Shown: one piece after another, positions 1 through 64,000 of the stretch
Numbering within the stretch: position 1 is the first letter of the stretch
Layout of the letters: the number at the start of each line of letters is the position of its first letter
From: an uncultured Gammaproteobacteria bacterium
GTDB taxonomy: Bacteria; Pseudomonadota; Gammaproteobacteria; Steroidobacterales; Rariloculaceae
Length of the DNA stretch: 64,000 nucleotides
Reading direction: 5' to 3'
Assembly (NCBI GenBank): GCA_963817615.1
Contig: CAWFPH010000003.1
Span: 1,822,718-1,886,717 of the forward strand
Notes under the pieces: generated by a model
Database searches by the model: none
What the model saw: the letters and a program-made list of their open reading frames with translations, nothing else
Told to the model about the DNA's origin: nothing
Translations under genes and position numbers: made by a program

Positions 1-778
1 TCCAATCGTCGACGTAGAAGTTCTTGCCTTGCGAGTTCGCGACCGACCGCGCGAGCTCGGTTGCGATGCGGCGCGCCTCGTAGATGTCCTTCACGTCGAG
101 GCGCAGACCCGTCGCAAGGCCGTTCGTGCGGAACAGCTTCGCCGCATCGTCGAAGTTCACGAACACGAGCCCGCGGTCGTACTCGTACATGCCGGCCGAG
201 AAGATGCCGGCCACCTCGAAACGCCGCAGGCGCGGCAACAAGCCCGCCGGCGTGGCGCTCGCCTCGGCGAGCACGAGCACCACCTTGTCGCCGACCTTGA
301 CCCCGAGCGCCTCCGCGAGGCTCGCGCCGAGCACCGCGCGGAAGCTGCCGGGCGTGAGCGCCGCGAGGTCGCCGCTCTGCATCACGTCGCCGATGTTGGA
401 GACGCGGCGCTCGAGATCGGGCTCGATGCCGCGCACGTTCACGCCCGCGAGCTGCTCGCCTGCAACCGCCATCGCTTGACCCTCGACGTAAGGCGCGGCT
501 GCCGCCACATCGGGCCGGGCGAGCGCGCGCTTGCGCAGGTCCTGCCAGTCATCGAGCGTGCCGTCGTAGCCCGCGATCGTCGCATCGGATGCCATGCCGA
601 GAATTCGCACCTGCAGCTCGTGCTCGAAGCCGTCCATCACGGACAGCACGACGATCAGTACGGCGACCGCGAGACCGATGCCGAGCATCGACACGATCGA
701 GATGAACGAGATGAAGCTCTGGCTGCTGCGCGTGCGCAGATAACGGGCCGCGATCGCAAGCTGGTAGGGCTGACGCAT
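1..778 (-). CDS. LolC/LolE-family lipoprotein-release ABC permease. Only the N-terminal part is present; the gene runs off the left edge of the window.
   Basis: Absent from the ORF track because it is open at the window edge. Hand translation of the reverse complement from ATG (776-778) gives MRQPYQLAIAARYLRTRSSQSFISFISIVSMLGIGLAVAVLIVVLSVMDGFEHELQVRI... This is colinear with the N-terminus of the neighbouring paralog (784..2022) and with the LolC/E (FtsX/MacB-type) family. Confidence 0.85.
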   Translation of the reverse strand, partial: MRQPYQLAIAARYLRTRSSQSFISFISIVSMLGIGLAVAVLIVVLSVMDGFEHELQVRILGMASDATIAGYDGTLDDWQDLRKRALARPDVAAAAPYVEGQAMAVAGEQLAGVNVRGIEPDLERRVSNIGDVMQSGDLAALTPGSFRAVLGASLAEALGVKVGDKVVLVLAEASATPAGLLPRLRRFEVAGIFSAGMYEYDRGLVFVNFDDAAKLFRTNGLATGLRLDVKDIYEARRIATELARSVANSQGKNFYVDDW

Positions 779-783
779 CGCGC

Positions 784-2022
784 TCAGTCGTAGCGCAATG
801 CGCTCGCGGGCGCGACGGCCGCGGCCCGGCGCGCAGGATAAATCGTCGCGAGCACGGCGACGAGCAGCGCGGCCGCCGGTATCGCGATTACATCCGTCAA
901 ATGCACCTCCGACGGCAGCTCGGTCACGTAGTAGACGTCACCGGGCATCACCTTGAAGTGCAGCGTCGCTTCCAGCCAAGGCAGTATCGTGCCGACGTTG
1001 AACGCCAGCACCAGACCGAGGGCCGTGCCGAGCAACGTGCCGACCACGCCGATCACCGAGCCTTGCACGAAGAACACCCGGGCGACGCGCTCGGCCTCGA
1101 GCCCGCAGGTGCGCAGGATGGCGATGTCCTTGCGCTTGTCGATCACGACCATCATCAGCGACGCGACGATGTTGAATGCGGCGACGCCCACGATGAACAT
1201 CAAAATGATCGTCATCATGATCTTTTCGATGTGGATCGCACTGAAGAGGTTGCGATGCTCCTCCGTCCAATCCGAGTAGCGCAGACCGGGACCGAGCGCA
1301 GGCAGCTCGGCTTTGCGGAACTCCGCGACGCGCAACGGGTCCTGCAGCCGCACCTCGACGCCTTCGGCCGCTCCGTTCAGCCCCTTCAGCGCACTCGCGT
1401 CGCTCATGTCGACGAGGGCGAGGTTTGCATCGTGATCCTGGATCCCGGCCTCGAAGATGCCGGCGACCGTGAACGCGGCGAAGCTCGGCATCGGCCGGCC
1501 GTCGACGATGCGCGGCACGAGCAGCGTGACGGAGTCGCCGAGCTCGAGCCCGAGATCGAGCGCCAGCACGCGGCCGAGGACGATCCGATGCGAGCCCGGC
1601 GTGAGCGACTCGACGGTGCCGACCTTCATGTAGCGGTCGATGTGCTCGGCGCCCTGCTCCTCGCTCGCCACGATGCCGCGGATGAGCGCCGGTTTGAGAT
1701 TCGGCCCGGCCGCCAGCATCCCTTCGATCGTGACGTACGGCGACACGGCCGCGACGCCGGCCCGACCGAGCAAGCGGCGCTCGAGATCGCTCCAATCCGT
1801 AAGTCCGGCGCGCGACGAGATCGTCGCGTGCGCGCTCATGCTCAGAAGCCGCGTGCGCGTCTCCGTCTCGAGGCCGTTCATGATCGACAAGATCACGATC
1901 AGCGCCGCTACGCCGAGCGCAATGCCGAGAAAAGACGCCGCGCTCATGAAAGACACCACACCGCGCCGCCGCCGCGAACGCAGGTAGCGCAGACCGATGA
2001 ACCACTCGAGCGGCTGAAACAT
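784..2022 (-). CDS. LolC/LolE-family lipoprotein-releasing system transmembrane permease
   Basis: 412-aa ORF starting at ATG: MFQPLEWFIGLRYLRSRRRRGVVSFMSAASFLGIALGVAALIVILSIMNGLETE... It has a C-terminal FtsX-type 3-TM region ending ...ATIYPARRAAAVAPASALRYD. This is the typical LolC/E architecture. Confidence 0.9.
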   Translation of the reverse strand: MFQPLEWFIGLRYLRSRRRRGVVSFMSAASFLGIALGVAALIVILSIMNGLETETRTRLLSMSAHATISSRAGLTDWSDLERRLLGRAGVAAVSPYVTIEGMLAAGPNLKPALIRGIVASEEQGAEHIDRYMKVGTVESLTPGSHRIVLGRVLALDLGLELGDSVTLLVPRIVDGRPMPSFAAFTVAGIFEAGIQDHDANLALVDMSDASALKGLNGAAEGVEVRLQDPLRVAEFRKAELPALGPGLRYSDWTEEHRNLFSAIHIEKIMMTIILMFIVGVAAFNIVASLMMVVIDKRKDIAILRTCGLEAERVARVFFVQGSVIGVVGTLLGTALGLVLAFNVGTILPWLEATLHFKVMPGDVYYVTELPSEVHLTDVIAIPAAALLVAVLATIYPARRAAAVAPASALRYD

Positions 2023-2126
2023 CGAGCGGCATTAAACCACAGCATGCTCGCGCCCGGTCGCCGTTCGGCGACTGGTCGCCCCGCCGGCGAACTGTGACGC
2101 AGGTCCACAAACGCCCGTCGCTCGAT

Positions 2127-2154
2127 TTGAAGGCCTCAGGGGCGGTGCTATAGT
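2127..2154 (+). promoter_or_regulatory. Putative sigma70-type promoter for the 2180 gene
   Basis: TTGAAG (2127-2132), a 16-nt spacer, then TATAGT (2149-2154). AGGGAGG SD at ~2166-2172 and ATG at 2180. Motif match only. Confidence 0.35.
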
Positions 2155-2179
2155 CCTTCGCGTTCAGGGAGGACCGATC

Positions 2180-2473
2180 ATGGCGGAGAAGCTTGCGGCG
2201 ACGATTACCTGGTGCGTGCTTGCGCTCGGCTCGGTCGCGGCACGCGCGGACGTGCTGCTGCTCGACGGCATCGAGCAGGACGCGCAAACGGCCTCGCAGC
2301 GGCCGAAGGCCGGCATGACGATGACGAAAGTCGAAGCGCAGTACGGCGAACCCGCCGAAAAGCATGCCGCGGTCGGCGAGCCGCCGATCACGCGCTGGGA
2401 CTACCCGGATTTCTCGGTCTACTTCGAGCACGATCGCGTCATTCACGCGGTCGCCAAACACCAGCAATCCTGA
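2180..2473 (+). CDS. Small secreted/periplasmic hypothetical protein (97 aa)
   Basis: Strong SD (AGGGAGG) 7 nt upstream of the ATG. N-terminal signal peptide ATITWCVLALGSVAARA|DV. No family confidently recognised; the GMTxxxVxxxYGEP...RWDY..FSVYFE pattern is reminiscent of small BamE-like folds. Confidence 0.6.
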   Translation: MAEKLAATITWCVLALGSVAARADVLLLDGIEQDAQTASQRPKAGMTMTKVEAQYGEPAEKHAAVGEPPITRWDYPDFSVYFEHDRVIHAVAKHQQS

Positions 2474-2624
2474 CGCGCGAGCGGCGCACGGCGCCGCTTC
2501 GACCGCCCGCCGCGGCGCGATCGGCCGGCCGCGCAGCGCGTTGCCGCTGCCACGCAGGTGAAGCGCTTCCGGCGCAGTGCTATGTTCCCCGCCTCTGCTC
2601 GGTCGGAAACGAAGGGATCCGCAC

Positions 2625-3992
2625 ATGCGAACGTTCATTCGGCTCTGCGCGGCGGCCGCACTCGCCGCGCTCGGCGTAACCGCAACCGCCCAGCCCGCCG
2701 GGCCGCCACGCCGCGTAGCCGCGCTCGAGCCGCTGCCGAGTGTGCCGACGGCCGTCGCCCTGCCGCATCTCACGGCACCCGTCGAAGGGCCGGGGCCGAT
2801 ATTCGACTCGGCGCCGTCGCAAGCGCCGGGGTTCGGCTTGGATCACTTCGACTATCGCACCGTCGAGTACTTCGCGTCGGGCACGGCGGACGGACGGCCC
2901 TATACGACCCGCGTCGTAGTGCGCAAGCCGGCGGACGATCGGAAATTCAGCGGGCTCGTGCTCGCGGAATCGATGCATTCGAGCGGCGCGGCGCATGCGT
3001 TCGAGTTCACGGCCGCCTACGTGATGAGCTCGGGGCACGCCGCCGTCGAGATCCTTACGACCTCGCCCGACCAATTCAAAGAATTCAATGCCGCGCGATA
3101 CGCGAGCCTGGCGATCGCCGATGGCCAGGCGAACGACATCATCGCGCAGGTGGGCGCGCTGCTGAAAAGTGCGCAGACGCCGCTCGCTCGGCCCGCGAGA
3201 AAGATCGTGCTCTCCGGCTCGTCGATGAGCTCCGGCACGCTGATCAATTACTTGCCCGCGCACAAGGTCTACCGCACCCCGGACATGCAGCGCATCTACG
3301 ACGGCTTCATGCCGACCTCGGCGGGCGCGACGATCATGGAGGTGGACGTGCCGTTGATCGAGCTGCCGACGATGCTCGAGCTCGAAACGAACGTACCGTG
3401 GCGCCAGGACAGCGACGAGCCCGGCAAGCAGTTCCGCTTGTACGAGATCGCCGCGGCGGGCCATGTCGACTCGCGCGACAACGTTCGCTTCGAGCCGAAT
3501 CCGTGCACGCACGAATTGAGCACGATTCCGCTGCAGGCATACATGTCGGTCGCGCTCTACCACCTGTTCCGCTGGATCGACCAGGGCATTCCGGCGCCGC
3601 ACGCGGATCGCGTGCTGCTCGACCGCGATACCTCGAACGACGGCTCTATGATGGCGCTCGACGACCACGGCAATCCCCGGGGCGGCATTCGCAATCCATA
3701 CGTCGACGTGCCGACGGCGAAGTACGCCGCTCTCAACACGGCCGTCGAGCCGCTGATCCCGAGCCCGAGCCGGTACATCGCCGCCAATGGCCTCCAGGGC
3801 GCACGCTTGATGTGCAGGCTGAGCGCTTATCAGGTGCCGTTCTCGAAGGCCGAGCTCAAGAAGCTCTACGGCACTCCGCACGCTTACCTGCACAAGGTGG
3901 AGCAGCGGCTCGACGAGCTCGAGAAGCAGGGTTGGTCGCTGCCGCTGTATCGCGATTGGGTCTTGGCGGACGCCAAGAAGGTCGAGTTCTAG
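2625..3992 (+). CDS. Secreted hypothetical protein (455 aa), possibly of alpha/beta-hydrolase-like fold
   Basis: ORF-track entry 2577..3992, trimmed to the in-frame ATG at 2625 (MRTFIRLCAAAALAALGVTATA|QP signal peptide, AAGGGA SD-like upstream). Its composition is unlike the Arg/Ala-rich spurious frames. The function is not established from sequence alone. Confidence 0.6.
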   Translation: MRTFIRLCAAAALAALGVTATAQPAGPPRRVAALEPLPSVPTAVALPHLTAPVEGPGPIFDSAPSQAPGFGLDHFDYRTVEYFASGTADGRPYTTRVVVRKPADDRKFSGLVLAESMHSSGAAHAFEFTAAYVMSSGHAAVEILTTSPDQFKEFNAARYASLAIADGQANDIIAQVGALLKSAQTPLARPARKIVLSGSSMSSGTLINYLPAHKVYRTPDMQRIYDGFMPTSAGATIMEVDVPLIELPTMLELETNVPWRQDSDEPGKQFRLYEIAAAGHVDSRDNVRFEPNPCTHELSTIPLQAYMSVALYHLFRWIDQGIPAPHADRVLLDRDTSNDGSMMALDDHGNPRGGIRNPYVDVPTAKYAALNTAVEPLIPSPSRYIAANGLQGARLMCRLSAYQVPFSKAELKKLYGTPHAYLHKVEQRLDELEKQGWSLPLYRDWVLADAKKVEF

Positions 3993-3999
3993 CGAAACG

Positions 4000-4026
4000 C
4001 CGCGGCCGCACTGCGTGCGGCCGCGG
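4000..4026. terminator. GC-rich perfect hairpin between convergent genes (putative bidirectional terminator)
   Basis: CCGCGGCCGCAC (4000-4011), loop TGC, GTGCGGCCGCGG (4015-4026): a 12-bp perfect stem. It lies between the stop at 3992 (+) and the stop at 4059 (-). There is no strong U-tract, hence moderate confidence. Confidence 0.45.
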
Positions 4027-4058
4027 TCTACACTGCGGCTCCGTCGCCAGCAAACCGC

Positions 4059-4751
4059 TTAGAAGCTGCGGCGGAATCCGATGTGCACGTTGTCGTCGAC
4101 GTTGCGGTGGCCGAACATCGTCGTGTCGATTTTGAACAGCCGATAACCCACGAACACGTCGGTGTTGTCACGGACTCGCGTGAGCAGACGCGCCGTCACG
4201 TCGGTCACGTTATCGGCCTCCCCGAACGTCATGATGTCGGGCGAATAGAAACCGCTCACTCGCAAGGACGTCGCGCGTCGAGTGCGGTTGAAGAAGTATT
4301 CGACCTCGCCGCCGACGCCGATGCCGAAGATGTCCTGGTTTTCGATGCCGAGCAGAGCGCCGTAGGCCCGCGCGCCGACGCTGAACTGTAGCGCACGGTT
4401 GTTCTCGAGATCGCGATCGCCGACCGGCGTGAGCAAGTCCGCGACGCCGATCAGATCGCGATCCTCGTTGTAGAAGACACCGCCTCGCGCCTGGACGCGT
4501 CCGATGCCGCCGCCGACATCGACGTCGCGCACGTACTGGACCTGCGCTGCGTTCTCGCCGATGTAGACCTCGATCGAGTGGTCGATGGTGTGCACGCGGT
4601 CGGCGATGCGGCCGCGATCGCCCCGTCCGTCGTTTTGGTCTTGCGCCGCAGCGGCGCCCGAAAGCGCCACCGCGAGCGCGCACAGCACCGCAGCCGTCTT
4701 GCGGCGGCGGCGCAGGGCGAATGATTCTCGACGATCGTTGAAATCGGTCAT
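4059..4751 (-). CDS. Outer-membrane beta-barrel protein (YfaZ-like)
   Basis: ORF 4059..4829, trimmed to ATG 4751 (GGAG SD 7 nt upstream). Signal peptide RRRRKTAAVLCALAVALSGAAAA|QD. Alternating beta-strand pattern and a C-terminal ...VHIGFRRSF ending in Phe, typical of OMPs. Confidence 0.7.
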   Translation of the reverse strand: MTDFNDRRESFALRRRRKTAAVLCALAVALSGAAAAQDQNDGRGDRGRIADRVHTIDHSIEVYIGENAAQVQYVRDVDVGGGIGRVQARGGVFYNEDRDLIGVADLLTPVGDRDLENNRALQFSVGARAYGALLGIENQDIFGIGVGGEVEYFFNRTRRATSLRVSGFYSPDIMTFGEADNVTDVTARLLTRVRDNTDVFVGYRLFKIDTTMFGHRNVDDNVHIGFRRSF

Positions 4752-5114
4752 TGCAGTTCTCCGAGAGCGAAGAGCCGGCTGCAGCAGTACTTCGATTGCA
4801 CCCTGTTCCGTTCCTTGGAGGGCGGCCATGGCTCAGATGATCGCGCCGTCGTTCCGTGGCGCGGCGATTGCGGAATACGTAGCAAGTTGTATGCCACTAA
4901 GCCGCGCTTCCCCGAGCGCGGGCGTCATCGCCGCAAATCGCCCCAATTCGTTGCGCCCGTATCACGATTTGGAGCGGCGGTAACAATACTTGCAACGCCG
5001 AACGTTGCGTCGAAGCCGCAGAGAATTCTGCTGCGCCCGTCGATGCGCCATCGCGCGAGTGGCTCGGATCTTGCTTCGTCCTCGTTCGATGATTCTTCGA
5101 TGTGGAGGCAAAAC

Positions 5115-5687
5115 ATGAAGGGCCCATTGCTGCTCGCGGCGCTGGTGTTGCTCGCGCCGACCGCGGCGTTTGCGCAACCCTACGTGGTCGCGCAGCTCGG
5201 TTACGCGAACGGCGACTTTCCGCTCGACGCGCCGTTCAACGGCGTAATCGACGACTCGAGTCCCACCTACGGCGTCGACCTCGGAATCGGTTTCGGCCAC
5301 AAGCTCGCGGCCGAGTTCGGCTACAACGGTTACGGTGGATTCGATGGTCGGGGCAACCCGTGCGCACCGGGCGCCACGTGCACGCCGGTCACGGTCAACA
5401 TTCCGAGCAACGACCAGACCGTCTACAAGCTCTCGATCGTCCGGCGCTTCGACGTCGGCAAGCTCACCGTGTTCGGCAAGGCCGGCTTGTACCGCGCGGA
5501 CGTCCACACCAATCTCGAGGTGCCCGACTCGAACATCACGATGACCGGCGTGCTCCTCGACGCCGGTGTTCGCTGGTACCTCGCGGAGCGGCCATGGAGT
5601 GTCTCGGTCGAATTGGCGAGGCTCGACGACAACGTCTCGCAGTTCACGGTGGGCTTCGGTTGGAGCCCGCGGCCGCTCATCGACTGA
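5115..5687 (+). CDS. Outer-membrane beta-barrel domain protein (OmpA/OmpW-like small barrel)
   Basis: ORF 4815..5687, trimmed to ATG 5115 (GGAGG SD 8 nt upstream). MKGPLLLAALVLLAPTAAFA|QPYVVAQLGYANGDF...; repeated G-Y/F aromatic-girdle beta strands. Confidence 0.7.
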   Translation: MKGPLLLAALVLLAPTAAFAQPYVVAQLGYANGDFPLDAPFNGVIDDSSPTYGVDLGIGFGHKLAAEFGYNGYGGFDGRGNPCAPGATCTPVTVNIPSNDQTVYKLSIVRRFDVGKLTVFGKAGLYRADVHTNLEVPDSNITMTGVLLDAGVRWYLAERPWSVSVELARLDDNVSQFTVGFGWSPRPLID

Positions 5688-5692
5688 GGGGC

Positions 5693-7012
5693 CTAACCGC
5701 TCGCATCGAGCGCTTGCCGCGCGGCCCGACGCCCGCTTTCGAGCGCGCCCGCCACGGTTCCCGATTCACCGTCCACGGCCGCGGCCTCGCCGGCGAAGTA
5801 CAGCGTCTGCTCGAGCGGCGCGGCGAGCAGCCGCCGCGCCGTGCCCGCGCCGCCGACGGTCACGTAGCTGTAAGCCCCGCGCGCGAACGGGTCGCGCTGC
5901 CAATCGTGCGCGTACGCGGCCATCGGTGGAGGAACGCGGCCGCGCCGGAACAGGCTCTCGAGACCGTCGACCGCGAGTCGAATCGAGGCGGCGGCACTGC
6001 GACGCGCGAGGCGAGCGGCGTACGGCCCGGCCGCCCACGCCGTGAGCAACGGCGCACGGACCGGCAGCCCGGTCCAATAAGTCGGGAACGCCGCTTCGGC
6101 CGCATGGAAAAATGCGGCCTCTCGGTAGCGTCCAGCGTCGAGCGTCTCCCAGAAACGCTCGCCGAACCGGAGCACGACCTTCAGGACCGGACCCGCCGCA
6201 AGTCCTCGCAATGCGGCCCGCTTCGCACCGAGATCCGGGACGAACCGCACGCCGCCCGCGGCGCGGCCGCCGCGCGCAAGCACTCCGAGCGGCAGCGCGA
6301 CGATCACCTGCCGGGCGCGTGCTCGCCACTCGCGCCCGGCGCGCACGGCCGCTACGTCGACCTCGCCGCGCCGCCAGGACAGCGTGTGCACGACGGTGTC
6401 CTGCGCGATCTCGACAAGCGGCGGGTCGAGCGCCGCCGCGAGCGCGCCGATGAGCACGCCATAGCCGTCACGCGGGCGAAACGTCGGCGCGTCGACGCCG
6501 CTCGCGCCGCGCCATTCCTCGAGTATCGCGAACGTGCTCGCACGGCTCGCATCGGCGGCGTCGAAGCCCTCGACGAGCAGGCGAGCGAATGTGCGCACGG
6601 CGGGCGACAGATGCTTGCGCGCAGGGCCTTCGAGGAACGCCGCGAGCGGCAAGTCCCGACCCGGCCGCGGAACGGCGGCGAGGCCCTGCTCGAGCGCTCC
6701 GAACAGGCTTTCGGCCGGTTCGAGCCGACTGCCGCGCAGCACGAAGCGCTCGCCGGCCGCGTCGATGAGCACGGTTGGCGAGCGGCCGATCCAATCGAGC
6801 GTCGCGGCCGGGGTCCCATGCACGAACTCCGCACCGAGCTCGATCGGCACTGCAAGATCCGGCTCGCGGCGCGTGAATATTCGTCCGCCCAGCCGGTCCC
6901 GCGCCTCGAGGACGCAAACGGACCGGCCCGCGCGCGCGAGCTCGACGGCCGCCGCGAGTCCCGCCGCGCCTGCGCCGACGACCAGCACTTCGAACCGCCG
7001 CGGGCCGCTCAC
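5693..7012 (-). CDS. FAD-dependent amine oxidase family oxidoreductase
   Basis: The N-terminal dinucleotide-binding motif VLVVGAGAAGLAAAVELARAGRSVCVLEARDRLGGRI and the C-terminal ...LYFAGEA...GTVAGALESG are hallmarks of flavin amine oxidases. The ORF-track start at 7039 is a TTG. The GTG at 7012, preceded by GGGAGGG, is preferred, but the start remains uncertain. Confidence 0.8.
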   Translation of the reverse strand: MSGPRRFEVLVVGAGAAGLAAAVELARAGRSVCVLEARDRLGGRIFTRREPDLAVPIELGAEFVHGTPAATLDWIGRSPTVLIDAAGERFVLRGSRLEPAESLFGALEQGLAAVPRPGRDLPLAAFLEGPARKHLSPAVRTFARLLVEGFDAADASRASTFAILEEWRGASGVDAPTFRPRDGYGVLIGALAAALDPPLVEIAQDTVVHTLSWRRGEVDVAAVRAGREWRARARQVIVALPLGVLARGGRAAGGVRFVPDLGAKRAALRGLAAGPVLKVVLRFGERFWETLDAGRYREAAFFHAAEAAFPTYWTGLPVRAPLLTAWAAGPYAARLARRSAAASIRLAVDGLESLFRRGRVPPPMAAYAHDWQRDPFARGAYSYVTVGGAGTARRLLAAPLEQTLYFAGEAAAVDGESGTVAGALESGRRAARQALDASG

Positions 7013-7038
7013 GCAGGAGCCCTCCCGGGCTGCGCGCA

Positions 7039-7932
7039 ATGGTGACGGCTCGCGTGGGGATCTCCGGCTGGCGTTATCCGCCTTGGCGCGGCGCGTTCTA
7101 TCCCGAAGATCTGCCGCAGCGCAGCGAGCTCGCCTATGCGGCCGAACGCTTCGCCACGATCGAGCTCAACGGCAGCTTTTACTCCTTGCAGCGCCCCGAA
7201 TACTACGAGCGCTGGCGCAACGAAGTGCCGGAGGACTTCGAATTTGCGGTCAAGGGCTCGCGCTACATCACTCACATGCTCAGGCTGCGCGACATCGAGG
7301 TCGCGCTGGCGAACTTCTTCGCGTCCGGAGTGCTCGCTCTCGATCGCAACCTCGGCCCGCTGCTCTGGCAGCTGCCGCCGACGATGCCGTACGAACGCGA
7401 CCTCTTGCGGGCGTTTCTCGCCCTGCTGCCGCGCGATGGCGCCGCGGCGACTGCCCTTGCACGGCGCCACGACGAACGCCTTGCGGGCCGCGCCTATACC
7501 TACGCGGATCCTCGTCGCCCGTTGCGGCATGCGCTCGAGGTTCGACATCCGAGCTTTGCCGCGCAGGAGGTCATCGAGCTGCTGCGCAGCGAAGACGTGG
7601 CACTCGTCGTCGCCGATACGGCCGGCAAATGGCCTCTGCTCGAGGATGTGACGGCGGACTTCGTATACGTTCGACTGCACGGCGACAAGGAACTCTACGT
7701 GAGCGGCTACGCGGAGCCCGCGCTCGATCATTGGGCCGCACGGGTCCGCTCGTGGCTCGCGGGCCGACGGCCGCGCGGCGCGCGCACCGTGGCACCGCCC
7801 GCGGCCGCGCTGCCACGCGACGTGTACGTTTACTTCGACAACGACGTCAAGGTCTACGCACCGTACGACGCCCAACGTTTGGCCGCAAAGCTTCGCTCCC
7901 GCCGCGGCACCCGCGTGGCCGTTGCCCGTTAG
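7039..7932 (+). CDS. DUF72 (YecE-like) family protein
   Basis: The 297-aa ORF begins MVTARVGISGWRYPPWRGAFYPEDLPQRSELAYAAERFATIELNGSFYSL..., the characteristic DUF72 N-terminus. Confidence 0.85.
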   Translation: MVTARVGISGWRYPPWRGAFYPEDLPQRSELAYAAERFATIELNGSFYSLQRPEYYERWRNEVPEDFEFAVKGSRYITHMLRLRDIEVALANFFASGVLALDRNLGPLLWQLPPTMPYERDLLRAFLALLPRDGAAATALARRHDERLAGRAYTYADPRRPLRHALEVRHPSFAAQEVIELLRSEDVALVVADTAGKWPLLEDVTADFVYVRLHGDKELYVSGYAEPALDHWAARVRSWLAGRRPRGARTVAPPAAALPRDVYVYFDNDVKVYAPYDAQRLAAKLRSRRGTRVAVAR

Positions 7933-8082
7933 TGTTTCTCGGTCGAGCCGGGCCCCGTCGTCTTGCGGCCGGATCGTGGTAGCCGTGTGAACCTCCTTGC
8001 GGCTCGAATCCCTTCCGCAACTGCGATCGGCGCGTGCGGCCGCCGCGAAGCGGCCTAGGACCGGGCCCGGGCTACGCACCGT

Positions 8083-9150
8083 CTACGCGGCGTGAGCGGA
8101 CCTCCGGCGCGCGCGTACGGCCGCGGCGATTCGCTCGAGCAGCGCGGCGGACGTCGGCCAATCGATGCAGCCGTCCGTGATGCTCTGACCATAGCGCAAC
8201 GGCACGCCCGACTCGAGCGACTGCCGGCCGCCGACCAGGTGGCTCTCGATCATGAGGCCGACGATGCGCCTGTCGCCTTTTGCGATTTGCGAGGCGACGT
8301 CGTCGACCACGCGCGGCTGGTCATCCGGATTCTTGCCGCTGTTCGCATGGCTCGCATCGATCAGCACGCGCGGCGGTAGGCCCGCGCGCTCGAGCAAGCC
8401 GCACGCGGCGGCGACGTGCTCGGCGCCGTAATTCGGGGCGGCGCCGCCGCGCAGAATCACGTGCCCGTCCGGATTGCCGCGGGTCGCTGCGGCCGCCGCG
8501 CGACCGTCCTTCGTGACCGCGAGAAAATGATGCGGGTGCGCGGCCGCGCGCACGGCGTCGACCGCAATCTGCACGTTACCGTCCGTGCCGTTCTTGAAGC
8601 CGACCGGACACGACAATCCGGACGCCATCTCGCGATGCACTTGGCTTTCGGTGGTGCGCGCACCGATCGCGCCCCATGCGACGAGATCGGCGATGTACTG
8701 CGGCGAGATCGTGTCGAGGTACTCGCAGCCCGCGGGCAGGCCGAGCGCATTGATGTCGCAGAGCAGCGACCGCGCGAGCCTAAGGCCCTTGTCGATGTTG
8801 AACGTGCCGTCGAGATCGGGATCGTTGATAAGACCCTTCCAGCCGACCGTCGTGCGCGGCTTCTCGAAGTACACGCGCATCACGATCTCGAGCGCGTCGC
8901 CGAGCGTATCGCGCAGCGGCCGCAGGCGGCGCGCGTAGTCGATGGCCGCGCTGCGGTCGTGAATGGAGCAGGGTCCGATCACGACGGCGAGCCGATCGTC
9001 GCGCCCCGCCAGGATCGCGTGCAGCGCGCGGCGCGAAGCCGCCACCGTCGCGACCATCGTCGCGTCGCACGGGAACGCGCGCAGGAGCTCGGCCGGCGTC
9101 GCGAGCGGAGCGTAGCTGCGGATTCGTAGGTCGTCGGTATGGGGCGCCAT
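8083..9150 (-). CDS. aroG: 3-deoxy-7-phosphoheptulonate (DAHP) synthase, class I (AroF/G/H type)
   Basis: 355 aa. Motifs: ...VVIGPCSIHD..., ...YFEKPRTTVGWKGLINDPDLDGTFNIDKGL..., ...ESHLVGGRQ... ATG at 9150 with GGAG SD. The feedback specificity (Phe, Tyr or Trp isozyme) cannot be read from the sequence. Confidence 0.95.
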   Translation of the reverse strand: MAPHTDDLRIRSYAPLATPAELLRAFPCDATMVATVAASRRALHAILAGRDDRLAVVIGPCSIHDRSAAIDYARRLRPLRDTLGDALEIVMRVYFEKPRTTVGWKGLINDPDLDGTFNIDKGLRLARSLLCDINALGLPAGCEYLDTISPQYIADLVAWGAIGARTTESQVHREMASGLSCPVGFKNGTDGNVQIAVDAVRAAAHPHHFLAVTKDGRAAAAATRGNPDGHVILRGGAAPNYGAEHVAAACGLLERAGLPPRVLIDASHANSGKNPDDQPRVVDDVASQIAKGDRRIVGLMIESHLVGGRQSLESGVPLRYGQSITDGCIDWPTSAALLERIAAAVRARRRSAHAA

Positions 9151-9192
9151 GTGGGTCTCCGTTTGGCCCGATCGAGCTCGGATTCCGGCGGC

Positions 9193-9223
9193 GAAAAAAA
9201 AGCCGCCGGGGTCACCGGCGGCT
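9193..9223 (-). terminator. Rho-independent terminator within the DAHP-synthase leader (attenuator terminator)
   Basis: On the minus strand: AGCCGCCGG-TGACC-CCGGCGGCT, an 8-9 bp G/C stem, followed by T8. It lies 42 nt upstream of the aroG-type ATG and 24 nt downstream of the leader-ORF stop. Confidence 0.6.
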
Positions 9224-9246
9224 CTTTCGGGATGCTGTCTACTGAC

Positions 9247-9327
9247 TTAGACCGATCGCAATCCTTCCTCCGCCGGGGGCTTCGGAAACGCGTGATACCA
9301 AAAGTAAAAGCGCGCGGTCGCAATCAT
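9247..9327 (-). CDS. Putative aromatic-rich leader peptide (26 codons): MIATARFYFWYHAFPKPPAEEGLRSV
   Basis: Hand-translated base by base: ATG ATT GCG ACC GCG CGC TTT TAC TTT TGG TAT CAC GCG TTT CCG AAG CCC CCG GCG GAG GAA GGA TTG CGA TCG GTC TAA. Eight consecutive codons contain 3 Phe, 2 Tyr and 1 Trp. The ORF sits upstream of a terminator and of an aromatic-pathway gene. It is not in the ORF track because it is too short. Confidence 0.55.
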   Translation of the reverse strand: MIATARFYFWYHAFPKPPAEEGLRSV

Positions 9328-9474
9328 GGCGCGCATTCATATCACACCGACCGCGCCCGCGCCAGCGCCGCCGCCACGCGCGTCTCGCGTCGCTGGCGCA
9401 CGTGGCCCCCGTCGATCGACCGAGCCGAGGCTCGAGGGCGGTGTGGGATAATCGCGGTCTTTTGCGGCCGAGGG

Positions 9475-12400
9475 ATGGCCTGCTCCATGCCGAAGGACTC
9501 AGTATTCGCCGAATTGCCGCTGCCGAGCGACAAGCGCCCGCGCGTGACTTGGACGCACCTGCACGGCAGCGCGCCGGCGCTCGCGATCGCCGAGGCGGCG
9601 CGCCGCCATGCGGGCACCGTCTGCGTGATCGCACCGAACGCGGCCGCGGCAGACCGCATCGAACGAGAGGTCGCGTTCTTCGGCACGCGCGAGCCGCGCC
9701 GCTTTCCCGATTACGAGACCCTGCCCTACGAGCCGATTTCGGCGCCGCAGGATCTGCTGGCGGACCGGCTGCTCACGCTGTACGAGCTCGTGCGCGGCGA
9801 GCCCATGACGCTCGTAGTCGAGGCCGGCGCACTGCTCGGCCGACTGCCGCCGCCGGAATTCGTGGTCGCCCGCTCGCTGGAGCTCGCAGTCGGCGACCGC
9901 TTCGAGCGCGATGCAATGCTCACGCGGCTGACGGACCACGGCTATCTGCGCGTCGAGCAGGTTGCGGAGCCCGGCGAGTTCGCGGTGCGCGGCGCAGTGC
10001 TCGACGTATTTCCGACGGGCGGCAAGCTGCCTATCAGGATCGATCTCTTCGACGACGAGATCGAGACGCTGCGCACGTTCGACCCGCAGACGCAGCTCAC
10101 CGCGGGGCAGACCGATTCGATACGCCTGCTGCCCGCGCGCGAATTCCCGTTCGACGAAGCCGCGATCAAGGAATTCCGCCAGCGCTTTCGCGACGCGTTC
10201 CCGGTGGAGCCGGGCCGCTGCCCGGTCTACCGCACGATCTCCGAGGCGCAGCTGCCGGCCGGCATCGAGTACTACCTGCCGTTGTTTTTCGAGCGCACGG
10301 CGGCACTGTTCGACTATTTGGGCGACGACACGCTGCTCGTGCTCACCGACGGTGCGGGAGCCGCGCTCGACGCCGCATGGGCACTGATTACCGAGCGCTA
10401 CGAGCAACTGCGCGGCGACATCGAGCAGCCGATTCTTGCGCCGGCTAAGGGGTTCTTCTCGCCCGACGTGCTGCGCGCCCGAATCGAGGAGCGGCCGGCG
10501 CTCGCGCTCGAGGCCCACGAGACGCCGACGGCCGACGCCGATGTCGTGAACGCGGGCGTCTCGCATCCGCTGTCGGCCGGCGTCGCGCCGAGCGAGGATC
10601 GGATCGCGCGCTGGGTCGCCGCAGGCACGGAGCGCACGCTGCTCGCCACGTCCTCGCCCGGGCACCGCGAGATGATGCTCGAGCTGTTACGCAACCGCGG
10701 CTACGAGCCCGCGATCGTCGCGACCTGGCCGGAGTTCCTCGAGGGCGACATGCGGCTCGGCGTGGCGGTCGCCGAGCTCGGCGAGGGGCTCCGCATCGCC
10801 GCACGCGAGCTGCGCGTGATCACCTCGACGGAGCTCGGGATGGAGCGGCCGCGGCAGCGGCACCGCCGCCGTCGAGGCCGCGATCCCGAGGCCGTGATCC
10901 GCGAGCTCACGGACCTGCAAGTGGGCGCACCCGTCGTGCACGAGGACTACGGCGTCGGCCGCTATCACGGGCTCAAGACGCTCGACGTCGATGGCCTGCT
11001 CACCGAGTTCCTCGTGCTCGAGTACGCGGGCGGCGACAAGCTCTACGTGCCGGTTCACAGTCTGCATCTCGTGACGCGCTACAGCGGCGCGGCGCCCGAG
11101 GATGCACCGCTGCATCGGCTCGGCTCCGATCAGTGGGCGAAGGCGAAGCGCAAGGCAGCGGACCAGGCGCGCGACGTCGCCGCCGAGCTGCTGAACCTAT
11201 ATGCGCAGCGCGCCGCGCGCGCAGGGCTCGAATTTCACTTCGAAGCGGACGCCTATCGGAACTTCGCGCTCGCATTTCCGTTCGAGGAGACGGAGGACCA
11301 GCAGGCCGCGATCGACCGCGTGCTCGAAGACCTCGCGAGCGGCCAACCGATGGATCGCGTGGTGTGCGGCGACGTCGGCTTCGGTAAGACCGAGGTCGCG
11401 CTGCGTTCGGCATTCGTCGCCGTGCAGGCCGGTTTCCAAGTCGGTGTGCTCGTACCGACTACGCTGCTCGCGGATCAGCACTATCGGACGTTCCAGGACC
11501 GCTTCGCGGATTGGCCGGTGCGAATCGAGCTGCTCTCGCGATTCCGCAGCGGCGCCGCGGTCGCAGCTGCGGTGAAGGGGCTCGGCGACGGCACCGTCGA
11601 CATCGTGATCGGCACGCATCGATTGCTGTCGTCCGACATTCGCTTCAAGCGGCTCGGCCTCGTGATCGTCGACGAGGAGCACCGCTTCGGCGTGAAGCAC
11701 AAGGAGCGGCTCAAGCGGTTGCGCGCGGAGGTCGACATGCTCACGCTCACCGCGACGCCGATCCCGCGCACGCTCAATATGACGCTCGGCGGGCTGCGCG
11801 ATCTGTCGATCATCGCGACGCCGCCGGCCGCCCGGCTGGCGGTGAAGACGTTCGTCGGCGAGTGGAACGACCGGCAAATCCGCGAGGCCGTGCTGCGCGA
11901 GATTCGCCGCGGCGGCCAGGTCTACTTCGTGCACAACCGCGTGGAGAGCATCGAGAGTGCCGCGCGCGGGCTCGAAAAGCTGCTGCCGGAGGCCCACGTG
12001 CGCATAGCGCACGGCCAGATGTCGGAGCGCGAGCTCGAATCCGTGATGCTCGACTTCTATCACCGCCAGTTCAACGTGCTCGTCTGCAGCACGATCATCG
12101 AGAGCGGCATCGACATCCCGACCGCCAACACGATCATCATCGACCGCGCCGACCGGTTGGGATTGGCGCAACTGCACCAGCTGCGCGGCCGAGTGGGCCG
12201 CTCGCACCACCAAGCCTACGCCTACATGCTCGCGCCGCCGCTGCGCGCCCTCACGGCCGATGCCGCCAAACGGCTCGAGGCGATCGCGTCGCTCGAGGAG
12301 CTCGGCTCGGGCTTCACGCTGGCGACGCACGACCTCGAGATCCGCGGTGCGGGGGAGCTGCTCGGCGAAGGGCAAAGCGGTCAAATCCAAGCAATCGGCT

Positions 12401-12945
12401 TCACGCTGTACAACGAGCTGCTCGCGCGCGCCGTGAAAGCGCTGCGCGAGGGCAACGAGCCCGACCTCGACGATCCGTTCGTGCACGGCCCGGAGATCGA
12501 GATCGGTCTACCGGCGCTGATCCCCGAGGACTACATGCCCGACGTGCACATGCGGCTCGTGCACTACAAGCGGATTGCGAATGCGGCGTCACGCGAGGAT
12601 CTCGACGCACTGCAGGTCGAGCTGATCGACCGCTTCGGTCTGTTGCCGCCGCCGCTGAAGACGCTGTTCGCGATCACCTGGCTCAAGCTGCTCGCGCAGC
12701 GGCTCGGCATCGTCAAGATCCAGGCTGCGGGCGAAGGGGGCAATTTGCGCTTCGGCGAACGATCGCACGTCGATCCGGTGCGGCTGATTACGCTGATCGA
12801 GAAAGACCCCGAGCACTATCGGCTCGATGGGCCGTTCAAGCTGCGCTTCTCGTGGCAGCTCAAGGCGCCGGAGCAGAGGATCGGCGCGATCGAGCGGCTG
12901 CTCGAGCGGCTTGCTCCGCCCGACCGCGCGGCCGCCGCCGCCTGA
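9475..12945 (+). CDS. mfd: Transcription-repair coupling factor Mfd
   Basis: ORF 9139..12945. The homolog-like N-terminus begins at MACSMPKDSVFAELPLP... (ATG 9475, or alternatively ATG 9487). Contains a UvrB-homology region, the DEAD/helicase motifs (GDVGFGKTEVAL, VIVDEEHRFGV) and a TRG motif region. Confidence 0.95.
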   Translation: MACSMPKDSVFAELPLPSDKRPRVTWTHLHGSAPALAIAEAARRHAGTVCVIAPNAAAADRIEREVAFFGTREPRRFPDYETLPYEPISAPQDLLADRLLTLYELVRGEPMTLVVEAGALLGRLPPPEFVVARSLELAVGDRFERDAMLTRLTDHGYLRVEQVAEPGEFAVRGAVLDVFPTGGKLPIRIDLFDDEIETLRTFDPQTQLTAGQTDSIRLLPAREFPFDEAAIKEFRQRFRDAFPVEPGRCPVYRTISEAQLPAGIEYYLPLFFERTAALFDYLGDDTLLVLTDGAGAALDAAWALITERYEQLRGDIEQPILAPAKGFFSPDVLRARIEERPALALEAHETPTADADVVNAGVSHPLSAGVAPSEDRIARWVAAGTERTLLATSSPGHREMMLELLRNRGYEPAIVATWPEFLEGDMRLGVAVAELGEGLRIAARELRVITSTELGMERPRQRHRRRRGRDPEAVIRELTDLQVGAPVVHEDYGVGRYHGLKTLDVDGLLTEFLVLEYAGGDKLYVPVHSLHLVTRYSGAAPEDAPLHRLGSDQWAKAKRKAADQARDVAAELLNLYAQRAARAGLEFHFEADAYRNFALAFPFEETEDQQAAIDRVLEDLASGQPMDRVVCGDVGFGKTEVALRSAFVAVQAGFQVGVLVPTTLLADQHYRTFQDRFADWPVRIELLSRFRSGAAVAAAVKGLGDGTVDIVIGTHRLLSSDIRFKRLGLVIVDEEHRFGVKHKERLKRLRAEVDMLTLTATPIPRTLNMTLGGLRDLSIIATPPAARLAVKTFVGEWNDRQIREAVLREIRRGGQVYFVHNRVESIESAARGLEKLLPEAHVRIAHGQMSERELESVMLDFYHRQFNVLVCSTIIESGIDIPTANTIIIDRADRLGLAQLHQLRGRVGRSHHQAYAYMLAPPLRALTADAAKRLEAIASLEELGSGFTLATHDLEIRGAGELLGEGQSGQIQAIGFTLYNELLARAVKALREGNEPDLDDPFVHGPEIEIGLPALIPEDYMPDVHMRLVHYKRIANAASREDLDALQVELIDRFGLLPPPLKTLFAITWLKLLAQRLGIVKIQAAGEGGNLRFGERSHVDPVRLITLIEKDPEHYRLDGPFKLRFSWQLKAPEQRIGAIERLLERLAPPDRAAAAA

Positions 12946-12966
12946 CGGCGCGCTATACTGTCGCGC

Positions 12967-13812
12967 ATGAACACGCGCCTGCGGCCGCTCTATTTCGCGT
13001 TGATCTGCTCGGGCGCCTTCGCAGCCGCAGGTCAGCCGGCTGCGCCGTCCGAAAACCCCGCCGCTGCTGCACAGCCGCCGGCGCCCGCGCCGCCGCTCTA
13101 TCAGGTGGAAGTTTTGGTGTTCGCGCACGCGGACTTCGATCCGGCCGAGGAACACTTCGAGCATGGCGCACCGGCTGCGTCGCTCGTGAGCACGGACCCG
13201 ACGTTGCTGGAACCACCATCTTTCGACGTCGACGACGCGGCGCTCGGCCAGCTTCCGCCGAGCGGGGCGACGACCGATGGTGCTGCCTCGGACGGCACCG
13301 CACCGGGCGGCGCTGCACAGGGCGACGCCGTAAGCGGCGTGCCGCAAGCGGATTCATCGCAACCGCCGCCGCTACGGCTCCTCGAACCGGGCGAGCTCGC
13401 TTTGAACGCGCAGGCCCGGACGCTCGGACGCTTGTCCGCCTATCGCTTGCTCGCGCACGGCGGTTGGGTGCAGCCCGGTCTGCCCGAGGATCAGGCCGTG
13501 CCGTTCGACCTGGCCCTGCTCGGCACGGTGAACCCGGCCGGCACCATCAAGGTTTACCTGAGCCGCTTCCTGCATGCCGAGATCGACTTGTCCTACGTCG
13601 ATCCGCAGCCGCGCGCCGCCGAGCCGGCGGCCGACGTCGGCATCGCCGGCGATCTTCACGAGGTCGACTTACGGCCGCGATATCGATTGAAGACCGAGCA
13701 CCAAGTGAGCAGCGGTGACCTGCAGTACTTCGACCACCCCGCCTTCGGCGTGCTCGTCAAGGTGACACGCGTCCCCGCGAACGCACCGGGCGGCACTCGC
13801 CCGGCCGCCTGA
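12967..13812 (+). CDS. Secreted protein resembling the CsiV family (peptidoglycan-binding)
   Basis: Signal peptide MNTRLRPLYFALICSGAFAAA, then PLYQVEVLVFAH... and ...YFDHPAFGVLVKVTRV. Located directly downstream of mfd. The family assignment is from memory and needs an HMM check. Confidence 0.6.
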   Translation: MNTRLRPLYFALICSGAFAAAGQPAAPSENPAAAAQPPAPAPPLYQVEVLVFAHADFDPAEEHFEHGAPAASLVSTDPTLLEPPSFDVDDAALGQLPPSGATTDGAASDGTAPGGAAQGDAVSGVPQADSSQPPPLRLLEPGELALNAQARTLGRLSAYRLLAHGGWVQPGLPEDQAVPFDLALLGTVNPAGTIKVYLSRFLHAEIDLSYVDPQPRAAEPAADVGIAGDLHEVDLRPRYRLKTEHQVSSGDLQYFDHPAFGVLVKVTRVPANAPGGTRPAA

Positions 13813-13843
13813 ACAGCCTTCACGACCGGCTAGGCTCGGCGCC

Positions 13844-14857
13844 TCAGGAAGCGGCGGCGATGACGTTGCCCGGCGCGCGCAGCTCGGCTTCAGCGCGGGC
13901 GATCAACGCCTCGGGCTCTTCGCCGCCGCCGTCCGCACAAGTCGCAACGGCCGTGCGGATCGTGATGTAGCGGCCGGACTTCGCGCGCGGATTGTGCAGT
14001 CCGAGACGGCGCACGTTCTCGACCACTTGCTCGGCGAGCGGACGGGCCTCGTCGGCGCCTTGGCCGAGCACGGCCGCGATCAGACCCGAATCGTCGTAGC
14101 GAGCGCAGGAGTCTCCGGCGCGGCGCAGAGTGCGCGTAATTTGAGCGCCGATCATCCGCTGGCACGAGTCCGCGGCCTTCGCGCCGAACGTCTGCCGATA
14201 CGCCTCGAACTCGACGATCTCGAACAACAGCACGGTGATGCTGCGCCCGTCGCGCCGAGCGATCGACAGATCGCGGCGCAGCAGCTCGACAAAGTACTCG
14301 AAGCGCAGCAACCCGGTCGCGGGATCGATGCGACTGAGATTTGCGATCTTCTGCCGGACGCGGCCGAGCTCGCGCTGCAGCAGATTGATCTCGAGGTTGC
14401 CTCCATGGCCGTTGTCGACCGAGGCCGGCGCACCGTTCTCGGTCAGGCTATCCGCAACGTCGACGCCGGCGACCGGACGTTGGATGCAGAGAAAATACTT
14501 GAGCTCGCCGCGTGCGTTGTAGAGCGGCTCGACGCTGACGTGGCTGAAGAACGAAGTGCCGTCCTTGCGCAGGTCCGGCAGCACCACTTGGCACGACTCT
14601 GAGCGGCCGATCGCGGCCTTGAGCCGTGCGAGCTCCGGTTGTCCCTCTCCGTCACGCTGCACGAGCGGCCAACTGCTGCCCGTGAGCTCATCGACCGAGT
14701 AACCGCTCAGATCTTCGTACGCGGGGTTCGCGTAGACGATCGGCAAGCTCGGGTCTTGAGCGTCTGCAAGCAGAATGCCCTCGGACGTCCGATTGACCAT
14801 CTGCTCGAGGGTATGGCGGCTCAGGGACTTCACGCGTGCTTCCCTGCGCATTTCCAT
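13844..14857 (-). CDS. PAS (LOV-like, no Cys) plus degenerate GGDEF domain protein
   Basis: PAS region: GILLADAQDPSLPIVYANPAYEDLSGYSVDELTGSSWPLVQ... GGDEF-fold region: DPATGLLRFEYF...ITVLLFEIVEFEAY...RRAGDSCARYDDSGLIAAVLG (the GG[DE]EF position reads DDSGL). Confidence 0.85.
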   Translation of the reverse strand: MEMRREARVKSLSRHTLEQMVNRTSEGILLADAQDPSLPIVYANPAYEDLSGYSVDELTGSSWPLVQRDGEGQPELARLKAAIGRSESCQVVLPDLRKDGTSFFSHVSVEPLYNARGELKYFLCIQRPVAGVDVADSLTENGAPASVDNGHGGNLEINLLQRELGRVRQKIANLSRIDPATGLLRFEYFVELLRRDLSIARRDGRSITVLLFEIVEFEAYRQTFGAKAADSCQRMIGAQITRTLRRAGDSCARYDDSGLIAAVLGQGADEARPLAEQVVENVRRLGLHNPRAKSGRYITIRTAVATCADGGGEEPEALIARAEAELRAPGNVIAAAS

Positions 14858-14902
14858 GCCGATTATGTTCGACAGGGCGCGCGCGAGGGTCTATGAAACA
14901 AG

Positions 14903-15655
14903 TCACACTGCACTGCATCGAAGGTCTTCGATCGCGCGCCGCAGCACCGCCGCGAGCCTGGCCGTCCCCGCTTCGAGCACGGCCTCGATCTGGGCGCCGA
15001 TCGGCGCCGTGCCGGCCACGAGGCCGGCCGCGTAGTTGACCGCGAGCGCGCACACCGCATAGTCGACTTCGAGCTCCCGAGCGAGCACGGCCTCCGGCAT
15101 TGCGGTCATGCCGACCATCGTGCAGCCGTCGCGCTCGAGCCGGGCGATCTCGGCCGCCGTCTCGAGGCGCGGCCCTTGAGTCACCCCGTAGCAGCCGCCG
15201 CGGGCGCCGAAGCCGCAAGCGGCAACGGCCGCCGCGAGTCGAGCGCGCAGCCCCGTCGAAAACGGCTCCGCGAACTCGACGTGCACGACCGCGCCGCCCT
15301 CGCCCCCGAAGGTTGCCGCCCGGCCCGAGGTGTAGTCGATCAGCTGTTCCGGCACGGCGAGCTCGCCCGGCGCAAAACCGGCCTCGATCGCTCCGACCGT
15401 GTTGAGTGCGATGCAGGTGCGCACGCCGCTCTGCGCGAGTGCCCAGAGGTTCGCCCGATAGTTGATCTCGTGCGGCGCGAGCGAATGTGTTTCGCCGTGC
15501 CGCGCGATACAGGCGAGCCGCACGGCGCCGATCCGCACGGTGAGCACGGGGCTGCTCGGAACGCCATAGGGCGTCTTCAGCGGGCTGCGCGCGAGCACCT
15601 CCAGTCCGAGCGAGCGGAAGCCGCTGCCGACGATCAGCCCGAGCGTCTCAGCCAT
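14903..15655 (-). CDS. 5'-methylthioadenosine / S-methyl-5'-thioinosine phosphorylase (PNP/MTAP family)
   Basis: ORF 14903..15685, trimmed to ATG 15655: MAETLGLIVGSGFRSLG...IARHGETHSLAPHEINYRANLWAL... Typical MTAP family, with the same hpt/nagZ neighbourhood seen in pseudomonads. Confidence 0.85.
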   Translation of the reverse strand: MAETLGLIVGSGFRSLGLEVLARSPLKTPYGVPSSPVLTVRIGAVRLACIARHGETHSLAPHEINYRANLWALAQSGVRTCIALNTVGAIEAGFAPGELAVPEQLIDYTSGRAATFGGEGGAVVHVEFAEPFSTGLRARLAAAVAACGFGARGGCYGVTQGPRLETAAEIARLERDGCTMVGMTAMPEAVLARELEVDYAVCALAVNYAAGLVAGTAPIGAQIEAVLEAGTARLAAVLRRAIEDLRCSAV

Positions 15656-16190
15656 CCGTATTCTCGGCGACCGCGTACAGCGCACGCAGCTCGCGCCAAT
15701 AGCCGCGGTAGTCCATGCCGCAACCGAACACGTAGACGTCGTCGATCTCGAGGCCCGCGAAGTCGGGCACCGGCCGGCGAGCTCGGCGTTGCAGCCGCTT
15801 CACGACGAGCACGGCCGTGTGCTGCGCAGCCACGCCGATGCGCTCGAGCTCAGCCGTAAGACCTCGCAGCGTGTGGCCGCGGTCCAAGATATCGTCGACG
15901 ACGAGCACGGTACGCCCGGCAAGCGCCTTGCTCGGGCGCACGCGCCACTCGAGCGCTCCGCCCTTGGTGTCGCCGGTGTAGCGCGTCACGTGCACGTAGT
16001 CGAACTCGTGCGGGAAGCGCAACCGGCGGCACAGCTCGACGGCCGTGAAGACGCCGCCGTGCATGACCGCGACCACGACGGGGTTCGTGTCCGCGAGCCG
16101 CCCCTCGATGTCGTGAGCCATTCGGTCCAAGGCCGCGGCGACCGTGCGCGACGACGCGACGCGCCGGGCACTGCGGCGCGCGGCGAGCAC
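15648..16190 (-). CDS. hpt: Hypoxanthine-guanine phosphoribosyltransferase
   Basis: PRTase motif TVLVVDDILDRGHTL and ...PVVVAVMHGGVFTAVEL... The start was chosen at GTG 16190, just after the nagZ stop, giving ~180 aa. The ORF-track start at 16277 would overlap nagZ by 80 nt. Confidence 0.8.
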   Translation of the reverse strand: MLAARRSARRVASSRTVAAALDRMAHDIEGRLADTNPVVVAVMHGGVFTAVELCRRLRFPHEFDYVHVTRYTGDTKGGALEWRVRPSKALAGRTVLVVDDILDRGHTLRGLTAELERIGVAAQHTAVLVVKRLQRRARRPVPDFAGLEIDDVYVFGCGMDYRGYWRELRALYAVAENTDG

Positions 16191-16197
16191 CGCGTCG

Positions 16198-17241
16198 TCA
16201 ACCTTCGAGCTCGAGCGCCGGTCGATTGCAGAGCGGCTCGAGCGCTTCGCGAGCGCGCCGCCAATCCCTCGAGGCATGCAAGGTCTCCCAATCCATAGCG
16301 CCGCGCCCGTGCAGGCGCGTCAAACGCAGCTGCGCGGACGGATTCACGTACCCCCGCAGCGCATCGAGCACGCCCGGCACGTGCTCGGAGGAATTGCACA
16401 GCAGCACGAGGTCGCAGCCCGCGCCGAGCGCGCCTCGCACGCGATCCTCCAAGCCGCCGACGCCGGCCGCTCCGGCCATGCTCACGTCGTCCGTGATCAC
16501 CGCTCCGCCGAAGGCGAGCTCGCCGCGCAGCTGATCCTCGATCCACCAGCTCGACAGGCTCGCAGGTCTAGGGTCGACGGCCGGGAAGCTCACGTGCGCG
16601 ATCATCACCGCCGGCAATCCGGCCGCGATCAGCTCACGGTACGGCAGCAGATCGTCCGCAAGCTCCTCGTACGTGCGCCGGTCGATTGCGAGCTCGGTAT
16701 GCGAATCGCTGCGTGCGCCCGCGTGCGTGGGGAAGTGCTTGGCGGTGATCGCCATGCCCGCGCGTTTCGCGCCGGTCGCGAACCGACGCGCCAGATCGGC
16801 GACGACGCGCGCTTCCGAGTGCAGCGCGCGGTCGCCGATCACCTCCGCGAGCCCGAGATCGCGGTCGACGACCGGAGCGAAGCTCATGTCGACGCCGACC
16901 GCCCGCAGCTCGGCGGCCATCATCCAGCCGAAAGCGACGGCCGCGTGGCGTGCCCGCTCTCGATCCTCGTCGTACAGATGTCCGAGCTGGCGCAGCGGCG
17001 GCAGGCGGAAGAACGGCTCGCGGAAGCGCTGCACGCGACCGCCCTCCTGATCGACTGTCACGAGCAGGGGCGGATCGCGCACCTCGTGGATCGTCGCAAC
17101 GAGGCGGGCAAGCTGCTCGCGATCGACGAAATTGCGGCTGAACAGTATCACGCCGCCGACGAGCGGCGACTCGAGCCACTCGCGCTCGTCCGGCGCCAGC
17201 TCCGCGCCGCCCAAATCGATCATCAATGGACCGAGGGACAA
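16198..17241 (-). CDS. nagZ: Beta-N-acetylhexosaminidase NagZ
   Basis: (M)SLGPLMIDLGGAELAPDEREWLESPLVGGVILFSRNF...VDQEGGRVQRF... This is the GH3 NagZ signature. The start is a TTG at 17241; ATG 17223 is an alternative. Confidence 0.92.
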   Translation of the reverse strand: MSLGPLMIDLGGAELAPDEREWLESPLVGGVILFSRNFVDREQLARLVATIHEVRDPPLLVTVDQEGGRVQRFREPFFRLPPLRQLGHLYDEDRERARHAAVAFGWMMAAELRAVGVDMSFAPVVDRDLGLAEVIGDRALHSEARVVADLARRFATGAKRAGMAITAKHFPTHAGARSDSHTELAIDRRTYEELADDLLPYRELIAAGLPAVMIAHVSFPAVDPRPASLSSWWIEDQLRGELAFGGAVITDDVSMAGAAGVGGLEDRVRGALGAGCDLVLLCNSSEHVPGVLDALRGYVNPSAQLRLTRLHGRGAMDWETLHASRDWRRAREALEPLCNRPALELEG

Positions 17242-17260
17242 ACTCGCTCCTCCCGCCGCG

Positions 17261-17782
17261 TCAGACGATGTCGACGGGCGTGCCGACCGAAACGAGCTCG
17301 AACAGCTCCGCGACGTCGGTATTGCTCATCCGTACGCAGCCGATCGAGCCCGGCACGCCGAGCGGCTCGCCGTCGGGGGCACCGTGGATATAAATGTAGC
17401 GGCGCATTGTATCGACATTGCCGAGCCGATTCTTGCCGACCTCGCAGCCCGAGAGCCAGAGGATGCGTGTGAGGATCCAGTCCCTGTTCGGCTGTGCGCG
17501 CGCGAGCTCGACCGAGCAGATCTCGCCGGTCGGACGGCGCCCACGAAACACCGCGCCGAGCGGAGCCGCGGCACCGATTTTCGCCCGAATCACGTGCCGC
17601 CCGCGCGGCGTCTTGAAGCTGCCGCGCACCTCGCCTGCGCCGTGCCTCGACGTCGACACGGGATAAGTCTTCACGACTTGCGTGCCGCGCACGAGGTCGA
17701 GCCGCTGCTCGGCGAGCACGACGAGAACACGCAGATCGGCGGCGTCGGGAACGCTCAGGGATTGCGTTCGCTTTGGTCCCAT
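17261..17782 (-). CDS. L,D-transpeptidase (YkuD) family protein
   Basis: The C-terminal catalytic motif IYIHGAPDGEPLGVPGSIGCVRMSNTDVAELF matches the H..(S/G)xGC(I/V)R motif of YkuD domains. The start is uncertain. ATG 17782 was chosen, which overlaps the CYTH gene's end by 28 nt. Confidence 0.75.
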   Translation of the reverse strand: MGPKRTQSLSVPDAADLRVLVVLAEQRLDLVRGTQVVKTYPVSTSRHGAGEVRGSFKTPRGRHVIRAKIGAAAPLGAVFRGRRPTGEICSVELARAQPNRDWILTRILWLSGCEVGKNRLGNVDTMRRYIYIHGAPDGEPLGVPGSIGCVRMSNTDVAELFELVSVGTPVDIV

Positions 17783-18240
17783 TCGCGATACGGGTGGCGA
17801 GTCAGACGCACATTGTAATAGCGCTCGAGACCCGTGACCTCGAGGCCGAGCCACGCGGGGCGCGGGAATTCCTGCGTCTCCTCGTCGAGCTCGATCTCCG
17901 CGACGATCAGCCCTTCATTGTCGCCGTGGAACTCGTCGACCTCCCACTCGAAGCCGCCATAGGGCACGAAATGCCGGGTCTTCTCGATCAGCGGTGGCGA
18001 GCAGAGCGCGAGCAGCTCCACCGCCTCTTCGACCGGAATCGCGTACTCGTACTCCTTGCGCGACGCGACGAGACCGCCCGACTTGATGTTGAGAGCGGCC
18101 GCGGCGCCCGCGACGCGCACCCGCACGGATGCACGATCGTTGCCCGCGACGTAGCCTTGCTTCATTCGCTCGCGCCGCACGGCCGCCGCGCGCCAGGCGT
18201 CCGTCTTCGGCAAGAACTTTCGCTCGATCTCCTGCGGCAT
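17755..18240 (-). CDS. CYTH domain protein (class IV adenylate cyclase / triphosphatase fold)
   Basis: Real start at ATG 18240 inside the 427-aa track ORF: MPQEIERKFLPK... (the EXEXK signature of CYTH) ...FEWEVDEFHGDNEGLIVAEIELD... 161 aa. Confidence 0.8.
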   Translation of the reverse strand: MPQEIERKFLPKTDAWRAAAVRRERMKQGYVAGNDRASVRVRVAGAAAALNIKSGGLVASRKEYEYAIPVEEAVELLALCSPPLIEKTRHFVPYGGFEWEVDEFHGDNEGLIVAEIELDEETQEFPRPAWLGLEVTGLERYYNVRLTRHPYREWDQSERNP

Positions 18241-18374
18241 CCCCCGATCATACCAACCCGCACTCGCAACGCGACGTACTGCGTTCGTCGCACGACTCGC
18301 CTGCCCAGCGTAACGCCGTGCGGCCGGCGCGCGTGCGGAGGCCGTCGCCCGAGACGCGCCGGGAGCCGCAATCG

Positions 18375-19676
18375 TCAGGGGCGCTCGAACAGAGCGAGGG
18401 TCTCGACGTGGTGCGTGTGGGGGAACATGTCGAAGACGCGCGCCGTGCTGAGCACATAGCCGCCGCGCTCGGTCAACACTTGCGCGTCGCGCGCGAGCGT
18501 GCCGGCGTGGCACGAGACGTAGACGATCCGCCGCGGCATGACCGTGCAGAGCTCGCCGATCGCCGCCTCCGCACCGGTTCGCGGCGGATCGAGCAGCACC
18601 AGGTCCCACGGCTCGCGCAGAAAGCGCCAATCCGCGAGCGACAGATCCGCGGTCAAGAATCGCGTGTTGTGGATGCCGTTCAGCGCCGCGTTGCGCACCG
18701 CTCGGGCGACGAGCCCGGCGTCGCCTTCGACACCGGTCAGCTCGCGCGCCCGTTGCGCCAGCGGCAAGCTGAAGTTGCCGATCCCGCAGTAAAGATCGAG
18801 CACGCGGTCGGTGGGCTCCGGCGCTGCGAGGCGCACGGCAGTCGCAACGAGCTCGCGGTTGATCGCCGCGTTCACCTGGACGAAGTCGGTGGGGGCGAAT
18901 TCGAGCGTCACGCCGAAGTCGTCGAGCCGATAGCGAAGCGGCCGCGCGTCGCGAAGCGGCGCGACGGTGCCCGGTCCGCCCGACTGCAGATAAACGTCGA
19001 TTCCATGGCGCTCGCCGAACTCGGCGAACGCGGCGCAATCAGCGACGCTCGGCTCATCGAGCACGCGAAACACCAGCGCAACCGCGTCGTCCGCGACCGC
19101 GGCCTCGATCTGCGGTACGCGCTGCCGTATTCCGGTTGCCGCGATCAAGTCGGCGAGCTCGCCGAGCAGTCCGTCCAAGGGCGGCATCAGCACCGGGCAA
19201 CGGCGCATGTCGGTGATGTAGGGTGCATTGCGTTCGCGGAAGCCGACGAGGACGCGGCCCTTGCCGGGCACGTATTTCACGCCGAGCCGTGCACGACGGC
19301 GATAGTGCCAAGGCGTGCTCGCGGCAGCCGGGAGCCATTGGCGCGGCTCGACGCGGCCGACGCGGCGCAGCGTTTCGGCGACTGCCCGCTGCTTCAACTC
19401 GAGCTGCGCATGATGGGCGAGATGCTGCAGGGCACAACCGCCGCAGCGGCCGAAGTACTCGCATCCGGGCGCCGTGCGCGAGCGCGAGGGGTCGAGCACG
19501 CGGACGAGCTCGGCCTCGACATGACCGCGGCGCCGTCTGCCGAGCCTGATCTCGACCCGCTCCTCGGGAAGAGCGCCCGGCACGAAGACGCGCCGGCCGT
19601 CGACGTTCGCGACGCCGAGTCCTTCGTGGGTGAGGTCGACGATCGCGGCTTCGAGGACCCGGCCGTCAGCCGGCAT
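18375..19676 (-). CDS. rlmD: 23S rRNA (uracil1939-C5)-methyltransferase RlmD (RumA)
   Basis: TRAM-like N-terminus (DLTHEGLGVANVDGRRVFVPGALPEE), a 4-Cys cluster (CEYFGRCGGCALQHL), the SAM motif DLYCGIGNFSLPLA and a C-terminal ...VSCHAGTLARD... Confidence 0.9.
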   Translation of the reverse strand: MPADGRVLEAAIVDLTHEGLGVANVDGRRVFVPGALPEERVEIRLGRRRRGHVEAELVRVLDPSRSRTAPGCEYFGRCGGCALQHLAHHAQLELKQRAVAETLRRVGRVEPRQWLPAAASTPWHYRRRARLGVKYVPGKGRVLVGFRERNAPYITDMRRCPVLMPPLDGLLGELADLIAATGIRQRVPQIEAAVADDAVALVFRVLDEPSVADCAAFAEFGERHGIDVYLQSGGPGTVAPLRDARPLRYRLDDFGVTLEFAPTDFVQVNAAINRELVATAVRLAAPEPTDRVLDLYCGIGNFSLPLAQRARELTGVEGDAGLVARAVRNAALNGIHNTRFLTADLSLADWRFLREPWDLVLLDPPRTGAEAAIGELCTVMPRRIVYVSCHAGTLARDAQVLTERGGYVLSTARVFDMFPHTHHVETLALFERP

Positions 19677-20451
19677 GACGAGCCGAACGCCAAGCTTCCA
19701 GAAACTGCGCCAGATGCGGTCGCTCCGAATGCGCGAGCTTCGCCTCGACGAGTGCGATTTCCGCGGCGTACCGTTCGGCGTCCAACTCGCCGCGCATCAG
19801 CTGAAAACGCAAGTAGATCAGGTAGGTGTTGAGCGCGTCGGTCTCACAGTAGTGGCGAATGGCTGCAAGCTCGCCCCGCAGGTAGGCGGGCCAGACCCGA
19901 TCGCCGCTCATCCCGAGCTTGCCGGGAAGCCCCACCAGCTGCGCAACCTGCTCGAGCGACGCGCGGCCGCTCGAGCCGTAGCCCGAAAGCACGTCCATCA
20001 AATCGATGTGCCGCCAATGAAAGCGGTTCAGGTAATTGTTGAACCGGAAATCGCGATTCGTCTCGCCGACCTCCCAGTAGCGATGCGCGTTCACGCCGTG
20101 CTTCAGCGCTCGATAGTGCAGCACGGGCAGATCGAAACCGGAGCCGTTCCAGGACACGAGATCCGGACTGTAGCGCTCGAGGCCATCGAAGAACCGCTGC
20201 ACGAGCTCGCGCTCGCTCGCTGTCTCGTCCCCGAGGCTGAAGATGTGCAGCTCGTCGCGCTCGCGCATCACGGCCGAGATCGCAACGACGCGCTGCTGAG
20301 GCAACGGCAGGAAGTCGTTCTGGCGCACCTGCTTCTGCTTGAACGCCATGACGCGAGCCACCGTCGCATCGTCGAGACCCGCGACGTCGTAGAGGCGCCG
20401 GCCGAGCTCGACGTCGGGTACGGTCTCGATGTCGAACGCGAGCGTGCTCAT
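19666..20451 (-). CDS. Predicted 3'-5' exonuclease (PolB-exonuclease-like, RNase H fold)
   Basis: MSTLAFDIETVPDVE... (Exo I DxE motif) ...LVSWNGSGFDLPVLHYR... (Exo II) ...YCETDALNTYLIY (Exo III-like). A conserved family often found next to acpS/rlmD. The assignment is from recalled family features. Confidence 0.75.
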   Translation of the reverse strand: MSTLAFDIETVPDVELGRRLYDVAGLDDATVARVMAFKQKQVRQNDFLPLPQQRVVAISAVMRERDELHIFSLGDETASERELVQRFFDGLERYSPDLVSWNGSGFDLPVLHYRALKHGVNAHRYWEVGETNRDFRFNNYLNRFHWRHIDLMDVLSGYGSSGRASLEQVAQLVGLPGKLGMSGDRVWPAYLRGELAAIRHYCETDALNTYLIYLRFQLMRGELDAERYAAEIALVEAKLAHSERPHLAQFLEAWRSARHAG

Positions 20452-20846
20452 GCGCGCGCTCCCGCGGCGTCGCGCAACAACACGGCCACCGCGACGATCA
20501 GCCCGGCCTCGTCGCTCAACGTGAGATGCGATTCGCCGACCCCGAGCTTACGGCAGAGCGCGCGCCCCCGCTCGGAGTAGATCACCTCGGGCCTGCCGAG
20601 CGCGTTCGGCAGCATGCCGACGTCGCGAATCCACATGCCGTTCGAGAATCCGGTGCCGAGCGCTTTGACCACCGCCTCCTTCGCGGCGAAGCGCATCGCG
20701 AGAAAGCGCGCCGGGCGTTTCGCGGTCGCGAACAGCGCAAGCTCCTCGTCGAGCAACAGGCGCTTTGCGAAGTGATCGCCAAAACGCTGCCACGTCTCTT
20801 CGACGCGGTCGAGGCGCAACACGTCGGTGCCGATTCCGTAGATCAT
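20448..20846 (-). CDS. acpS: Holo-[acyl-carrier-protein] synthase
   Basis: MIYGIGTDVLRLDRVEE...FAAKEAVVKALG... Canonical AcpS. Its stop overlaps the next start (ATGA). Confidence 0.9.
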   Translation of the reverse strand: MIYGIGTDVLRLDRVEETWQRFGDHFAKRLLLDEELALFATAKRPARFLAMRFAAKEAVVKALGTGFSNGMWIRDVGMLPNALGRPEVIYSERGRALCRKLGVGESHLTLSDEAGLIVAVAVLLRDAAGARA

Positions 20847-20856
20847 CCGCGCCGCC

Positions 20857-21591
20857 TCAAGAACGCGCAGCGACCATGAGCGCCTTCATCTTCGCGACCG
20901 CGGTTGCGAACCCGTCGAACAGCGCCTGCGCCACGATCGCGTGCCCGATATTGAGCTCCACGATCTCCGGAATGGCAGCGACCGGCGCGACGTTGTGGTA
21001 GTTCAGCCCATGGCCGGCGTGCACGATGAGCCCGAGCGAGCGTCCGCGAGCGGCTGCAGCGCGGATTCGCTCGAGCTCGCGCGCGCTCTGCGCGCCGCTC
21101 GCCTCTGCGTACGCGCCCGTGTGCAGCTCGACGACCTTCGCGCCGACGGCCGCGCTCGCCTCGAGCTGCGCCGCGTCGGGATCGATGAACAGCGACACTC
21201 GGATGCCATGGGTATGCAATTGGCGGCACGCGGCGGCGATCTTCTGAGGCTGGCTCGCCACGTCGAGACCGCCCTCGGTCGTGAGCTCCTCGCGACGCTC
21301 CGGCACGAAGCAGCAATCCGCGGGCCGATGCGCCGCGGCGACGTCGAGCATCGCATCGGTCACGGCCATCTCCAGATTGATTCGCGTCTGCACGACCCGG
21401 GTGAGAACCTCGAGGTCGCGGGCCTGGATGTGGCGGCGATCCTCACGCAGATGAATGGTGATGCTGTCCGCTCCTGCCTGCTCCGCCAGCAGCGCGGCAG
21501 TCACTGGATCCGGGTAACGCGTGCCGCGCGCCTGGCGCACGGTCGCGACGTGATCGACATTCACGCCGAGGTGGATAGTCATCGAAGTCAT
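20857..21591 (-). CDS. pdxJ: Pyridoxine 5'-phosphate synthase
   Basis: ...[24 protein letters not shown]...[12 protein letters not shown]...VELHTG.Y... Canonical PdxJ. An alternative ATG lies at 21582. Confidence 0.95.
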
Positions 21592-21604
21592 CGGAAGACG
21601 GTCC

Positions 21605-22333
21605 CTACAGCCCGCGGCTCACGATGTCCTGCAGCACCAAGCGGCTCTTCAACGGGCGATCGCCCAAATAGGCACGCAGGACGCGTCCCAGCAGACGCTG
21701 AGCCGCACGCACGCTGCGCTCGTCTTCGAGCGTTTGGTCGCGCAGCGCGATCAGCTCGCGGCCGGAGTACACCTCCGTCTCCTCCACCGCGCGGTCGGTG
21801 CGGCGTGGGCCGCGCTCGATCTCGAACACATAAGTCGACTCTGCCTGCAACGGCTCTCCGGTGACTGCATCCGCCTCGAGCCCGAGACCATAGCCGAGCG
21901 CGCCGAGCAGCTCGAGCTCGAACAGGCGAAGCGCTCGCGCGACGTTCGTCCCTGACGCGAGCTGAGCGAGGCAGCGACTATAGCAGGAAAAGACCTGCGG
22001 GTTCGGATCGTCCCGGGCCGTGAGACGCAGCAACAACTCGTTGCAGTAGAACCCCGCGAGCAATCGCTGCTCGACCAGCGTATAGCCGCCGCCCGCCGGT
22101 TCCACCAGCGTGAGGCGCGCGAGCTCACCGCGCCGCAGCCACGACAGCCTGATCGGCACGAAGGGCTGGAGCAACGCGCGCTGTCGACTATTCGCTCGAC
22201 GCGACCCGCGCGCGACGACGCCGACGCGGCCGTGCGTGGCGGTCACGCACTCGAGCAGCTGGCTCGTGTTGCGGTATGGGCGCTGATGCAGCACGAAGCC
22301 GTGCTCGAGCAGCACCTCCTCGCGCTCGCTCAT
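21605..22333 (-). CDS. recO: DNA repair protein RecO
   Basis: Trimmed to ATG 22333, which forms an ATGA overlap with the era stop: [31 protein letters not shown]... This is the typical RecO OB-fold N-terminus, in the era-recO-pdxJ synteny. Confidence 0.9.
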
Positions 22334-23238
22334 GACACATCGAATCCCAAGCGCTTGAGCTCGCGCTCGCTGTCGGCCCAGTGCTCGCGCACCTTCACCC
22401 ACAGCTCGAGGTGCACGCGCGCGTCGAGCAACTCGCGCAATTCCGCGCGCGCCGCGCTACCAGCCTGCTTGAGCACCTGGCCCTGGCGGCCGATCACGAT
22501 GCTCTTGTGGCTCTCGCGCTCGAGCCAAATCACGGCATGCACCACGCGTTGGCCCTCCGCGTTCGTGCCGAGATGCTCGATCTCCACGGTGAGTCCGTAG
22601 GGCACCTCTTTGTGCAGCAGGCCCATCAACTTTTCGCGGATCACCTCGGCAATTCGAAACGCGAGATCGCGGTCCGTCACCATTCCCAGCGGAAACAAAG
22701 CGGGGCCTTGCGGCAGCCGTTCGAAGATCTGCTCCACGAGCCGGTCGAGATTCTCGCCGGTCCTTGCCGAAACCGGGATCAGGGCGGCAAGCGGCACCGA
22801 GCCGAGCTCGTCCAGCACGGGGAGCAGCTCGAGCTTGCTCGACAGCGCGTCGATCTTGTTGAGAACGAGGAAAGTGCGCTCGAGCTTCCCTTCCAACATC
22901 TGCACGAGCGCTCGATCTTGGGCGTTCAGCCCCTTCGCCTCGACCAAGAGCAATGCGACGTCGCAGTCCTCGACCGCCTGATGGATCTGCCGAGCCATGA
23001 GCCGATGCAACGCGCGTTTCGTTCGGCGTGCGTGGCCCGGCGTATCGATGAAGACCGCTTGATCCGCGCCCCGATTGAGCACGCCGAGCACCCGCTGCCG
23101 GGTCGTGTGCGGCTTATCCGTGACGATGCTGATCTTCTCGCCGACCAGCGCGTTCAGCAGAGTGGATTTGCCGACGTTCGGCCGGCCGACGATCGCGACT
23201 AGACCACAGCGGCCCGTTGGGCTCTCAGCGTTGCTCAC
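22330..23238 (-). CDS. era: GTPase Era
   Basis: G1 motif GRPNVGKSTL, G3 motif DTPG, NKID, and a C-terminal KH domain (...IWLERESHKSIVIGRQG...). GTG start overlapping the rnc 3' end. Confidence 0.95.
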   Translation of the reverse strand: MSNAESPTGRCGLVAIVGRPNVGKSTLLNALVGEKISIVTDKPHTTRQRVLGVLNRGADQAVFIDTPGHARRTKRALHRLMARQIHQAVEDCDVALLLVEAKGLNAQDRALVQMLEGKLERTFLVLNKIDALSSKLELLPVLDELGSVPLAALIPVSARTGENLDRLVEQIFERLPQGPALFPLGMVTDRDLAFRIAEVIREKLMGLLHKEVPYGLTVEIEHLGTNAEGQRVVHAVIWLERESHKSIVIGRQGQVLKQAGSAARAELRELLDARVHLELWVKVREHWADSERELKRLGFDVS

Positions 23239-23908
23239 CGGTCAGCACCGCCAACATCGCGGCCGCCGCTTCCTGTTCCGCGTGCCGGCGACTCGGGCCC
23301 TGACCGATGGTATGCGCATGCTTCTCCGGGACTTCGCAACTTACGATGAAGGTCTGCTCGTGGTCGCGGCCGCTGATCGACTCGACCGAGTACGCCGGCA
23401 GGCGCAGGCCGCAGCCTTGCAACCACTCCTGGAGTCTCGTCTTCGCGTCCTTGAGCTCGGCCGCTTGAGGAAGGTTCTCGAAATGTGCCGCGAACAGCAA
23501 ATCGATCAAAGCTTCCGCCGCCTGCGGGCCGCCGTCAAGCAGAACCGCACCGATCACGCCCTCCACCGCGTCCGCAAGGACGGCTCCGCGCTGCGCCCCT
23601 CCGGAGCGCAACTCGCCCGCACCGAGTATGAGCTGGGCGTCGATGCCGAGGCTCTGGCCGATCGCGGCAAGCGTCGGCTGCTTCACGAGCGCGGCACGCG
23701 CGCGGCTCAGATCGCCCTCGGAATCGGCGGGACGCAGCTCGTAGAGGCGCCGCGCTATCGCATAGCTCAAAAAGGAGTCGCCGAGGTATTCGAGGCGTTC
23801 GTTGTTTTGCTTCGACGCGCTGCGGTGGGTGAGCGCGAGATCGAGCAGATGAGTGTCGCGGAACGTGTAGTCGAGTTGCGCCTTCGCCCAGCGGGCGCGC
23901 GGCGTCAC
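23225..23908 (-). CDS. rnc: Ribonuclease III
   Basis: The RNase III signature ...NERLEYLGDSFL..., plus a C-terminal dsRBD (...GPSRRHAEQEAAAAML). GTGA overlap with the upstream gene's stop. Confidence 0.95.
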   Translation of the reverse strand: MTPRARWAKAQLDYTFRDTHLLDLALTHRSASKQNNERLEYLGDSFLSYAIARRLYELRPADSEGDLSRARAALVKQPTLAAIGQSLGIDAQLILGAGELRSGGAQRGAVLADAVEGVIGAVLLDGGPQAAEALIDLLFAAHFENLPQAAELKDAKTRLQEWLQGCGLRLPAYSVESISGRDHEQTFIVSCEVPEKHAHTIGQGPSRRHAEQEAAAAMLAVLTGEQR

Positions 23909-24306
23909 CGCCGGATCTCGACCTGCTTGTCGAACGCGACCACGAGATAGATGTCGGCAAAGTACGGCGCGCGATTCTCGTATTGGATGCGTACCTGGTA
24001 GCCGTTCTTGCTCTGATTGATCTTCAAGTTGTCGTTCGGCAGGTTGATGTCTTCGATCGAGAAGCGCTTCGAGATCTCGTAGCGAATCGCTCCCGCGTTG
24101 GTCTCCTTGCCGTCGAGATCGCGCTTCACGTCGGCAAGCACGGTCGAGAGGCGCATGTTCTGGATGTACATCGGCGTGATCTTGAGGGCAGCGAGGCCGA
24201 CGACGCCGAACAGGGTGGCGAGGATCAGGAAGCCGATGACGGTGATGCCGGCCTGCGACCGCCGCACGACCGCTCCTACTCGATTGCCTTGCCGATGCGA
24301 CTCCAT
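23905..24306 (-). CDS. DUF4845 domain protein (small membrane-anchored)
   Basis: Trimmed to ATG 24306, which has a strong GAAGGAGG SD 6-7 nt upstream. MESHRQGNRVGAVVRRSQAGITVIGFLILATLFGVVGLAALKITPMYIQN... Sits in the lepB-rnc intergenic slot typical of this family. Confidence 0.7.
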   Translation of the reverse strand: MESHRQGNRVGAVVRRSQAGITVIGFLILATLFGVVGLAALKITPMYIQNMRLSTVLADVKRDLDGKETNAGAIRYEISKRFSIEDINLPNDNLKINQSKNGYQVRIQYENRAPYFADIYLVVAFDKQVEIRR

Positions 24307-25058
24307 TGCGGTCCTCCTTCGCTCGGCCACCGCCAATTCATCCAGATGCCCACCGCACGACCCACGAGATTGGCCTCCGGAATGTATTCGACCCCCTCGA
24401 AACGGCTGTCGCGGCTGTTGTCGCGGTTGTCGCCCATCACGAAGTAATGGCCTGCCGGCACCATGTACGTGCCGCCTCGGCTCAGCGCGTGGCGTATCAG
24501 CAGCACCTCGTGGTCGTGCTTCCCGAGCTGTTCCTCGCCGACGTCCGTATCCGGCTCGTCGTCGTACTCTCCTATGACCTTCATCGCGATGGGATTGCCG
24601 TTGATCGTCAGATGCTTCGTCGCTTTGTCGTAATACACGACGTCGCCCGGCAAGCCCACCACTCGCTTGATGTAATTCACGCTGGGGTCGGACGGTAGCC
24701 TGAAGACTATGACGTCACCGTGCTGCGGCTCACCGATTCGAACGAATTTGGTATTTATAACCGGGAGCCTGAGGCCATACGCGAACTTGTTCACAAAAAT
24801 GAAGTCGCCCTCGACCAGCGTCGGCATCATGGAGCCCGACGGGATTCGGAACGGCTCGAACAAGAACGAGCGAATCAACAGCACGAGCAGCAGGATCGGG
24901 AAGAACGACTTCGCATATTCGACGATCAGCGGCTCGATGGGTTGCTCGCCACCCGCGGCCGCGACACGCGAGCGCTTCCAAAACAGCGCGTCCAACGCCC
25001 AGACCACGCCGGTGACCACCGTGAGAATCAGAAGTATCAGCGCAAAATCCAAGCTCAT
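24276..25058 (-). CDS. lepB: Signal peptidase I
   Basis: ...FRIPSGSMMPTL... (catalytic Ser box), ...GDVIVFR..., ...KRVVGLPGD..., ...YFVMGDNRDNSRDSR... (boxes B-E). Confidence 0.93.
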   Translation of the reverse strand: MSLDFALILLILTVVTGVVWALDALFWKRSRVAAAGGEQPIEPLIVEYAKSFFPILLLVLLIRSFLFEPFRIPSGSMMPTLVEGDFIFVNKFAYGLRLPVINTKFVRIGEPQHGDVIVFRLPSDPSVNYIKRVVGLPGDVVYYDKATKHLTINGNPIAMKVIGEYDDEPDTDVGEEQLGKHDHEVLLIRHALSRGGTYMVPAGHYFVMGDNRDNSRDSRFEGVEYIPEANLVGRAVGIWMNWRWPSEGGPQWSRIGKAIE

Positions 25059-25095
25059 TTCCTTCGGTGCCGCTGCCTAACCCATTGAGTATTCT

Positions 25096-26889
<1,794 letters not shown>

Positions 26890-26962
26890 GGGTATCGAGG
26901 TGCCGCAGCACGCGGCGGCGCGGATTATAGCGTCAATACTCGGGCGGGACGCCCGCGGCTCG

Positions 26963-27199
26963 CTAGGGCGGCGCGAGCCAACGCTCGATCCGCCCGCGAT
27001 CGAGCGGATAGCCCGAGAGCTCGGTCTCGCCCGAGACCAGCACGGGAATCCGAGCGCCGTAGCGGCGCTCCAGCGCCACACTGCCGTCCACGTCCACGAT
27101 CTCCACGGTCGCACGGCCGTCGAGCAACGGCAACAGCTCCTCGAGCAGCGCCTCGCACAAATGACAGTCGGGGCGGCTATAGAGCAGCAGCGTCGGCAT
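26963..27199 (-). CDS. Glutaredoxin-like (thioredoxin-fold, DUF836-type) small protein
   Basis: Trimmed to ATG 27199: [26 protein letters not shown]...RYGARIPVL... A CxxC motif in a Grx-like context. Overlaps the rseC 3' end by 23 nt. Confidence 0.65.
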
Positions 27200-27611
27200 C
27201 GGGCGGCGCCGCACGGCGCACCATGAGGTGACGGAGTGTCGCTTGCTCGAGGCGGCGCCGCAGGAGCGGCGCCGAGAGCACCGCACCGAGCACGCCGAGC
27301 ACGGCGCCGGCCGCGCTCCCGAGGTCCGTGCCGCTCGCAGCGTGCCCGGTCACGGCGCCGCCGAGCAGCGCCGCTAGCGGCCAACCGTAGACCAGCAGCG
27401 AGCCGAGCAGCAGATAGCGATCCGGCAGCGTGACGACCACGCGGTCGCCGACGGCGACAATCGTAGGCGTCTCGAATCGAGCCCGGTGCGCGTCCGGCAA
27501 TCGGCGCCACAAGCACATGCCGGCGCATCCCTGGCACCGCCGGGGTACCGGAAATTCGATATCGACGAAACCCTGCGGCGTGACGCTCGTGACCGTGCCG
27601 TCCGCAGTCAT
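27177..27611 (-). CDS. rseC: RseC/MucC family (SoxR-reducing system RseC-like) protein
   Basis: N-terminal Cys-rich OB-like segment ([12 protein letters not shown]) followed by two TM helices. Located immediately after rseB in an rpoE operon. Confidence 0.7.
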
Positions 27612-27643
27612 GCAGCTGACGGTGGCGATGAGGTGCGCTCCCG

Positions 27644-28625
27644 TTACTCGGAGACGAGCGATGAGGCGATCGTGCGGACGGTCTGCCGCGGCACCTCACC
27701 GATCGCGGTGACGGTATGCCCCCGCAGCGTGAGCGAGAATGCGTTAGTGCTCCCGAGGTTCGAGAAACCCTCGTTGACTTCCGTCTTGGTGTTGGGGTCC
27801 TCGATGAATACCGACACCGTGGCGAGGCCGTCGGAATACACGAGATGGTCGACCGGGTAATCGGACCCGGCGATCGAGCTCTGCGTCGCGACCGACAGCT
27901 TGAAGCCGCCGGGCACGGTCGCGGCGCGCCACGGGATCGCCGGCTCGCTGCCTTCGGACGCTTGCGCGGTCGTCGGCGGCTTCAGCAACGTGAATCCTTT
28001 GGTGTCGATGGTCGGATCCAGCGCCGAGGCCGGAATCGACTTCGGCAAATCGATCTCCGTGAACAGTATCTGCTCGACGATGTTGCCTTCCTCGTCGATG
28101 AGCTGCGACTTGAGCGGCATGGCCGTCTCTTGGTCGAGCCACAGCATGTAGCCGTAGCGGAATTGATCCTTCGGCTTGATTTCGACCACTTGCGCGGGCC
28201 GATTCGCCACGCGCGCGCTCGAATGCAGCTTGATGTCGTAGTGCGGCTCGAGCTCCGATGTGTAGCTCGGTAGCGCGGACACGAGCGGACTCACGTCGGC
28301 GCGCACCTCGAGCAGCACGACGCGTTGATCGGGCAGGATGCACTGCACCTGATCGTCCTGGCGGATGATCTCGCGCCCGACACCGTCCATAGACACGATT
28401 CGCTCACCGCTCTTGCCGTTCTCGTTGCGGTGAATGATGTGCAGCGTCTCGGCGGTGCCGCCGAGCAAGTGCACGAAGGTTCCTTGATAGTTCAGCTCGT
28501 CGACCGCTTTATTCATGCGATCGAGCCACGAGCGCGCCTCCTCGGCCGACGCGTCGAACGTGCCGAGCGCGAGTAGCAGCAGCGAGCGACTGATGACGGC
28601 GCGGCTCGGTAGTGTCAATGTCATT
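27644..28625 (-). CDS. rseB: Sigma-E regulatory protein RseB/MucB
   Basis: Real start at ATG 28625 (4-nt overlap with the rseA stop). [53 protein letters not shown]... This is the typical MucB/RseB N-terminus. Confidence 0.85.
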
Positions 28626-29301
28626 GCGCCGGCGCTTCGAGTTCTTCGGGGCGTGGCGGCAATGGCGGTGCCAGCTCTTCGCCGGGGCCGACGACCTCCG
28701 CGGCGCCGACGACGTTCGAGTGAACCGACGTGCGGCTCAATCCCGAGGTGTATTCGCCATGATGCACGAGATAGTTCGTCAGCCGAATCTGCGGTGCAAC
28801 GGTCGGCGCATCGGAGACGTCCTGCGGCACCGTGTAGCTCGCCGGCTCGGTCCACTGGCGCGCCGCCGGCGGCGGCGAAGCATTGAATGCGGTGGTCGGC
28901 GCGGCCGCGCCGCCGGCGCCGTCGTTGACCTCGCGCAAGCCGACGATTGCGACGACCGCCACCGTGGCGGCGATGCCGAATCCGGCGACCGGGCGCAGAT
29001 AGCGGCTCTGCCAGCGCAGCGGCGCGCGCTGCGGTACCGGCACATTCGGCAACGCGGCGGCGGCCGGATGGGCGGGCGCGGCCGGCGCGCCGTCGAGCGC
29101 GCTCGCGATGCGTCGGCGCAGCACGCCGTGATCGGGACGGAGCAGCTCATTGCGCAGCGCCGCGCCGATCAGCGCATAGCGCTGCGCCTGGTTACGGGAG
29201 TCGGTGTCGCGCTCGAAGCGCCGGACCAACAGCGCGCACTCTTGTTCGGACAATTCGTCGTCGATGAAAGCCGAGATTTGATCGTTGATCTGTTCAGTCA
29301 T
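28621..29301 (-). CDS. rseA: Anti-sigma-E factor RseA/MucA
   Basis: MTEQINDQISAFIDDELSEQECALLVRRF... (the sigma-E binding N-domain pattern), followed by a single central TM (LRPVAGFGIAATVAVVAIVGL) and a periplasmic C-terminus. Confidence 0.8.
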   Translation of the reverse strand: MTEQINDQISAFIDDELSEQECALLVRRFERDTDSRNQAQRYALIGAALRNELLRPDHGVLRRRIASALDGAPAAPAHPAAAALPNVPVPQRAPLRWQSRYLRPVAGFGIAATVAVVAIVGLREVNDGAGGAAAPTTAFNASPPPAARQWTEPASYTVPQDVSDAPTVAPQIRLTNYLVHHGEYTSGLSRTSVHSNVVGAAEVVGPGEELAPPLPPRPEELEAPAQ

Positions 29302-29328
29302 GCGTGCAATGCCCGTCGCCGTGAACGG

Positions 29329-29949
29329 TTATAGAAGCGGTGCGATTTCCTTGTCGATGGCTTCGCGCGCCCGAAAGATTCGCGAACGAACCGTCCCCAC
29401 CGGGCACTCCATCGTCTCGGCAATCTCTTCGTAGCTCATGCCTTCGATTTCACGAAGCAGGATGGCCGTTCGCAGCTCCTCGGGCAAGCCTCGAATAGCG
29501 CGATTGATCGCTTCCTGAATCTCGTCGGACTGCGCGAACCCCTCGGGCGTATCGAGATCGCGCAGGTCGTTCAGCACTTCCGCTTGCTCGGGATCTTGAA
29601 CGTCGAGATTGTAATGCTGCGGCCGGCGGCCGATGGCAACGAGATGATTCTTCGCCGTGTTGATCGCAATGCGGTACAGCCAGGTATAGAACGCGCTGTC
29701 GCCGCGGAAGGAGGGAGCTGCGCGATAGGCCTTCAAGAATGCTTCCTGCGCCACGTCGAGCGCTTCGGACTGGTCTCGAACGTACCTCATGATGAGCTTC
29801 AGGATCTTGTGCTGGTACTTGATGACCAACAAGTCGAACGCCGACCTGTCGCCTTGCTGCACACGTCGGACGAGCGCGAGGTCGGAGGCACCGCTGCCTG
29901 AAGGGTGTCTTTCCGCTTGCTCTGTCAAACGTTGTTCGGTAGACCGCAT
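29329..29949 (-). CDS. rpoE: RNA polymerase sigma-E (ECF) factor RpoE/AlgU
   Basis: ...LVRRVQQGDRSAFDLLVIKYQHKILKLIMRYV...YTWLYRIAINTAKNHL...EGMSYEEIAETMECPVGTVRSRIFRAREAI... The start could instead be the TTG at 29928 (see findings). Confidence 0.95.
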   Translation of the reverse strand: MRSTEQRLTEQAERHPSGSGASDLALVRRVQQGDRSAFDLLVIKYQHKILKLIMRYVRDQSEALDVAQEAFLKAYRAAPSFRGDSAFYTWLYRIAINTAKNHLVAIGRRPQHYNLDVQDPEQAEVLNDLRDLDTPEGFAQSDEIQEAINRAIRGLPEELRTAILLREIEGMSYEEIAETMECPVGTVRSRIFRAREAIDKEIAPLL

Positions 29950-29966
29950 GCCGCACCGAAAAGTTC
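29939..29966 (-). promoter_or_regulatory. Sigma-E-type promoter motif (GAACTT-N17-TCTAC)
   Basis: The minus strand reads GAACTT (29966-29961), a 17-nt spacer, then TCTAC (29943-29939). This resembles the autoregulated rpoE/algU promoter pattern GAACTT-N16/17-TCTGA. It overlaps the ATG at 29949, so the call is tentative. Confidence 0.3.
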
Positions 29967-30072
29967 GCCCCGACCCATTACGTTTCCACCAAATTGACTG
30001 TGCCGGCGAATCGGATCAAGACTGATTCTAACGCAGATTGCGCGCGGCATTCGGGTCGCAGCTCCTCAAGAT

Positions 30073-30507
30073 TCATGAGCCGCGTCGCAATCGCGCCTGC
30101 AGCGCGGACCAAACGGCTGGTTTCACTTGGCACGATAGCAGAATGACCTCGAGCGCGCCGTGGGGCCCGCGCAACACCAAGCGAACCCAGAGGGACGTAT
30201 GGCGAGTACCTCGAACCAGCTCGAGCGACTCCGGCGCCCACTCGGGGACCGACCAGCGGCCGTCCGTGTTCCACACGAGCCGCCGCGGCGCACCGCGCGG
30301 CCGGCGTACGATCGCGTGCGCGACCAACACGCCGCCGGCGAGCGCCTTCGCCAGCGGCGGCGCGGCGACGGTTGCAACGGCGGCGAGCAGCACGACGTGC
30401 AGCGCAGCCCACCACGCAGCCAGCCAATGCGTCGGACGCACGTCAAGGGCGATGGGCGCCTCGGATCCGGTCGATGAGCGCGGCGAGAGCGGGGACGTCC
30501 GGTGCAT
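30073..30507 (-). CDS. YgfX (CptA)-like inner-membrane protein
   Basis: In the frame of ORF 30073..30630: ...THWLAAWWAALHVVLLAAVATVAAPPLAKALAGGVLVAHAIV... (two TM helices) then ...WSVPEW...TSLWVRLVLRG... Located directly after sdhE, as in E. coli sdhE-ygfX. The start is uncertain; ATG 30507 overlaps sdhE by 65 nt. Confidence 0.55.
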   Translation of the reverse strand: MHRTSPLSPRSSTGSEAPIALDVRPTHWLAAWWAALHVVLLAAVATVAAPPLAKALAGGVLVAHAIVRRPRGAPRRLVWNTDGRWSVPEWAPESLELVRGTRHTSLWVRLVLRGPHGALEVILLSCQVKPAVWSALQARLRRGS

Positions 30508-30697
30508 TGCGCCCGGTAAGGTACGCGAACAGCTCGGGATCCGGCAGGGCGAGAATCGCCTCGAAATGCGCGAGATCTTCGTTCGTGAGCGTCGCGGCCT
30601 CGCGCGCGATGAACGCTTGCAGCACCGCATCGAGCTCGCGCATGCCGCGCCGTGCGCGCCACCCCAGCCTCGCGAGCCGCTCCTTTCGTTCGGTCAT
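30443..30697 (-). CDS. sdhE: FAD assembly factor SdhE (SDHAF2 family)
   Basis: Trimmed to ATG 30697: MTERKERLARLGWRARRGMRELDAVLQAFIARE...FEAILALPDPELFAYLTG... Contains the conserved RGxxE motif region of SdhE/YgfY. Confidence 0.85.
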   Translation of the reverse strand: MTERKERLARLGWRARRGMRELDAVLQAFIAREAATLTNEDLAHFEAILALPDPELFAYLTGRNAPDVPALAALIDRIRGAHRP

Positions 30698-30774
30698 CGC
30701 CGGCGCGACGGAAGCTCGGGGCGCATTGCAGGACGAGCGCCCGGCAATGCTGCGACGCCGACACGTGAGCACGG

Positions 30775-31557
30775 TCAGAAGCGGCGCTCGGCGATCATTT
30801 TTTTGATTTCGGCGATGGCCTTGCCGGGGTTCAAGTCCTTCGGGCAGGCCTGCGTGCAGTTCAGGATCGTGTGGCAGCGATAGAGCCGAAACGCATCGTC
30901 GAGCTGATCGAGCCGCTCGCCCGTGGTCTCGTCGCGGCTATCGACGATCCACCGATACGCCTGCAGCAGCGCGGCGGGACCGAGGAAGCGTTCGGGGTTC
31001 CACCAATAGCTCGGGCAGGACGTCGAACAGCACGCGCAGAGGATGCAGGCCGACGGCGTGTTGATCTTCTCCTGATCCTCCTTCGACTGCAGCCGCTCGC
31101 GATCGGGCGGCGGCGGCGTGTGCGACTCGAGCCACGGCTTCACGGCCGCGTATTGCGCATAGAAGTTCGTGAGATCGCAGACGAGATCCTTGACGACCGG
31201 CAGGCTCGGCAACGGATAGATCTTCACGGTGCCCGAGACGTCCTCGATCGGCTTGAGGCAGGCGAGCGCGTTCGTGCCGTCGATGTTCATCGCGCACGAG
31301 CCGCAGATGCCCTCGCGGCATGACCGGCGAAACGTGAGCGTGGGATCGATCTCGTTTTTGATCTTGATCAGCGCGTCGAGCACCATCGGCGCGCACTGAT
31401 CGAGATCGATGCTGTAGGTGTCCACACGCGGGTTGTCGCCGCGGGTCGGGTCGTAGCGGTAGATCGCGAATTCCTTGACCCTCTTGGCGCCCGCGGCGCC
31501 GTCGTGCCGCTTGCCGGCCTTCACTCTGGAGTTCGCGGGGAGAAGAAACTGCGCCAT
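30775..31557 (-). CDS. sdhB: Succinate dehydrogenase iron-sulfur subunit
   Basis: Three Cys clusters: [31 protein letters not shown] and [13 protein letters not shown]. Confidence 0.97.
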
Positions 31558-31602
31558 CGTGGCTCCTTACGATTTACTACAGCCGCGCCGCCGTGGCGGC
31601 GC

Positions 31603-33390
31603 TCAATAGGTGCGCGCTTTCGGCGGGATTGCAGCGACTTCGTCGGTCAGCGTCTGCATCTGCACCGGTCGATAATCGAAACGCACGTTGCCGTTCGCAT
31701 CGACCCAGCACAGCGTGTGCTTCATCCAGTTGTCGTCGTCGCGATCCGGATAATCCTCGCGCGCTTGCGCGCCCCGGCTCTCGGTGCGGTTCAGCGCCGA
31801 CTTGATCGTGCCCATCGCCTGCAGCAGCAGGTTGTCGAGCTCCAACGTCTCGACCAAATCCGTGTTCCAAATCAACGTGCGGTCGCTGACACCGACGTCG
31901 CCGAAGCCCGCGAATACCTGCTCGAGCTGATCGATGCCTTCCTGCAGCGACTGACCCGTGCGGAACACGGCCGCGTGGCTCTGCATCACGCGCTGCATCT
32001 TGAGCCGCAGCGCGGCGGTCGGCGTGCCGCCCTTCGCGTTGCGCAGCCGGTCGAGCCGCGCGACGGCCTCGTCTCCCGCGCCCCGGTCGAAGGCCCGCAA
32101 CCGCGCGCCGCTCTCGAGCACCTCGCCGCACCGCAGCGCGGCTGCGCGGCCGAACACCACGAGGTCGATCAGCGAGTTCGAGCCGAGCCGGTTCGCGCCG
32201 TGCACGGACACGCACGCCGCCTCGCCGACGGCCATGAGACCCGGCACGACGCGCTCGTTGCCCGCCGCGTCTTTCGCGAGCACCTCGCCGTGGTAGTTGG
32301 TCGGCACGCCGCCCATGTTGTAGTGCACGGTCGGCAACACCGGGATCGGCGCCTTCATCACGTCGACGCCCGCGAAGATCTTGGCCGTTTCGGCGATGCC
32401 GGGCAGCCGCTCCTCGATCACGTCGCGGCCGAGGTGCTCGAGGTGCAGATGCACGTGGTCCTTGTGCGGTCCGACGCCGCGCCCCTCGCGGATCTCGATC
32501 GTCATCGAGCGGCTCACGACGTCGCGCGACGCCAAATCCTTCGCGTTCGGCGCGTAGCGCTCCATGAAGCGCTCGCCCTCGGAGTTCGTGAGGTAGCCGC
32601 CCTCGCCGCGCGAGCCCTCGGTGATCAGCATGCCGGCGCCGTACACGCCGGTCGGATGGAACTGCACGAACTCGAGGTCTTGCAGCGGCAAGCCCGCGCG
32701 CAGCACCATCGCGTTGCCGTCGCCCGTGCAGATGTGCGCGGACGTGCAGGAGAAGTAGGCGCGACCGTACCCGCCCGTCGCCAAGATCACCATCTGCGAG
32801 CGGAACCGGTGCAAGCGCCCCGTCGCCATGTCGAGCGCGACCACGCCGCGGCATTCGCCGTCCTGCATGATCAGATCGATCGCAAAATATTCGATGAAGA
32901 ATTCGGCCGAGTGGCGCAGCGATTGCTGATAGAGCGTGTGCAGCATCGCATGGCCCGTGCGGTCCGCCGCCGCACACGTGCGCTGCGCGGTGCCCTTGCC
33001 GAATTCCGTGGTCATGCCGCCGAACGGCCGCTGATAGATGCGTCCGTCCTCCGTCCGCGAGAACGGCACGCCGTAGTGCTCGAGCTCGATCACGGACGCA
33101 GGCGCTTCCTTGCACATGTAGGCGATCGCGTCCTGGTCGCCGAGCCAGTCCGAGCCCTTGACCGTGTCGTACATGTGCCAACGCCAGTCGTCCGGCCCCA
33201 TGTTGCCGAGCGCCGCGCTGATGCCGCCTTGCGCGGCTACCGTATGGCTGCGCGTCGGAAAAACCTTGCTCAAGCAGGCCGTCGTGAGCCCTTGCTCGGC
33301 AAGACCGAGCGTCGCGCGCAATCCCGCGCCGCCGGCACCGACCACCACCACGTCGTAGGAATGCTCGATGAATTCGTACTCTTTGCTCAT
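31603..33390 (-). CDS. sdhA: Succinate dehydrogenase flavoprotein subunit
   Basis: Real start at ATG 33390 inside the 873-aa track [33 protein letters not shown]...[14 protein letters not shown] (FAD-histidyl site)...HPTG...RLGSNSL... 595 aa. Confidence 0.97.
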
Positions 33391-33773
33391 GCAGCGGATC
33401 CGAACGCAATCTTCAAGATCGCGAACACGCCCGCGATCGACAATGCAAAGTGCGCGAACGCCGATGCCATCAGCGCGAGCACCTTGAGCCCGTTGGCGTG
33501 CACGTAGTCCTCGATGACGACCCGCAGACCGAGAAACGAGTGATAGCCGGCGGTGACCACGAGCAAAATCGCGAGAATGCTCGTGAGCGGCCGCCGTAGC
33601 CACTCGGTGACGCTCAGGTACGAGAGATCGGGCAACGCGAGCAACGCGAGCGCGAACCAAAGCCCGAGCGGCACGAGCGCAACGGCCGTGAGCCGCTGCA
33701 GCCACCAATGCTCGACGGCGCCGCCCGCCGTGCCGAGGCCGAGCACCCGATTCAACGGAGTGACGAGATTCAT
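33387..33773 (-). CDS. sdhD: Succinate dehydrogenase hydrophobic membrane anchor subunit
   Basis: 128 aa with 3 TM helices. Located between sdhC and sdhA, with a 4-nt overlap with the sdhA start. Confidence 0.9.
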
Positions 33774-33782
33774 GACACGCCC

Positions 33783-34163
33783 CTAGAGGATCGTCGCGGC
33801 CGCGAACGCCGCCGTCGCGACGATCGCAAAGCCGACCACCATCCAACCGCTCGAGACGATGCGCGCGCGGCCGAACCCGAGACCGACGTCCCAGAACAGA
33901 TGCCGCACGCCGTTCGCGAGATGCAGGAAGAAGCAGAAGATCCAGACGACGAGCGGCAGCTTGAACCATTGCGCGCCGAACACCTGCTGCGCCGTGCGAT
34001 AGGCGTCGGCGCCGCTCGCGATCGCAATGAGCCACGCCGCGAGCGCAACCGCGCCGAGCGACAACAGCAGGCCGGTGATGCGATGCAGGCTCGACAGCAA
34101 CATCGTGATGCGCCATCGATAGATCTGCAGGTGCGGCGACAGCGGCCGGGGGTCGGCGTGCAT
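33783..34163 (-). CDS. sdhC: Succinate dehydrogenase cytochrome b556 subunit
   Basis: [31 protein letters not shown]... is the canonical SdhC N-terminus. 126 aa. Confidence 0.9.
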
Positions 34164-34224
34164 CGTTCGTTATTCTCCTCGACTGAATCGGCGAGCGCCC
34201 GGTCCCGATCGAACCGCGCGGCAC

Positions 34225-34431
34225 TCAGAAATCAATGCATCGGCCCGCCCGCTCCCAGTCACCGTAGCGGGTCGGCTCCGGACCCTTCGGCCCGCCGATC
34301 TCACGGGGCTGCGGGGGGTCTTCGGCGGCCGCGTTCGACGCGTCCGCGACGGGCGCATCGACGCGGTTCGAATGGGCGCTTCGAGGCAGCCGGTCCTCGC
34401 GGACCCGCTCATGTGCACGCTCGCCGGGCAT
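34225..34431 (-). CDS. DUF1674 protein (SDHAF4-like small protein, 68 aa)
   Basis: Real ORF at the 3' end of track ORF 34225..34971, from ATG 34431. The C-terminus ...EIGGPKGPEPTRYGDWERAGRCIDF matches the DUF1674 signature as I recall it. Confidence 0.75.
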   Translation of the reverse strand: MPGERAHERVREDRLPRSAHSNRVDAPVADASNAAAEDPPQPREIGGPKGPEPTRYGDWERAGRCIDF

Positions 34432-34507
34432 GCTGCAAATTTTGCCAGAAACGGCGCAGCCGCGCACTACGCGGAGCGTTGGGGCGAGGCACCGCCGGCT
34501 TCGCGCG

Positions 34508-35692
34508 TCATCCGGGCCGCTCGCCGACGTACTTCGCTCGCGGTCGAATAATCGCAGCGTGGGCGTACTGCTCGATCGCGTGCGCAATCCAACCGATCGT
34601 CCGGCCGATCGCGAACAGCGTGAGCGCGGCATCCCCCGGCAATTTGAGGGCACGGCCAAGCGCGACCAGCCCGAAGTCGATGGTCGGCGCCTCGCCGAGC
34701 ACGCTCTCGGCTGCCGCCGCGAAGGCATGCGCGAAGCGCGTCTCCGCCGTGTCGGGGAGCGCTTCGAGCAGCATTGCGGCGCGCGGGTCGCCGTTCGCGT
34801 ACAGCGGGTGCCCGAACCCCTCGATGGGCTCGCCGCGGCGCAGCCGGTCGGCGAGCGCGCCGCGCAAATCCGTGCTCTTGCGCAGCGCATCGCAGAGCGC
34901 CGCGACTCTCGCGGTCGCGCCGCCGTGCTTCGTGCCCTCGAGCGCGGCGAGCCCTCCGAGCACGACTGCATACGGAGACGACCCCGCGGACGCGATGCAG
35001 CGAGCGGTGAACGCGGACACGTTGAGCTCGTGGTCCGCGCACAGAATCAGCGCCGAGCGCAGCAGCGGCGCGCGCCGCGGCACGCCCCACGCGGCTGCAA
35101 GCGCGGCGTCGATCGTCGCGCCGCGCGCGGCGCGACCCGCCGCGACGCCCGTCATGAGCTCGAGAACGCGCCAACCCGTCTGCGCGACGGCTCGCGGGCG
35201 AAGGTCGTACGCGAGCGCATCGTGCGCGGCCGCGATCGGTAAAAGCGACTGGACGCGGCTCATGAACGGCAAGCCGGCAGTGCCCCGCGCGAGCGCGGGC
35301 AAGCGCGCGCTCGGCGTGAATACGCCCGCGTCTGCGGCGCCCGTCCAAAGCAGCCCCGCCACCTGCGCGACCGAATGGCTGCGAGCGAGCTCCGCGACGT
35401 CGCGGCCTCGATAGTAGAGGCGGCCGTCCACGATCAGCGTGATGGCCGACTCCAAGATGGGCAATCCCCAGCGCAGCGACTGCTCGGCCGCCTTGTCCGG
35501 ATCTCGCCGGCGCTCCGCCCGGAGCTTCAACCGCTCGATGTCCTCGCGGGAATAGCGCCGCCGGCGTGCGCTACCCGGCACGGTCTCCGAACGCACTCGG
35601 CCCCGGCTCACGTACGCGTAGAGCGTAGCGGCGCTCACGCCGAGCGCGGCCGTCGCATCGTGTGCATCCAGCCAATCCGACTTGCGCTTCAT
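34508..35692 (-). CDS. Citrate-synthase-family protein with an N-terminal helix-turn-helix (excisionase/MerR-type) domain
   Basis: The N-terminus LDAHDATAALGVSAATLYAYVSRGRVRS is HTH-like. The remainder aligns by eye with citrate synthases: ...LEGTKHGGATA..., ...EGFGHPLYANGDPRA..., ...PTIDFGLVAL...AIGRTIGWIAHAIEQ... Confidence 0.8.
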   Translation of the reverse strand: MKRKSDWLDAHDATAALGVSAATLYAYVSRGRVRSETVPGSARRRRYSREDIERLKLRAERRRDPDKAAEQSLRWGLPILESAITLIVDGRLYYRGRDVAELARSHSVAQVAGLLWTGAADAGVFTPSARLPALARGTAGLPFMSRVQSLLPIAAAHDALAYDLRPRAVAQTGWRVLELMTGVAAGRAARGATIDAALAAAWGVPRRAPLLRSALILCADHELNVSAFTARCIASAGSSPYAVVLGGLAALEGTKHGGATARVAALCDALRKSTDLRGALADRLRRGEPIEGFGHPLYANGDPRAAMLLEALPDTAETRFAHAFAAAAESVLGEAPTIDFGLVALGRALKLPGDAALTLFAIGRTIGWIAHAIEQYAHAAIIRPRAKYVGERPG

Positions 35693-35721
35693 ATTATATT
35701 GACGAACGGATCAATATTGAC
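35693..35721. promoter_or_regulatory. AT-rich operator-like repeats in the divergent promoter region
   Basis: Perfect 10-bp palindrome TCAATATTGA (35711-35720). ATATTGAC occurs twice as a direct repeat (35696-35703 and 35714-35721, 18 bp apart). The region is strikingly AT-rich for this genome. Function is inferred only. Confidence 0.35.
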
Positions 35722-35752
35722 CGTATGGCAACCTCAGTCTAATGTGACCGCC

Positions 35753-36835
35753 ATGAGCACTCAACCCAAAGTTGATGCAAGCAGCGGCCTCGAGGGCGTG
35801 GTCGCCGCGGCCACGCGCCTCAGCATGGTCGACGGCGAGCGCGGCGAGCTGATCGTCGCCGGAGAGCGCCTTGCGCAGCTGGCCGACCGGGCGTTCGAGG
35901 ACGTCGTCGCGCTGTTATGGGAAGCGGCCGGCTTTCGCGGCGAGCGCGTGCGTGCGCTGCCCGTGCCGCGCTCGACGCTCGACCTGCTCGACTCGGCCGC
36001 GCGGCGCCGCGTCGCGCCGATGGATGCGCTGCGCATGGGAGCCGCCTCGCTCGTGGCGGACGACGACGGTGCGGCTGCCGCATTGCTCGTCGGCGCGTTC
36101 CCGACGATCACCGCGGCTTACGCGAGGTTGCTGCGGGGCGAGCAGCCGCTCGAGCCGCGTTCCGACTTGGGGCTCGCGGCGAATTATCTGTTCATGCTGA
36201 CCGGCGTCGAGCCGCATCCGGAGCTCGTTCGCGGGCTCGAGACTTACCTCGACACGGTGGCCGACCACGGCTTGAACGCGTCGACGTTCGCCGCACGGGT
36301 CATCGTTTCGACGGGCGCTGACTTCGTGTCGGCCGTCGTCGGGGCGATCGGTGCGCTCAAGGGGCCGCTGCACGGCGGTGCGCCGGGACCTGCGCTCGAC
36401 ATGGTGTTCGAGATCGGCGATGCGGCACGGGCCGAGGCGGTTCTGCGGGGCAAGATCGAGCGCGGCGAGCGCCTCATGGGATTCGGCCATCGCGTGTACA
36501 AGGTGCGCGATCCGCGTGCCGATGTGCTCGCCGCCGCGGCGGCCCGCATGTTCGCGCGCGCGGGCGACTCGCGGCTCTACGAGCTCGCGCGGGCGGTCGA
36601 GGCGACGGCGCTCGAGCTGCTGGAGGAATACAAACCCGGCCGCCGCCTCAAGACCAACGTCGAGTTCTACACGGCGTTGCTGCTGCACGGCCTCGACCTC
36701 GAGGTGCCGTTCTTCACGCCGACCTTCGCAATCGGCCGGATCGCGGGCTGGACCGCGCACTGCTTCGAGCAGCGCGCGGCGGCCCGCTTGATTCGGCCGC
36801 AGAGCATCTACGTAGGGCGACCGCCCGCCGCCTGA
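35753..36835 (+). CDS. Citrate synthase family enzyme, short (~360 aa) type
   Basis: Real start at ATG 35753 inside track ORF 35375..36835: MSTQPKVDASSGLEGVVAAATRLSMVDGERGELIVAG...LKGPLHGGAPG...MGFGHRVYKVRDPRA...KTNVEFYTALLL...IGRIAGWTAHCFEQ... Confidence 0.85.
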   Translation: MSTQPKVDASSGLEGVVAAATRLSMVDGERGELIVAGERLAQLADRAFEDVVALLWEAAGFRGERVRALPVPRSTLDLLDSAARRRVAPMDALRMGAASLVADDDGAAAALLVGAFPTITAAYARLLRGEQPLEPRSDLGLAANYLFMLTGVEPHPELVRGLETYLDTVADHGLNASTFAARVIVSTGADFVSAVVGAIGALKGPLHGGAPGPALDMVFEIGDAARAEAVLRGKIERGERLMGFGHRVYKVRDPRADVLAAAAARMFARAGDSRLYELARAVEATALELLEEYKPGRRLKTNVEFYTALLLHGLDLEVPFFTPTFAIGRIAGWTAHCFEQRAAARLIRPQSIYVGRPPAA

Positions 36836-36887
36836 GCGCGGTGGGACTACGCGGCCGGCTCGCACGCGGCCCTATACTGGCGCCTCG

Positions 36888-37781
36888 ATGACGCCCCGCT
36901 ACTCAATGCTGCCGAGCCGCGCCTGCCTCGAAGTGCACGGTGCCGACGCCGCCGCGTTCCTGGACGGCCAGCTCGCCGTCTCGATCGCGTCGCTCGAACC
37001 CGACCGTGCGCCGCTCGCCGCCTGGCTCGACGCCCGCGGGCGCGTGCGCGCGCTGCTGCGCGTCGTGCGGCTGCCGGATCGCTGGCTGCTCGCGACCGAG
37101 GCGGCCGCCGTCGAGTCGATCGTGCGAAAGCTCAGAATGTTCGTGCTGCGGGCGGCAGTGACGATCGCGCCGGCGGAGGATGTCGGCGTCGCGGCGCTGG
37201 TCGACGCCGACGATGCATGGCTCGCGGCGCACGGTCTGCCGCAGAGCGGCCCGGCCGATGCGCTCGCCGCAGCGGGCGAGCTGCGTATGGTGGCGGTGGG
37301 CCCGGGCCTGCAGCTGGTCATCGGGAAGCAAGCCGCGATCGACGCATGGACGCCCGCGCTGCCACGAGCGCCCGGCGAGCTCGCGGCGCTCGCGGAGATC
37401 CGCCTCGGCATCCCGGCCGTGCCGGCGGCGATTGCGGAGCGTTACGTCGCGCAGATGCTCAATCTCGACCGGCTCGGCGCCGTCGCTTTCGACAAGGGTT
37501 GCTATCCCGGCCAAGAGGTCGTCGCGCGCGTGCAGCACTTGGGCTCCGTCAAACGCCGCCTGCGCCGCTTTGCGATCGACGCACCACCGCCGGCCGTCGG
37601 CGCCGAGGTGCTCGCGAGCGATCGGCAGGCCGTCGGCGAGGTGGTGCGCGCGGCGGCCGTGCCCGACGCCGGCAGCGAGCTGCTCGCGGTCATCGAGCGC
37701 TCGGCGCTGGCGGACGCGATCACGGTCGACGGCTCGGCGCTGCGACCCTTGCCGCTGCCCTACGCGCTACCGGAGCCTTGA
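36888..37781 (+). CDS. ygfZ: Folate-binding Fe-S cluster repair/tRNA-modification protein YgfZ (GcvT-like)
   Basis: ...LEVHGADAAAFLDGQL... and the signature ...FDKGCYPGQEVVARVQHLGSVKRRL... Confidence 0.85.
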   Translation: MTPRYSMLPSRACLEVHGADAAAFLDGQLAVSIASLEPDRAPLAAWLDARGRVRALLRVVRLPDRWLLATEAAAVESIVRKLRMFVLRAAVTIAPAEDVGVAALVDADDAWLAAHGLPQSGPADALAAAGELRMVAVGPGLQLVIGKQAAIDAWTPALPRAPGELAALAEIRLGIPAVPAAIAERYVAQMLNLDRLGAVAFDKGCYPGQEVVARVQHLGSVKRRLRRFAIDAPPPAVGAEVLASDRQAVGEVVRAAAVPDAGSELLAVIERSALADAITVDGSALRPLPLPYALPEP

Positions 37782-37804
37782 GCGGCGCGCACGCTCAGGT
37801 ACGG

Positions 37805-38032
37805 CTAGGCAGGCGCGCGGCGAGTGTTGCTCCAAATCAGCTCGGCGACGCCGAGCAGCGCGAGGATTGCGCCGTAGAGCGTCCAGTGCAGGTCGTTGAC
37901 CATGAAGCCCTGCAGAATCGCGGCGGGCCCGACGTTCAAGCCCTGCATCATCCAAACCGCGCCGACCACGACCATGAGCAAGCCGATGAGGCTGCTCACG
38001 ATCCGCATCAGAACATCGAATGCTCGTCGCAT
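37805..38032 (-). CDS. Small hypothetical membrane protein (75 aa, 2 TM)
   Basis: ATG start. MRRAFDVLMRIVSSLIGLLMVVVGAVWMMQGL...LHWTLYGAILALLGVAELIW... Its hydrophobic composition is unlike the spurious GC frames. No family recognised. Confidence 0.45.
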   Translation of the reverse strand: MRRAFDVLMRIVSSLIGLLMVVVGAVWMMQGLNVGPAAILQGFMVNDLHWTLYGAILALLGVAELIWSNTRRAPA

Positions 38033-38120
38033 CGCCGACGGACCTCGAGCGGCGCGCGTTGCCGCGCGGAGACGGAATGGTACGTCGAACGGCGCGCGGC
38101 TGCAGCGGCAACCCTCGACG

Positions 38121-39614
38121 CTACCGCTCCGGCTTGAGCTGCGGGAACAGCAGCACGTCGCGAATCGACGCGGCGTCGGCGAGCAGCATCGCGAGCCGGT
38201 CGATGCCGAGACCGAGGCCCGCAGTCGGCGGCATTCCGTACTCGAGCGCGCGAATGTAGTCCTCGTCGTAGAACATCGCCTCCTCGTCGCCCTGCGCCTT
38301 GGCGTCGGCCTGGGCGCGAAACCGCGCCGCCTGGTCCTCGGGGTCGTTGAGCTCGGAGAAACCGTTCGCGAGCTCGCGCCCTCCTACGAACAGCTCGAAC
38401 CGATCGGCCACGAACGGATCGGCATCGTTGCACCGCGCAAGCGGCGACACTTCCGCCGGATACTGCGTGACGAAGGTCGGCGCACGCAGTGTAGTCTCGA
38501 CGGTCTTCTCGAACAGCTCGTACTGCAGCTTGCCGGCGCCGGAGCCCGCGTGCACGTGAATGCCGTGGCGCTCGCACTCGTTCGCGAGCGCCGCCCGATC
38601 GCGAATCTTGCCCCCGGCGAGCGCCGGGTTCGCTCGCTCGAGCGCCGCCTCCACGCTGATCTCGCCGAACGGCTCTCCCAGCTCGATGCGCTCGCCCTGG
38701 TAGTCGATGGCCGTGTCGCCGAGCACGACTTGCGCGGCGTTGCGCACGAGATTTTCGGTGAGCGTCATCACGTCGCGGTAGCCGGCGTACGCTTGGTACA
38801 GCTCGAGCATCGTGAACTCCGGGTTGTGACGCGTCGACAGGCCCTCGTTACGAAATACGCGGCCGAGCTCGTAGACACGCTCGAACCCGCCGACGACGAG
38901 CCGCTTCAAGTAGAGCTCGGGCGCGATGCGCAGATACAGATCGAGATCGAGCGCGTTGTGATGCGTGACGAACGGACGCGCGGTCGCGCCGCCCGGTATC
39001 GGCTGCATGATCGGAGTCTCGACCTCGGTGAAGTCGAGCGCGTCGAGATAGCTGCGCACGAACCGCGTCAGCGCGCTGCGCTTGCGGAAGATCTCGCGCG
39101 TCTCCTCGCTCATCACGAGATCGACGTAGCGTTGCCGCAGCTTGAACTCCTGGTCCGTGATGCCGTGCCACTTCTCGGGCAGCGGCCGCAGCGACTTCAC
39201 CAGCAGCCTGAGCTCGCTTACGTCGACCGAGAGCTCGCCCGTTTTGGTCTTGACGAGCTCCCCGCGCGCGGCGACGACGTCGCCCAAATCCCACTTCTTG
39301 AGCTCGGAATACGGCGCCTCGCCGAGCCGATCGCGGCGCACGAACAGTTGGATTTGCCCCGAGCGGTCCTGGATCTTCATGAACGTGATGGCGCCCGTGA
39401 CGCGCTTCGCGAGCATGCGGCCGGCAACGGCAACCGCGACGCGCTCGGCTGCAAGCGAATCCGCGGCATGAGCGCCGTAAGCGGCATGCAGCTCGCCCGC
39501 GAGCGAATCGCGCTTGAAGTCGTTCGGGAACGCGATGCCGCCCTCGCGCAGCTTCGCGAGCTTCGCGCGGCGCTCGGCGATCAGCCGATTTTCGGATTCG
39601 TCATGCTCGGCCAT
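38121..39614 (-). CDS. lysS: Lysine--tRNA ligase (class II)
   Basis: Track ORF 38121..39623 begins at a TTG. ATG 39614 is preferred: [26 protein letters not shown]... Class II motifs are present (...FRNEG..., ...GLGIDRL...). Sits in a prfB-lysS operon arrangement. Confidence 0.95.
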
Positions 39615-39619
39615 CGGCG

Positions 39620-40715
39620 TCAAAGTCCTTGCTTCAAGCTTTCCTGGAGAAAGTCGTCGAGATCACCGTCGAGCACGGCCTGCGGCCGGCCGCTTTCGAG
39701 GCCGGTGCGCAAATCCTTCACGCGCGACTGGTCGAGCACGTAGGAGCGGATCTGATTGCCCCAGCCGATATCCGCTTTATTCTCCTCCACGATCTGCGCC
39801 TGCTCGCGCCGCTTCTGCTGCTCGAGCTCGTACAGCTTCGCGCGCATCTGGCTCAGCGCCATCGCGCGATTCTTGTGCTGCGAACGCTCGTTCTGGCACT
39901 GCACGACGATGCCGGTCGGCATGTGTGTCATGCGAATCGCCGATTCGGTCTTGTTCACGTGCTGGCCGCCCGCGCCGCTCGCGCGAAACACGTCGACGCG
40001 CAGATCGGCCGGATTGAGCTCGATCTCGATGTCGTCGTCGATCTCCGGCGACACGAACACCGCCGCGAACGACGTGTGGCGGCGATGCCCCGAATCGAAC
40101 GGCGACTTGCGCACGAGCCGGTGCACACCCGTCTCGGTTCTAAGCCACCCGTAGGCGTACTCGCCGCGCACGTGCAGCGATGCGCTCTTGATGCCCGCGA
40201 CCTCGCCGGCCGACTCCTCGAGCACGTCGACCGCGAAGCCGTGCGCCTCGCACCAGCGTAGGTACATACGCAGCAGCATCGCGGCCCAGTCCTGCGCCTC
40301 CGTCCCGCCCGAGCCGGCCTGGACGTCGAGGAACGCATGATGGGCGTCCATCTCGCCCGCGAACATTCGGCGGAACTCCAGCCGCTCGAGCTCCTTGGTG
40401 ACGCTGCCGAGCTGACCGATCAGGTCGGTGAGCGTAGCCGCGTCCTCCGCCTCCACCGCGAGCTCGTGGAGCTCGCCTGCTTCGGTAAGGCTCTTGTCGA
40501 CGGTTCCGAGCGTCTCGACCACGGTCTCGAGGCCGGCCCGCTCGCGGCCTAACGCCTGCGCACGCTCCGCGTCGACCCAAACGTTCGGATCTTCGAGCTC
40601 GCGCTTGACTTCCTCGAGCCGCTCGCGCTTCGCGTCATAGTCAAAGATACCTCCTGAGAGCGGTGCTACGCTCCTTGAGGTCGTCGATCGCTGCGCCGAT
40701 TTGATTGACTTCCAT
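39620..40715 (-). CDS. prfB: Peptide chain release factor 2, requiring a programmed +1 frameshift
   Basis: Frame 0 runs from ATG 40715: [24 protein letters not shown], then an in-frame TGA (40643-40641). The +1 frame continues [22 protein letters not shown]...SPFDS...[15 protein letters not shown] (SPF and GGQ motifs) to the stop at 39620. Confidence 0.95.
40640..40655 (-). promoter_or_regulatory. RF2 programmed +1 frameshift site
   Basis: The minus strand reads AGG AGG TAT CTT TGA C. An SD-like AGGAGG lies 3 nt upstream of the slippery CTT-TGA-C, as in the E. coli prfB autoregulatory site. Confidence 0.9.
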
Positions 40716-40811
40716 GCCCGGGCCCCCTCGTGCCGCGCAGATACTAGCATGCCGACGCCGACACGAGCCGCTCGTCTGTACATTTTGCGCTCGCGTGTCT
40801 ATGTTCTACGC

Positions 40812-41186
40812 ATGCTGCTGCACCGTGAAACGAGCGCCGCGAATCTGATCCGTGCTTGGGAAAAAGGCCGACTGCGGATTGCGGATCGCTGGTGGTCGGG
40901 CAATCTGATCGTGACGCCGGAGCGCCTCGTCGAAGACTGGCGCGTCGATTCACCGACGGCGCTCACGCCGGGCGACCTCGCTCCCGCGATCGAGCTCGAA
41001 CCGAACATCATTCTGCTCGGCACCGGCGCCGAGCTGGTCCTTCCCGACGTGGATCTGATGGGCGAGCTCGCGCAGCGCGGCATCGGGCTCGAGATCATGA
41101 GCACACCGGCTGCGTGCCGCACCTACAACGTGCTCGTGCACGAGCAACGGCGCGTGGCGGCCGCATTGCTGAACCCGGCCGCATAG
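40812..41186 (+). CDS. Mth938-like (DUF498 / NDUFAF3-like) domain protein
   Basis: Real start at ATG 40812 in track ORF 40701..41186. ...IILLGTGAELVLPDVDLMGELAQRGIGLEIMSTPAACRTYNVLVHEQRRVAAALL matches the recalled family pattern. Confidence 0.7.
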   Translation: MLLHRETSAANLIRAWEKGRLRIADRWWSGNLIVTPERLVEDWRVDSPTALTPGDLAPAIELEPNIILLGTGAELVLPDVDLMGELAQRGIGLEIMSTPAACRTYNVLVHEQRRVAAALLNPAA

Positions 41187-41236
41187 CAGCGGACGCAAAC
41201 GCCCGCGTTCGGCGTAGCTCGGCCGCCGTCTTTCGT

Positions 41237-41974
41237 TCAATCGTCGAGCGGCTGAATGCCGAGTCGCGCGAGGCGTTCAAGGCCGTCCTTCATGGCCTTG
41301 AGCGCTTGCGGCGAGTGTCCCTGCCAGCTCGTGATCTCGCTCATCACCCGCAAAGGGTCGCGCGAACGGAACGATTTCGTCGGATTGCCCCGAAATTTCT
41401 TGTTCGTCAGATTGGGATCTTCTTCGATCGGGCCGGTCGGTTCGACGATGTAGATTCTGCCGGGCGCTTCGCCGGCCGCCAGCTCCGCTCCCCAGGTGGC
41501 TGCATCCAGCGTGCGGCTCAGGTAGACGTAGGTCGTCGTCCTGCCCTTGTCGCCGAAGTTGGGTGTCTGGCCCGGCTCGATCAGGTCTCCCGGCCGCAGA
41601 TCGGCACGAGTGCCATGATAAAGAGTCCACTCCGTGACCTCGCCCGTGACCCGCAACGGCTCGCGGGAGCAACACGACATCGACGGGTGGCCTCCAGGCC
41701 TGCGTCCCGTCAGGTCGGAGGCGTCTTCGATCCGGCCGAGCGGCTCTACGCGATAGACCCTGCCCGGACCGTCGCCGACCGCGAGCTCCGCTTCCCAAAT
41801 GGCCTCGTCGAGATTCGCGGTCAGAAAAACGTAGGCTGCGACGCCGTCCGGCTCGGCGCCGTCGCGAGAGTCGCCGGGCTCGGTCAAGTCTCCCGGCCGC
41901 CGCTCGAGCCGAGTGCCATGGTAGAAGCGCTTCGCTTGCAAATCGTCGCTCGCGCCGAGATCGCCGTTGCTCAT
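41237..41974 (-). CDS. arr: Rifampin ADP-ribosyltransferase (Arr) family protein with two tandem Arr domains
   Basis: The C-terminal half, LYHGTRADLRPGDLIEPG...TTYVYLSRTLDAATWGAELAAGEAPGRIYIVEPTGPIEEDPNLTNKKFRGNPTKSFRSRDPLRVMSEITSWQGHSP, closely matches Arr as I recall it from mycobacteria. The N-terminal half, FYHGTRLERRPGDLTEPG...AAYVFLTANLDEAIWEAELAVGDGPGRVYRVEPLGRIEDASDLTGRRPGGHPSMSCCSREPLRVTGEVTEW, is a diverged second copy. ATG 41974 with an AGAGGGA SD is preferred; the track start at 41998 is a TTG. Confidence 0.8.
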   Translation of the reverse strand: MSNGDLGASDDLQAKRFYHGTRLERRPGDLTEPGDSRDGAEPDGVAAYVFLTANLDEAIWEAELAVGDGPGRVYRVEPLGRIEDASDLTGRRPGGHPSMSCCSREPLRVTGEVTEWTLYHGTRADLRPGDLIEPGQTPNFGDKGRTTTYVYLSRTLDAATWGAELAAGEAPGRIYIVEPTGPIEEDPNLTNKKFRGNPTKSFRSRDPLRVMSEITSWQGHSPQALKAMKDGLERLARLGIQPLDD

Positions 41975-42121
41975 GTCGGTATCCCTCTCGCTCTGCAATC
42001 AGCGCCTCCGACGTTGCAGCTCAGCGGCCGCGGGGCAGCGCCGTTCCCCGCAGGTCGGCTGCTTCCGGGGCCTCATTCGAGACGGCCGCGCTGTCCGGCA
42101 CACGCGCTCGAGGACGGCTGT

Positions 42122-42877
42122 TCAGCGTCCGGCCGAGACCAGCAGCAACGGATCGACCGGCGTGCCGTTGCGGCGGATCTCGAAGTGCAGGCGCGGCCGG
42201 CGGCCGGGTCCGAGTCCCATCAGCGCGATCGTCTGACCGCGCGCGACGTCGTCGCCGTCGTGCACGCGCAGCTCGCTCAGATAGCCGTAGGCGCTCAAGT
42301 ACGTATCGTTGTGCTTGATGATCACGAGCAGACCGTAGCCGATCAGGCCCGCACCGGCGTACACGACGCGGCCGGCCGCCGCTGCCTTCACGGGTTGTCC
42401 CGCGCTGCCCGCGATTCCGATGCCGGATGCGATCCCGTCGGCCGCGCCGAAGCGCGTCGCAACCGCGCCGTCGGTCGGCCACAGCCACGGCGGCGCCGGA
42501 GCGGCGGGAGGCGCGGCCTCCGTCCGACTCTTCGCCGGCTCGAGCGGCGCCGCGGCACGTCCGCGGCTCCGCGCGGCTGCCGGCGCCGGCGGCACCCGCG
42601 CGAGAGCCGCGCGCGGCGCCGTGAGCCGCAGCCGTTGACCGACCCGAATCATGTCGGGATCGGCGAGCCCGTTCCAGCGCGCGAGATCGCGCTGGTCGAG
42701 GCGATGCAGCCATGCGATCTGATAGAGCGTTTCGCCTTTGCGCACGACGTGATACTGCGTGCGATCGCCGTCGAGGGAGTGAAAACAGCCGCCGCAGGCG
42801 GCGATTCCGACCCATGCGCAGAGCTCGAGGGTGAGGCGAACGGCGATTGTCGCGCGGCGTCGTCCGCGCCCGCTCAC
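42122..42877 (-). CDS. nlpD: LysM + M23 peptidase lipoprotein NlpD
   Basis: GTG 42877 forms a GTGA overlap with the pcm stop. Lipobox ...WVGIAAC|GG. LysM: YHVVRKGETLYQIAWLHRLDQRDLARWNGL. M23 C-terminus: ...IIKHNDTYLSAYGYLSE...GRRPRLHFEIRRNGTPVDP. Sits in the surE-pcm-nlpD synteny. Confidence 0.85.
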   Translation of the reverse strand: MSGRGRRRATIAVRLTLELCAWVGIAACGGCFHSLDGDRTQYHVVRKGETLYQIAWLHRLDQRDLARWNGLADPDMIRVGQRLRLTAPRAALARVPPAPAAARSRGRAAAPLEPAKSRTEAAPPAAPAPPWLWPTDGAVATRFGAADGIASGIGIAGSAGQPVKAAAAGRVVYAGAGLIGYGLLVIIKHNDTYLSAYGYLSELRVHDGDDVARGQTIALMGLGPGRRPRLHFEIRRNGTPVDPLLLVSAGR

Positions 42878-43542
42878 GTTTCCGTTCCCGCGACGAACGG
42901 CACGAAACTGACCGCGAGCAGATCTTCCTCGTGAAACTCGTTGCCCCCGCGGGTGACTCGCAACAGCTGCTGGCGGCCGCGAGCGCCGATCGGGATCACC
43001 ATCCGACCGCCCTCGTCGAGCTGCTCGAGCAAATCGGGCGGCACGTGCTCCGGGGCCGCGGCCACGAGAATGCCCTGAAACGGCGCCTGACTGCGCCAGC
43101 CGTGCCAGCCGTCGGCGTGCCGTATGCTCACATTGCTGATCTTCAAATCCGTGAGATGCGCGCGCGCGCGCTGCACGAGCGGCTGGATCCGCTCGACGCT
43201 GTAGACGTGCTGCGCGAATGCCGCGAGCACGGCGGTCTGATAGCCGCAACCCGTGCCGATCTCGAGCACCTTCTTGAGCTTCTTGCCGGGCGCATTCGCG
43301 ATCAGCGCTTCGGTCATCAGCGCGACGATGTAGGGCTGCGAAATCGTCTGGCCGTAACCGATCGGCAGCGCCGTGTCTTCGTAGGCACGGCTTGCGAGCG
43401 CCTCGTCCACGAACAAATGCCGCGGCACCGCGCGAATGCGGTCGAGCACGGCGGGGTCTTTGATGCCCTCGGCACGCAGCCGCTCGATCAATCGCTCGCG
43501 CGTGCGCGCGGACGTCATGCCGATGCCGCGCTGCTGATTCAT
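42874..43542 (-). CDS. pcm: Protein-L-isoaspartate O-methyltransferase
   Basis: Start at ATG 43542 (overlaps the surE stop). ...[43 protein letters not shown]...[16 protein letters not shown]... Confidence 0.93.
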
Positions 43543-44288
43543 TCGAAGCGCCGCAGCCAATCGCCGAGCGGCTCGAGCGCGGTGTGCGCGGTGAGGTCGA
43601 CCTTGAGCGGCGACACCGACACGTACCCTGCCGCGAGGGCATGGAAATCGGTGCCCGGTCCCGCGTCCTGGCCCGCACCCGCGGCCCCGATCCAATAGAC
43701 GGGCCGATTTTTCGGGTCGAGCGTCTTGATCGCGGGCTCGGACTTGTGACGGAAGCCGAGCCGCGTGGTCCGGATGCCTTTCACGGCGCCGGCTGGAAGG
43801 TCCGGCACGTTGACGTTGAGGATGGTCTCCGGCGGCAACGGTTCGGCGCGCGTGCGCTCGACGAGCCGTGCGACGAGATCGGCGGCCGTCTCGTAATGCT
43901 CACCTTCCGCGAGCACGAGCGACACCGCAATCGCCGGAATACCGAGGAACCGGCCTTCCATCGCAGCCGCGACCGTGCCCGAGTACAGCACGTCGTCGCC
44001 GAGATTGGCACCGTGATTGATGCCCGAGATCAGCATGTCGGGCGGCTCGGCGAGCAGACCGTTGATCGCGATGTGCACGCAGTCGGTCGGGGTGCCGTTC
44101 ACGTAGTAGACGTTCTCCTCGGCGCGCTCGACCCGCAGCGGCGTTTCGAGCGTGAGCGAATTGCTGGCGCCGCTGCGGTTGCGATCGGGCGCCACGACGG
44201 TGACGTCGGCCGTCGCCGCGAGCCGCTCGGCCAGCGTGCGCAGGCCTCGCGCCTGGTAGCCGTCGTCGTTCGAAAGAAGAATCCGCAA
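43539..44288 (-). CDS. surE: 5'/3'-nucleotidase SurE
   Basis: [23 protein letters not shown]...[16 protein letters not shown]...[24 protein letters not shown]... Confidence 0.95.
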
Positions 44289-44326
44289 CTAGCGTTCCCT
44301 GGACGTGCCGCGCCGTGCGAGCACGC

Positions 44327-44623
44327 TCACGGACCGCGGCGCTGCTCGGGTGCACCCGGCGCAATCTGATAGAACGTTTCGCCCGGGCCGACCATCCCGA
44401 GCTCGGTGCGCGCACGCTCCTCGGCGGCCGCGAGTCCCTGCTTCAGGTCCTTGACCTCGGCTTCGAGCGCCGCGTTGCGCGCCGCGAGCCGGTCGTTGTC
44501 CTCGGTGCGCCGCTCGACTTCGGACTCGAGCCGCCACACCTCGCGCAGTCCGCCGTCGGAAAGCCACAATCGCGCTTGCAGCAGCACGAGCACCGTCACG
44601 AGCACCAACAGCAACAACCGCAT
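44327..44623 (-). CDS. ftsB: Cell division protein FtsB
   Basis: 98 aa. An N-terminal TM helix (LLLLVLVTVLVLL) is followed by a coiled coil (...LEAEVKDLKQG...AAEERARTELGMV..GETFYQI). Located upstream of eno, as commonly seen. Confidence 0.88.
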   Translation of the reverse strand: MRLLLLVLVTVLVLLQARLWLSDGGLREVWRLESEVERRTEDNDRLAARNAALEAEVKDLKQGLAAAEERARTELGMVGPGETFYQIAPGAPEQRRGP

Positions 44624-44668
44624 CCGGTCTCCCGCCGCGTGGTCTTAGCGCAGCGCGCGGCCGATACT

Positions 44669-48516
<3,848 letters not shown>

Positions 48517-48590
48517 TCAATGTGCTTGGTACGGCAGGAGACGGTATTGCAAAGTACCAAAAGTGCTTCGGAGTCACCAGCCCCGCGCCT

Positions 48591-49967
48591 TCAATTGAGC
48601 GGCGCATGGCCGGTCCACTCGACTCTGAAGCGCGGCTCGGCCGGATCCGCCGCAGCAGCCTCGGCGCCGATCCACAGGTCACCGACCGCCACGAGCCGAT
48701 CGGCGCGATAGATGAGCGGAATGCGATCGCGCATCCACGGCACGATCGCGGCCTCGCGCAGCCAGTCCTTGAGCGGTTGCGAATGGCGCTTGTCCGCAGG
48801 TTGAAACCGCTCGCCGCCCGCGCGAAACCGGAGATAGAGCCCCTGATCGAGCCAGGAGCGCGGCAACCCGGGGCCCGTCGCGACCGGCTCGAACCCGATC
48901 TCGCCCTCGGGACCCGCCCAGCGGCCGCGCGCGTCGAGGCGCACGCAAAGAGCGGGCGCCGACCTCGACGGCAGCGGCGCGAGCAAATAGAGCCGATCGC
49001 GGAACACGCGGGCCTCGCCGCCGGGCCAGCGCACGAGCGGGTTTGCGCCGGGCCGCGCGCCGAGCAGCGCGCCGCAGAGCTCGTCGATCTTGCGCGCGCT
49101 CGGCGGCGCGAAGCCGGCCGCCCGCAACAGATGCCGCAACAGATTCCGCCGGCGCGCCGGCGAGAGCGCCGCGAGCGCTGCGCGCGGCACGCGCCGCGCG
49201 TCCTCGAGCGCGGCCGCGTCCGCGGCGGCAGCGTCGCCGAGGAGCTCTTCGGCATCGGCCATCTGAGCCGCGAGGCGGCCCGCGCTCGAGCTCGCCTGCG
49301 GCCAGCGCCGTGCGAGCAGCGGCACCACCGCGTGGCGCAGGAAGTTGCGGTCGTGATGCAGATCGGCGTTCGCGGGATCCTCGAGCCATTCGAGCCGCCA
49401 TTCACGCGCTTGCGCCTCGATCGCGGCGCGGCGCAGGCCGAGCAGCGGCCGGCCGAGCGCGCCGCGGCCGAACGGGCCGAATGCGGCGATACCGCGCATG
49501 CCGCGCACGCCCGCCCCGCGCAACAACCGCAGCAGCACCGTCTCGAGCTGGTCGTCGGCATGATGGGCGGTGACGGCCATCTCGCCGGGCTCGAGGAGCG
49601 CCTCGAGGGCGCGATAGCGGGCCTCGCGCGCGGCCGCCTCGAGGCCGCGGCCGGACGCCCGCGCGACCGGCACGCGCCGCATGCGGATTGCGACGCCGAG
49701 CGTCGCGCAATAGGCCGCGCAGTGGGACGCCCAGGCGCCCGAGCTCGGATGCAGACCGTGGTCGACGTGTGTCGCGCCGACGCGCTCGCGACCCGCGAGT
49801 CGCACGAGCGCCGTCAGGAGCACCGTGGAGTCGAGGCCGCCGCTGAACGCGACGACGAACCGGCCGGGCTCTGCGGGCGCAGGCCACCGCTCGATGGCGG
49901 TGCGCAAAGCCGCGAGAAACGGCTCATCCGCGGTGCGCGCGCCAACATCGTCGTCGAACCAGGACAT
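48591..49967 (-). CDS. tilS: tRNA(Ile)-lysidine synthetase
   Basis: Real start at ATG 49967 inside the 560-aa track ORF. PP-loop: FVVAFSGGLDSTVLL. ...TAHHADDQLETVLLRLLRG... Located next to accA, as in many gammaproteobacteria. Confidence 0.88.
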   Translation of the reverse strand: MSWFDDDVGARTADEPFLAALRTAIERWPAPAEPGRFVVAFSGGLDSTVLLTALVRLAGRERVGATHVDHGLHPSSGAWASHCAAYCATLGVAIRMRRVPVARASGRGLEAAAREARYRALEALLEPGEMAVTAHHADDQLETVLLRLLRGAGVRGMRGIAAFGPFGRGALGRPLLGLRRAAIEAQAREWRLEWLEDPANADLHHDRNFLRHAVVPLLARRWPQASSSAGRLAAQMADAEELLGDAAAADAAALEDARRVPRAALAALSPARRRNLLRHLLRAAGFAPPSARKIDELCGALLGARPGANPLVRWPGGEARVFRDRLYLLAPLPSRSAPALCVRLDARGRWAGPEGEIGFEPVATGPGLPRSWLDQGLYLRFRAGGERFQPADKRHSQPLKDWLREAAIVPWMRDRIPLIYRADRLVAVGDLWIGAEAAAADPAEPRFRVEWTGHAPLN

Positions 49968-49999
49968 TGTCGCGCGAGCCTTCGGCAGCGCGCCGACGC

Positions 50000-50959
50000 T
50001 CAACCCTCGCGATAGACGCCGTAGCCCGCGAGCCGCCGACGGCGCTGCTCGAGCAATGCGTCGAGCGGCATGGCCTGCAGCTCCGTGAGCGCGCTCGTGA
50101 CCCCTTCCTTCACGGCGCCGGCCGTCGCAGAGACATCGCGGTGCGCACCACCGAGCGGCTCGGCGATCACGCCGTCGACTAGATCGAGCTTGTGCAAACG
50201 CTCCGCGGTGATGCCCATCGCCTCCGCCGCGAGCTCCGCCTTGTCGGCGCTCTTCCACAAGATGCTCGCGCAACCTTCCGGCGAAATCACCGAATAGATC
50301 GCGTACTGCAGCATCAACACGCGGTCGGCGACGCCGATTGCAAGCGCGCCGCCGGAGCCGCCCTCCCCGATCACGACGCTCACGATCGGCACCTTGAGCG
50401 CCGACATCACGAACAAATTGCGCGCGATCGCCTCGCTCTGGCCGCGCTCTTCCGCGCCGATGCCGGGATAGGCGCCGGGCGTGTCGATGAGCGTGATCAG
50501 CGGCATGTCGAACTTCTCGGCAAGGTGCATGAGGCGCAGCGCTTTGCGATAGCCCTCCGGGCGTGCCATGCCGAAATTGCGCCAGACCCGCTCCTTGCTG
50601 TCACGCCCCTTCTGGTGACCGATCAAGACGACGGGCTGACCCTCGAGGCGCGCGAGGCCGCCGACGAGCGAGTGATCGTCGGCGTACATGCGATCGCCGT
50701 GCAGCTCCTGAAAGTCGGTGAAGATCCGGTCGATGTAATCGAGCGTGTAAGGGCGTTGCGGATGCCGCGCGAGCTGAGCGATCTGCCACGCAGTGAGGTT
50801 CGAGAAGATGCTGCGCGTGAGCGATTCGCTCTTGTTCCTCAGTCGCTCGATCTCTTCGCTGATGTTGATCTCCGAATCTTCACCGACGAACTTGAGTGCA
50901 TCGATTCTTGCTTCGAGCTCTGCAATAGGTTGTTCAAAGTCGAGGAATTTCAGATCCAT
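50000..50959 (-). CDS. accA: Acetyl-CoA carboxylase carboxyltransferase subunit alpha
   Basis: [22 protein letters not shown]...[11 protein letters not shown]...[25 protein letters not shown]... Confidence 0.97.
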
Positions 50960-51071
50960 ACACTCTCACGGCCGCCCCGGCGCCACCTTAACCGGAACGC
51001 TTCGACGGTGACAAGTGGCGAGCGGCGCGATGCGCGCGTCGCCGCGCTCGCGGACCACGCTTTCGACGGCC

Positions 51072-54000
51072 TCAGACGATGTGCTTCTGATAGTGGATCG
51101 AATAGGACTTTTCGCCGAGCAAACGATCGAGCTCGTCGCGCAGCTCTCGCGTCAGACGAACGGCCCACGAGTCGCCGAGCGTGAGTTTCGCCGCGGCATT
51201 CGGCGCCTGGTAGTCCACGCACACTTCGCAGCTGCCGCCGGTGAACGGCTTCAACGTTCGCTGCAGGTCGTGCACGAGGTCGCCCCGTCCGGCCGCATCC
51301 GGCGACCACACGATCGTGATGCGCCGAGCGTACTCCTCGATCGCTTCGTCGGCCGACCGGATGCGCCGCGCCGTGATTCGCCAGCCGTTGCGAAAGTCGT
51401 CGAAGCGCAGCTGGCCGTCGGCGATCAGCACCGCGTGCTTCGTGATGAGATGCTTCGCCTGGCCGTAGACCTCTTCGAACATCATGACCTCGATGCGCTC
51501 CGTGTCGTCGTCGAGCTCGAGGCTCACCCGATTACCGAACTTGCGCACGTCCTTGATCGCACCGGCAACGGTGACCTCCTTGCGCACGTGATAAGGCAAG
51601 GCTTCGCTCGGCAGGTTCGCGAGCACCTTCGCGATGGAGCCGTTCGTGAAGCGCACGCAATGCTCGGCGTAGTCCTCGAACGGATGCGACGTGAGGTACA
51701 AGCCGAGGCTCGCGAGCTCCCCTTCCCGCAATTCCCGCTTGGTCCACTCGCGCATCGCCGTCATCTCGTAGCGCAATGGCTCGACCGCGGCGTCCGCGCC
51801 GCCGAACAGCGATGCCTGGCCCGCGGCCTCGGCATGGGCCGACCGCTCCGCCAGCCGCAGCGCGTCCGCGATCGCAGCGAACATGGTCCTGCGGTTCGGG
51901 CCCAGCCGGTCGAGCGCACCCGAACGCACGAGCGCTTCGAGCACGCGGCGGTTGATCTTCTGCAGATCGACACGGCGGCAGAGATCGAGGATATCGGTGA
52001 ACGGGCCGTTCGCCTCGCGCTCGGCGACGATCGCCTCGACCGCGCTCTGTCCCATGCCCTTCAGCGCGCCCAGCCCGTAGGTGATCCGGCGCTCGCCGGC
52101 GACCGTGAACGCGTGCACCGAGCGGTTCACGTCGGGGGGCTCGAGCACGATGCCCATCCGCTTGCACTCGTCCTTGAGCACGACGAGCCGGTCGGTGTTG
52201 TCGACGTCGGCCGTGAGCACGGCGGCCATGTAGGCCTCCGGAAAGTGCGCCTTGAGCCACGCCGTCTGATAGGTGATCAGCGCGTAGGCGGCCGCGTGCG
52301 ACTTGTTGAAGCCGTAGCCGGCGAACGTCTCCATCAGATCGAAGATGTGGCTCGCGCGCGCGGGCTCGACGCCGCGCTCGGTCGCGCCCTCGAGGAACAC
52401 GGCGCGCTGCTGAGCCATCTCCTCGGCCTTCTTCTTGCCCATCGCGCGACGCAGCAGATCCGCACCGCCGAGCGAATAGCCCGCGAGGATCTGCGCGATC
52501 TGCATCACCTGCTCTTGGTACAGGATCACGCCATAGGTCGGCTTCAGCGTCGCCTCGAGGCGCGGATGCAGATAATCGGGCGTGCCGCCGCTGTGCTTGC
52601 GGCTGATGAATTCGTCCGCCATCTGCATTGGGCCCGGCCGGAACAACGCGACGATGGCGGTCAAATCGTCGAACCGGTCGGGCTGCAGGCGCTTGATGAG
52701 ATCGCGCATGCCGAACGACTCGACCTGGAACACGGCCGTCGTGTTGCATTGACGGAGCAGCTCGTACGTGGGCGCGTCGTCCACGGGAATCGAATGAATG
52801 TCGACGGGCGGCTCGCCGCGCGCCGCGCGCTCGCGATTGATCGTGGCAACCGCCTTGTCGATGACCGTGAGCGTCTTCAGGCCGAGGAAATCGAACTTGA
52901 TGAGCCCGATCGCCTCGAGATCGTCCTTGTCGAGCTGCGTCAGCAGCGCGCCGTGCGCATCGGCGTACAGCGGCATGAACTCGGTCAGGGGCTCCGGCGC
53001 GATGACCACGCCGCCCGCATGCGTGCCGATGTTGCGCGCGAGGCCTTCCAGCCGCCGCGCAAGATCGATCAGCGAGCGTACCTCGTCGTCGGATTGATAC
53101 ACGCCGCGCAGCTCGTCGTCGTCGGCGATCGCCTTATCGAGCGTGATGCCGATCTCGAACGGGATGAGCTTCGCGATGCGATCCACGTAGCCGTACGGCA
53201 TGCCGAGCGCGCGACCGACGTCGCGCACGACCGCGCGCGCGGCCATCGTGCCGTAGGTCACGATCTGCGAGACACGCTCGCGGCCGTAGCGGCGCGCGAC
53301 GTAGTCGATGACGCGGTCGCGACCCTCGATGCAGAAATCGATGTCGAAGTCCGGCAGCGACACGCGCTCGGGATTCAAGAAGCGCTCGAACAGCAGGTCG
53401 TGCGCAAGCGGATCCAAGTTCGTGATGCCGAGCGAATAGGCGACCAGCGAGCCGACGCCGGAGCCGCGCCCGGGCCCGACCGGGATCGCGTTGTCGTGCG
53501 CCCACGCGATGAAGTCCGCGACGATCAGGAAGTAGCCTTCGAAGCCCATCTTCGAGATCACTTCGATCTCGCGCGCGAGGCGCTCGTGGTAGCGCGCGGC
53601 GGCCGGCGGCTCGATCCCGAGCTGCTTGAACCGCTCTTCGAGCCCGCGCTCGGCGCGTTGCCTCAAGTAGGCTCGCGGCGTGCCGCCGTCGGCGACGACG
53701 AAGTCCGGCAGGAACACGCGGCCGACCTCGACCTCGAGCGAGCAGCGCTTCGCGATCTCGAACGTGTTCGCGAGTGCCTCGGGCAGGTCGGCGAATACCC
53801 GCTCCATTTCGCCGGCCGACTTGAGGTATTGCTCCTCGGTGTAAGCCCGCGGCCGCGACGCGTCGTCGAGCGTAACGCCCTGAGCGATGCATACGCGCGT
53901 CTCGTGCGCCTCGAAATCCTCCCGCTCGAGAAAGCAGACGTCGTTGGTCGCGACGATCGGCACGCCGCGGGCGCCGGCCGCCTCGACCGCGCGCGCGATG

Positions 54001-54539
54001 TACTCGTGCTCACCCGGACGGCCGAGGCGCTGCACCTCCACGTAGAAGCGCTGCGGCAGCAGCGTGCGCCAGTAGTCGAGCACCTCGGGTGCGCGCTCGC
54101 CGCGGCCCGCGATCAGCGCACGGCCGAGCTCGCCCTGCTGGGCGCCCGACAGCGCGATCAGCCCCTCGAGCGCGCTCGCATCGAGCCAATCCTTCAGCAC
54201 CACGTTGCGGCCCGGCGTGACGCCCTCGACCGCGCTCCTGGTGAGCAGCGCGCTCAGACGTTTGAAGCCGATGCGACTCTGACAAAGCAGCGTGAGCCGG
54301 CTGGGCTCGCGGTCGGCGAGCGCGTCGGCGATCCACAGATCCGCTCCGACGATCGGCTTCACGCCGCGCTCGACGGCCGCACGGTAAAACCTCACGAACG
54401 CCGAGACCCCGCCCTGATCGGTGATGGCGCCGGCCGGCATGCCCTTCTCGGCCAGCGCGTCGACGAGCGCGTCGACGCGCACGAGGCTGTCGACGAGCGA
54501 GTATTCGGTGTGAACGCGCAGATGGACGAAGCCGGTCAT
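51072..54539 (-). CDS. dnaE: DNA polymerase III subunit alpha
   Basis: 1155 aa. PHP N-terminus: FVHLRVHTEYSLVDS. Palm and fingers: ...GPGRGSGVGSLVAYSLGIT..DP...PDFDIDF... Also carries an OB-fold C-terminus. Confidence 0.98.
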   Translation of the reverse strand: MTGFVHLRVHTEYSLVDSLVRVDALVDALAEKGMPAGAITDQGGVSAFVRFYRAAVERGVKPIVGADLWIADALADREPSRLTLLCQSRIGFKRLSALLTRSAVEGVTPGRNVVLKDWLDASALEGLIALSGAQQGELGRALIAGRGERAPEVLDYWRTLLPQRFYVEVQRLGRPGEHEYIARAVEAAGARGVPIVATNDVCFLEREDFEAHETRVCIAQGVTLDDASRPRAYTEEQYLKSAGEMERVFADLPEALANTFEIAKRCSLEVEVGRVFLPDFVVADGGTPRAYLRQRAERGLEERFKQLGIEPPAAARYHERLAREIEVISKMGFEGYFLIVADFIAWAHDNAIPVGPGRGSGVGSLVAYSLGITNLDPLAHDLLFERFLNPERVSLPDFDIDFCIEGRDRVIDYVARRYGRERVSQIVTYGTMAARAVVRDVGRALGMPYGYVDRIAKLIPFEIGITLDKAIADDDELRGVYQSDDEVRSLIDLARRLEGLARNIGTHAGGVVIAPEPLTEFMPLYADAHGALLTQLDKDDLEAIGLIKFDFLGLKTLTVIDKAVATINRERAARGEPPVDIHSIPVDDAPTYELLRQCNTTAVFQVESFGMRDLIKRLQPDRFDDLTAIVALFRPGPMQMADEFISRKHSGGTPDYLHPRLEATLKPTYGVILYQEQVMQIAQILAGYSLGGADLLRRAMGKKKAEEMAQQRAVFLEGATERGVEPARASHIFDLMETFAGYGFNKSHAAAYALITYQTAWLKAHFPEAYMAAVLTADVDNTDRLVVLKDECKRMGIVLEPPDVNRSVHAFTVAGERRITYGLGALKGMGQSAVEAIVAEREANGPFTDILDLCRRVDLQKINRRVLEALVRSGALDRLGPNRRTMFAAIADALRLAERSAHAEAAGQASLFGGADAAVEPLRYEMTAMREWTKRELREGELASLGLYLTSHPFEDYAEHCVRFTNGSIAKVLANLPSEALPYHVRKEVTVAGAIKDVRKFGNRVSLELDDDTERIEVMMFEEVYGQAKHLITKHAVLIADGQLRFDDFRNGWRITARRIRSADEAIEEYARRITIVWSPDAAGRGDLVHDLQRTLKPFTGGSCEVCVDYQAPNAAAKLTLGDSWAVRLTRELRDELDRLLGEKSYSIHYQKHIV

Positions 54540-54648
54540 GCGGACGGCCTCTCGATCGGCCGCTCGAGCCGTCGCGCTCGAGCGCGGGCCGGCGCACCGA
54601 GGCGCGCCCCCGCCGCGACTCGGGCGGATCGTCTCGAAGGCCGCAGGT

Positions 54649-55804
54649 TCATCCGGTTCCCCGTACCAGCTCGAGCACCTCGCGCGCCGCGGTTACGCTC
54701 GCGTCGCAGCGCAACTGACGATGAATGTCGGCGAACACATCATACCAGTCGGGCACGAGCGGCTTGCCGCTCAGGAACTGCTCGAGGCGCGGGCCGAGCA
54801 CCTCCGGCCGCACCTGATCCTGCACGTACTCGGGGACCACCTCGCGGCCTGCCAACAGGTTCGGCAACGAGAAATGGCGCATCTTCGCTCCGCCGAGCCG
54901 GCGATACAGCCAATACGTGAGCGGCGCGAGCCGATGCGCGACGACCATTTGCCGCTTGGTGAGCAGCGTCTCGAGGCTCGCGGTGCCCGATGCCGTGAGC
55001 ACGACGTCGGCCGCCGCCATCACGTCGCGCGCGCGGCCCACGATCAAATGCGCGGGCGGCGAGAGCGCGAGCCCGGCGACCGCCGCGCGATAGAGCTCGC
55101 CGATCGGCTCGCTCGCGAGCCCCACCGCAACCTCGAGACCCGGACGGCGCTGCTGCAACCATGCCGCGGTCGCCATGAACGACGCAGCGAGGGTCGTGAC
55201 CTCGCTGCGGCGGCTGCCCGGCAGCACGGCCAGCACCTCGCCGCTTGCCGGCAAAGCGAGCGCGGCGCGTGCGGCCGCGCGATCCACGTGCTCCGGAATG
55301 GCGTCCGCCAGCGGATGCCCGACGAACTTCGCATTCACGCCGTGGCGCTCGTAGAAGCGAGTCTCGAACGGCAGGACGCACAGCACGAGATCGACGGCTG
55401 CGCGAATCTTCGTGACGCGCGACTGGCGCCAGGCCCAGACCTGCGGGCTCACGTATTGCACGGTGCGGACGACCTAAGCGCTTCAGCGCGGCCGCGGCCG
55501 GCAGATTGAAATCCGGCGCGTCGATGCCGATGTAGACGTCGACCCGTGCCGCCGCCGCGCGCGCGATCAGGTCGCGGCGGAGCGCGAGCAAGCGCGGCAG
55601 ATGCCGCAGCACCTCGGCGAAGCCCATGACCGAGATTTCCTCGGCGCGGTACCACGGCTCGCACCCGGCAGCGATCATCTTGGGTCCCGCCATGCCGACG
55701 AACTCGGTGCCGGGCGCCGCCGCGCGCAGCGCCTCGATCAGCCCGGCGCCGAGCGTGTCGCCCGAAGCCTCGCCTGCGGCGAGTGCGATGCGCAGCGCTG
55801 CCAT
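54649..55804 (-). pseudogene. lpxB: Lipid-A-disaccharide synthase with an apparent 1-nt frameshift (true pseudogene or sequence error)
   Basis: The N-terminal part (MAALRIALAAGEASGDTLGAGLIEAL...IGIDAPDFNLPAAAALKRLG) is in the frame of track ORF 54740..55804. The C-terminal part (VRTVQYVSPQVWAWRQSRVTKI...FVGHPLAD...) is in the frame of ORF 54649..55461. The span is 1156 nt, which is 385 codons plus 1 nt. The switch maps to ~55468-55474. Confidence 0.85.
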
Positions 55805-55816
55805 CGCCCGGAACGA

Positions 55817-56587
55817 CTAGCGCGCGAGCCCGCGCGAGCTCTCGCGCAGAGACTCGACAAACGGTCCGATCTCGGGCTGCTCGAGCGCGCGCTCTGCGAG
55901 TGCCGCGATCGCCTCCTCGAGCTTGAGCCCCTGCCGGAACACGGTGCGATACGCTTCGCGGATGTTGCGAATCTGCGCGGCGGGAAAGCCGCGCCGTTTC
56001 AGACCCTCCGCGTTGATGCCGCGCGGCTCCGCAGGCCGCCCCGACGCCGTGACGTAGGCCGGAATGTCCTTCGTCACGTAGCTGAACATGCTCGTGAGCG
56101 CGTGCGCGCCGATCCGGCAAAACTGATGCACCGCCGTGAATCCGCCGAGTATCGCGTAGTCCCCGATGCGCACATGCCCGGCGATCGACGCGTTGTTGGC
56201 GAAGATCGTGTTGCAGCCGACCACGCAATCGTGCGCAATGTGCGAGTACGCCATGATCCAGTTGTCATCGCCGACGCGCGTGACGCCCTGGTCCTGCACG
56301 GTACCGCGATTGATCGTGCAGCATTCGCGAATGGTGTTGCGGCTGCCGATCACGAGACTCGTGCGCTCGCCCTTGTACTTCTTGTCCTGAGGATCGTCGC
56401 CGATCGAAGCGAACTGGAAGATGTGGTTGTCCTCGCCGAGCACGGTCGGCCCTTTGATCACGGCGTGCGGCTCGATGCGGCAGCCGCGCCCGATCTCGAC
56501 TTCGGCGCCGATCACCGCGTACGGCCCGACGTAGACATCGGCAGCAACGCGAGCCTCGCTCGCTACGACGGCCTTCGGGTCGATCAA
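55817..56587 (-). CDS. lpxA: Acyl-ACP--UDP-N-acetylglucosamine O-acyltransferase
   Basis: Hexapeptide-repeat protein: ...[32 protein letters not shown]...[12 protein letters not shown]... The start is proposed at TTG 56587, overlapping the fabZ stop (TTGA) and giving (M)IDPKA... of 256 aa. The track ORF's 5' extension runs into fabZ. Confidence 0.93.
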
Positions 56588-57036
56588 GACTTCGGCCCGT
56601 CCGCCATCAGGATCTCGGCCTCGGCAACGAGCTTGCCGTCGATCTCCGCGTGCGCCGCATAGCGCCAGAGATTGCGGCGCCGCTGAACGAGCTCGGCTTT
56701 GAGCACGAGCTGGTCGCCGGGCCGCACCGGGTGCTTGAAGCGCGCCTTGTCGATGCCGACGAGGTAGAGGATCCAGATTCGCTCTTCCGCCGTGACGCTT
56801 TCCCATGCGAGCACGCCGCTGGCCTGCGCGAGCGCCTCGAGCACGAGCACGCCCGGCATCACGGGATGGCCCGGGAAGTGGCCGACGAAGAACGCCTCGT
56901 TGGCGGATACGTTCTTCACGGCCACGATCGACTTGCCCGGCACGACGTCGAGCACTCGATCCACGAGCAGGAACGGGAAACGATGCGGCAGGCGTTCGAG
57001 AATGCCTTGGATGTCGAGCGGTTTCGTGTCGGTCAT
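56584..57036 (-). CDS. fabZ: 3-hydroxyacyl-ACP dehydratase FabZ
   Basis: ...[15 protein letters not shown]...[29 protein letters not shown]... Confidence 0.95.
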
Positions 57037-58076
57037 CGCCGTCTTTCCGGGTCTTCGAGGAGGATGCGGAGTTTACGCTCGGCCTCGCTCAGTCGCTCGG
57101 CCAAGGACTCGAGACGGCGAAAGCGTGCGACGCTGCGCCGCCAGCTGCTCGCCTCTTCCGCCGGCAGCGTGCCCGAATACGTGCCCGGTGCTGCGACGGA
57201 CTTCGTAACGACACTGCGGAACGTGAACATCACGTCGTCGCAGATCTCGATCTGGTTCACGAGCACCGCGCCGCCGCCGATCATACAGCGCTTGCCGATC
57301 TTCGTGCTCCCCGCGGCGCCCGACATCGCGGCCATCACGGTATGCGCACCGACGCGCACGTTGTGGGCGATTTGCACGAGATTGTCGAGCTTCACGCCGT
57401 CCTCGATCACGGTGTCGTCGATGGCGCCCCGATCGATCGTCGTGTTCGCGCCGATCTCGACGTCGTCGCCGATCACGACGCCGCCGACCTGCGGAATCTT
57501 GCGCCACTCGCCGTGGTCCGGCGCGAATCCGAAGCCGTCGGCGCCGATCACGGCCCCCGGATGCACGACGCAGCGCTGTCCGATCCGCACGCCGCTTTGC
57601 ACGGTGACGTGCGGCGCGAGCCGCGTCTCGGCCCCGATCGCAACGCCGTCGCCGAGCACACAGGCCGCGCCGATCACCGCGTTCTCCCCGATCGTGCAGC
57701 GGCCGCCGACGACCGCGTGCGGTCCGATCTCGGCCGACGGCGGCACCTTGGCGGTGGCCGCGACGACCGCGCTCGCGTGCACGCCCGGATTCGGCGCGGC
57801 CGCCGGATGCAGGCGCGCGGCGACCTTCGCGTAGATCAAATACGGCTCCGGATGGACGAGGCAATCGACCGGGCACGCATCGCGATCGCGTACGGCCAAG
57901 ATCACGGCGCCCGCACGCGTGTGGGCGAGCTGCAGGCGGTACAGCGGATTCGCGAGAAACGTGATCGCGTCGGAGCCGGCTCCGGCGAGCGTGCCGACTC
58001 GGTCGACGGCGCGGTCGGGATCGCCGCGCAGCTCGCAGCCGAATGCGTCCGCGAGCTCACGTAGGGTCGCGGGCAT
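57033..58076 (-). CDS. lpxD: UDP-3-O-(3-hydroxyacyl)glucosamine N-acyltransferase
   Basis: 347 aa, with a long left-handed beta-helix hexapeptide region. The N-terminus ([19 protein letters not shown]...ITFLANPLY) is typical of LpxD. ATGA overlap with fabZ. Confidence 0.95.
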
Positions 58077-58112
58077 CGACGCGGCCGCGCTGGTCCCGCC
58101 CTCTGCGGCGGC

Positions 58113-58715
58113 TTACTTGCCGGACTTGCCGGTGGGTTTCGCCGCCTTGTCGCCGTCCTTGTCCTGCTTGAGCATCTCGAGCACGGCGGAGGTGATGTCG
58201 ACGGCGCTGCTGAAGTAGATCGCGTCCGCGACCACGAGGTCGAACTTCTGCGCGCTCGCGTAGGTCTGCACGCGCTGCAGGATATCGCGCTGCAGCTTGC
58301 CGACCTCCTCGTTCTTGCGCACGTTGAGATCCTCGAGATATTCGTTCTGCAACCGCTGCAGATCGCGCTGGCCGTCTCGGATGTCGCGCTCGAGCTTGTC
58401 GCGCTCCTCTTGGCCCATCACGTCCTTGTCGCGGTTGTAGTTGTCCTGCTGAGTCTGCAGCTTTTGCTGCATCGCGACGATCGTGCTCTGGCGCTGGCCG
58501 AACTCCGCTTTCAACCGGTCGTTCACGGCTTGCGATTGCGGCGCCTGCTCGAGCAGCCGGCCGACGTTGATCACGCCGATCTTCAGGTTGTTTTGCGCAT
58601 TCGCGGCCAGCGGAGCGAGCACCGCAGCGGCGAGCAGCGCGGCGAAGCCCCATCTGCCGTGCTTGACGCCCGCACGAAATTGCCGCACGCCCGAAGCGAC
58701 CTGCGTCCTGATCAT
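58113..58715 (-). CDS. skp: Periplasmic chaperone Skp (OmpH family)
   Basis: Signal peptide ...AAAVLAPLAANA|QNNLKIGVINV, followed by long coiled-coil arms rich in Q/E/K/R. Located between bamA and lpxD. Confidence 0.85.
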   Translation of the reverse strand: MIRTQVASGVRQFRAGVKHGRWGFAALLAAAVLAPLAANAQNNLKIGVINVGRLLEQAPQSQAVNDRLKAEFGQRQSTIVAMQQKLQTQQDNYNRDKDVMGQEERDKLERDIRDGQRDLQRLQNEYLEDLNVRKNEEVGKLQRDILQRVQTYASAQKFDLVVADAIYFSSAVDITSAVLEMLKQDKDGDKAAKPTGKSGK

Positions 58716-58730
58716 GAAATCATTCCCTCG

Positions 58731-61121
58731 TTACTGGAAGGCGTTGCCGATGGAAAACTGAAAGCGCTCCACGTTGTCGCCAAAGAAACGATCCGTTGCG
58801 GCGTCTGCATTCAGCGGCGAAGCATAGCTGAACCGCAGCAACCCCAACGGTGCCAGCCATTCGACGCCAACGCCCACGGATTTCTTTAACCTATCATATT
58901 TGAAATCGTAATCGATAGGGTCGCCGAGCTTGTCGGTGAAATGCACGTCCTTGCTGGTCGAGAACACGTTGCCCACGTCGGCGAAGATCACCATCCGCGT
59001 CGAGCCCGCCAGTTTCGCAGGGGTCGGCAATACGATCTCGAACTGATTCGCGACCAGCATATTGCCGCCGTAGGGGTTGCCCAGCGAGTCGACGGGCCCG
59101 AGATAGCTCTCCTTGAAGCCGCGCACCGTGCCGGGACCGCCGCCGTAGCGATTGCGGAACGGCGGCAGCGACGTGGTGTCGCCGTAGCCGTCGCCGAAGC
59201 CGAGCTCGCTGCGAATCCTGAAGCGCCATGCGCCCGGCAGCCGGATGTACTTCTCGAAGTTCATCGACGCAACGTAGTACTCGACTTCGCTGCCGGGGGC
59301 GGTCGCGTTCACGCCGAAATCGATCCGCGAGCCCAACGACGGAAACAGCGTCGCGTTGCGCGAGTCCCGCGACCACCCGGTCGCGAGCTCGAGGGTGCGC
59401 ACCTTCGTGCCGAGAATCCCGCTGGCATCCGCGAAAGGATTGCCGTTGCTCTGCACCCAATCGGTCGACTGCGTCGAGGACAGGCCCGGGTAGGCCAGCA
59501 GCTCGGTATCCTGATAGGCGAAGCCGAAGCGAACGGTCTGGATCTCGGAGATCGGATAAGCCCAGTTGATACCGGCCGCGAGCGTCTGCGTCGAGAAGGC
59601 TGACGAGGCCGACGTCGGTTGCTTGTAATCCGTGTACGTCAGGGACAACGTGCGCGCGAGGTGATCGATGTTGCGGTACGGATCCGTGAAGTTGATGTCG
59701 TAGATCTTCTGGTATTCGCCGCCCTGCAGCTGCACGGCCACGCTCTTGCCCGTGCCGAGGAAGTTCGTATGCACGAAGTTGCCGCCGAGCGTCACGCCGA
59801 ACGTCTCGGAATAGCCGATCGTGCCGCCGAATTGTCCGGGCAGACCCTCTTCGATCTTGAAGTTCACGTCGACGAGGTCGGGCGTGCCCGGCACGGGCTT
59901 CGTGTCGTGATCGACCTTTTTCACGTAAGGCAGGCGCTGCAGATTGATCTGCGAGCGGTCGACGAGATCGTTCGACAGATACGCGCCTTCGAGCTGCCGC
60001 ATCTCGCGCCGGAACACCTCGTCGTTCACGTTCGCGACGCCGTCGAAGTTGACGCGGCGAACGTACACACGATTGCGCGGGTCGACGAAGAACGTGACCG
60101 CGGCCTCCTTGGTCTCCTTGTTCAGCTCGGGCACCGCGCGGATCTGGGCGAACGCATAGCCGTCCTGGCCGAGCCTGAGCTGCATGAGCTTCTCGCTGTT
60201 CGTGAGCAGGCGCTGTGAGAACACCTGGCCCGGCTGCGCCAGTATGAGGCCCTTGAGCTGATCCTCCGGAACGACCATCTCGCCGGCCATCCGCACGTTC
60301 GAGATCTTGTAGCGGTCGCCCTCGTCCACGCTGATCGTCACGAAGATGTCGCGCTTGTCGGGCGAGATCGAGACCTGCACGTCCTCGAGCCGGAAATCGG
60401 CGAAGCCGCGGTCCATATAGAACGCCCTGAGCTTGTCGAGGTCGCCCTCGAGCGCCTCCTTCGAGTAGCGGTCGTTTTGCTTGATGAACGACAGAAAGTT
60501 GCCGGTCTTCAGCTCGAATCCCTGGATGATCTCCTTGTCGGGAAACGACGCGTTGCCGACGATATTGACCTCGCGAATCTTCGCTCGGTCGCCCTCCTCG
60601 ATCTTGATGGACACGCGCACGCGGTTGTCCTGCAGCGGCTCGACGGTGGGGGTGATCTTCGCCGCGTATTTGCCGCGGCCGTAGTACTCCTCGGTCAGCG
60701 ACTGCGTGAGCTCGTCGAGCGTCGATTGATTGAAGATCTTGCCCTGGGCGAGGCCGTTCTCGGTCAGGACCTTCTTCAGATCATCGTCCTTGATGTCCTT
60801 GTTGCCCGAGAACGTGAACTCCTGGATCGAGGGACGCTCGAGCACGACGATCACGAGCGTGTCGCCGTCCTTGCGGAACTCGAAGTCCTGGAAGAAGCCG
60901 GTCATGAACAGCGCGCGGCCCGCCTCGCGCAGCTTTTGCGCGTCGACCGTGTCGCCGATGTTGATCGGCAGATAGTTGTAGATCGTGCCCTCCGCGATCC
61001 GCTGCGCGCCTTCGACGCGGAAGTTGCGTACCACGAACGGTTGGAACGCGGCGCGGGCGGAAAAGGCCACACACAGTCCGGCGACTAGCAGCGCCAGCTT
61101 CGCGAATTGCGCGATTTTCAT
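58731..61121 (-). CDS. bamA: Outer membrane protein assembly factor BamA
   Basis: Real start at ATG 61121 (ATGA overlap with the rseP stop). MKIAQFAKLALLVAGLCVAFSARA|AFQPFVVRNFRVEGAQRI... (POTRA1), five POTRA-like repeats in total, and a C-terminal barrel ending ...FQFSIGNAFQ. 796 aa. Confidence 0.97.
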   Translation of the reverse strand: MKIAQFAKLALLVAGLCVAFSARAAFQPFVVRNFRVEGAQRIAEGTIYNYLPINIGDTVDAQKLREAGRALFMTGFFQDFEFRKDGDTLVIVVLERPSIQEFTFSGNKDIKDDDLKKVLTENGLAQGKIFNQSTLDELTQSLTEEYYGRGKYAAKITPTVEPLQDNRVRVSIKIEEGDRAKIREVNIVGNASFPDKEIIQGFELKTGNFLSFIKQNDRYSKEALEGDLDKLRAFYMDRGFADFRLEDVQVSISPDKRDIFVTISVDEGDRYKISNVRMAGEMVVPEDQLKGLILAQPGQVFSQRLLTNSEKLMQLRLGQDGYAFAQIRAVPELNKETKEAAVTFFVDPRNRVYVRRVNFDGVANVNDEVFRREMRQLEGAYLSNDLVDRSQINLQRLPYVKKVDHDTKPVPGTPDLVDVNFKIEEGLPGQFGGTIGYSETFGVTLGGNFVHTNFLGTGKSVAVQLQGGEYQKIYDINFTDPYRNIDHLARTLSLTYTDYKQPTSASSAFSTQTLAAGINWAYPISEIQTVRFGFAYQDTELLAYPGLSSTQSTDWVQSNGNPFADASGILGTKVRTLELATGWSRDSRNATLFPSLGSRIDFGVNATAPGSEVEYYVASMNFEKYIRLPGAWRFRIRSELGFGDGYGDTTSLPPFRNRYGGGPGTVRGFKESYLGPVDSLGNPYGGNMLVANQFEIVLPTPAKLAGSTRMVIFADVGNVFSTSKDVHFTDKLGDPIDYDFKYDRLKKSVGVGVEWLAPLGLLRFSYASPLNADAATDRFFGDNVERFQFSIGNAFQ

Positions 61122-62494
61122 GAGCCGAAGATTCTGGTGAGGTCGTTGTAGAAGACGAATGTCATCAGCACGATCAAAAAGAACACGCCGATCTTTTGGC
61201 CGATAACCACAGCGCGCTCCGATAGCGGTGAGCCCTTGACCCACTCGGCGAGCTGGTATGCGACCTGGCCGCCGTCGAGCACCGGTATCGGCAACAGGTT
61301 CAGAATGCCGAGACTGATGCTGATCACCGCCAGGAAGTTCATGAAGCTGCGCAGGCCTGCCTTGGCGCTGTCGCCCGCATAGGTCGCGATCGTGAGCGGG
61401 CCGGAGACGTTCTTGAGCGAGACATCGCCGACGACCATGCGCGCGAGCATGCGCACGGTGAGCGCACTCATCTCCCATGCCTTCGCAGCGCCACGCGGCA
61501 GCGCCTCGAAAAGGCCGTAGCGCTGCTCCGCCTGGAGCGCATCGATCTCGGCCTGCGGAAACTCGAGCTTAGGCCCGGCGCCGATGCGGCCGATCATACG
61601 GCCGCGATCCTCTGCCTGGCCGATCGCGAGCGTGAGCGTGATCCGCTCGCCGTTGCGCTCGACGTCGAGCGGCACGGTGACGTTCGGCCGCTGCCGCACG
61701 AACGCGACCCAGTCTTCCCAGCCATGGATGGTCTGGCCGTCCGCGGCCACGACGCGGTCGCCCTTCTGCAAGCCGGCCTCGGCCGCGGGCGAGTCCGGCA
61801 TGATCTCGTCGACCACCGCCGGCAGCACGGGAGCCGGCCGGATCCCCAAACCCGTGAACAGCGCCGACGGCTCGGTCAGCTCTTCCTCGCGACCGTGCAC
61901 GTCGAGCGACACGTTACGCACGGTGCCGTCGGCATCCCGCACGCGCAGATCGAGCCGGCCGTTCGCGAGCATCTCGTCGAAGATCGCGAGCGTGGCGCCC
62001 TCCCAGGTGTCGGTCTCGCGGCCGCCCACCGCCAGGATTCGATCGTCCGCCTCGAGGCCCGAGCGAGCCGCGACGGAGCCCTCGACCACCGCACCGACCA
62101 CGGGCTTGATGCCCGGCACGCCGGCCGCGAACAACGCCCAGTAGGCCACGATCGCGAACAGGAAGTTGAAGCCGGGCCCCGCGAGCAGCACGAGCACTCG
62201 CTGCCAAACGGGTCGGCCCGTAAACGAGCGGTGGCTCTCGACGGCCGCCACCGGGCCTTCGCGCTCGTCGAGCATCTTGACGTAGCCGCCGAGCGGAATC
62301 ATCGACAGCCAGTACTCGGTGTAGTCGGGCGCCCCGCCGCGCCAAACGGCGAGCGGCCGGCCGAAGCCGATCGAGAAGCGCACGACCTTGAAACCTAGGC
62401 GGCGCGCGACCCAGAAATGGCCGAACTCGTGCACCGATACGAGCACGCCGATCGCCACGATAAACGCAAGAACATTCAGGCCAGCGTCGAGCAT
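61118..62494 (-). CDS. rseP: Sigma-E protease regulator RseP (site-2 zinc metalloprotease)
   Basis: The HEFGH zinc motif (VSVHEFGHFWVAR), two PDZ-like regions and a C-terminal ...NLLPIPVLDGG... motif. Confidence 0.95.
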   Translation of the reverse strand: MLDAGLNVLAFIVAIGVLVSVHEFGHFWVARRLGFKVVRFSIGFGRPLAVWRGGAPDYTEYWLSMIPLGGYVKMLDEREGPVAAVESHRSFTGRPVWQRVLVLLAGPGFNFLFAIVAYWALFAAGVPGIKPVVGAVVEGSVAARSGLEADDRILAVGGRETDTWEGATLAIFDEMLANGRLDLRVRDADGTVRNVSLDVHGREEELTEPSALFTGLGIRPAPVLPAVVDEIMPDSPAAEAGLQKGDRVVAADGQTIHGWEDWVAFVRQRPNVTVPLDVERNGERITLTLAIGQAEDRGRMIGRIGAGPKLEFPQAEIDALQAEQRYGLFEALPRGAAKAWEMSALTVRMLARMVVGDVSLKNVSGPLTIATYAGDSAKAGLRSFMNFLAVISISLGILNLLPIPVLDGGQVAYQLAEWVKGSPLSERAVVIGQKIGVFFLIVLMTFVFYNDLTRIFGS

Positions 62495-62686
62495 CGACAG
62501 TCCAATATCGGGTCCGCGGTCCTTCGATCCAGCGATCGGAACGGGGCATTCTAGCTGTTCGGGTCGTTGGCTGCCGAGCGCCCCGATCGATTGCGCCCGT
62601 CTCCCTCGCCGTCGCGCCCAGACCGCACGCGGCCTTTGGCCCCCTGTCGCTACAGACCGCCCGCCCGATGCGCAGTTCCGCGGCCG

Positions 62687-63484
62687 TTAGTGGCCGAGCA
62701 GCCCGGCGAGCTTGATGCCGAGCACGAATACCGGCACCGCGGCCGTCAAGCTGTCGATGCGATCGAGCACGCCGCCGTGCCCCGGCAGCAGCTTGCCGCT
62801 GTCCTTGAGGCCCGCGTTGCGCTTGAACATGCTCGCCGTGAGATCGCCGACGACCGACACGAGCGCGGTCGCGACGCCGAGGCTCACGAGCACTCCGACC
62901 GGCAGCGCGAGCAGCCAGGCGGCCGCCGCGCCGGCCAGCGCGGCCAGCAACACGCCGCCGCTCACCCCCTCCCAAGTCTTGCCGGGGCTCACCGACGGGG
63001 CGAGCTTCACGCGGCCGAACAATCGGCCGGCCGCGTAGGCGCCGACGTCGGCCGCCCAAACGATCGCGAACGCGGTCATCGTGAGGCTCGGTCCGAGCGG
63101 GCCGCTGTCGTGCAGCCGTGCGAGCAGCGCCCACGACGGCCACAAGACGACCGCGCCGGCCGCGAGCACGGTCGCCGCCGCGAACCGATGCGGATAGCTC
63201 AGCAGCGCACCGAGCGCAATCAGCCACCACAGCAGCGCGGCGCCGAGCATCACGCCGGTGGCGGGCCCGAGCGCGGCGAGGGTCCCGGCCATGCCGAGGA
63301 GGAGCAGCGCGACGTACGCTGCGCGCCTGCCCGTTGACAGCCGCGCGAACCCCGCCCATTCCCACGCGCCCGCGAGCCACAGCACGCCGAGCGCCGCCGC
63401 GGCCGCGGGCCCGGGCAGGAGCAGAATCGCCGCAATGATCGATGCCCCGAACAGAACGCCCGTGATGATGCGCGTCGTCAGCAA
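62687..63484 (-). CDS. cdsA: Phosphatidate cytidylyltransferase
   Basis: Polytopic membrane protein with the C-terminal signature ...SMFKRNAGLKDSGKLLPGHGGVLDRIDS... TTG start overlapping the uppS stop. Confidence 0.9.
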   Translation of the reverse strand: MLTTRIITGVLFGASIIAAILLLPGPAAAAALGVLWLAGAWEWAGFARLSTGRRAAYVALLLLGMAGTLAALGPATGVMLGAALLWWLIALGALLSYPHRFAAATVLAAGAVVLWPSWALLARLHDSGPLGPSLTMTAFAIVWAADVGAYAAGRLFGRVKLAPSVSPGKTWEGVSGGVLLAALAGAAAAWLLALPVGVLVSLGVATALVSVVGDLTASMFKRNAGLKDSGKLLPGHGGVLDRIDSLTAAVPVFVLGIKLAGLLGH

Positions 63485-64000
63485 CCCACGGCCTCGATCT
63501 GCTCTCCGGTTTGTCCGAAGCGCCGCTGCCGCAACGAGTAGAACTCAATAGCCTTGCGCAGCTCGGCGGCCGTGAAGTCCGGCCATAGGACGTCGGAGAA
63601 AAAGACCTCGGCGTAGGCGATGTCCCAAAGGAGAAAGTTGCTGATGCGCTTTTCGCCGCCGGTGCGGATCAGAAGGTCGACGCTCGGGAAGCCGGCGGTC
63701 TGGAGCGCCGCTGCGAATTTGTCCTCGTCGATGGCGCGGGGATCGAGCACGCCGGCCGCCGCCTCGGCAGCGAGCTTGCGCGCGGCTTGCACGAGATCCC
63801 ATCGCCCGCCGTACGCAACCGCGACCACGAGATCCATGCGCACGTTCGCGCCCGTCTGCACGACGGCGGCCTCGGTCGCGCGGCGCAGCGCCGGATTCAG
63901 CGCATCGAGGTCGCCGATGAATTTGAGGCGAATGCCGTTGCCGTGCAGCTCCGCGACCTCGCGCTCGAGCGCGTCGACGAACAGCGACATCAAGCCTTTG
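63478..64000 (-). CDS. uppS: Undecaprenyl-diphosphate synthase (C-terminal part; the N-terminus lies beyond the right edge of the window)
   Basis: ...AVAYGGRWD...VDLLIRTGGEKRISNFLLWDIAYAEVFFSDVLWPDF... This is the canonical cis-prenyltransferase C-terminal half. The reading frame remains open to position 64000. Confidence 0.9.
   Translation of the reverse strand, partial: KGLMSLFVDALEREVAELHGNGIRLKFIGDLDALNPALRRATEAAVVQTGANVRMDLVVAVAYGGRWDLVQAARKLAAEAAAGVLDPRAIDEDKFAAALQTAGFPSVDLLIRTGGEKRISNFLLWDIAYAEVFFSDVLWPDFTAAELRKAIEFYSLRQRRFGQTGEQIEAVGC

Follow-up and report, generated by a model that had tools for sequence, protein, structure and literature searches.

The window analyzed here, namely the whole stretch of 64,000 nucleotides, carries on its minus strand a gene for a DAHP synthase, of which the GC contents by codon position (0.71/0.52/0.87) are typical of a coding frame. 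The divergent neighbor of this gene is mfd, which starts near position 9487. The first-pass annotation had placed a set of regulatory features between mfd and the class-I DAHP synthase gene, all on the minus strand, and each of them was found there. The features are given below with the coordinates used throughout this work.

8083..9150, minus strand: DAHP synthase gene, class-I (AroF/G/H-type), 355 aa (TIGR00034, 520 bits, E = 2e-156)
9157..9160, minus strand: GGAG, Shine-Dalgarno sequence of the DAHP synthase gene, 6 nt before the ATG at 9150, as read from the sequence
9185..9193, minus strand: segment 5, CGCCGCCGG, directly after the U-tract and complementary to the terminator 3' arm
9194..9223, minus strand: intrinsic terminator, composed of the 5' arm AGCCGCCGG, the loop UGACC, the 3' arm CCGGCGGCU and U8
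9201-9194, minus strand: U8 tract
9209-9201, minus strand: segment 4, the terminator 3' arm CCGGCGGCU
9214-9210, minus strand: terminator loop UGACC
9223-9215, minus strand: segment 3, the terminator 5' arm AGCCGCCGG
9229..9264, minus strand: interior of the antiterminator, as folded in the stalled-ribosome state
9264-9258 with 9235-9229, minus strand: interior pairing of GG/UGC with GCA/CC
9252-9237, minus strand: apical stem GUCUA...UAGAC, enclosing the leader stop UAA (9249-9247)
9247..9327, minus strand: leader-peptide ORF of 26 codons plus stop (ATG at 9327, TAA at 9249-9247), which reads MIATARFYFWYHAFPKPPAEEGLRSV
9270..9276, minus strand: segment 2, CCGGCGG, the antiterminator 5' strand, complementary to the terminator 5' arm
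9286..9309, minus strand: sensing run, codons 7-14, UUU UAC UUU UGG UAU CAC GCG UUU (FYFWYHAF)
9336..9344, minus strand: extended -10-like element TGATATGAA (TGn + TATGAA), which ends 8 nt before the leader AUG and would act as a promoter
9360-9365, minus strand: possible -35 element CTGGCG, weak

Downstream of the DAHP synthase gene lies an ORF (7009-8079), possibly a gene, that had no family match and an atypical GC content by codon position.

A 26-codon ORF in which six of eight codons specify Phe, Tyr or Trp had been noticed earlier, and we confirmed both the ORF (9327 to 9247) and the aromatic run (9309 to 9286). An alternative in-frame ATG at 9336 would extend the leader to 29 aa. Among the 127,954 eight-codon windows in the six frames of the 64-kb window, exactly one contained six aromatic codons, and the only four with five aromatic codons all overlapped the leader run. 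The run holds a single Trp codon. The leader peptides of six representatives hit no family in NCBIfam and Pfam at E <= 10, and no paper was found when the literature was searched for the peptide strings. The Bradyrhizobium leader peptide was the only one present in a collection of 15 billion proteins, in which it is unnamed or labeled as 'hypothetical'.

The terminator follows the leader stop codon after 23 nt, not 24 nt as previously stated. The hairpin described in the first pass as AGCCGCCGG-TGACC-CCGGCGGCT followed by T8 was recovered, albeit its end had to be moved from 9193 to 9194. Our own hairpin finder delineated the terminator as GCCGCCGG/CCGGCGGC with a core of -16.8 kcal/mol and a subsequent T8. 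The GC stem spans 8-9 bp before U8, and in the minimum free energy fold the terminator appeared as a 14-bp hairpin. Folding, which had been suggested as a check, confirmed the hairpin, and the 198-nt region yielded a structure more stable than those of shuffled sequences (z = -3.4). The hairpin was absent from the list of a simple consensus terminator scan, likely because A-U and G-U pairs extend the stem into the T-run.

Segment 2 (9276 to 9270) is a copy of the terminator 3' arm within the leader ORF, and its complementarity to the terminator 5' arm was present as claimed. The 2:3 duplex in the window amounts to -15.6 kcal/mol. The complementarity of this 7-mer is weak evidence when taken alone, since CCGGCGG is common by chance in a window with a GC content of 67% (48 copies against ~42 expected). 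Four of the 48 copies fall within 9185-9276. The complete switch pattern occurs only once in the 64-kb window, and a search across the window for a second copy of the switch found none.

We compared 80 orthologous DAHP synthase loci sampled from alpha-, beta- and gammaproteobacteria. In ~50 of them, the F/Y/W run, the ORF length and the helices were kept, as the proposal of an ortholog alignment had anticipated. These loci share the same arrangement, namely an aromatic mini-ORF located 80-200 nt upstream of the DAHP synthase gene, segment 2 of the form C[U/C]GGCGG and a near-invariant terminator, the last of which was found in 48 of the 50 leader-bearing loci. The carriers include Xanthomonadales, Bradyrhizobium, Mesorhizobium, Devosia, Methylosinus, Burkholderiaceae, Oxalobacteraceae and Comamonadaceae. 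The homologous leader ORFs comprise 17-30 codons, and 46 distinct genome-derived leaders were obtained, 36 of which contain all of F, Y and W. In all of the 46 leaders, the stop codon is positioned between segments 2 and 3. The geometry is conserved: by the medians, segment 2 lies 9 nt beyond the last aromatic codon, the stop codon 17 nt beyond segment 2, and the terminator arm a further 28.5 nt on. We also considered mfd as a part of the element but rejected it, as this neighbor was kept in none of the 80 loci. The element was absent from Erwinia, Dickeya, Serratia and others, in which the DAHP synthase genes are presumably repressed by TyrR/TrpR, as we take from the knowledge of Escherichia coli. 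The DAHP synthase genes of E. coli are controlled by TyrR/TrpR repression in combination with feedback inhibition.

Metagenomes were scanned with the bare RNA motif, CTGGCGG-N30-60-CCGCCAG-N3-10-CTGGCGGTTTTT, as the query. An aromatic-rich ORF running through segment 2 was found in 115 of the 120 matches, and a DAHP synthase gene lay immediately downstream in 80 of the 87 matches with at least 500 nt of downstream sequence. As these matches were picked by an exact motif, they are unable to add covariation.

The stem (G)CCGCC[A/G]G...C[U/C]GGCGG(C) hardly varies among alpha-, beta- and gammaproteobacteria, and the terminator helix is 96.1% paired with 29 double-change cells. The antiterminator 2:3 helix is 90.1% paired in alignment A1, in contrast to 18-67% with the partner columns slid. 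Segment 2 resides at nt 45-62 of nearly all of the leaders but in reading frames 0, 1 and 2. Thus, judging from the sequences, it is the RNA of segment 2 that is conserved, not the peptide it encodes. Three-way agreement at the variable base was seen in 28 of the 43 scorable leaders (A/U/U in 23 and G/C/C in 5, the latter including the window), at least two more leaders are wobble-compatible at this base, and ~9 of the 43 are mismatched. In one leader, L035, a second position is altered three ways. The association of the variable base in segment 2 with that in the terminator arm is modest (Fisher p = 0.016, uncorrected for phylogeny). The core of the 2:3 helix, GGCGG:CCGCC, is invariant and consequently gives no covariation signal, so that only one or two outer positions lend support. 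Across leaders, the 2:3 duplex ranges from -9 to -18 kcal/mol, which is about the stability of the terminator. When a ribosome was placed on the middle aromatic codon in nascent-RNA folds, segment 3 paired with segment 2 in 43 of the 46 leaders.

In the window, the antiterminator loop is 46 nt long and encloses the stop codon of the leader. Across the family, a purine run that follows segment 2 and a pyrimidine run that precedes segment 3 scored a mean z of -0.90 against +0.37 in a control window, and the interior fold of the antiterminator scored a mean z of -0.83. An extended antiterminator helix, in which the purine run would pair with the pyrimidine run, is suggestive only. The antiterminator and terminator states of the window are close in energy (-26.7 and -29.7 kcal/mol, respectively; the terminator is the more stable by 3 kcal/mol once the 3' arm is present), implying that the outcome would be decided kinetically. 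The alternative 2:3 and 3:4 helices of the mechanism envisaged in the first-pass annotation withstood our analysis. On the other hand, a ribosome at the stop codon does not cover segment 2, which ends ~2-4 nt behind the trailing edge of the ribosome. Such a ribosome would instead block the antiterminator helix from within its loop. The case for termination under replete supply is thus steric and kinetic, as segment 2 stays uncovered by the stop-codon ribosome.

The extended -10-like TGATATGAA (9344 to 9336) had also been recorded just upstream of the leader ATG, and we found it there. Its TATGAA lacks the consensus final T, the -35 element is poor, and a consensus promoter scan reported no promoter on the minus strand. 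No Shine-Dalgarno sequence precedes the leader AUG. In the loci of Xanthomonadales, alphaproteobacteria and Comamonadaceae-like members, TGnTAnnnN or TATATG was detected 6-9 nt before the leader ATG, often accompanied by a -35 element, GTGACA, at 17 nt. TGnTA was identified as the promoter motif of leaderless mRNAs by dRNA-seq in B. japonicum (PMC4842269). As the extended -10 element is only 8 nt from the AUG and no Shine-Dalgarno sequence is present, the leader mRNA is probably leaderless, with transcription starting at or next to the leader AUG.

Two further segments were evaluated. In the window, the N-terminal region of the leader paired with segment 2 no better than shuffled sequences (z = +0.49), and a significant 1:2 anti-antiterminator was not detected. 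The corresponding pairing was significant in Paraburkholderia/Caballeronia (z of about -3.5) and in Bradyrhizobium/Mesorhizobium (z of -2 to -3). We regard segment 1 and the classical 1:2 helix as real in some clades but did not adopt them for the window. In the single-sequence fold of the untranslated window RNA, segment 2 was buried in a 5' structure that had no comparative support. A third copy of the arm after the U-tract, (C)GCCGCCGG at 9193/9192 to 9185 on the minus strand, had been suggested to be able to pair with the terminator 3' arm. The duplex of this segment 5 with the 3' arm indeed reached -19.2 kcal/mol (z = -3.05), and a 4:5 hairpin would use the U-tract as its loop. Segment 5 is kept in Xanthomonadales and alphaproteobacteria, where it covaries (19 of 48 loci at p <= 0.05), and is missing from Burkholderiales.

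Altogether, we propose that the DAHP synthase gene is controlled by this element through ribosome-mediated transcription attenuation of the trp/phe/his type, and estimate the probability of this reading at roughly 85%. The comparative data thereby support the core of the first-pass proposal, an aromatic leader coupled to a 2:3/3:4 switch upstream of the DAHP synthase gene. What the analysis established directly is the anatomy of the sequence and its conservation, that the two helices exclude each other and are of comparable stability, and that the element is almost confined to DAHP synthase genes. From these, we infer that the ORF is translated from a leaderless start, that ribosomes stall on it, and that the element responds physiologically to the supply of aromatic aminoacyl-tRNAs. 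Transcription would start at or next to the leader AUG (9327), and a ribosome would load on the leaderless 5' end. If Phe-, Tyr- or Trp-tRNA runs low, the ribosome would stall within codons 7-14 and leave segment 2, 8 nt past the aromatic run, free. Segment 2 could then capture segment 3 once the latter is made, forming a long interrupted antiterminator hairpin, and RNA polymerase would read through into the DAHP synthase gene. With an ample supply of aromatic aminoacyl-tRNAs, the ribosome would pass segment 2 and reach the stop codon inside the antiterminator loop. There it would prevent the antiterminator, segments 3 and 4 would fold as the terminator, and a terminated transcript of ~131-134 nt would be released at the U8 tract.

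The ~131-nt leader RNA or the 26-aa peptide may have an additional function in trans, which would be compatible with attenuation but which we regard as unlikely. There is a precedent in the rnTrpL and peTrpL of the trp attenuator described for Sinorhizobium, an alphaproteobacterium (PMC7298713, PMC7968998), and the conservation of the leader RNA studied here, including the invariant stem and the fifth segment, is unusually strong. However, no target is indicated, and the mutual complementarity of segments 2, 3, 4 and 5 suffices to explain the conservation.

A considerably poorer candidate is a sensor based on the nascent peptide, in which the aromatic run and P-x-P-x-A-E would arrest the ribosome in response to free amino acids or a small molecule. 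TnaC, for instance, arrests the ribosome in response to free Trp. Such an arrest would steer the same choice between terminator and antiterminator but without sensing tRNA charging. The leader is more conserved than most, with a C-terminal ...P.P.AE..G.RS tail in both gamma- and alphaproteobacteria, and prolines follow the aromatic run in many members. Nevertheless, the conservation of the tail can be explained by the RNA, as segment 2 is read as PLAE, xGG or HWRK depending on the clade. The order of F, Y and W is freely shuffled among the relatives, as expected of sensors that count codons rather than of specific arrest peptides. Furthermore, an arrest by an abundant amino acid would bring about read-through at high supply, the wrong sign for a biosynthetic gene.

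It is equally improbable, in our view, that the mini-ORF is untranslated and that the U-rich and GC-rich segments constitute a riboswitch or a protein-binding leader acting on the terminator. This possibility gains from the leader AUG without a Shine-Dalgarno sequence and from the strong sequence conservation of several RNA segments, but the former is accounted for by the promoter geometry of leaderless mRNAs. Moreover, in each of the 46 leaders and in 115 of the 120 metagenome matches, the aromatic triplets share their frame with an AUG upstream and with a stop codon located between segments 2 and 3, and substitutions in the run are either synonymous (UAU/UAC, UUU/UUC) or exchange one aromatic codon for another. 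No riboswitch or leader model of Rfam matched either: the whole window, searched against Rfam 15 at the gathering threshold, gave no hit to any family, including Trp_, Phe_, His_, Leu_ and Thr_leader. At E <= 10, there were only sub-threshold sRNA matches on the terminator hairpin, the best of which was sroD with 21.9 bits against a threshold of 50. Finally, an ordinary terminator or stabilizing hairpin that lies by chance beside a fortuitous ORF in a divergent intergenic region, for which the frequency of CCGGCGG in the GC-rich window and the lack of a flag at the site in the simple terminator scan might speak, appears effectively refuted, as the whole arrangement is kept in three proteobacterial classes and recurs in 115 of the 120 motif-only matches, the aromatic run is unique in the window, and it would be pointless to separate an essential biosynthetic gene from its promoter by a constitutive terminator unless there were a read-through mechanism.

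The attenuator proposed here shares with E. coli trpL-trpEDCBA, pheL-pheA, hisL, leuL and thrL a short ORF with a run of end-product codons, an intrinsic terminator that separates this ORF from the structural gene, a segment in or after the ORF that can pair with the terminator 5' arm and, as we propose, read-through upon ribosome stalling. It differs from them in that the target is DAHP synthase, the common entry step, that the run mixes three amino acids, and that the mRNA is probably leaderless with no Shine-Dalgarno sequence. In addition, the stop codon falls in the antiterminator loop rather than within segment 1/2, and the window shows neither a clear 1:2 helix nor a match to an Rfam leader model.

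Control of this enzyme by attenuation had been called poorly documented, but it has been shown in Corynebacterium glutamicum and predicted in Acholeplasma. In C. glutamicum, the leader aroR (Phe-Tyr-Phe) exerts ribosome-mediated attenuation on aroF (cg1129), which is relieved by Phe limitation but was not affected by the supply of Tyr (Neshat et al., 2014, as summarized in PMC11802643; Mentz et al., 2013, PMC4046766). Compared by description, aroR resembles the window leader as an aromatic leader peptide upstream of a DAHP synthase gene, but it is from a different phylum, Actinobacteria, and these accounts report three aromatic residues and no Trp. Another C. glutamicum leader peptide, that of ilvBNC, is described as having no RBS (PMC4046766, its reference 42). 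Considering the single Trp codon in the run and the absence of a Tyr effect in C. glutamicum, it is not assured that the window leader would sense all three aromatic amino acids. The predicted uORFC-13-1 of Acholeplasma likewise comprises a uORF and an intrinsic terminator immediately upstream of the gene for 3-deoxy-7-phosphoheptulonate synthase (aroF) and was proposed to sense Phe incorporation (Brewer et al., 2021, PMC8632094). Its occurrence is limited to Acholeplasma and environmental sequences (24 examples). It is described as having an RBS and a U-run that encodes Phe at least once, and it is AT-rich, with no CUGGCGG/CCGCCAG segments. The S. meliloti trpL (rnTrpL/peTrpL), as described, is a ribosome-dependent attenuator of an aromatic-pathway gene in an alphaproteobacterium, but it responds to Trp alone and lies upstream of trpE(G). 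Both its terminated leader RNA and its peptide are stable and have demonstrated functions in trans; such functions are purely hypothetical for the element studied here. In the searchable literature, we found no description of DAHP synthase attenuation in Proteobacteria, nor of the transcriptional control of DAHP synthase in Xanthomonadales, the Burkholderia group or rhizobia.

The mechanism is a textbook one and no principle is changed by the finding, but the family has no entry in Rfam, Pfam or NCBIfam. Annotators gain a recognizable element that, with well over a hundred members, is a candidate family for Rfam and NCBIfam. To metabolic engineers it would offer an obvious target for deregulated aromatic production, and to the field of transcription-translation coupling a natural leaderless attenuator. 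More tentatively, and with less confidence than in attenuation itself, we entertain a family of leaderless mini-ORFs in three proteobacterial classes and abundant soil lineages that would integrate the charging of tRNA-Phe, tRNA-Tyr and tRNA-Trp in one sensor placed at the committed step of the shikimate pathway. Such a family would be built from up to five mutually complementary copies of a single 7-mer, CCGCCAG/CUGGCGG, with the post-terminator segment locking read-through and with a possible action in trans of the abundant terminated leader RNA or of the peptide. DAHP synthase sets the carbon flow into the shikimate pathway, and the element very likely raises its expression when aromatic amino acids are short. 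If this is true, plant-associated and soil bacteria would use one compact cis-acting sensor instead of repressors.

Reading of the minus strand over 8950-9600 recovered all the elements on which the first-pass annotation had based its proposal of an aromatic-codon attenuator of the DAHP synthase gene, with two corrections: the terminator end, given as 9193, is off by one base and lies at 9194, and 23 nt, not 24, separate the leader stop codon from the terminator. The features are as follows, those from the leader ORF to GGAG having been read from the sequence.

ATG 9327 to TAA 9249-9247, minus: leader ORF encoding MIATARFYFWYHAFPKPPAEEGLRSV
9309-9286, minus: aromatic run UUU UAC UUU UGG UAU CAC GCG UUU
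9276-9270, minus: segment 2 (5' strand of the proposed antiterminator), CCGGCGG
9223-9194, minus: terminator hairpin (segments 3 and 4, its 5' and 3' arms), AGCCGCCGG-UGACC-CCGGCGGCU plus U8
9193-9185, minus: segment 5 (copy after the U-tract), (C)GCCGCCGG
9160-9157, minus: GGAG
ATG at 9150, minus: 355-aa ORF, class-I DAHP synthase (TIGR00034, 520 bits)
Start near 9487, plus: mfd, divergent gene

Across all six frames of the window, only one of 127,954 eight-codon windows contains six aromatic codons, and the four containing five all overlap it. On the other hand, CCGGCGG is common in the window (48 copies vs ~42 expected at 67% GC), so that the window by itself supports the proposed antiterminator weakly. 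A stretch of 92 nt (9185-9276) holds four of these copies, and the window has a single instance of the complete switch pattern. The consensus terminator scan of 8000-10500 did not report the 9223-9194 hairpin, apparently because the stem extends into the T-run: in the MFE fold, A-U and G-U pairs lengthen it to 14 bp and consume part of the run. Together with this fold, a dedicated hairpin-plus-T-run search, which returned GCCGCCGG/CCGGCGGC (-16.8 kcal/mol) followed by T8, bears out the terminator. Other A-tract/U-tract terminators may have been overlooked by the consensus scan as well.

Conservation lends the attenuator reading strong support. Genomes were scanned for the DAHP synthase protein, which yielded 80 loci of 59-75% identity, the top matches being those of Xanthomonas, Dyella, Rhodanobacter, and Lysobacteraceae; the window is thus probably from a member of the order to which these belong. 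The short ORF and its aromatic run are kept in approximately 50 of the 80 loci: 80-200 nt ahead of the gene, these bear an ORF of 17-30 codons that starts with ATG and has five or more aromatics in eight codons (e.g., MNANRSFYFWYYGFPMPLAEEGVRSP in Xanthomonas, MITVATSYFWYFSYDSSLAAGGSRSI in Bradyrhizobium, MSAKFYFYFFWHLRPLADREGC in Paraburkholderia, and MSLRAAFYFSYFWFRISGGLEASA in Variovorax). A hairpin plus U-tract lies between the leader ORF and the gene in 48 of the 50 leader-bearing loci, and the terminator stem, (G)CCGCC[A/G]G ... C[U/C]GGCGG(C), is nearly invariant across three proteobacterial classes. Ordinary terminators are not known to keep their stem sequence invariant in this way. 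We attribute the invariance to segment 2, a third copy carried by the leader: C[U/C]GGCGG, identical to the terminator 3' arm, occurs at nt 45-62 of almost all leaders. Depending on the clade, segment 2 is translated as Pro-Leu-Ala-Glu, x-Gly-Gly, or His-Trp-Arg-Lys, that is, in all three reading frames, and is therefore conserved as RNA. The strict switch motif was detected in 47 of the 80 loci and was absent from those of Erwinia, Dickeya, Serratia, Atlantibacter, Pseudescherichia, Methylophilaceae, Rhodocyclaceae, and Chitinimonas. Rhizobium tropici and Neorhizobium (L041 and L044) possess variant leaders with fewer, more scattered aromatic codons (MSFAHAYASRFYSYRCSQRRRACA), in which the motif test found the switch core retained. 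Two Chloroflexota/Anaerolineae MAGs (L026 and L045) carry aromatic-rich mini-ORFs (MANPVRCFSYFWFSYF... and MSRYFSFFSWYGYF...) upstream of DAHP synthase, with different hairpins lacking the CCGCCAG/CUGGCGG segments; they have either diverged far from the family or arisen independently.

We also scanned metagenome contigs with the bare pattern CTGGCGG-N30-60-CCGCCAG-N3-10-CTGGCGGTTTTT, leaving the gene and the codons out of the query. An aromatic-rich ORF ran through segment 2 in 115 of the 120 matches, and DAHP synthase started within ~8-200 nt in 80 of the 87 matches that are followed by 500 nt or more of sequence. The eight exceptions inspected comprised two frameshifted DAHP synthase genes, three chance tandem terminators, two loci (L087 and L101) in which the leader is retained and the downstream ORFs were not matched to DAHP synthase, and L105 (Ga0081455_10000001, match 637-712). 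The last locus combines the same three-segment switch and a weaker aromatic leader, MNKLYVAFAYWFTDSRSGGLFRVF, with an ORF of which the N-terminus resembles tryptophanyl-tRNA synthetase, not DAHP synthase, and may represent a second gene class under like control. A large soil metagenome clade (e.g., L084, L096, L102, and L176) has Phe/Tyr-rich leaders without Trp (MTRRFFGFFFYFPCLLAEGTG), followed by the same switch and DAHP synthase.

Pairing was counted on an alignment of 46 leaders. The terminator was 96.1% paired with 29 double-change cells, and the helix between segments 2 and 3, the complementarity of which had been noted at first pass, was 90.1% paired vs 18-67% with slid partner columns. 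Compensatory changes, by which the first-pass annotation proposed to judge the helices, were found at the outer positions; the five core pairs are invariant and thus uninformative either way. A variable base agrees across segment 2 and both terminator arms in 28 of the 43 scorable leaders (23 A/U/U and 5 G/C/C), at least two further leaders allow a G-U pair, and about nine have a mismatch (Fisher p = 0.016 for the association, uncorrected for phylogeny). The G/C/C set consists of the window, here unlike its Xanthomonadales relatives, and four Comamonadaceae-like loci. In one leader (L035), a second position is altered in all three segments (CCGCU/AGCGG/AGCGG). The covariation is real but thin, and the frame-independent conservation of segment 2 and the invariance of the terminator stem are stronger arguments.

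The antiterminator duplex, at -9 to -18 kcal/mol, matches the terminator of the respective locus in stability. When the ribosomal A site was placed on the middle aromatic codon and the RNA made before the 3' arm was folded, segment 2 captured segment 3 in 43 of 46 leaders, including that of the window. The predicted window antiterminator joins segments 2 and 3 over 7 bp, pairs GG/UGC with GCA/CC, and ends in an apical stem, GUCUA...UAGAC, containing the leader stop codon. The antiterminator and terminator states are at -26.7 and -29.7 kcal/mol, respectively, and the choice would therefore be kinetic: upon stalling on the aromatic codons, segment 2 would take segment 3 before the 3' arm is transcribed. 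The geometry is conserved: in the median, segment 2 lies 9 nt past the last aromatic codon, the stop codon 17 nt past segment 2, and the terminator arm 28.5 nt past the stop codon. In the first-pass scheme, segment 2 would be covered once the ribosome reaches the stop codon; this does not hold for the window, where segment 2 ends a few nucleotides behind the trailing edge of such a ribosome. The stop codon falls within the antiterminator loop in 46 of 46 leaders, so that a terminating ribosome would disturb the antiterminator from within; on steric grounds, it would melt the inner helix, wedged between the strands of the outer one. For the inner helix, in which a purine run following segment 2 pairs with a pyrimidine run preceding segment 3, the statistics are modest (mean z -0.90 vs +0.37 for a displaced control). 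Segment 1 (CCGCCA-like, codons 2-6), the partner of segment 2 in an anti-antiterminator, is significant in Paraburkholderia/Caballeronia and Bradyrhizobium/Mesorhizobium, and not in the window (z = +0.49). In the window, GAUUGCGA (leader nt 3-10, 9318-9325) can pair with UUGCGAUC (nt 65-74, 9254-9263), close ahead of the stop codon. When the untranslated RNA is folded as a single sequence, this pairing is predicted to bury segment 2 in a large 5' structure, letting the terminator form.

Upstream of the leader AUG, the window and most of its relatives have no Shine-Dalgarno sequence. A -10-like element, TAnnnN and in many cases TGnTAnnnN, is separated from this AUG by 6-9 nt (L001-L022, L047, L050, and L060-L079). 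The extended element noticed at first pass in the window, TGATATGAA, stands 8 nt from the AUG (minus, 9328-9344), as does TGGCAGAAT in the soil metagenome clade. A -35 element, GTGACA, occurs 17 nt before it in Bradyrhizobium, Mesorhizobium, and Devosia. The Burkholderia and Oxalobacteraceae versions have TATAAA ~35 nt upstream of the leader and thus a short 5' UTR. TGnTA is the promoter motif of leaderless mRNAs in B. japonicum dRNA-seq (PMC4842269), and leader peptides synthesized with no RBS are known from C. glutamicum (PMC4046766). From these precedents, the lack of a Shine-Dalgarno sequence, and the position of the -10-like element, we infer that translation of the leader probably begins at a 5'-terminal AUG of a leaderless mRNA. 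The peptide would be three residues longer if started from an in-frame ATG at 9336; the 5'-terminal AUG would make the ORF 26 codons long rather than 29 and give a terminated RNA of ~131-134 nt.

The third arm copy proposed at first pass, segment 5 (CGCCGCCGG, 9185-9193, minus, just past the U-tract), indeed forms a duplex with the 3' arm of the terminator (-19.2 kcal/mol, z = -3.05). Equivalents covarying with the 3' arm are found in Xanthomonadales and alphaproteobacteria (L001, L003, L008-L022, L047, and L050), such as CGAGGCGGC with GGCCCCUCG in Devosia and CCUGGCGGC with GGCCGGCAGG in Bradyrhizobium. Among 48 loci, the pairing reached p <= 0.05 in 19 and segment 5 was absent in Burkholderiales. 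Being transcribed after the termination decision, segment 5 cannot affect it; we speculate that it may hold read-through transcripts with segments 2:3 and 4:5 paired.

Downstream of the DAHP synthase gene, two ORFs lie on the minus strand (5693-8079) with no terminator between the gene and them: a 356-aa ORF (7009-8079) of atypical codon-position GC (0.79/0.52/0.73) without a Pfam or NCBIfam match, and a flavin amine oxidoreductase gene (5693-7039) overlapping it by ~30 nt. The DAHP synthase gene, the putative 356-aa ORF, and the oxidoreductase gene may belong to one operon controlled by the attenuator.

As for known systems, no family in Rfam 15 matched, whether the whole window was searched at threshold or the local region at E <= 10, and neither NCBIfam nor Pfam has a model for the leader peptide; the leader family is thus not catalogued in them. 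Only the Bradyrhizobium peptide is present, unnamed, in a 15-billion-protein collection. Full-text literature, searched also with the peptide strings, gave no proteobacterial DAHP synthase attenuator, though older comparative genomics is incompletely covered there and a prior description is possible. A uORF-terminator motif has been predicted upstream of aroF in Acholeplasma (PMC8632094). According to PMC11802643 and PMC4046766, a DAHP synthase gene of C. glutamicum is under ribosome-mediated attenuation by the aroR leader, which has Phe-Tyr-Phe, and read-through rises under Phe limitation with no effect of Tyr. This system resembles that proposed for the window in combining an aromatic leader with an attenuated DAHP synthase gene, but only Phe mattered there, whereas the run in the window mixes Phe, Tyr, and Trp codons. 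This putative sensor may or may not respond to all three amino acids, as the run has only one Trp codon, roughly one in five family members lacks Trp codons, and in Corynebacterium Phe alone mattered.

Altogether, comparative sequence evidence strongly supports that the leader attenuates the DAHP synthase gene. The attenuator is apparently uncatalogued, although the kind of regulatory element is thoroughly known, and some features are uncommon, namely the inferred leaderless start, the mixed three-amino-acid run, the placement of the stop codon within the antiterminator loop, and the optional fifth segment. Not surprising in principle, it would be useful for annotation and for understanding the control of the aromatic pathway in plant-associated and soil Proteobacteria.

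Follow-up and report, generated by a model that had tools for sequence, protein, structure and literature searches.

Why should a citrate synthase carry a DNA-binding head, and what would such a protein control? The question is raised by a locus in the 64,000-nucleotide stretch of DNA analysed here (the window), where a gene for a 394-amino-acid (aa) fusion of a helix-turn-helix (HTH) with a citrate synthase (CS) fold lies back to back with a second CS gene and next to an sdh cluster. The preliminary description of this locus saw in the fusion protein a one-component regulator that senses a CS ligand, seated at a gltA/sdh regulatory node. On the first point we arrive at the same best reading: given an HTH on a complete CS scaffold and a conserved DNA motif, the protein is probably a one-component transcription factor in which the CS fold serves as sensor and the operator lies at the promoter of a partner gene. 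The second point did not survive the comparison of loci presented below. That description also knew of no functional account of such proteins, and none was found for an HTH-CS fusion in the literature searched, the coverage of which is incomplete. The comparison set comprised 160 related loci from more than 10 phyla (Acidobacteriota, Gamma-, Alpha- and Betaproteobacteria, Chloroflexota, Gemmatimonadota, Actinomycetota, Deinococcota, Binatia and others), 153 of which were evaluable for an upstream motif. Their fusion proteins are 42-69% identical to the query of each set, i.e. the window protein or the L077 fusion.

Table 1 Coordinates of the features discussed in the text, in window positions.
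Feature	Position	Strand	Basis
sdhA	31603-33390	-	Profile matches
DUF1674 gene	34225-34431	-	PF07896 at 1.2e-18
HTH-CS fusion gene, proposed one-component regulator	34508-35692	-	ORF, 394 aa, Pfam, AlphaFold2
CS-fold domain (residues 76-394), proposed ligand sensor	34511-35467	-	NF009005 alignment, Foldseek, invariant residues
Winged helix-turn-helix (residues 7-62), beta-alpha-alpha-beta-beta-alpha	35507-35674	-	Pfam, AlphaFold2 secondary structure
Predicted tripartite operator, GTCAAT-A-TTGAT-CCGTTC-GTCAAT-AT	35696-35721	-	Pattern count, family conservation
Half-site 3, GTCAAT	35698-35703	-	Repeat positions, family alignment
Half-sites 1 and 2, 12-bp palindrome GTCAATATTGAT containing TCAATATTGA	35710-35721		Sequence, family conservation
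Predicted partner CS promoter, sigma-70-type: -35 TTGACC 35717-35722, -10 TAATGT 35740-35745	35717-35745	+	Sequence, family spacing
citA-type citrate synthase, 360 aa, proposed regulated target	35753-36835	+	Pfam, NF009005, nearest structure

A winged helix joined to a citrate synthase fold

The fusion gene proper stops at 35692; the end first given for it, 35752, includes intergenic DNA. Its product matches two DNA-binding families in Pfam, MerR_1 (PF13411; residues 13-57, 29.8 bits against a curated cut-off of 21.6) and HTH_17 (residues 7-55, 29 bits against 27), both within residues 1-60, in line with the excisionase/MerR-like HTH first noted at the start of the protein. Together with Citrate_synt these are its Pfam matches, so that the anticipated pair of an HTH and a Citrate_synt domain was found with both above the curated cut-offs, and a LysR domain is absent. 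The AlphaFold2 monomer model has a mean pLDDT of 85.8, with values of 88-94 in the winged-helix region. The best Foldseek neighbours of residues 1-78 are Pukovnik Xis (4j2n), RacA-DNA (5i44), BldC-DNA (6ama, 6amk), SoxR and CarH, HiNmlR being also among the structural neighbours of the winged helix; TM-scores to BldC, Xis and RacA, normalised to the target, are ~0.7-0.8. Past the wing, the model has only helices 49-62 and 65-74 before the CS N-terminal hairpin starts at residue 85. In a 66-sequence alignment, the segment TLYAYVSR, which we propose to form part of the recognition helix, is invariant and its flanking residues A22 and G31 are at least 90% conserved. The N-terminal 100 residues match 938 clusters (50% identity) at E ≤ 1e-10.

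The HTH is followed by a complete CS fold, as originally described. Citrate_synt (PF00285) scores 202.5 bits against a cut-off of 27 (1.3e-59), residues 89-393 align with positions 25-352 of the 366 positions of NF009005, and structures of PrpC and M. tuberculosis CitA match the domain in Foldseek at E ~1e-13. The three classical catalytic positions noted by eye are indeed kept: H256, H295 and D339 fall on the catalytic residues of citrate synthases with solved structures and are spaced identically to H214, H253 and D307 of MsCS, and R304, R364 and R383 correspond, again at identical spacing, to its R262, R332 and R351' (PMC6386500). These six residues are 97-100% conserved across the fusion family, and H221 is likewise invariant or nearly so. 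By these alignments, the fusion retains every citrate/oxaloacetate-binding and catalytic residue.

Such conservation of the His-His-Asp triad and of the oxaloacetate-binding arginines, in proteins 42-69% identical to the query, raises the possibility of a trigger enzyme, in which DNA binding is added to citrate (or related acyl-CoA:oxoacid) synthase activity and operator occupancy reports turnover and not just ligand binding. An invariant triad is also expected of an active enzyme, the fold is complete, and an Asp is kept at the position of the catalytic base, where the alignments show a Glu in the partner enzyme. Other features argue against catalysis. The fusion falls below the cut-off of all 21 matching NCBIfam models (21/21; equivalog or subfamily models of citrate synthase, 2-methylcitrate synthase or citryl-CoA lyase), and its top score, 145.3 bits against a cut-off of 421.3, leaves it far under every equivalog cut-off. 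The basic HRVYK motif (G-F-G-H-R-V-Y-K) after the second catalytic His has been lost: the fusion family reads H-P(59%)-L-Y-P(77%), i.e. HP(L)Y(P/A), where the partner family reads H-R(100%)-V-Y-K(77%), and two basic residues are gone. We take these residues to be CoA contacts, the +4 Lys presumably being the equivalent of pig CS Arg324, which contacts the CoA phosphates. The N-terminal half of the CS domain has diverged so strongly that BLAST cannot align it to the adjacent CS, the 37% identity between the two proteins applying to the C-terminal half alone. Finally, because an active paralogue adjoins, a second enzyme would be redundant. The fusion is most likely not a housekeeping citrate synthase, and we regard a trigger enzyme as possible but doubtful. 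The trigger-enzyme explanation overlaps with the one we favour, catalytic activity being the sole difference between them.

A predicted tripartite operator in the divergent gap

The gap between the fusion gene and the divergent CS gene (35693-35752) is exactly 60 bp long and has a GC content of ~0.42-0.47 versus 0.64-0.69 for the window, in line with the AT-rich 60-bp region first reported. Also present are the perfect 10-bp palindrome, TCAATATTGA at 35711-35720, and the second, partial copy 18 bp away, with ATATTGAC found at both 35696 and 35714; this copy proved to be part of a conserved motif. Taken alone, a 10-bp palindrome within 60 bp of AT-rich DNA is unremarkable. The full pattern, TCAA-N2-TTGA-N8-TCAA, occurs once in the window versus 0.01 expected from shuffles. 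Its three half-sites do not add up to a single simple dyad: the centres of half-sites 1 and 2 are just 6 bp apart, half-sites 2 and 3 form an 18-bp dyad, ATTGAT-N6-(A/G)TCAAT, and half-sites 1 and 3 form an 18-bp direct repeat. No further credible operators were found in the window when up to 1 mismatch was allowed in the tripartite pattern or up to 2 in the 12-bp palindrome, and an Rfam scan of 28000-40000 gave no match to a structured RNA.

Conservation of the palindrome upstream of orthologous fusions had been set in advance as a test of the proposal. The proposal withstood it: of the 153 evaluable loci, 148 have the palindrome there and 142 have the tripartite motif. The motif was not found near the fusion in L033, L039 and L099, and in L056 and L108 one palindrome arm carries a mismatch. 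The family consensus is tGTCAAT-a-TTGAT-t-nnnn-AATCAAT-a-T; its orientation with respect to the fusion never varies, and the 8-nt gap is kept in 73/75 motif instances. The half-sites have an information content of ~2 bits, as opposed to ~0 for the gap and flanks. Outside the bases fixed by the search, G(-1) and T(+10) are 97% and 98% conserved, respectively, and A17 of half-site 3 (AATCAAT) is conserved at 97%. Over the remaining 1.13 Mb, the palindrome has only 11 matches, versus ~17 expected by chance. Since the fusion proteins are just 42-69% identical to the query, the motif must have been held by selection and not by recent transfer. It goes with the fusion gene whether the partner is a CitA-type CS, an HMGL-like enzyme or a family III CoA-transferase. 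On this comparative evidence, the conserved unit is the fusion gene, the tripartite motif and the divergent partner gene.

Part of the motif can also be read as a promoter. Half-site 1, reversed, is TTGACA in 94/144 motif instances and TTGACN in 135/144, and a TAnnnT hexamer lies at a 17-nt spacer in 62/144 and at 16-18 nt in 89/144 (0-3 at other offsets). With TTGACA as its reverse complement and a -10-like hexamer 17 nt further on, half-site 1 would be the -35 box of the partner promoter. In the window, this predicted promoter has a 17-nt spacer and then 7 nt from the -10 to the ATG, implying a leaderless or near-leaderless partner mRNA. It matches 8 of 12 consensus positions, and a generic scan of 34100-36000 returned no promoter or terminator over threshold, this one included; its support comes from the family-wide spacing statistics. 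For the fusion gene itself, no convincing promoter was identified in the window, where a TATAAT abuts the ATG, and no Shine-Dalgarno sequence precedes the gene. Some lineages (L001-L004, L161, L163) have, in the sense of the fusion gene, a TTGACA and a TAGAAT or TATAAT separated by a 19-nt spacer around the palindrome; this arrangement is not present on the fusion-sense strand of the window.

We therefore considered whether the motif might be no more than two promoter elements placed back to back, or might serve another regulator, with the fusion HTH doing something else. A near-consensus -35 with a properly spaced -10 on one strand, and the 19-nt-spacer arrangement of some lineages on the other, are what it would predict, and part of the motif conservation (TTGACA) could come from a promoter role. 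However, promoter hexamers do not stay 100% invariant, nor keep gaps of exactly 2 and 8 nt, over more than 10 phyla, half-site 3 (AATCAAT, with A17 at 97%) has no promoter role, the motif accompanies the fusion under any type of partner, and the proposed recognition-helix segment TLYAYVSR is invariant. This explanation is thus very unlikely, and we infer that the motif is an operator to which the fusion protein binds.

The partner gene and the sdh cluster

The second, divergent CS gene is present as described: its product matches Citrate_synt (4.8e-98) and passes NF009005 (352.6 bits, cut-off 332). It is not gltA, as had been supposed, but rather of the citA type, its nearest relatives being B. 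subtilis CitA (citrate synthase 1; 2c6x, the best solved structure) and M. tuberculosis CitA; identity reaches 81%, to the uncultured gammaproteobacterial genome L007. A divergent citA-type CS is the partner in 126 of the 160 loci. Eight loci have instead an HMGL-like partner of unrelated (TIM-barrel) fold, which automated annotation calls Re-citrate synthase and whose relatives are named 'citrate (Re)-synthase' or '2-phosphinomethylmalate synthase', and in one subclade the partner is a family III CoA-transferase. A reverse look-up starting from the HMGL-like enzyme gave two loci, in a Deinococcus aetherius genome and in contigs with a protein NCBI-named for Thermosporothrix hazakensis, and both (2/2) have a divergent HTH_17+Citrate_synt gene together with the motif.

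This exchange of partners bears on another possibility, namely that the fusion acts by protein-protein contact, forming mixed oligomers with the citA-type CS that modulate or tether the enzyme, DNA binding being secondary. The gene pairing in 126/160 loci and the CS fold common to both proteins would suit such oligomers, as would the fact that citrate synthases are obligate dimers with active-site residues shared across subunits (R351' in MsCS; PMC6386500). But the fusion and its motif are kept where the partner is a TIM-barrel enzyme (at least 8 loci and the 2 found in reverse) or, in one subclade, a CoA-transferase, and the two CS paralogues are just 37% identical, in the C-terminal half alone. 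We judge mixed oligomers to be extremely unlikely and return to the divergent partner gene as the target.

The fusion gene was originally placed at the head of a same-strand array. DUF1674, sdhC, sdhD, sdhA, sdhB and sdhE do follow downstream on the same strand, but ygfX was not confirmed: for the 149-aa ORF so named (29978-30427), Pfam gave no match even with the limit relaxed to E ≤ 1. Two ORFs were discarded in annotating the cluster, an 82-aa ORF at 34170-34418, which is in the wrong frame relative to the true DUF1674 gene, and a 610-aa ORF, which is in another frame than sdhA. The array makes it conceivable that the fusion regulates the sdh operon from a combined gltA/sdh control point; since the 76 bp between the fusion gene and DUF1674 contain no predicted terminator, an autoregulated promoter could read through into sdh in this genome. 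Across the family, though, the association is absent: tblastn searches of the related loci with SdhA/B/C/D, SdhE, DUF1674 and YgfZ returned no hits, so that sdh genes lie within 5-6 kb of the fusion in 0/160 loci, the closest gammaproteobacterial relatives included, which rules out a conserved fusion-sdh link. All-against-all ORF clustering of 80 genome loci revealed no conserved neighbour besides the CS partner, and the genes downstream of the fusion vary even among its closest relatives. Within the window, the single operator has no counterpart upstream of DUF1674 or sdhC. The seat at a gltA/sdh node is thus not borne out by the gene-neighbourhood profiling that had been recommended, and regulation of sdh by the fusion is unlikely. 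The conserved target, as judged from gene neighbourhoods, would be the divergent partner gene and not sdh.

Proposed mechanism and relation to known systems

We propose that a Xis/BldC/MerR-type winged helix binds GTCAAT-a-TTGAT-N6-ATCAAT in the gap shared with the citA-type CS gene, where half-site 1 would supply, on the other strand, the -35 hexamer (TTGACN) of the partner promoter. Because of this overlap, the bound fusion most likely acts on the partner gene as a repressor, activation being the less probable alternative. In so short a gap, the bound protein would affect its own gene too. The CS-fold domain, presumably dimeric and with an intact oxaloacetate/citrate pocket, would be the sensor. 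To our knowledge all citrate synthases are dimeric, and the fusion presumably dimerises as well. Ligand binding and the small-domain closure known for CS would then reposition the two HTH heads, altering operator occupancy. Oxaloacetate or citrate seem most likely as ligand, acetyl-CoA less so.

Our best reading is that these proteins form a family of one-component regulators, as yet undescribed, that control citrate-synthesis genes, probably by repressing them. A bolder version, which we advance only tentatively, would make it a widespread, unrecognised family of sensor transcription factors, in which a CS paralogue has turned into a sensor of the substrate or product of citrate synthesis, the cassette having been rewired in evolution onto three unrelated folds, Si-type CitA, Re-citrate-synthase-like HMGL and CoA-transferase III. 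In its strongest form the protein would still be catalytic, and DNA occupancy would report flux, through the open/closed catalytic cycle, instead of metabolite concentration. In either case ~900 clusters (50% identity) from many soil and sediment phyla are at stake, which now go by the name 'citrate synthase (family protein)'. Metabolic reconstructions that treat these proteins as enzymes of the TCA cycle are in error if they are in fact regulators. For phyla in which next to nothing is known of how central metabolism is controlled (Acidobacteriota, Chloroflexota, Gemmatimonadota, Binatia and Deinococcota), the family would supply a regulator and operator devoted to TCA-cycle entry, a pair that appears to be ancient. 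A regulator common to Si-type and presumed Re-type partners would also lend independent genomic support to a role of the HMGL-like enzymes in citrate-like synthesis. Practically, a ~400-aa protein with a 26-bp operator, perhaps responsive to oxaloacetate, citrate or acetyl-CoA, would make a useful component of biosensors. The proposal lends itself to testing, given the precise definition of the operator and the availability of carriers in culture, Deinococcus aetherius and Calidithermus chliarophilus.

How does this compare with known systems? PutA, BirA and Caulobacter CitA likewise put the scaffold of a central-metabolism enzyme to regulatory use, CitA exerting its cell-cycle control independently of catalysis and without a dedicated DNA-binding domain. 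Trigger enzymes are active, whereas the fusion has a dedicated HTH attached and its catalysis is doubtful. With the MerR family, the fusion shares a winged helix that matches MerR_1 and has SoxR, CarH and HiNmlR as structural neighbours. In some lineages the palindrome lies inside a 19-nt -35/-10 spacer facing the fusion gene, which may parallel the dyad operators of MerR regulators within overlong (19-20 bp) spacers. Unlike MerR proteins, it has neither the long C-terminal coiled-coil dimerisation helix nor a MerR-type effector pocket, dimerisation and sensing presumably being supplied by the CS fold instead, and in the partner promoter, whose 17-nt spacer is of normal length, the operator falls on the -35 box. 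BldC, Xis and RacA are the closest structural matches to residues 1-78. On AT-rich repeats or palindromes they bind with several heads, each independent of the others, a mode that would fit an operator of three half-sites; they are, however, stand-alone domains of 50-70 residues without a ligand-binding module.

In gene arrangement, a close parallel is the CitR-citA pair of B. subtilis, where the minor citA is reportedly under a dedicated, divergently transcribed regulator, CitR, as described by Jin and Sonenshein in 1994. The fusion is similarly divergent from a citA-type CS in 126/160 loci, with a partner closest to 2c6x, but CitR is of the LysR type, whereas the fusion is a CS paralogue with an HTH_17 head. 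In architecture, the parallel is with MocR/GabR regulators, in which a GntR winged helix is joined to an aminotransferase domain of fold type I, the part that dimerises and binds a metabolite; their targets are metabolic genes close by, often divergent ones, and such regulators are commonly mistaken for enzymes in annotation. The components differ, an Xis/MerR-type HTH_17 and a citrate synthase replacing the GntR head and aminotransferase, and there is no sequence relationship between the two. What they have in common is a DNA-binding domain and a ligand-binding enzyme fold in one polypeptide, and the logic of a conserved cis-element that adjoins the regulator gene and lies where a target of related function has its promoter region.

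Domain architecture and active-site pocket of the fusion

The N-terminus of the 394-residue fusion matches both MerR_1 (residues 13-57) and HTH_17 (residues 7-55) above the Pfam gathering scores, and the rest of the protein matches Citrate_synt (1.3e-59), with residues 89-393 aligning to nearly the entire NCBIfam citrate synthase (CS) model PRK12350. Both the helix-turn-helix and the full CS fold that the preliminary description had read from the sequence are thus borne out. The protein falls far under the curated cut-off of all 21 NCBIfam models that it matched for CS, methylcitrate synthase and citryl-CoA lyase. In the AlphaFold2 model (mean pLDDT 85.8; 82 for the head modelled alone), residues 7-62 form a beta-alpha-alpha-beta-beta-alpha head, followed by a linker of lower confidence with a helix at 65-74, and the CS fold opens with its customary N-terminal hairpin (85-94). 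Foldseek placed the head nearest to mycobacteriophage Pukovnik Xis, followed by RacA-DNA, BldC-DNA, SoxR and CarH, each of them a DNA-binding winged helix from the MerR superfamily; the small size of the domain makes the E-values weak, but the probabilities are 0.99-1.0. None of the solved structures searched combines this head and a CS fold in one protein.

Fusion residues H256, H295, D339, R304, R364 and R383 are the identically spaced counterparts of H214, H253, D307, R262, R332 and R351' in Metallosphaera sedula CS, i.e. its catalytic triad and citrate/oxaloacetate-binding arginines (PMC6386500). The two histidines and the aspartate picked out beforehand are therefore the triad equivalents, and all six residues are 97-100% conserved across the fusion family. 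Since oxaloacetate binding moves the small domain of CS (PMC6386500), the fold would offer the fusion a ready-made switch. Oxaloacetate or citrate is the most likely ligand, because the pocket is fully conserved; loss of the basic motif makes acetyl-CoA a less likely one. The G-F-G-H-R-V-Y-K motif, intact in the product of the divergent CS gene (CS2), reads H-P-L-Y-P/A in the fusion family. The fusion may nevertheless be a trigger enzyme that is still active, the weightiest of four rival explanations. Counted against a full enzyme are this altered motif and the N-terminal half of the CS domain, too diverged from CS2 to be aligned by BLAST. The most economical reading of these sequences is that the fusion would be a one-component transcription factor with a CS paralogue as its sensor.

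CS2 passes the NCBIfam model NF009005 and, among solved structures, is most closely related to B. subtilis citrate synthase 1 (2c6x) and M. tuberculosis CitA. In its citA-type family, Glu (NVEFY) replaces the canonical catalytic Asp in 68/68 sequences from the related loci (L001-L160; E304 in CS2), and B. subtilis citrate synthase 1 (2c6x, CitA) also has Glu there in the HMMER alignment. Unlike CS2, the fusion, presumed to be the regulator paralogue, retains Asp.

Genomic context and spread of the divergent pair

The same-strand array proposed to follow the fusion gene holds from DUF1674 through sdhC, sdhD, sdhA and sdhB to sdhE; for the last member, named ygfX beforehand, Pfam gave nothing even at E<=1. 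In the mechanical ORF list the DUF1674 gene is buried within a 248-aa ORF, and it is also overlapped by an ORF of 82 aa in a different frame. On the far side of CS2, the 615-aa ORF has no match in Pfam or NCBIfam and may not be a real gene, a 500-aa ORF overlapping it on the opposite strand.

Features of the fusion locus and of related loci (window coordinates unless a locus is named)
Feature	Coordinates	Strand	Remarks
Fusion, 394 aa	34508-35692	minus	ORF and translation
CS2, CS gene, 360 aa	35753-36835	plus	60 bp upstream of the fusion
DUF1674 (PF07896), 68 aa	34225-34431	minus	between fusion gene and sdhC
sdhC, sdhD, sdhB, sdhE		minus	downstream of fusion
sdhA	31603-33390	minus	downstream of fusion
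ORF, 149 aa	29978-30427	minus	after sdhE; 'ygfX'
rpoE, ECF sigma factor	29329-29949	minus	beyond 149-aa ORF
rseA, RseA-like anti-sigma factor	28621-29301	minus	beyond rpoE
ygfZ-like gene	36888-37781		upstream of 615-aa ORF
ORF, 615 aa	37896-39743	plus	downstream of ygfZ-like gene
Fusion-CS2 gap	35693-35752		GC ~0.42-0.47
Tripartite motif	35699-35720		in the gap
Palindrome, TCAATATTGA	35711-35720		half-sites 1 and 2
Repeat, ATATTGAC	35696; 35714		in the gap
Predicted CS2 -35, TTGACC	35717-35722	plus	17-nt spacer to -10
Predicted CS2 -10, TAATGT	35740-35745	plus	7 nt to ATG at 35753
Family III CoA-transferase	L142:3512-4897		example of partner
Threonine/serine-dehydratase-like gene	L074:4986-5963		example of interposed gene

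Searches with the full-length fusion returned thousands of relatives, most of the best 120 listed having the HTH_17 plus Citrate_synt architecture and being named merely 'citrate synthase (family protein)'; with the N-terminal 100 residues as query, 938 clusters (50% identity) were found at E<=1e-10. We assembled 80 loci from species-representative genomes and, independently, 80 from metagenomes seeded by distant family members, their fusions being 42-69% identical to the query of their own set. The loci taken from genomes belong to Acidobacteriota, Gamma-, Alpha- and Betaproteobacteria, Chloroflexota, Gemmatimonadota, Actinomycetota, Deinococcota, Binatia and Latescibacterota, among other groups. 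A divergent CS2-type gene lies beside the fusion in 126/160 loci, and clustering of all ORFs revealed no other conserved neighbour. By tblastn with the window proteins, sdh, sdhE, DUF1674 and ygfZ were found near the fusion in none of the 160, which makes the sdh context peculiar to this genome. The link to sdh drawn earlier is thus not a conserved one, and regulation of sdh by the fusion, the second rival, is not supported; read-through from the fusion gene is possible in this genome only. Judged from these gene orders, the conserved unit is the divergent fusion-partner pair.

A conserved tripartite motif and the predicted promoters around it

The fusion-CS2 gap is AT-rich, as had been described, against a GC of 0.64-0.69 in the window. 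Short fusion-partner gaps share an element with the consensus tGTCAAT-a-TTGAT-t-nnnn-AATCAAT-a-T: the perfect palindrome reported earlier is its half-sites 1 and 2, and half-site 3 is the second copy noted at a distance of 18 bp. Of 153 evaluable loci, 148 have the palindrome upstream of the fusion, which upholds its predicted conservation among orthologues, and 142 have the tripartite form, in constant orientation relative to the fusion gene. Exactly 8 nt separate TTGA from the third TCAA in 73/75 motif instances, and positions outside the search pattern are near-invariant (G-1 97%, T+10 98%, A+17 97%). Only 11 palindromes occur in the remaining 1.13 Mb of the loci (~17 expected by chance); the window holds one tripartite pattern, against 0.01 expected, and no further credible site. 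Two Chloroflexota loci have two copies each in a longer intergenic region; measured upstream from the fusion start, these lie at ~153 and 198-210 nt in L038 and at ~91 and 176 nt in L065.

Half-site 1, read on the partner strand, is TTGACA in 94 and TTGACN in 135 of 144 motif instances, and TAnnnT follows after a 17-nt spacer in 62 and after 16-18 nt in 89, compared with 0-3 at any other offset. The third rival, in which the motif would be no more than promoter sequence or a site bound by some other factor, is unlikely. The gap and flanks of the motif carry no information content, and informative half-sites amid such sequence are the pattern expected of protein-contacted half-sites in diverged DNA. 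Half-sites 2 and 3 form an 18-bp dyad (ATTGAT-N6-ATCAAT), 12 bp centre to centre, a spacing that is normal for a dimeric regulator.

The predicted CS2 -10 box ends so close to the ATG that the mRNA is predicted to be leaderless or near-leaderless. No Shine-Dalgarno sequence is recognisable for either divergent gene (35693-35698, minus; 35746-35752, plus), suggesting a leaderless mRNA for CS2 at least. A perfect TATAAT directly adjoins the fusion ATG; the promoter of the fusion gene itself was not definable in the window. On the fusion strand of six loci (L001-L004, L161 and L163), TTGACA is followed by a 19-nt spacer holding the palindrome and then by TAGAAT or TATAAT, an arrangement that resembles a MerR-type promoter in some lineages but is not general. 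The putative operator would overlap the -35 box of the divergent citrate-synthesis gene and the fusion's own promoter region, and bound fusion would cover the partner -35 box together with the adjoining 20 bp on its upstream side. We infer that repression is more likely than activation, because the partner -35 box is near-consensus.

Exchange of partners and relation to known systems

In eight loci (L061, L076, L077 of Calidithermus chliarophilus DSM 9957, L087, L090, L091, L100 and L152), the divergent partner lacks the CS fold and is instead a 440-460-aa HMGL-like enzyme, whose relatives bear automated names only ('citrate (Re)-synthase', '2-phosphinomethylmalate synthase', 'isopropylmalate/homocitrate/citramalate synthase'). 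A reverse search from these relatives led to a Deinococcus aetherius genome and to contigs with a protein NCBI-named for Thermosporothrix hazakensis; in both, a divergent HTH_17 plus Citrate_synt gene lies beside the HMGL-like gene with the motif in between. In a distant fusion subclade (~43% identity; L137, L141, L142, L151 and L156), the partner is a family III CoA-transferase of ~460 aa, and the gap before the third half-site is 9 nt rather than 8. The folds of the three kinds of partner are unrelated, and all these enzymes act on CoA thioesters and di-/tricarboxylates. In six Chloroflexota loci (L040, L047, L054, L066, L073 and L074), a PLP-dependent threonine/serine-dehydratase-like gene stands between motif and fusion, which makes the fusion the second gene of the unit divergent from CS2.

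The motif accompanies CS2-type, HMGL-like and CoA-transferase partners alike, so that a regulator-operator cassette appears to have been kept while the partner fold changed. This favours a transcriptional link over an obligatory complex of two CS paralogues, and action through hetero-oligomers with CS2, the fourth rival, is unlikely.

Literature searches aimed at the fusion or at regulator/partner analogues, incomplete in coverage, turned up no description of the fusion. The fusion is widespread, mis-annotated and immediately testable. Its fold places it in the CS superfamily, but it fails the curated enzyme models. The head falls, by sequence, within the MerR/HTH_17 superfamily; the fusion has neither the coiled coil nor the effector region of MerR and thus does not strictly count as a MerR-family regulator. 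The known class to which it would belong is that of one-component regulators with enzyme-derived sensors: in logic, the fusion is like the MocR/GabR regulators, in which an enzyme fold is joined to a helix-turn-helix, and the fusion-CS2 pair is like B. subtilis CitR-citA, in which a minor CS has a dedicated divergent regulator.

Follow-up and report, generated by a model that had tools for sequence, protein, structure and literature searches.

A tandem Arr protein with a canonical C-terminal domain and a predicted pseudo-enzyme domain at its N-terminus

We analyzed a 64,000-nucleotide stretch (the window) of contig CAWFPH010000003.1 from an uncultured gammaproteobacterium of the Rariloculaceae (assembly GCA_963817615.1). 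Among housekeeping genes of this contig (nlpD, pcm, surE, a DUF498-family gene, prfB, and lysS) lies a gene whose product carries two consecutive Arr (rifampin ADP-ribosyltransferase) cores (Table 1). The open reading frame (41237-41998, minus strand) can start from a TTG at 41998, over which we preferred the ATG at 41972-41974. The family N-termini (MNKG..) align at this ATG, and a public gene call (P0001), 100% identical and 245 aa long, backs the same start. Scans for promoters, terminators, and Rfam families around the gene gave no match, and the base composition at the gene showed no anomaly. The short tail in front of the first core has a mean column identity of 0.68 and a dN/dS of about 0.77, which like all dN/dS values given here is approximate because dS values within the family are mostly saturated; its residues 1-10 have a pLDDT below 50 in the AF2 model.

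Table 1. Position of the tandem-Arr gene and its parts in the window.
Feature	Coordinates	Strand	Remarks and basis
Tandem-Arr gene	41237..41974	(-)	245 codons + TGA stop (41237-41239); CDS proper 41240-41974
Shine-Dalgarno-like GAGAGGGA	41982..41989	(-)	7 nt upstream of ATG; read from sequence, putative function
N-terminal tail, residues 1-16	41927..41974	(-)	Counterpart of single-domain Arr tail; constraint weak
N-terminal Arr-fold domain, residues 17-116, predicted pseudo-enzyme	41627..41926	(-)	Pfam, NCBIfam, residue map, dN/dS
Ala85 codon (catalytic Asp84 position of Arr-ms, N-terminal copy)	41720..41722	(-)	Family profile
C-terminal Arr core, residues 118-217, predicted catalytic copy	41324..41623	(-)	Pfam, family conservation, Foldseek, phmmer
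Asp186 codon, predicted catalytic Asp of C-terminal copy	41417..41419	(-)	Aligned to Arr-ms D84
C-terminal alpha2 helix segment, residues 218-245	41240..41323	(-)	NCBIfam positions 104-131, motif, AF2

An earlier note on this DNA had proposed that the protein consists of two complete Arr units with a period of 101 codons, and the Pfam search agreed with this proposal. The Arr-ms family PF12120 (gathering cutoff, 25 bits) matched the protein in two stretches, with 254.7 bits for the whole protein. When the halves were scanned singly, each spanned the model from end to end (positions 1-99 of 99), the N-half with 108.4 bits and the C-half with 150.8 bits. The two domains lie 101 codons apart and align to each other without a gap, with 49 of 100 residues identical (49%; E = 2e-34), a homology far above chance. 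Against the curated NCBIfam equivalog NF033144, which has a cutoff of 130 bits, the whole protein scored 286, the C-half 192, and the N-half 98 bits, and the Arr membership of the tandem protein rests on its C-half. Arr enzymes are expected to be small single-domain proteins of about 140-150 aa; this protein has 245 aa and two Arr cores, in a tail-core-core-helix layout without a linker. The full-length AF2 model reached a pTM of 0.73, which suggests a defined arrangement of the two domains.

The C-half has the features of a canonical Arr. It carries H120-G121-T122, N139-F140, Y151, D186-P187-N188-L189, K193, and R203, each conserved to 84-100% in a residue map of 119 family members. The H-Y-D triad (H120, Y151, and D186, for H19, Y49, and D84 of Arr-ms) is intact and 99-100% conserved among these relatives, and Asp186 aligns to D84 of Arr-ms in a column that is 99% Asp. 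The rifampin loop, with the motif [LV]T.K[KR]..GNP, is present as L189 T190 N191 K192 K193 F194 R195 G196 N197 P198, and the SN[YF] site of the D-loop reads P138-N139-F140, with Asn in 100% and Phe or Tyr in 99% of relatives and Pro in place of Ser in 77%. The helix motif M228-K229-D230-G231-L232 and the rifampin contact L235 occur once, after the second core. Positions 104-131 of the NCBIfam model are matched by the C-half only; the motif M[RK][DE]XL is 85-98% conserved in the family, and AF2 places a helix at 222-237. Each residue to which the literature assigns a part in binding NAD+, in catalysis, or in contacting rifampin is kept in the C-half of 84-100% of the 119 relatives (HGT, N38/F39, Y49, D84, DPN[VL], K91, P96, S99, R101, and M[RK][DE]XL; PMC6092378, PMC8492726), the roles of the Arr-ms residues being those given in papers that cite Baysarowich 2008. 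The C-half with its helix aligned to Arr-ms over 125 residues (phmmer, 2.9e-43), and in Foldseek its AF2 model matched 2hw2 and 9iaf with a TM of 0.84-0.85, an rmsd of 2.3-2.4 Å, and 53% identity; the nearest single-domain Arrs are 64-68% identical to it. With the catalytic Asp, the loop, and the helix all kept and the equivalog cutoff exceeded, the description of the C-terminal unit as near-canonical in the earlier note holds.

The N-half keeps the fold and H19-G20-T21 (HGT is 97-100% conserved in the family), and the first match of its AF2 model, searched alone, was 2hw2 (E = 2.7e-7, TM 0.62). Judged by its sequence, this copy looks like a catalytically dead pseudo-enzyme, because the catalytic Asp, the Asn-Phe motif of the NAD+ loop, and the rifampin-binding helix are lost. 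The column of the catalytic Asp (A85 here) holds Ala in 83%, Val in 9%, Thr in 3%, and Ile in 2% of the 119 relatives and never Asp. In Arr-ms, D84A (= D83A) kills the activity, and the single replacement of the His, Tyr, or Asp by Ala abolishes both in vitro activity and in vivo resistance (PMC3138739). At the SN[YF] site the N-half has R37-D38-G39 here and x-D-V in the family, so that D38-G39 stands in place of Asn-Phe; its D-loop is 2-9 residues shorter in six genomes and evolves almost neutrally (approximate dN/dS, 0.68). The equivalent of R101 is Cys or Arg across the family, the alpha2 rifampin-binding helix is absent, and the rifampin loop is kept in part (LT..[KR].PGHP). In some members the His is gone as well (FYYGT in L. 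boryana and LYYGT in P0225). The earlier note had suggested that this unit is catalytically degenerate or re-purposed, citing the substitutions YVFLT, EDASDLT, and GHPSMS. Every one of these is present in the sequence, and the degeneracy goes further than was noted there, as EDASDLT puts an Ala at the position of the catalytic Asp. The Tyr-to-Phe change of YVFLT is peculiar to this protein, the Tyr site (F50 here) being occupied by Tyr in 91% of relatives.

The degenerate copy has nevertheless been kept. Its dN/dS is about 0.24 (0.20-0.24 for the core) against 0.125 for the C-terminal copy, with saturated dS making these figures approximate, and an alignment of 17 N-half sequences contains 33 invariant columns. 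The N-half has features not seen in active Arr, namely DEAIWEAE, GHPSMSCC, and H96 (94% conserved), and the residue directly preceding the site of the lost catalytic Asp is itself an Asp (D84 in the numbering of the tandem protein), conserved to 86%. The retained HGT and Tyr may confer residual binding of NAD+ or ADP-ribose or an unconventional activity.

As to how widespread two-domain Arr proteins are, a point that the earlier note had raised, the layout is not rare but belongs to a widespread environmental family annotated as ordinary Arr. Proteins of about 245 aa with two Arr domains form at least 133 sequence clusters at 90% identity, all of which fall into one cluster at 50% identity. 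Their hosts include Cyanobacteria, Acidobacteriota, Chloroflexota, Gemmatimonadota, Myxococcota, a Woeseiaceae MAG, and others. Two members are RefSeq plasmid genes, from Nostoc ATCC 53789 (pNsp_b, WP_348537543.1) and Leptolyngbya boryana (pLBX, WP_017291824.1), named plain "arr". A further tandem Arr, BAG82736.1 from an "uncultured bacterium", dates from the 2008 era, and we traced no source paper for it; in the searchable literature we found neither a paper describing the tandem layout nor an experimental report on any tandem member. An exhaustive search of representatives at 50% identity returned a single full-length tandem representative and no other two-Arr architecture or stand-alone N-like protein; short N-only matches were truncated or frameshifted fragments, and longer Arr proteins were fusions to unrelated domains. 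In other genomes the tandem arr has small detoxification-type genes as neighbors (YCII, RibD_C, glyoxalase, Ble-like, and beta-lactamase), which fits a stand-alone resistance gene. No operon partner is conserved across loci, and the small upstream ORFs in five loci are unrelated. Two related cyanobacterial plasmids carry sigma-factor genes close to the tandem arr.

Considering these data as a whole, we think it probable that the gene encodes a rifamycin ADP-ribosyltransferase that has kept a pseudo-enzyme domain in an accessory role. The product would be an NAD+-dependent enzyme with all of its chemistry in residues 118-245 (the C-terminal Arr plus helix), which would bind rifamycin, then NAD+, and transfer ADP-ribose to the 23-OH of the ansa chain, as in Arr-ms. 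The N-terminal domain (17-116) would be a paralogous copy that has lost catalysis and been kept by purifying selection. It would occupy the place of the tail of single-domain Arr, which in Arr-ms includes the rifampin contact F9, and from the topology of the chain we infer that it lies beside the rifamycin pocket. Because it sits at the tail position and is under purifying selection, its most likely job would be an accessory one: it could stabilize the active domain on its substrate side or extend that side.

The purifying selection on the N-half (dN/dS 0.2-0.24), its own conserved features, and the retention of HGT and Tyr despite the loss of catalysis also accord with a dedicated binding module in place of a passive scaffold. 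The module might serve to bind a second rifamycin or the ADP-ribosylated product, or else to dock the enzyme on RNA polymerase or another protein, and the tandem protein would then have a regulatory or non-antibiotic role beside rifamycin inactivation. Non-catalytic functions have been reported for Arr-ms, which associates with RNAP and L11 (PMC3138739), and the crystal structure of Arr-2 shows a second rifampicin molecule stacked on the enzyme (10.1101/2025.02.20.639278). The nearby sigma-factor genes point the same way and may be a coincidence, as they were found on two related plasmids only, in a phylum whose members have many sigma factors. Missing from the N-half, however, are the helix that contacts rifampin and most residues of the pocket, and no gene neighbor is conserved across loci; we regard a binding module as unlikely. 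It is in our view as unlikely that such a module, binding rifamycins or their products or tethering the enzyme to RNA polymerase, makes the tandem family differ from single-domain Arr in the substrates it accepts, in its efficiency, or in how it protects the cell. If true, no tandem of a pseudo-enzyme and an enzyme would have been described before among ADP-ribosyltransferases that modify antibiotics, and the family would be a bacterial counterpart, acting on small molecules, of the VIP2/iota-toxin design; an extra domain that is a mere stabilizer would amount to a modest refinement of annotation.

Two active domains, in a double-headed rifamycin ADP-ribosyltransferase or an enzyme with two different substrates, seem very improbable to us. 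Both halves do match the Arr-ms model end to end, and the N-half keeps the His and, in most relatives, the Tyr, with an Asp conserved one position upstream of the lost one; yet the catalytic Asp itself never occurs in the N-half of 119 relatives, and its replacement alone is enough to kill Arr-ms (D84A; PMC3138739). The N-half has also lost its NAD+ loop motif, in a loop of variable length under nearly neutral evolution, along with the rifampin-binding helix and, in some members, the His.

We give as little credence to the idea that rifamycins are no longer substrates of the tandem protein, which would instead ADP-ribosylate some other small molecule or a macromolecule, in bacteria that rarely meet these antibiotics. 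The protein occurs in cyanobacteria, acidobacteria, chloroflexi, and groups like them, the minimal ARTs Tpt1/KptA, which gave weak fold matches in Foldseek, act on nucleic acids, and an endogenous role of Arr has been reported in mycobacteria (PMC3138739). Against this, the known rifampin-contact residues are all conserved in the C-half, the curated equivalog threshold is passed, and diverse single-domain Arrs from environmental metagenomes inactivate rifamycins (PMC6092378, PMC8492726).

The preferred reading, an active rifamycin ADP-ribosyltransferase with an accessory pseudo-enzyme domain, can be set against known systems. The C-terminal 129 residues resemble single-domain Arr (Arr-ms of Mycolicibacterium smegmatis, PDB 2HW2/9IAF; Arr-2, PDB 9IBA; PF12120; NF033144) with 53% identity to Arr-ms and a TM of 0.85, and share with it the H-Y-D triad, the DPNL motif, the rifampin loop, and the MKDGL helix. 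The tandem protein differs in the degenerate 101-residue core added between the tail and the active core (245 instead of 140-150 aa) and in that its active domain lacks a free N-terminal tail, the F9 region in Arr-ms. The A components of binary toxins (VIP2, C2I, iota Ia, and CDTa) belong to the R-S-E clade of ARTs; they are secreted, actin-targeting proteins of about 400 aa that come with a B component. They likewise consist of two ART-fold domains, the N-terminal copy inactive and the C-terminal one catalytic; the tandem is thought to stem from gene duplication and the N-terminal copy serves as an inactive adaptor (see also PMC4179152). The tandem Arr has no detectable sequence relationship to these toxins and neither a B component nor a secretion signal at its locus, and among the significant Foldseek matches of the tandem Arr models there were Arr structures only, cholera/LT-type toxins appearing at E above 0.3. 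Binary toxins are the best precedent for the working of a tandem of an ART enzyme and its dead copy, by analogy and not by membership. The Arr-X group of mycobacterial and other proteins is, like the tandem family, a recently recognized subgroup of Arr with a broad taxonomic spread, and has an altered rifamycin preference (eLife 2026, PMC13246000). Unlike the tandem protein, Arr-X proteins have a single domain with all three catalytic residues. They show that the diversity of Arr can still turn up unexpected functions.

Among enzymatic mechanisms of resistance to rifamycins, Arr is the principal one in Mycobacterium abscessus and on the integrons of Gram-negative bacteria, and the structure of single-domain Arr is a design target for new rifamycins and Arr inhibitors. 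The tandem lineage could differ in rifamycin spectrum or in sensitivity to inhibitors, and is invisible in resistome surveys because its members are annotated as plain arr. A large survey noted a length spread of 36-679 aa in passing only (PMC8492726). The tandem Arr would also offer a compact case of the retention of a pseudo-enzyme domain after internal duplication.

The internal repeat itself, and nothing else, speaks for an artefact, be it an assembly error or adjacent arr genes merged by an error in sequencing or gene calling, and we exclude this without reads by the recurrence of the layout across genomes of many phyla: the junction ..VTEW-[T/P]-LYHGT.. recurs in no fewer than 133 independent clusters, as well as in complete genomes and plasmids, and halves that are 66% identical in DNA are too divergent for collapse or expansion by an assembler. 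A repeat search found the 303-nt period in three blocks of 70-75% identity. The near-identical DNA stretch that the earlier note had pointed out is present, with 23 of 26 nucleotides matching between 41572 and 41875 and a shared GAGTGCCATG, but it does not mark a recent event. The N-half is 66% identical in DNA to its own C-half (pS 0.45) and 63% identical to C-halves from unrelated genomes (pS 0.59). With its own halves barely closer to each other than halves across genomes, and a GC3 of 0.78 in gene and genome, recent duplication or gene conversion is ruled out; the DNA likeness of the halves is due to conserved motifs (YHGTR..PGDLxEPG) and codon bias. The N-terminal copy probably goes back to an ancient event in which the 101-codon core of an ancestral arr gene was duplicated in frame. 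The tail-core-core-helix layout without a linker fits a single internal duplication, which the earlier note had proposed, but the bootstrapped tree did not bear out a sister relationship of the halves: in an NJ tree with 100 bootstraps the N-halves were monophyletic in 100/100 and grouped with the C-halves in 3/100, for which the length of the N branch is the probable reason. A three-way count of characters came out symmetric, the N-half sharing 6 characters with the C-half and 6 with the closest single-domain proteins, and the C-half sharing 21 with the latter.

The ORF listing of the window holds the minus-strand open frame from which the earlier note had read two tandem Arr units in one polypeptide. 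Its start codon agrees with the N-termini of the family and with a public gene call of identical sequence (P0001, 245 aa), and has a GAGAGGGA motif 7 nt 5' of it. Pfam matched the Arr-ms domain (PF12120) twice, once per half; run singly, residues 1-116 (N-half) scored 108.4 bits and residues 117-245 (C-half) 150.8 bits, each spanning model positions 1 to 99. Between the halves an ungapped alignment spans 100 residues (49% identity, E = 2e-34). These results bear out the two-unit reading, and each DNA string and motif substitution quoted for it was found in the sequence. The protein is not the small single-domain Arr of the usual description; its membership comes through the C-half. An ORF antisense to the entire gene, reaching into nlpD, has no family support; spurious long ORFs of this kind are expected in DNA of 66-75% GC.

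Coordinates of the features discussed (window positions unless a plasmid is named)
Feature	Position	Strand	Remark
Open frame of tandem arr	41237-41998	-	
Tandem arr gene	41240-41974	-	ATG at 41974
Codons of C101-C102	41669-41674	-	N-half
Antisense ORF	40856-42934	+	692 aa
prfB frameshift site	40640-40657	-	AGGAGG TAT CTT TGA C
prfB start ATG	40713-40715		
ORF over prfB	39620-40783		387 aa
surE	43542-44288		
Enolase gene	44672-45955		
pyrG	46819-48462		
Sigma factor gene, pNsp_b (L031)	2337-3287		
Sigma factor gene, pLBX (L032)	1-1234		
Tandem arr, pLBX (L032)	3998-4690		WP_017291824.1

According to papers that draw on its structure (PMC6092378, PMC8492726, 10.1101/2025.02.20.639278 and PMC13246000), Arr-ms, the single-domain enzyme of Mycolicibacterium smegmatis, binds NAD+ through H19-G20-T21, the D-loop S37-N38-F39 and Y49, has D84 (within a DPN[VL] motif) as catalytic residue, and contacts rifampin through V87, K91, L92, P96 and S99 and further through the alpha2 helix M126-[RK]-[DE]-X-L130 and L133. 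Replacing any one of H, Y and D by Ala abolishes both activity and resistance (PMC3138739). We projected these residues onto 119 tandem proteins.

Arr-ms residues in the two halves of 119 tandem proteins
Arr-ms	C-half	N-half
HGT	H120-G121-T122, 100%	H19-G20-T21, 97-100%
N38	N139, 100%	Asp, 77%
F39	F/Y140, 99%	Val, 61%
Y49	Y151, 100%	Tyr, 91% (window protein: Phe50)
D84 (catalytic)	D186, 99%	Ala 83%, Val 9%, Thr 3%, Ile 2%, Asp never
P85	P187, 100%	Ser, 82%
N86	N188, 92%	Asp, 59%
K91	K/R193, 100%	Lys, 78%
R101	R203, 100%	Cys/Arg
alpha2 helix	M228-K-D-G-L232 + L235, 85-98%	absent

The C-terminal unit, near-canonical according to the earlier note, is canonical: it keeps the tabulated Arr-ms residues at 85-100% and passes the NCBIfam equivalog cutoff of 130 bits with 192. 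The N-terminal unit, which the note had suggested to be catalytically degenerate or re-purposed, never carries the catalytic Asp, lacks the alpha2 helix and falls below the cutoff at 98 bits. Its His is also gone in some members (FYYGT in Leptolyngbya boryana, LYYGT in the database relative P0225), and its D-loop is 2-9 residues shorter in six genomes (loci L013-L015 and L018-L020), whereas that of the C-half is invariant in length across family members.

The N-half is nevertheless retained rather than decaying, as its dN/dS, conserved signature and predicted fold indicate. Nei-Gojobori dN/dS over 20 genomes (dS largely saturated, values approximate) was about 0.24 for the N core (0.20 with the D-loop left out), 0.125 for the C core, 0.68 for the N D-loop and 0.77 for the 16-residue leader. 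The N-half has a conserved signature of its own: DEAIWEAE and GHPSMS, often joined by a Cys-Cys pair at the Y100-R101 position. In the window protein this pair is C101-C102 (family conservation 64% and 62%); in active Arr the position is Tyr100-Arg101 (92-100% conserved). An AlphaFold2 model of the full protein from a 44-sequence alignment (pLDDT 77.7, pTM 0.73) has the same order of strands and helices in both halves, and its C-half superposes on 2HW2/9IAF (Foldseek, TM 0.85). The N-half modelled by itself, at lower confidence (pLDDT 65), has the same Arr structures as top matches (E = 2.7e-7, TM 0.62).

We consider it probable that the C-terminal domain with its helix would act as a working rifamycin ADP-ribosyltransferase, with the N-terminal domain a pseudo-enzyme kept in an accessory role; the core chemistry most likely has nothing unusual about it. 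Judged from chain topology, the N-half would lie where a single-domain Arr has its N-terminal tail, which in Arr-ms supplies F9 to the shallow rifampin pocket (PMC6092378), and the C-half would start where the N-half's own helix would stand. From these two positions we infer that the domains are likely packed tightly about the substrate side. In design the tandem protein comes nearest to the A component of binary ADP-ribosylating toxins (VIP2, C2I, iota Ia), in which the ART fold is duplicated, the N-terminal copy being an inactive adaptor and the C-terminal copy catalytic (PMC4179152); this is an analogy to a different ART clade, not a relationship. That the N-half is instead a module devoted to binding a ligand or RNAP, a reading prompted by the non-catalytic functions and the association with RNAP on record for Arr-ms (PMC3138739), we regard as rather unlikely. 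Two active sites, with HGT kept in both halves and the catalytic Asp in one, are very improbable, and a target other than rifamycin, set against the conserved rifampin contacts of the C-half, is equally so.

An artefact is ruled out by full-length relatives of about 245 aa in many groups. The best 120 matches in 5.8 billion clustered proteins cover the entire query at 69-79% identity, and among the relatives retrieved at least 133 proteins have two full Arr cores; the spread that the earlier note had left to be checked spans many phyla. A species-level scan, with a single genome for each, recovered full-length relatives (61-76% identity) from Cyanobacteria (Altericista, Nodosilinea, Vasconcelosia, Myxacorys, Calothrix), Acidobacteriota, Chloroflexota, Gemmatimonadota, Polyangiaceae, a Woeseiaceae MAG and a candidate Lambdaproteobacterium, and an apparently frameshifted copy in an Ignavibacteria MAG. 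The two-domain gene also lies on pNsp_b, a conjugative plasmid of Nostoc sp. ATCC 53789, and on pLBX of L. boryana, both times annotated plain 'arr: NAD(+)--rifampin ADP-ribosyltransferase'. Of 1.84 billion 50%-identity representatives searched exhaustively, only P0008 was a full-length match, and the longer Arr-containing proteins appear to join Arr to unrelated domains (AHSA1, GNAT, isochorismatase, SDR, ADH); this makes tandem Arr a single tight family, probably with a single origin and later spread across phyla. P0130, P0148, P0152, P0168, P0172, P0190 and P0197 are apparent C-terminal fusions of single Arr domains, either real or the product of run-on gene calls, with AHSA1/SRPBCC (two independent representatives), GNAT, isochorismatase, SDR, Zn-ADH or alpha/beta-hydrolase as partners.

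We found no paper describing tandem Arr in the searchable literature. The largest genomic survey recorded Arr-domain proteins of 36-679 aa, then filtered by Arr-ms similarity, and does not discuss architectures (PMC8492726). The sequences are already public, labelled plain arr. Tandem Arr is a real, conserved, previously unremarked form of a well-known resistance enzyme, and the window gene adds a further member to it. The form makes resistome annotation more precise and provides a clean example of a pseudo-enzyme; if the extra domain alters specificity, it could be relevant to the design of rifamycins and Arr inhibitors.

Along the chain the order is tail (1-16)-core-core-helix, without linker, second tail or second helix; at the junction one residue stands between W116 and the second core's beta1 strand (LYHGT). 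Exactly this would follow from one in-frame tandem duplication of the 101-codon core. A fusion of two entire genes would require two deletions in addition. The earlier note had argued for internal duplication from a DNA repeat. The strings and the period stand (three blocks, 70-75% identical, exactly 303 nt apart), but the repeat adds nothing as evidence: the N-half DNA is 66% identical to its own C-half (pS 0.45) and 63% to C-halves of other genomes (pS 0.59), the GC3 of the gene is 0.78, and the 26-mer common to both halves codes for PGDLxEPG, a conserved motif. In an NJ tree the N-halves were monophyletic in 100/100 bootstraps and joined the C-halves in no more than 3/100. Three-way counting of characters gave 6 for N with C, 6 for N with the closest single-domain Arrs and 21 for C with those Arrs, so the rate of change in the N lineage was about three times that of the C lineage; neither tree nor count singles out a closest relative of the N-half. 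The probable duplication is old, preceding the family's spread.

In the window, tandem arr is a lone insertion among core genes, with pyrG-kdsA-eno and then surE-pcm-nlpD on one flank and a convergent DUF498 gene and then prfB-lysS on the other. Around it we saw no compositional anomaly, recognisable sigma-70 promoter, intrinsic terminator or Rfam element in the window. Its neighbours vary among other genomes, and the loci compared there share no conserved partner gene; small detoxification-type genes (YCII, RibD_C, glyoxalase/VOC, Ble-like, DUF1801, GST, beta-lactamase) are frequent and recur in unrelated genomes (L026, L027, L029/L030, L032). This pattern suggests mixed detoxification islands, not an operon, and fits a self-contained resistance or detoxification gene. 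On both cyanobacterial plasmids an RpoD/SigA-family sigma factor gene precedes arr by 0.7-2.8 kb in the same orientation, which could be coincidence or a link to the RNAP-directed drug. The gene orders flanking arr in the window look proteobacterial; enolase, PyrG and SurE, all three from a single 2.03-Mb contig, are each alone in their 90%-identity clusters in a 15-billion-protein collection, the host lineage being poorly sampled. The prfB gene carries its classical programmed +1 frameshift site, and the 387-aa ORF there is the prfB frame-2 body with an upstream non-coding extension.
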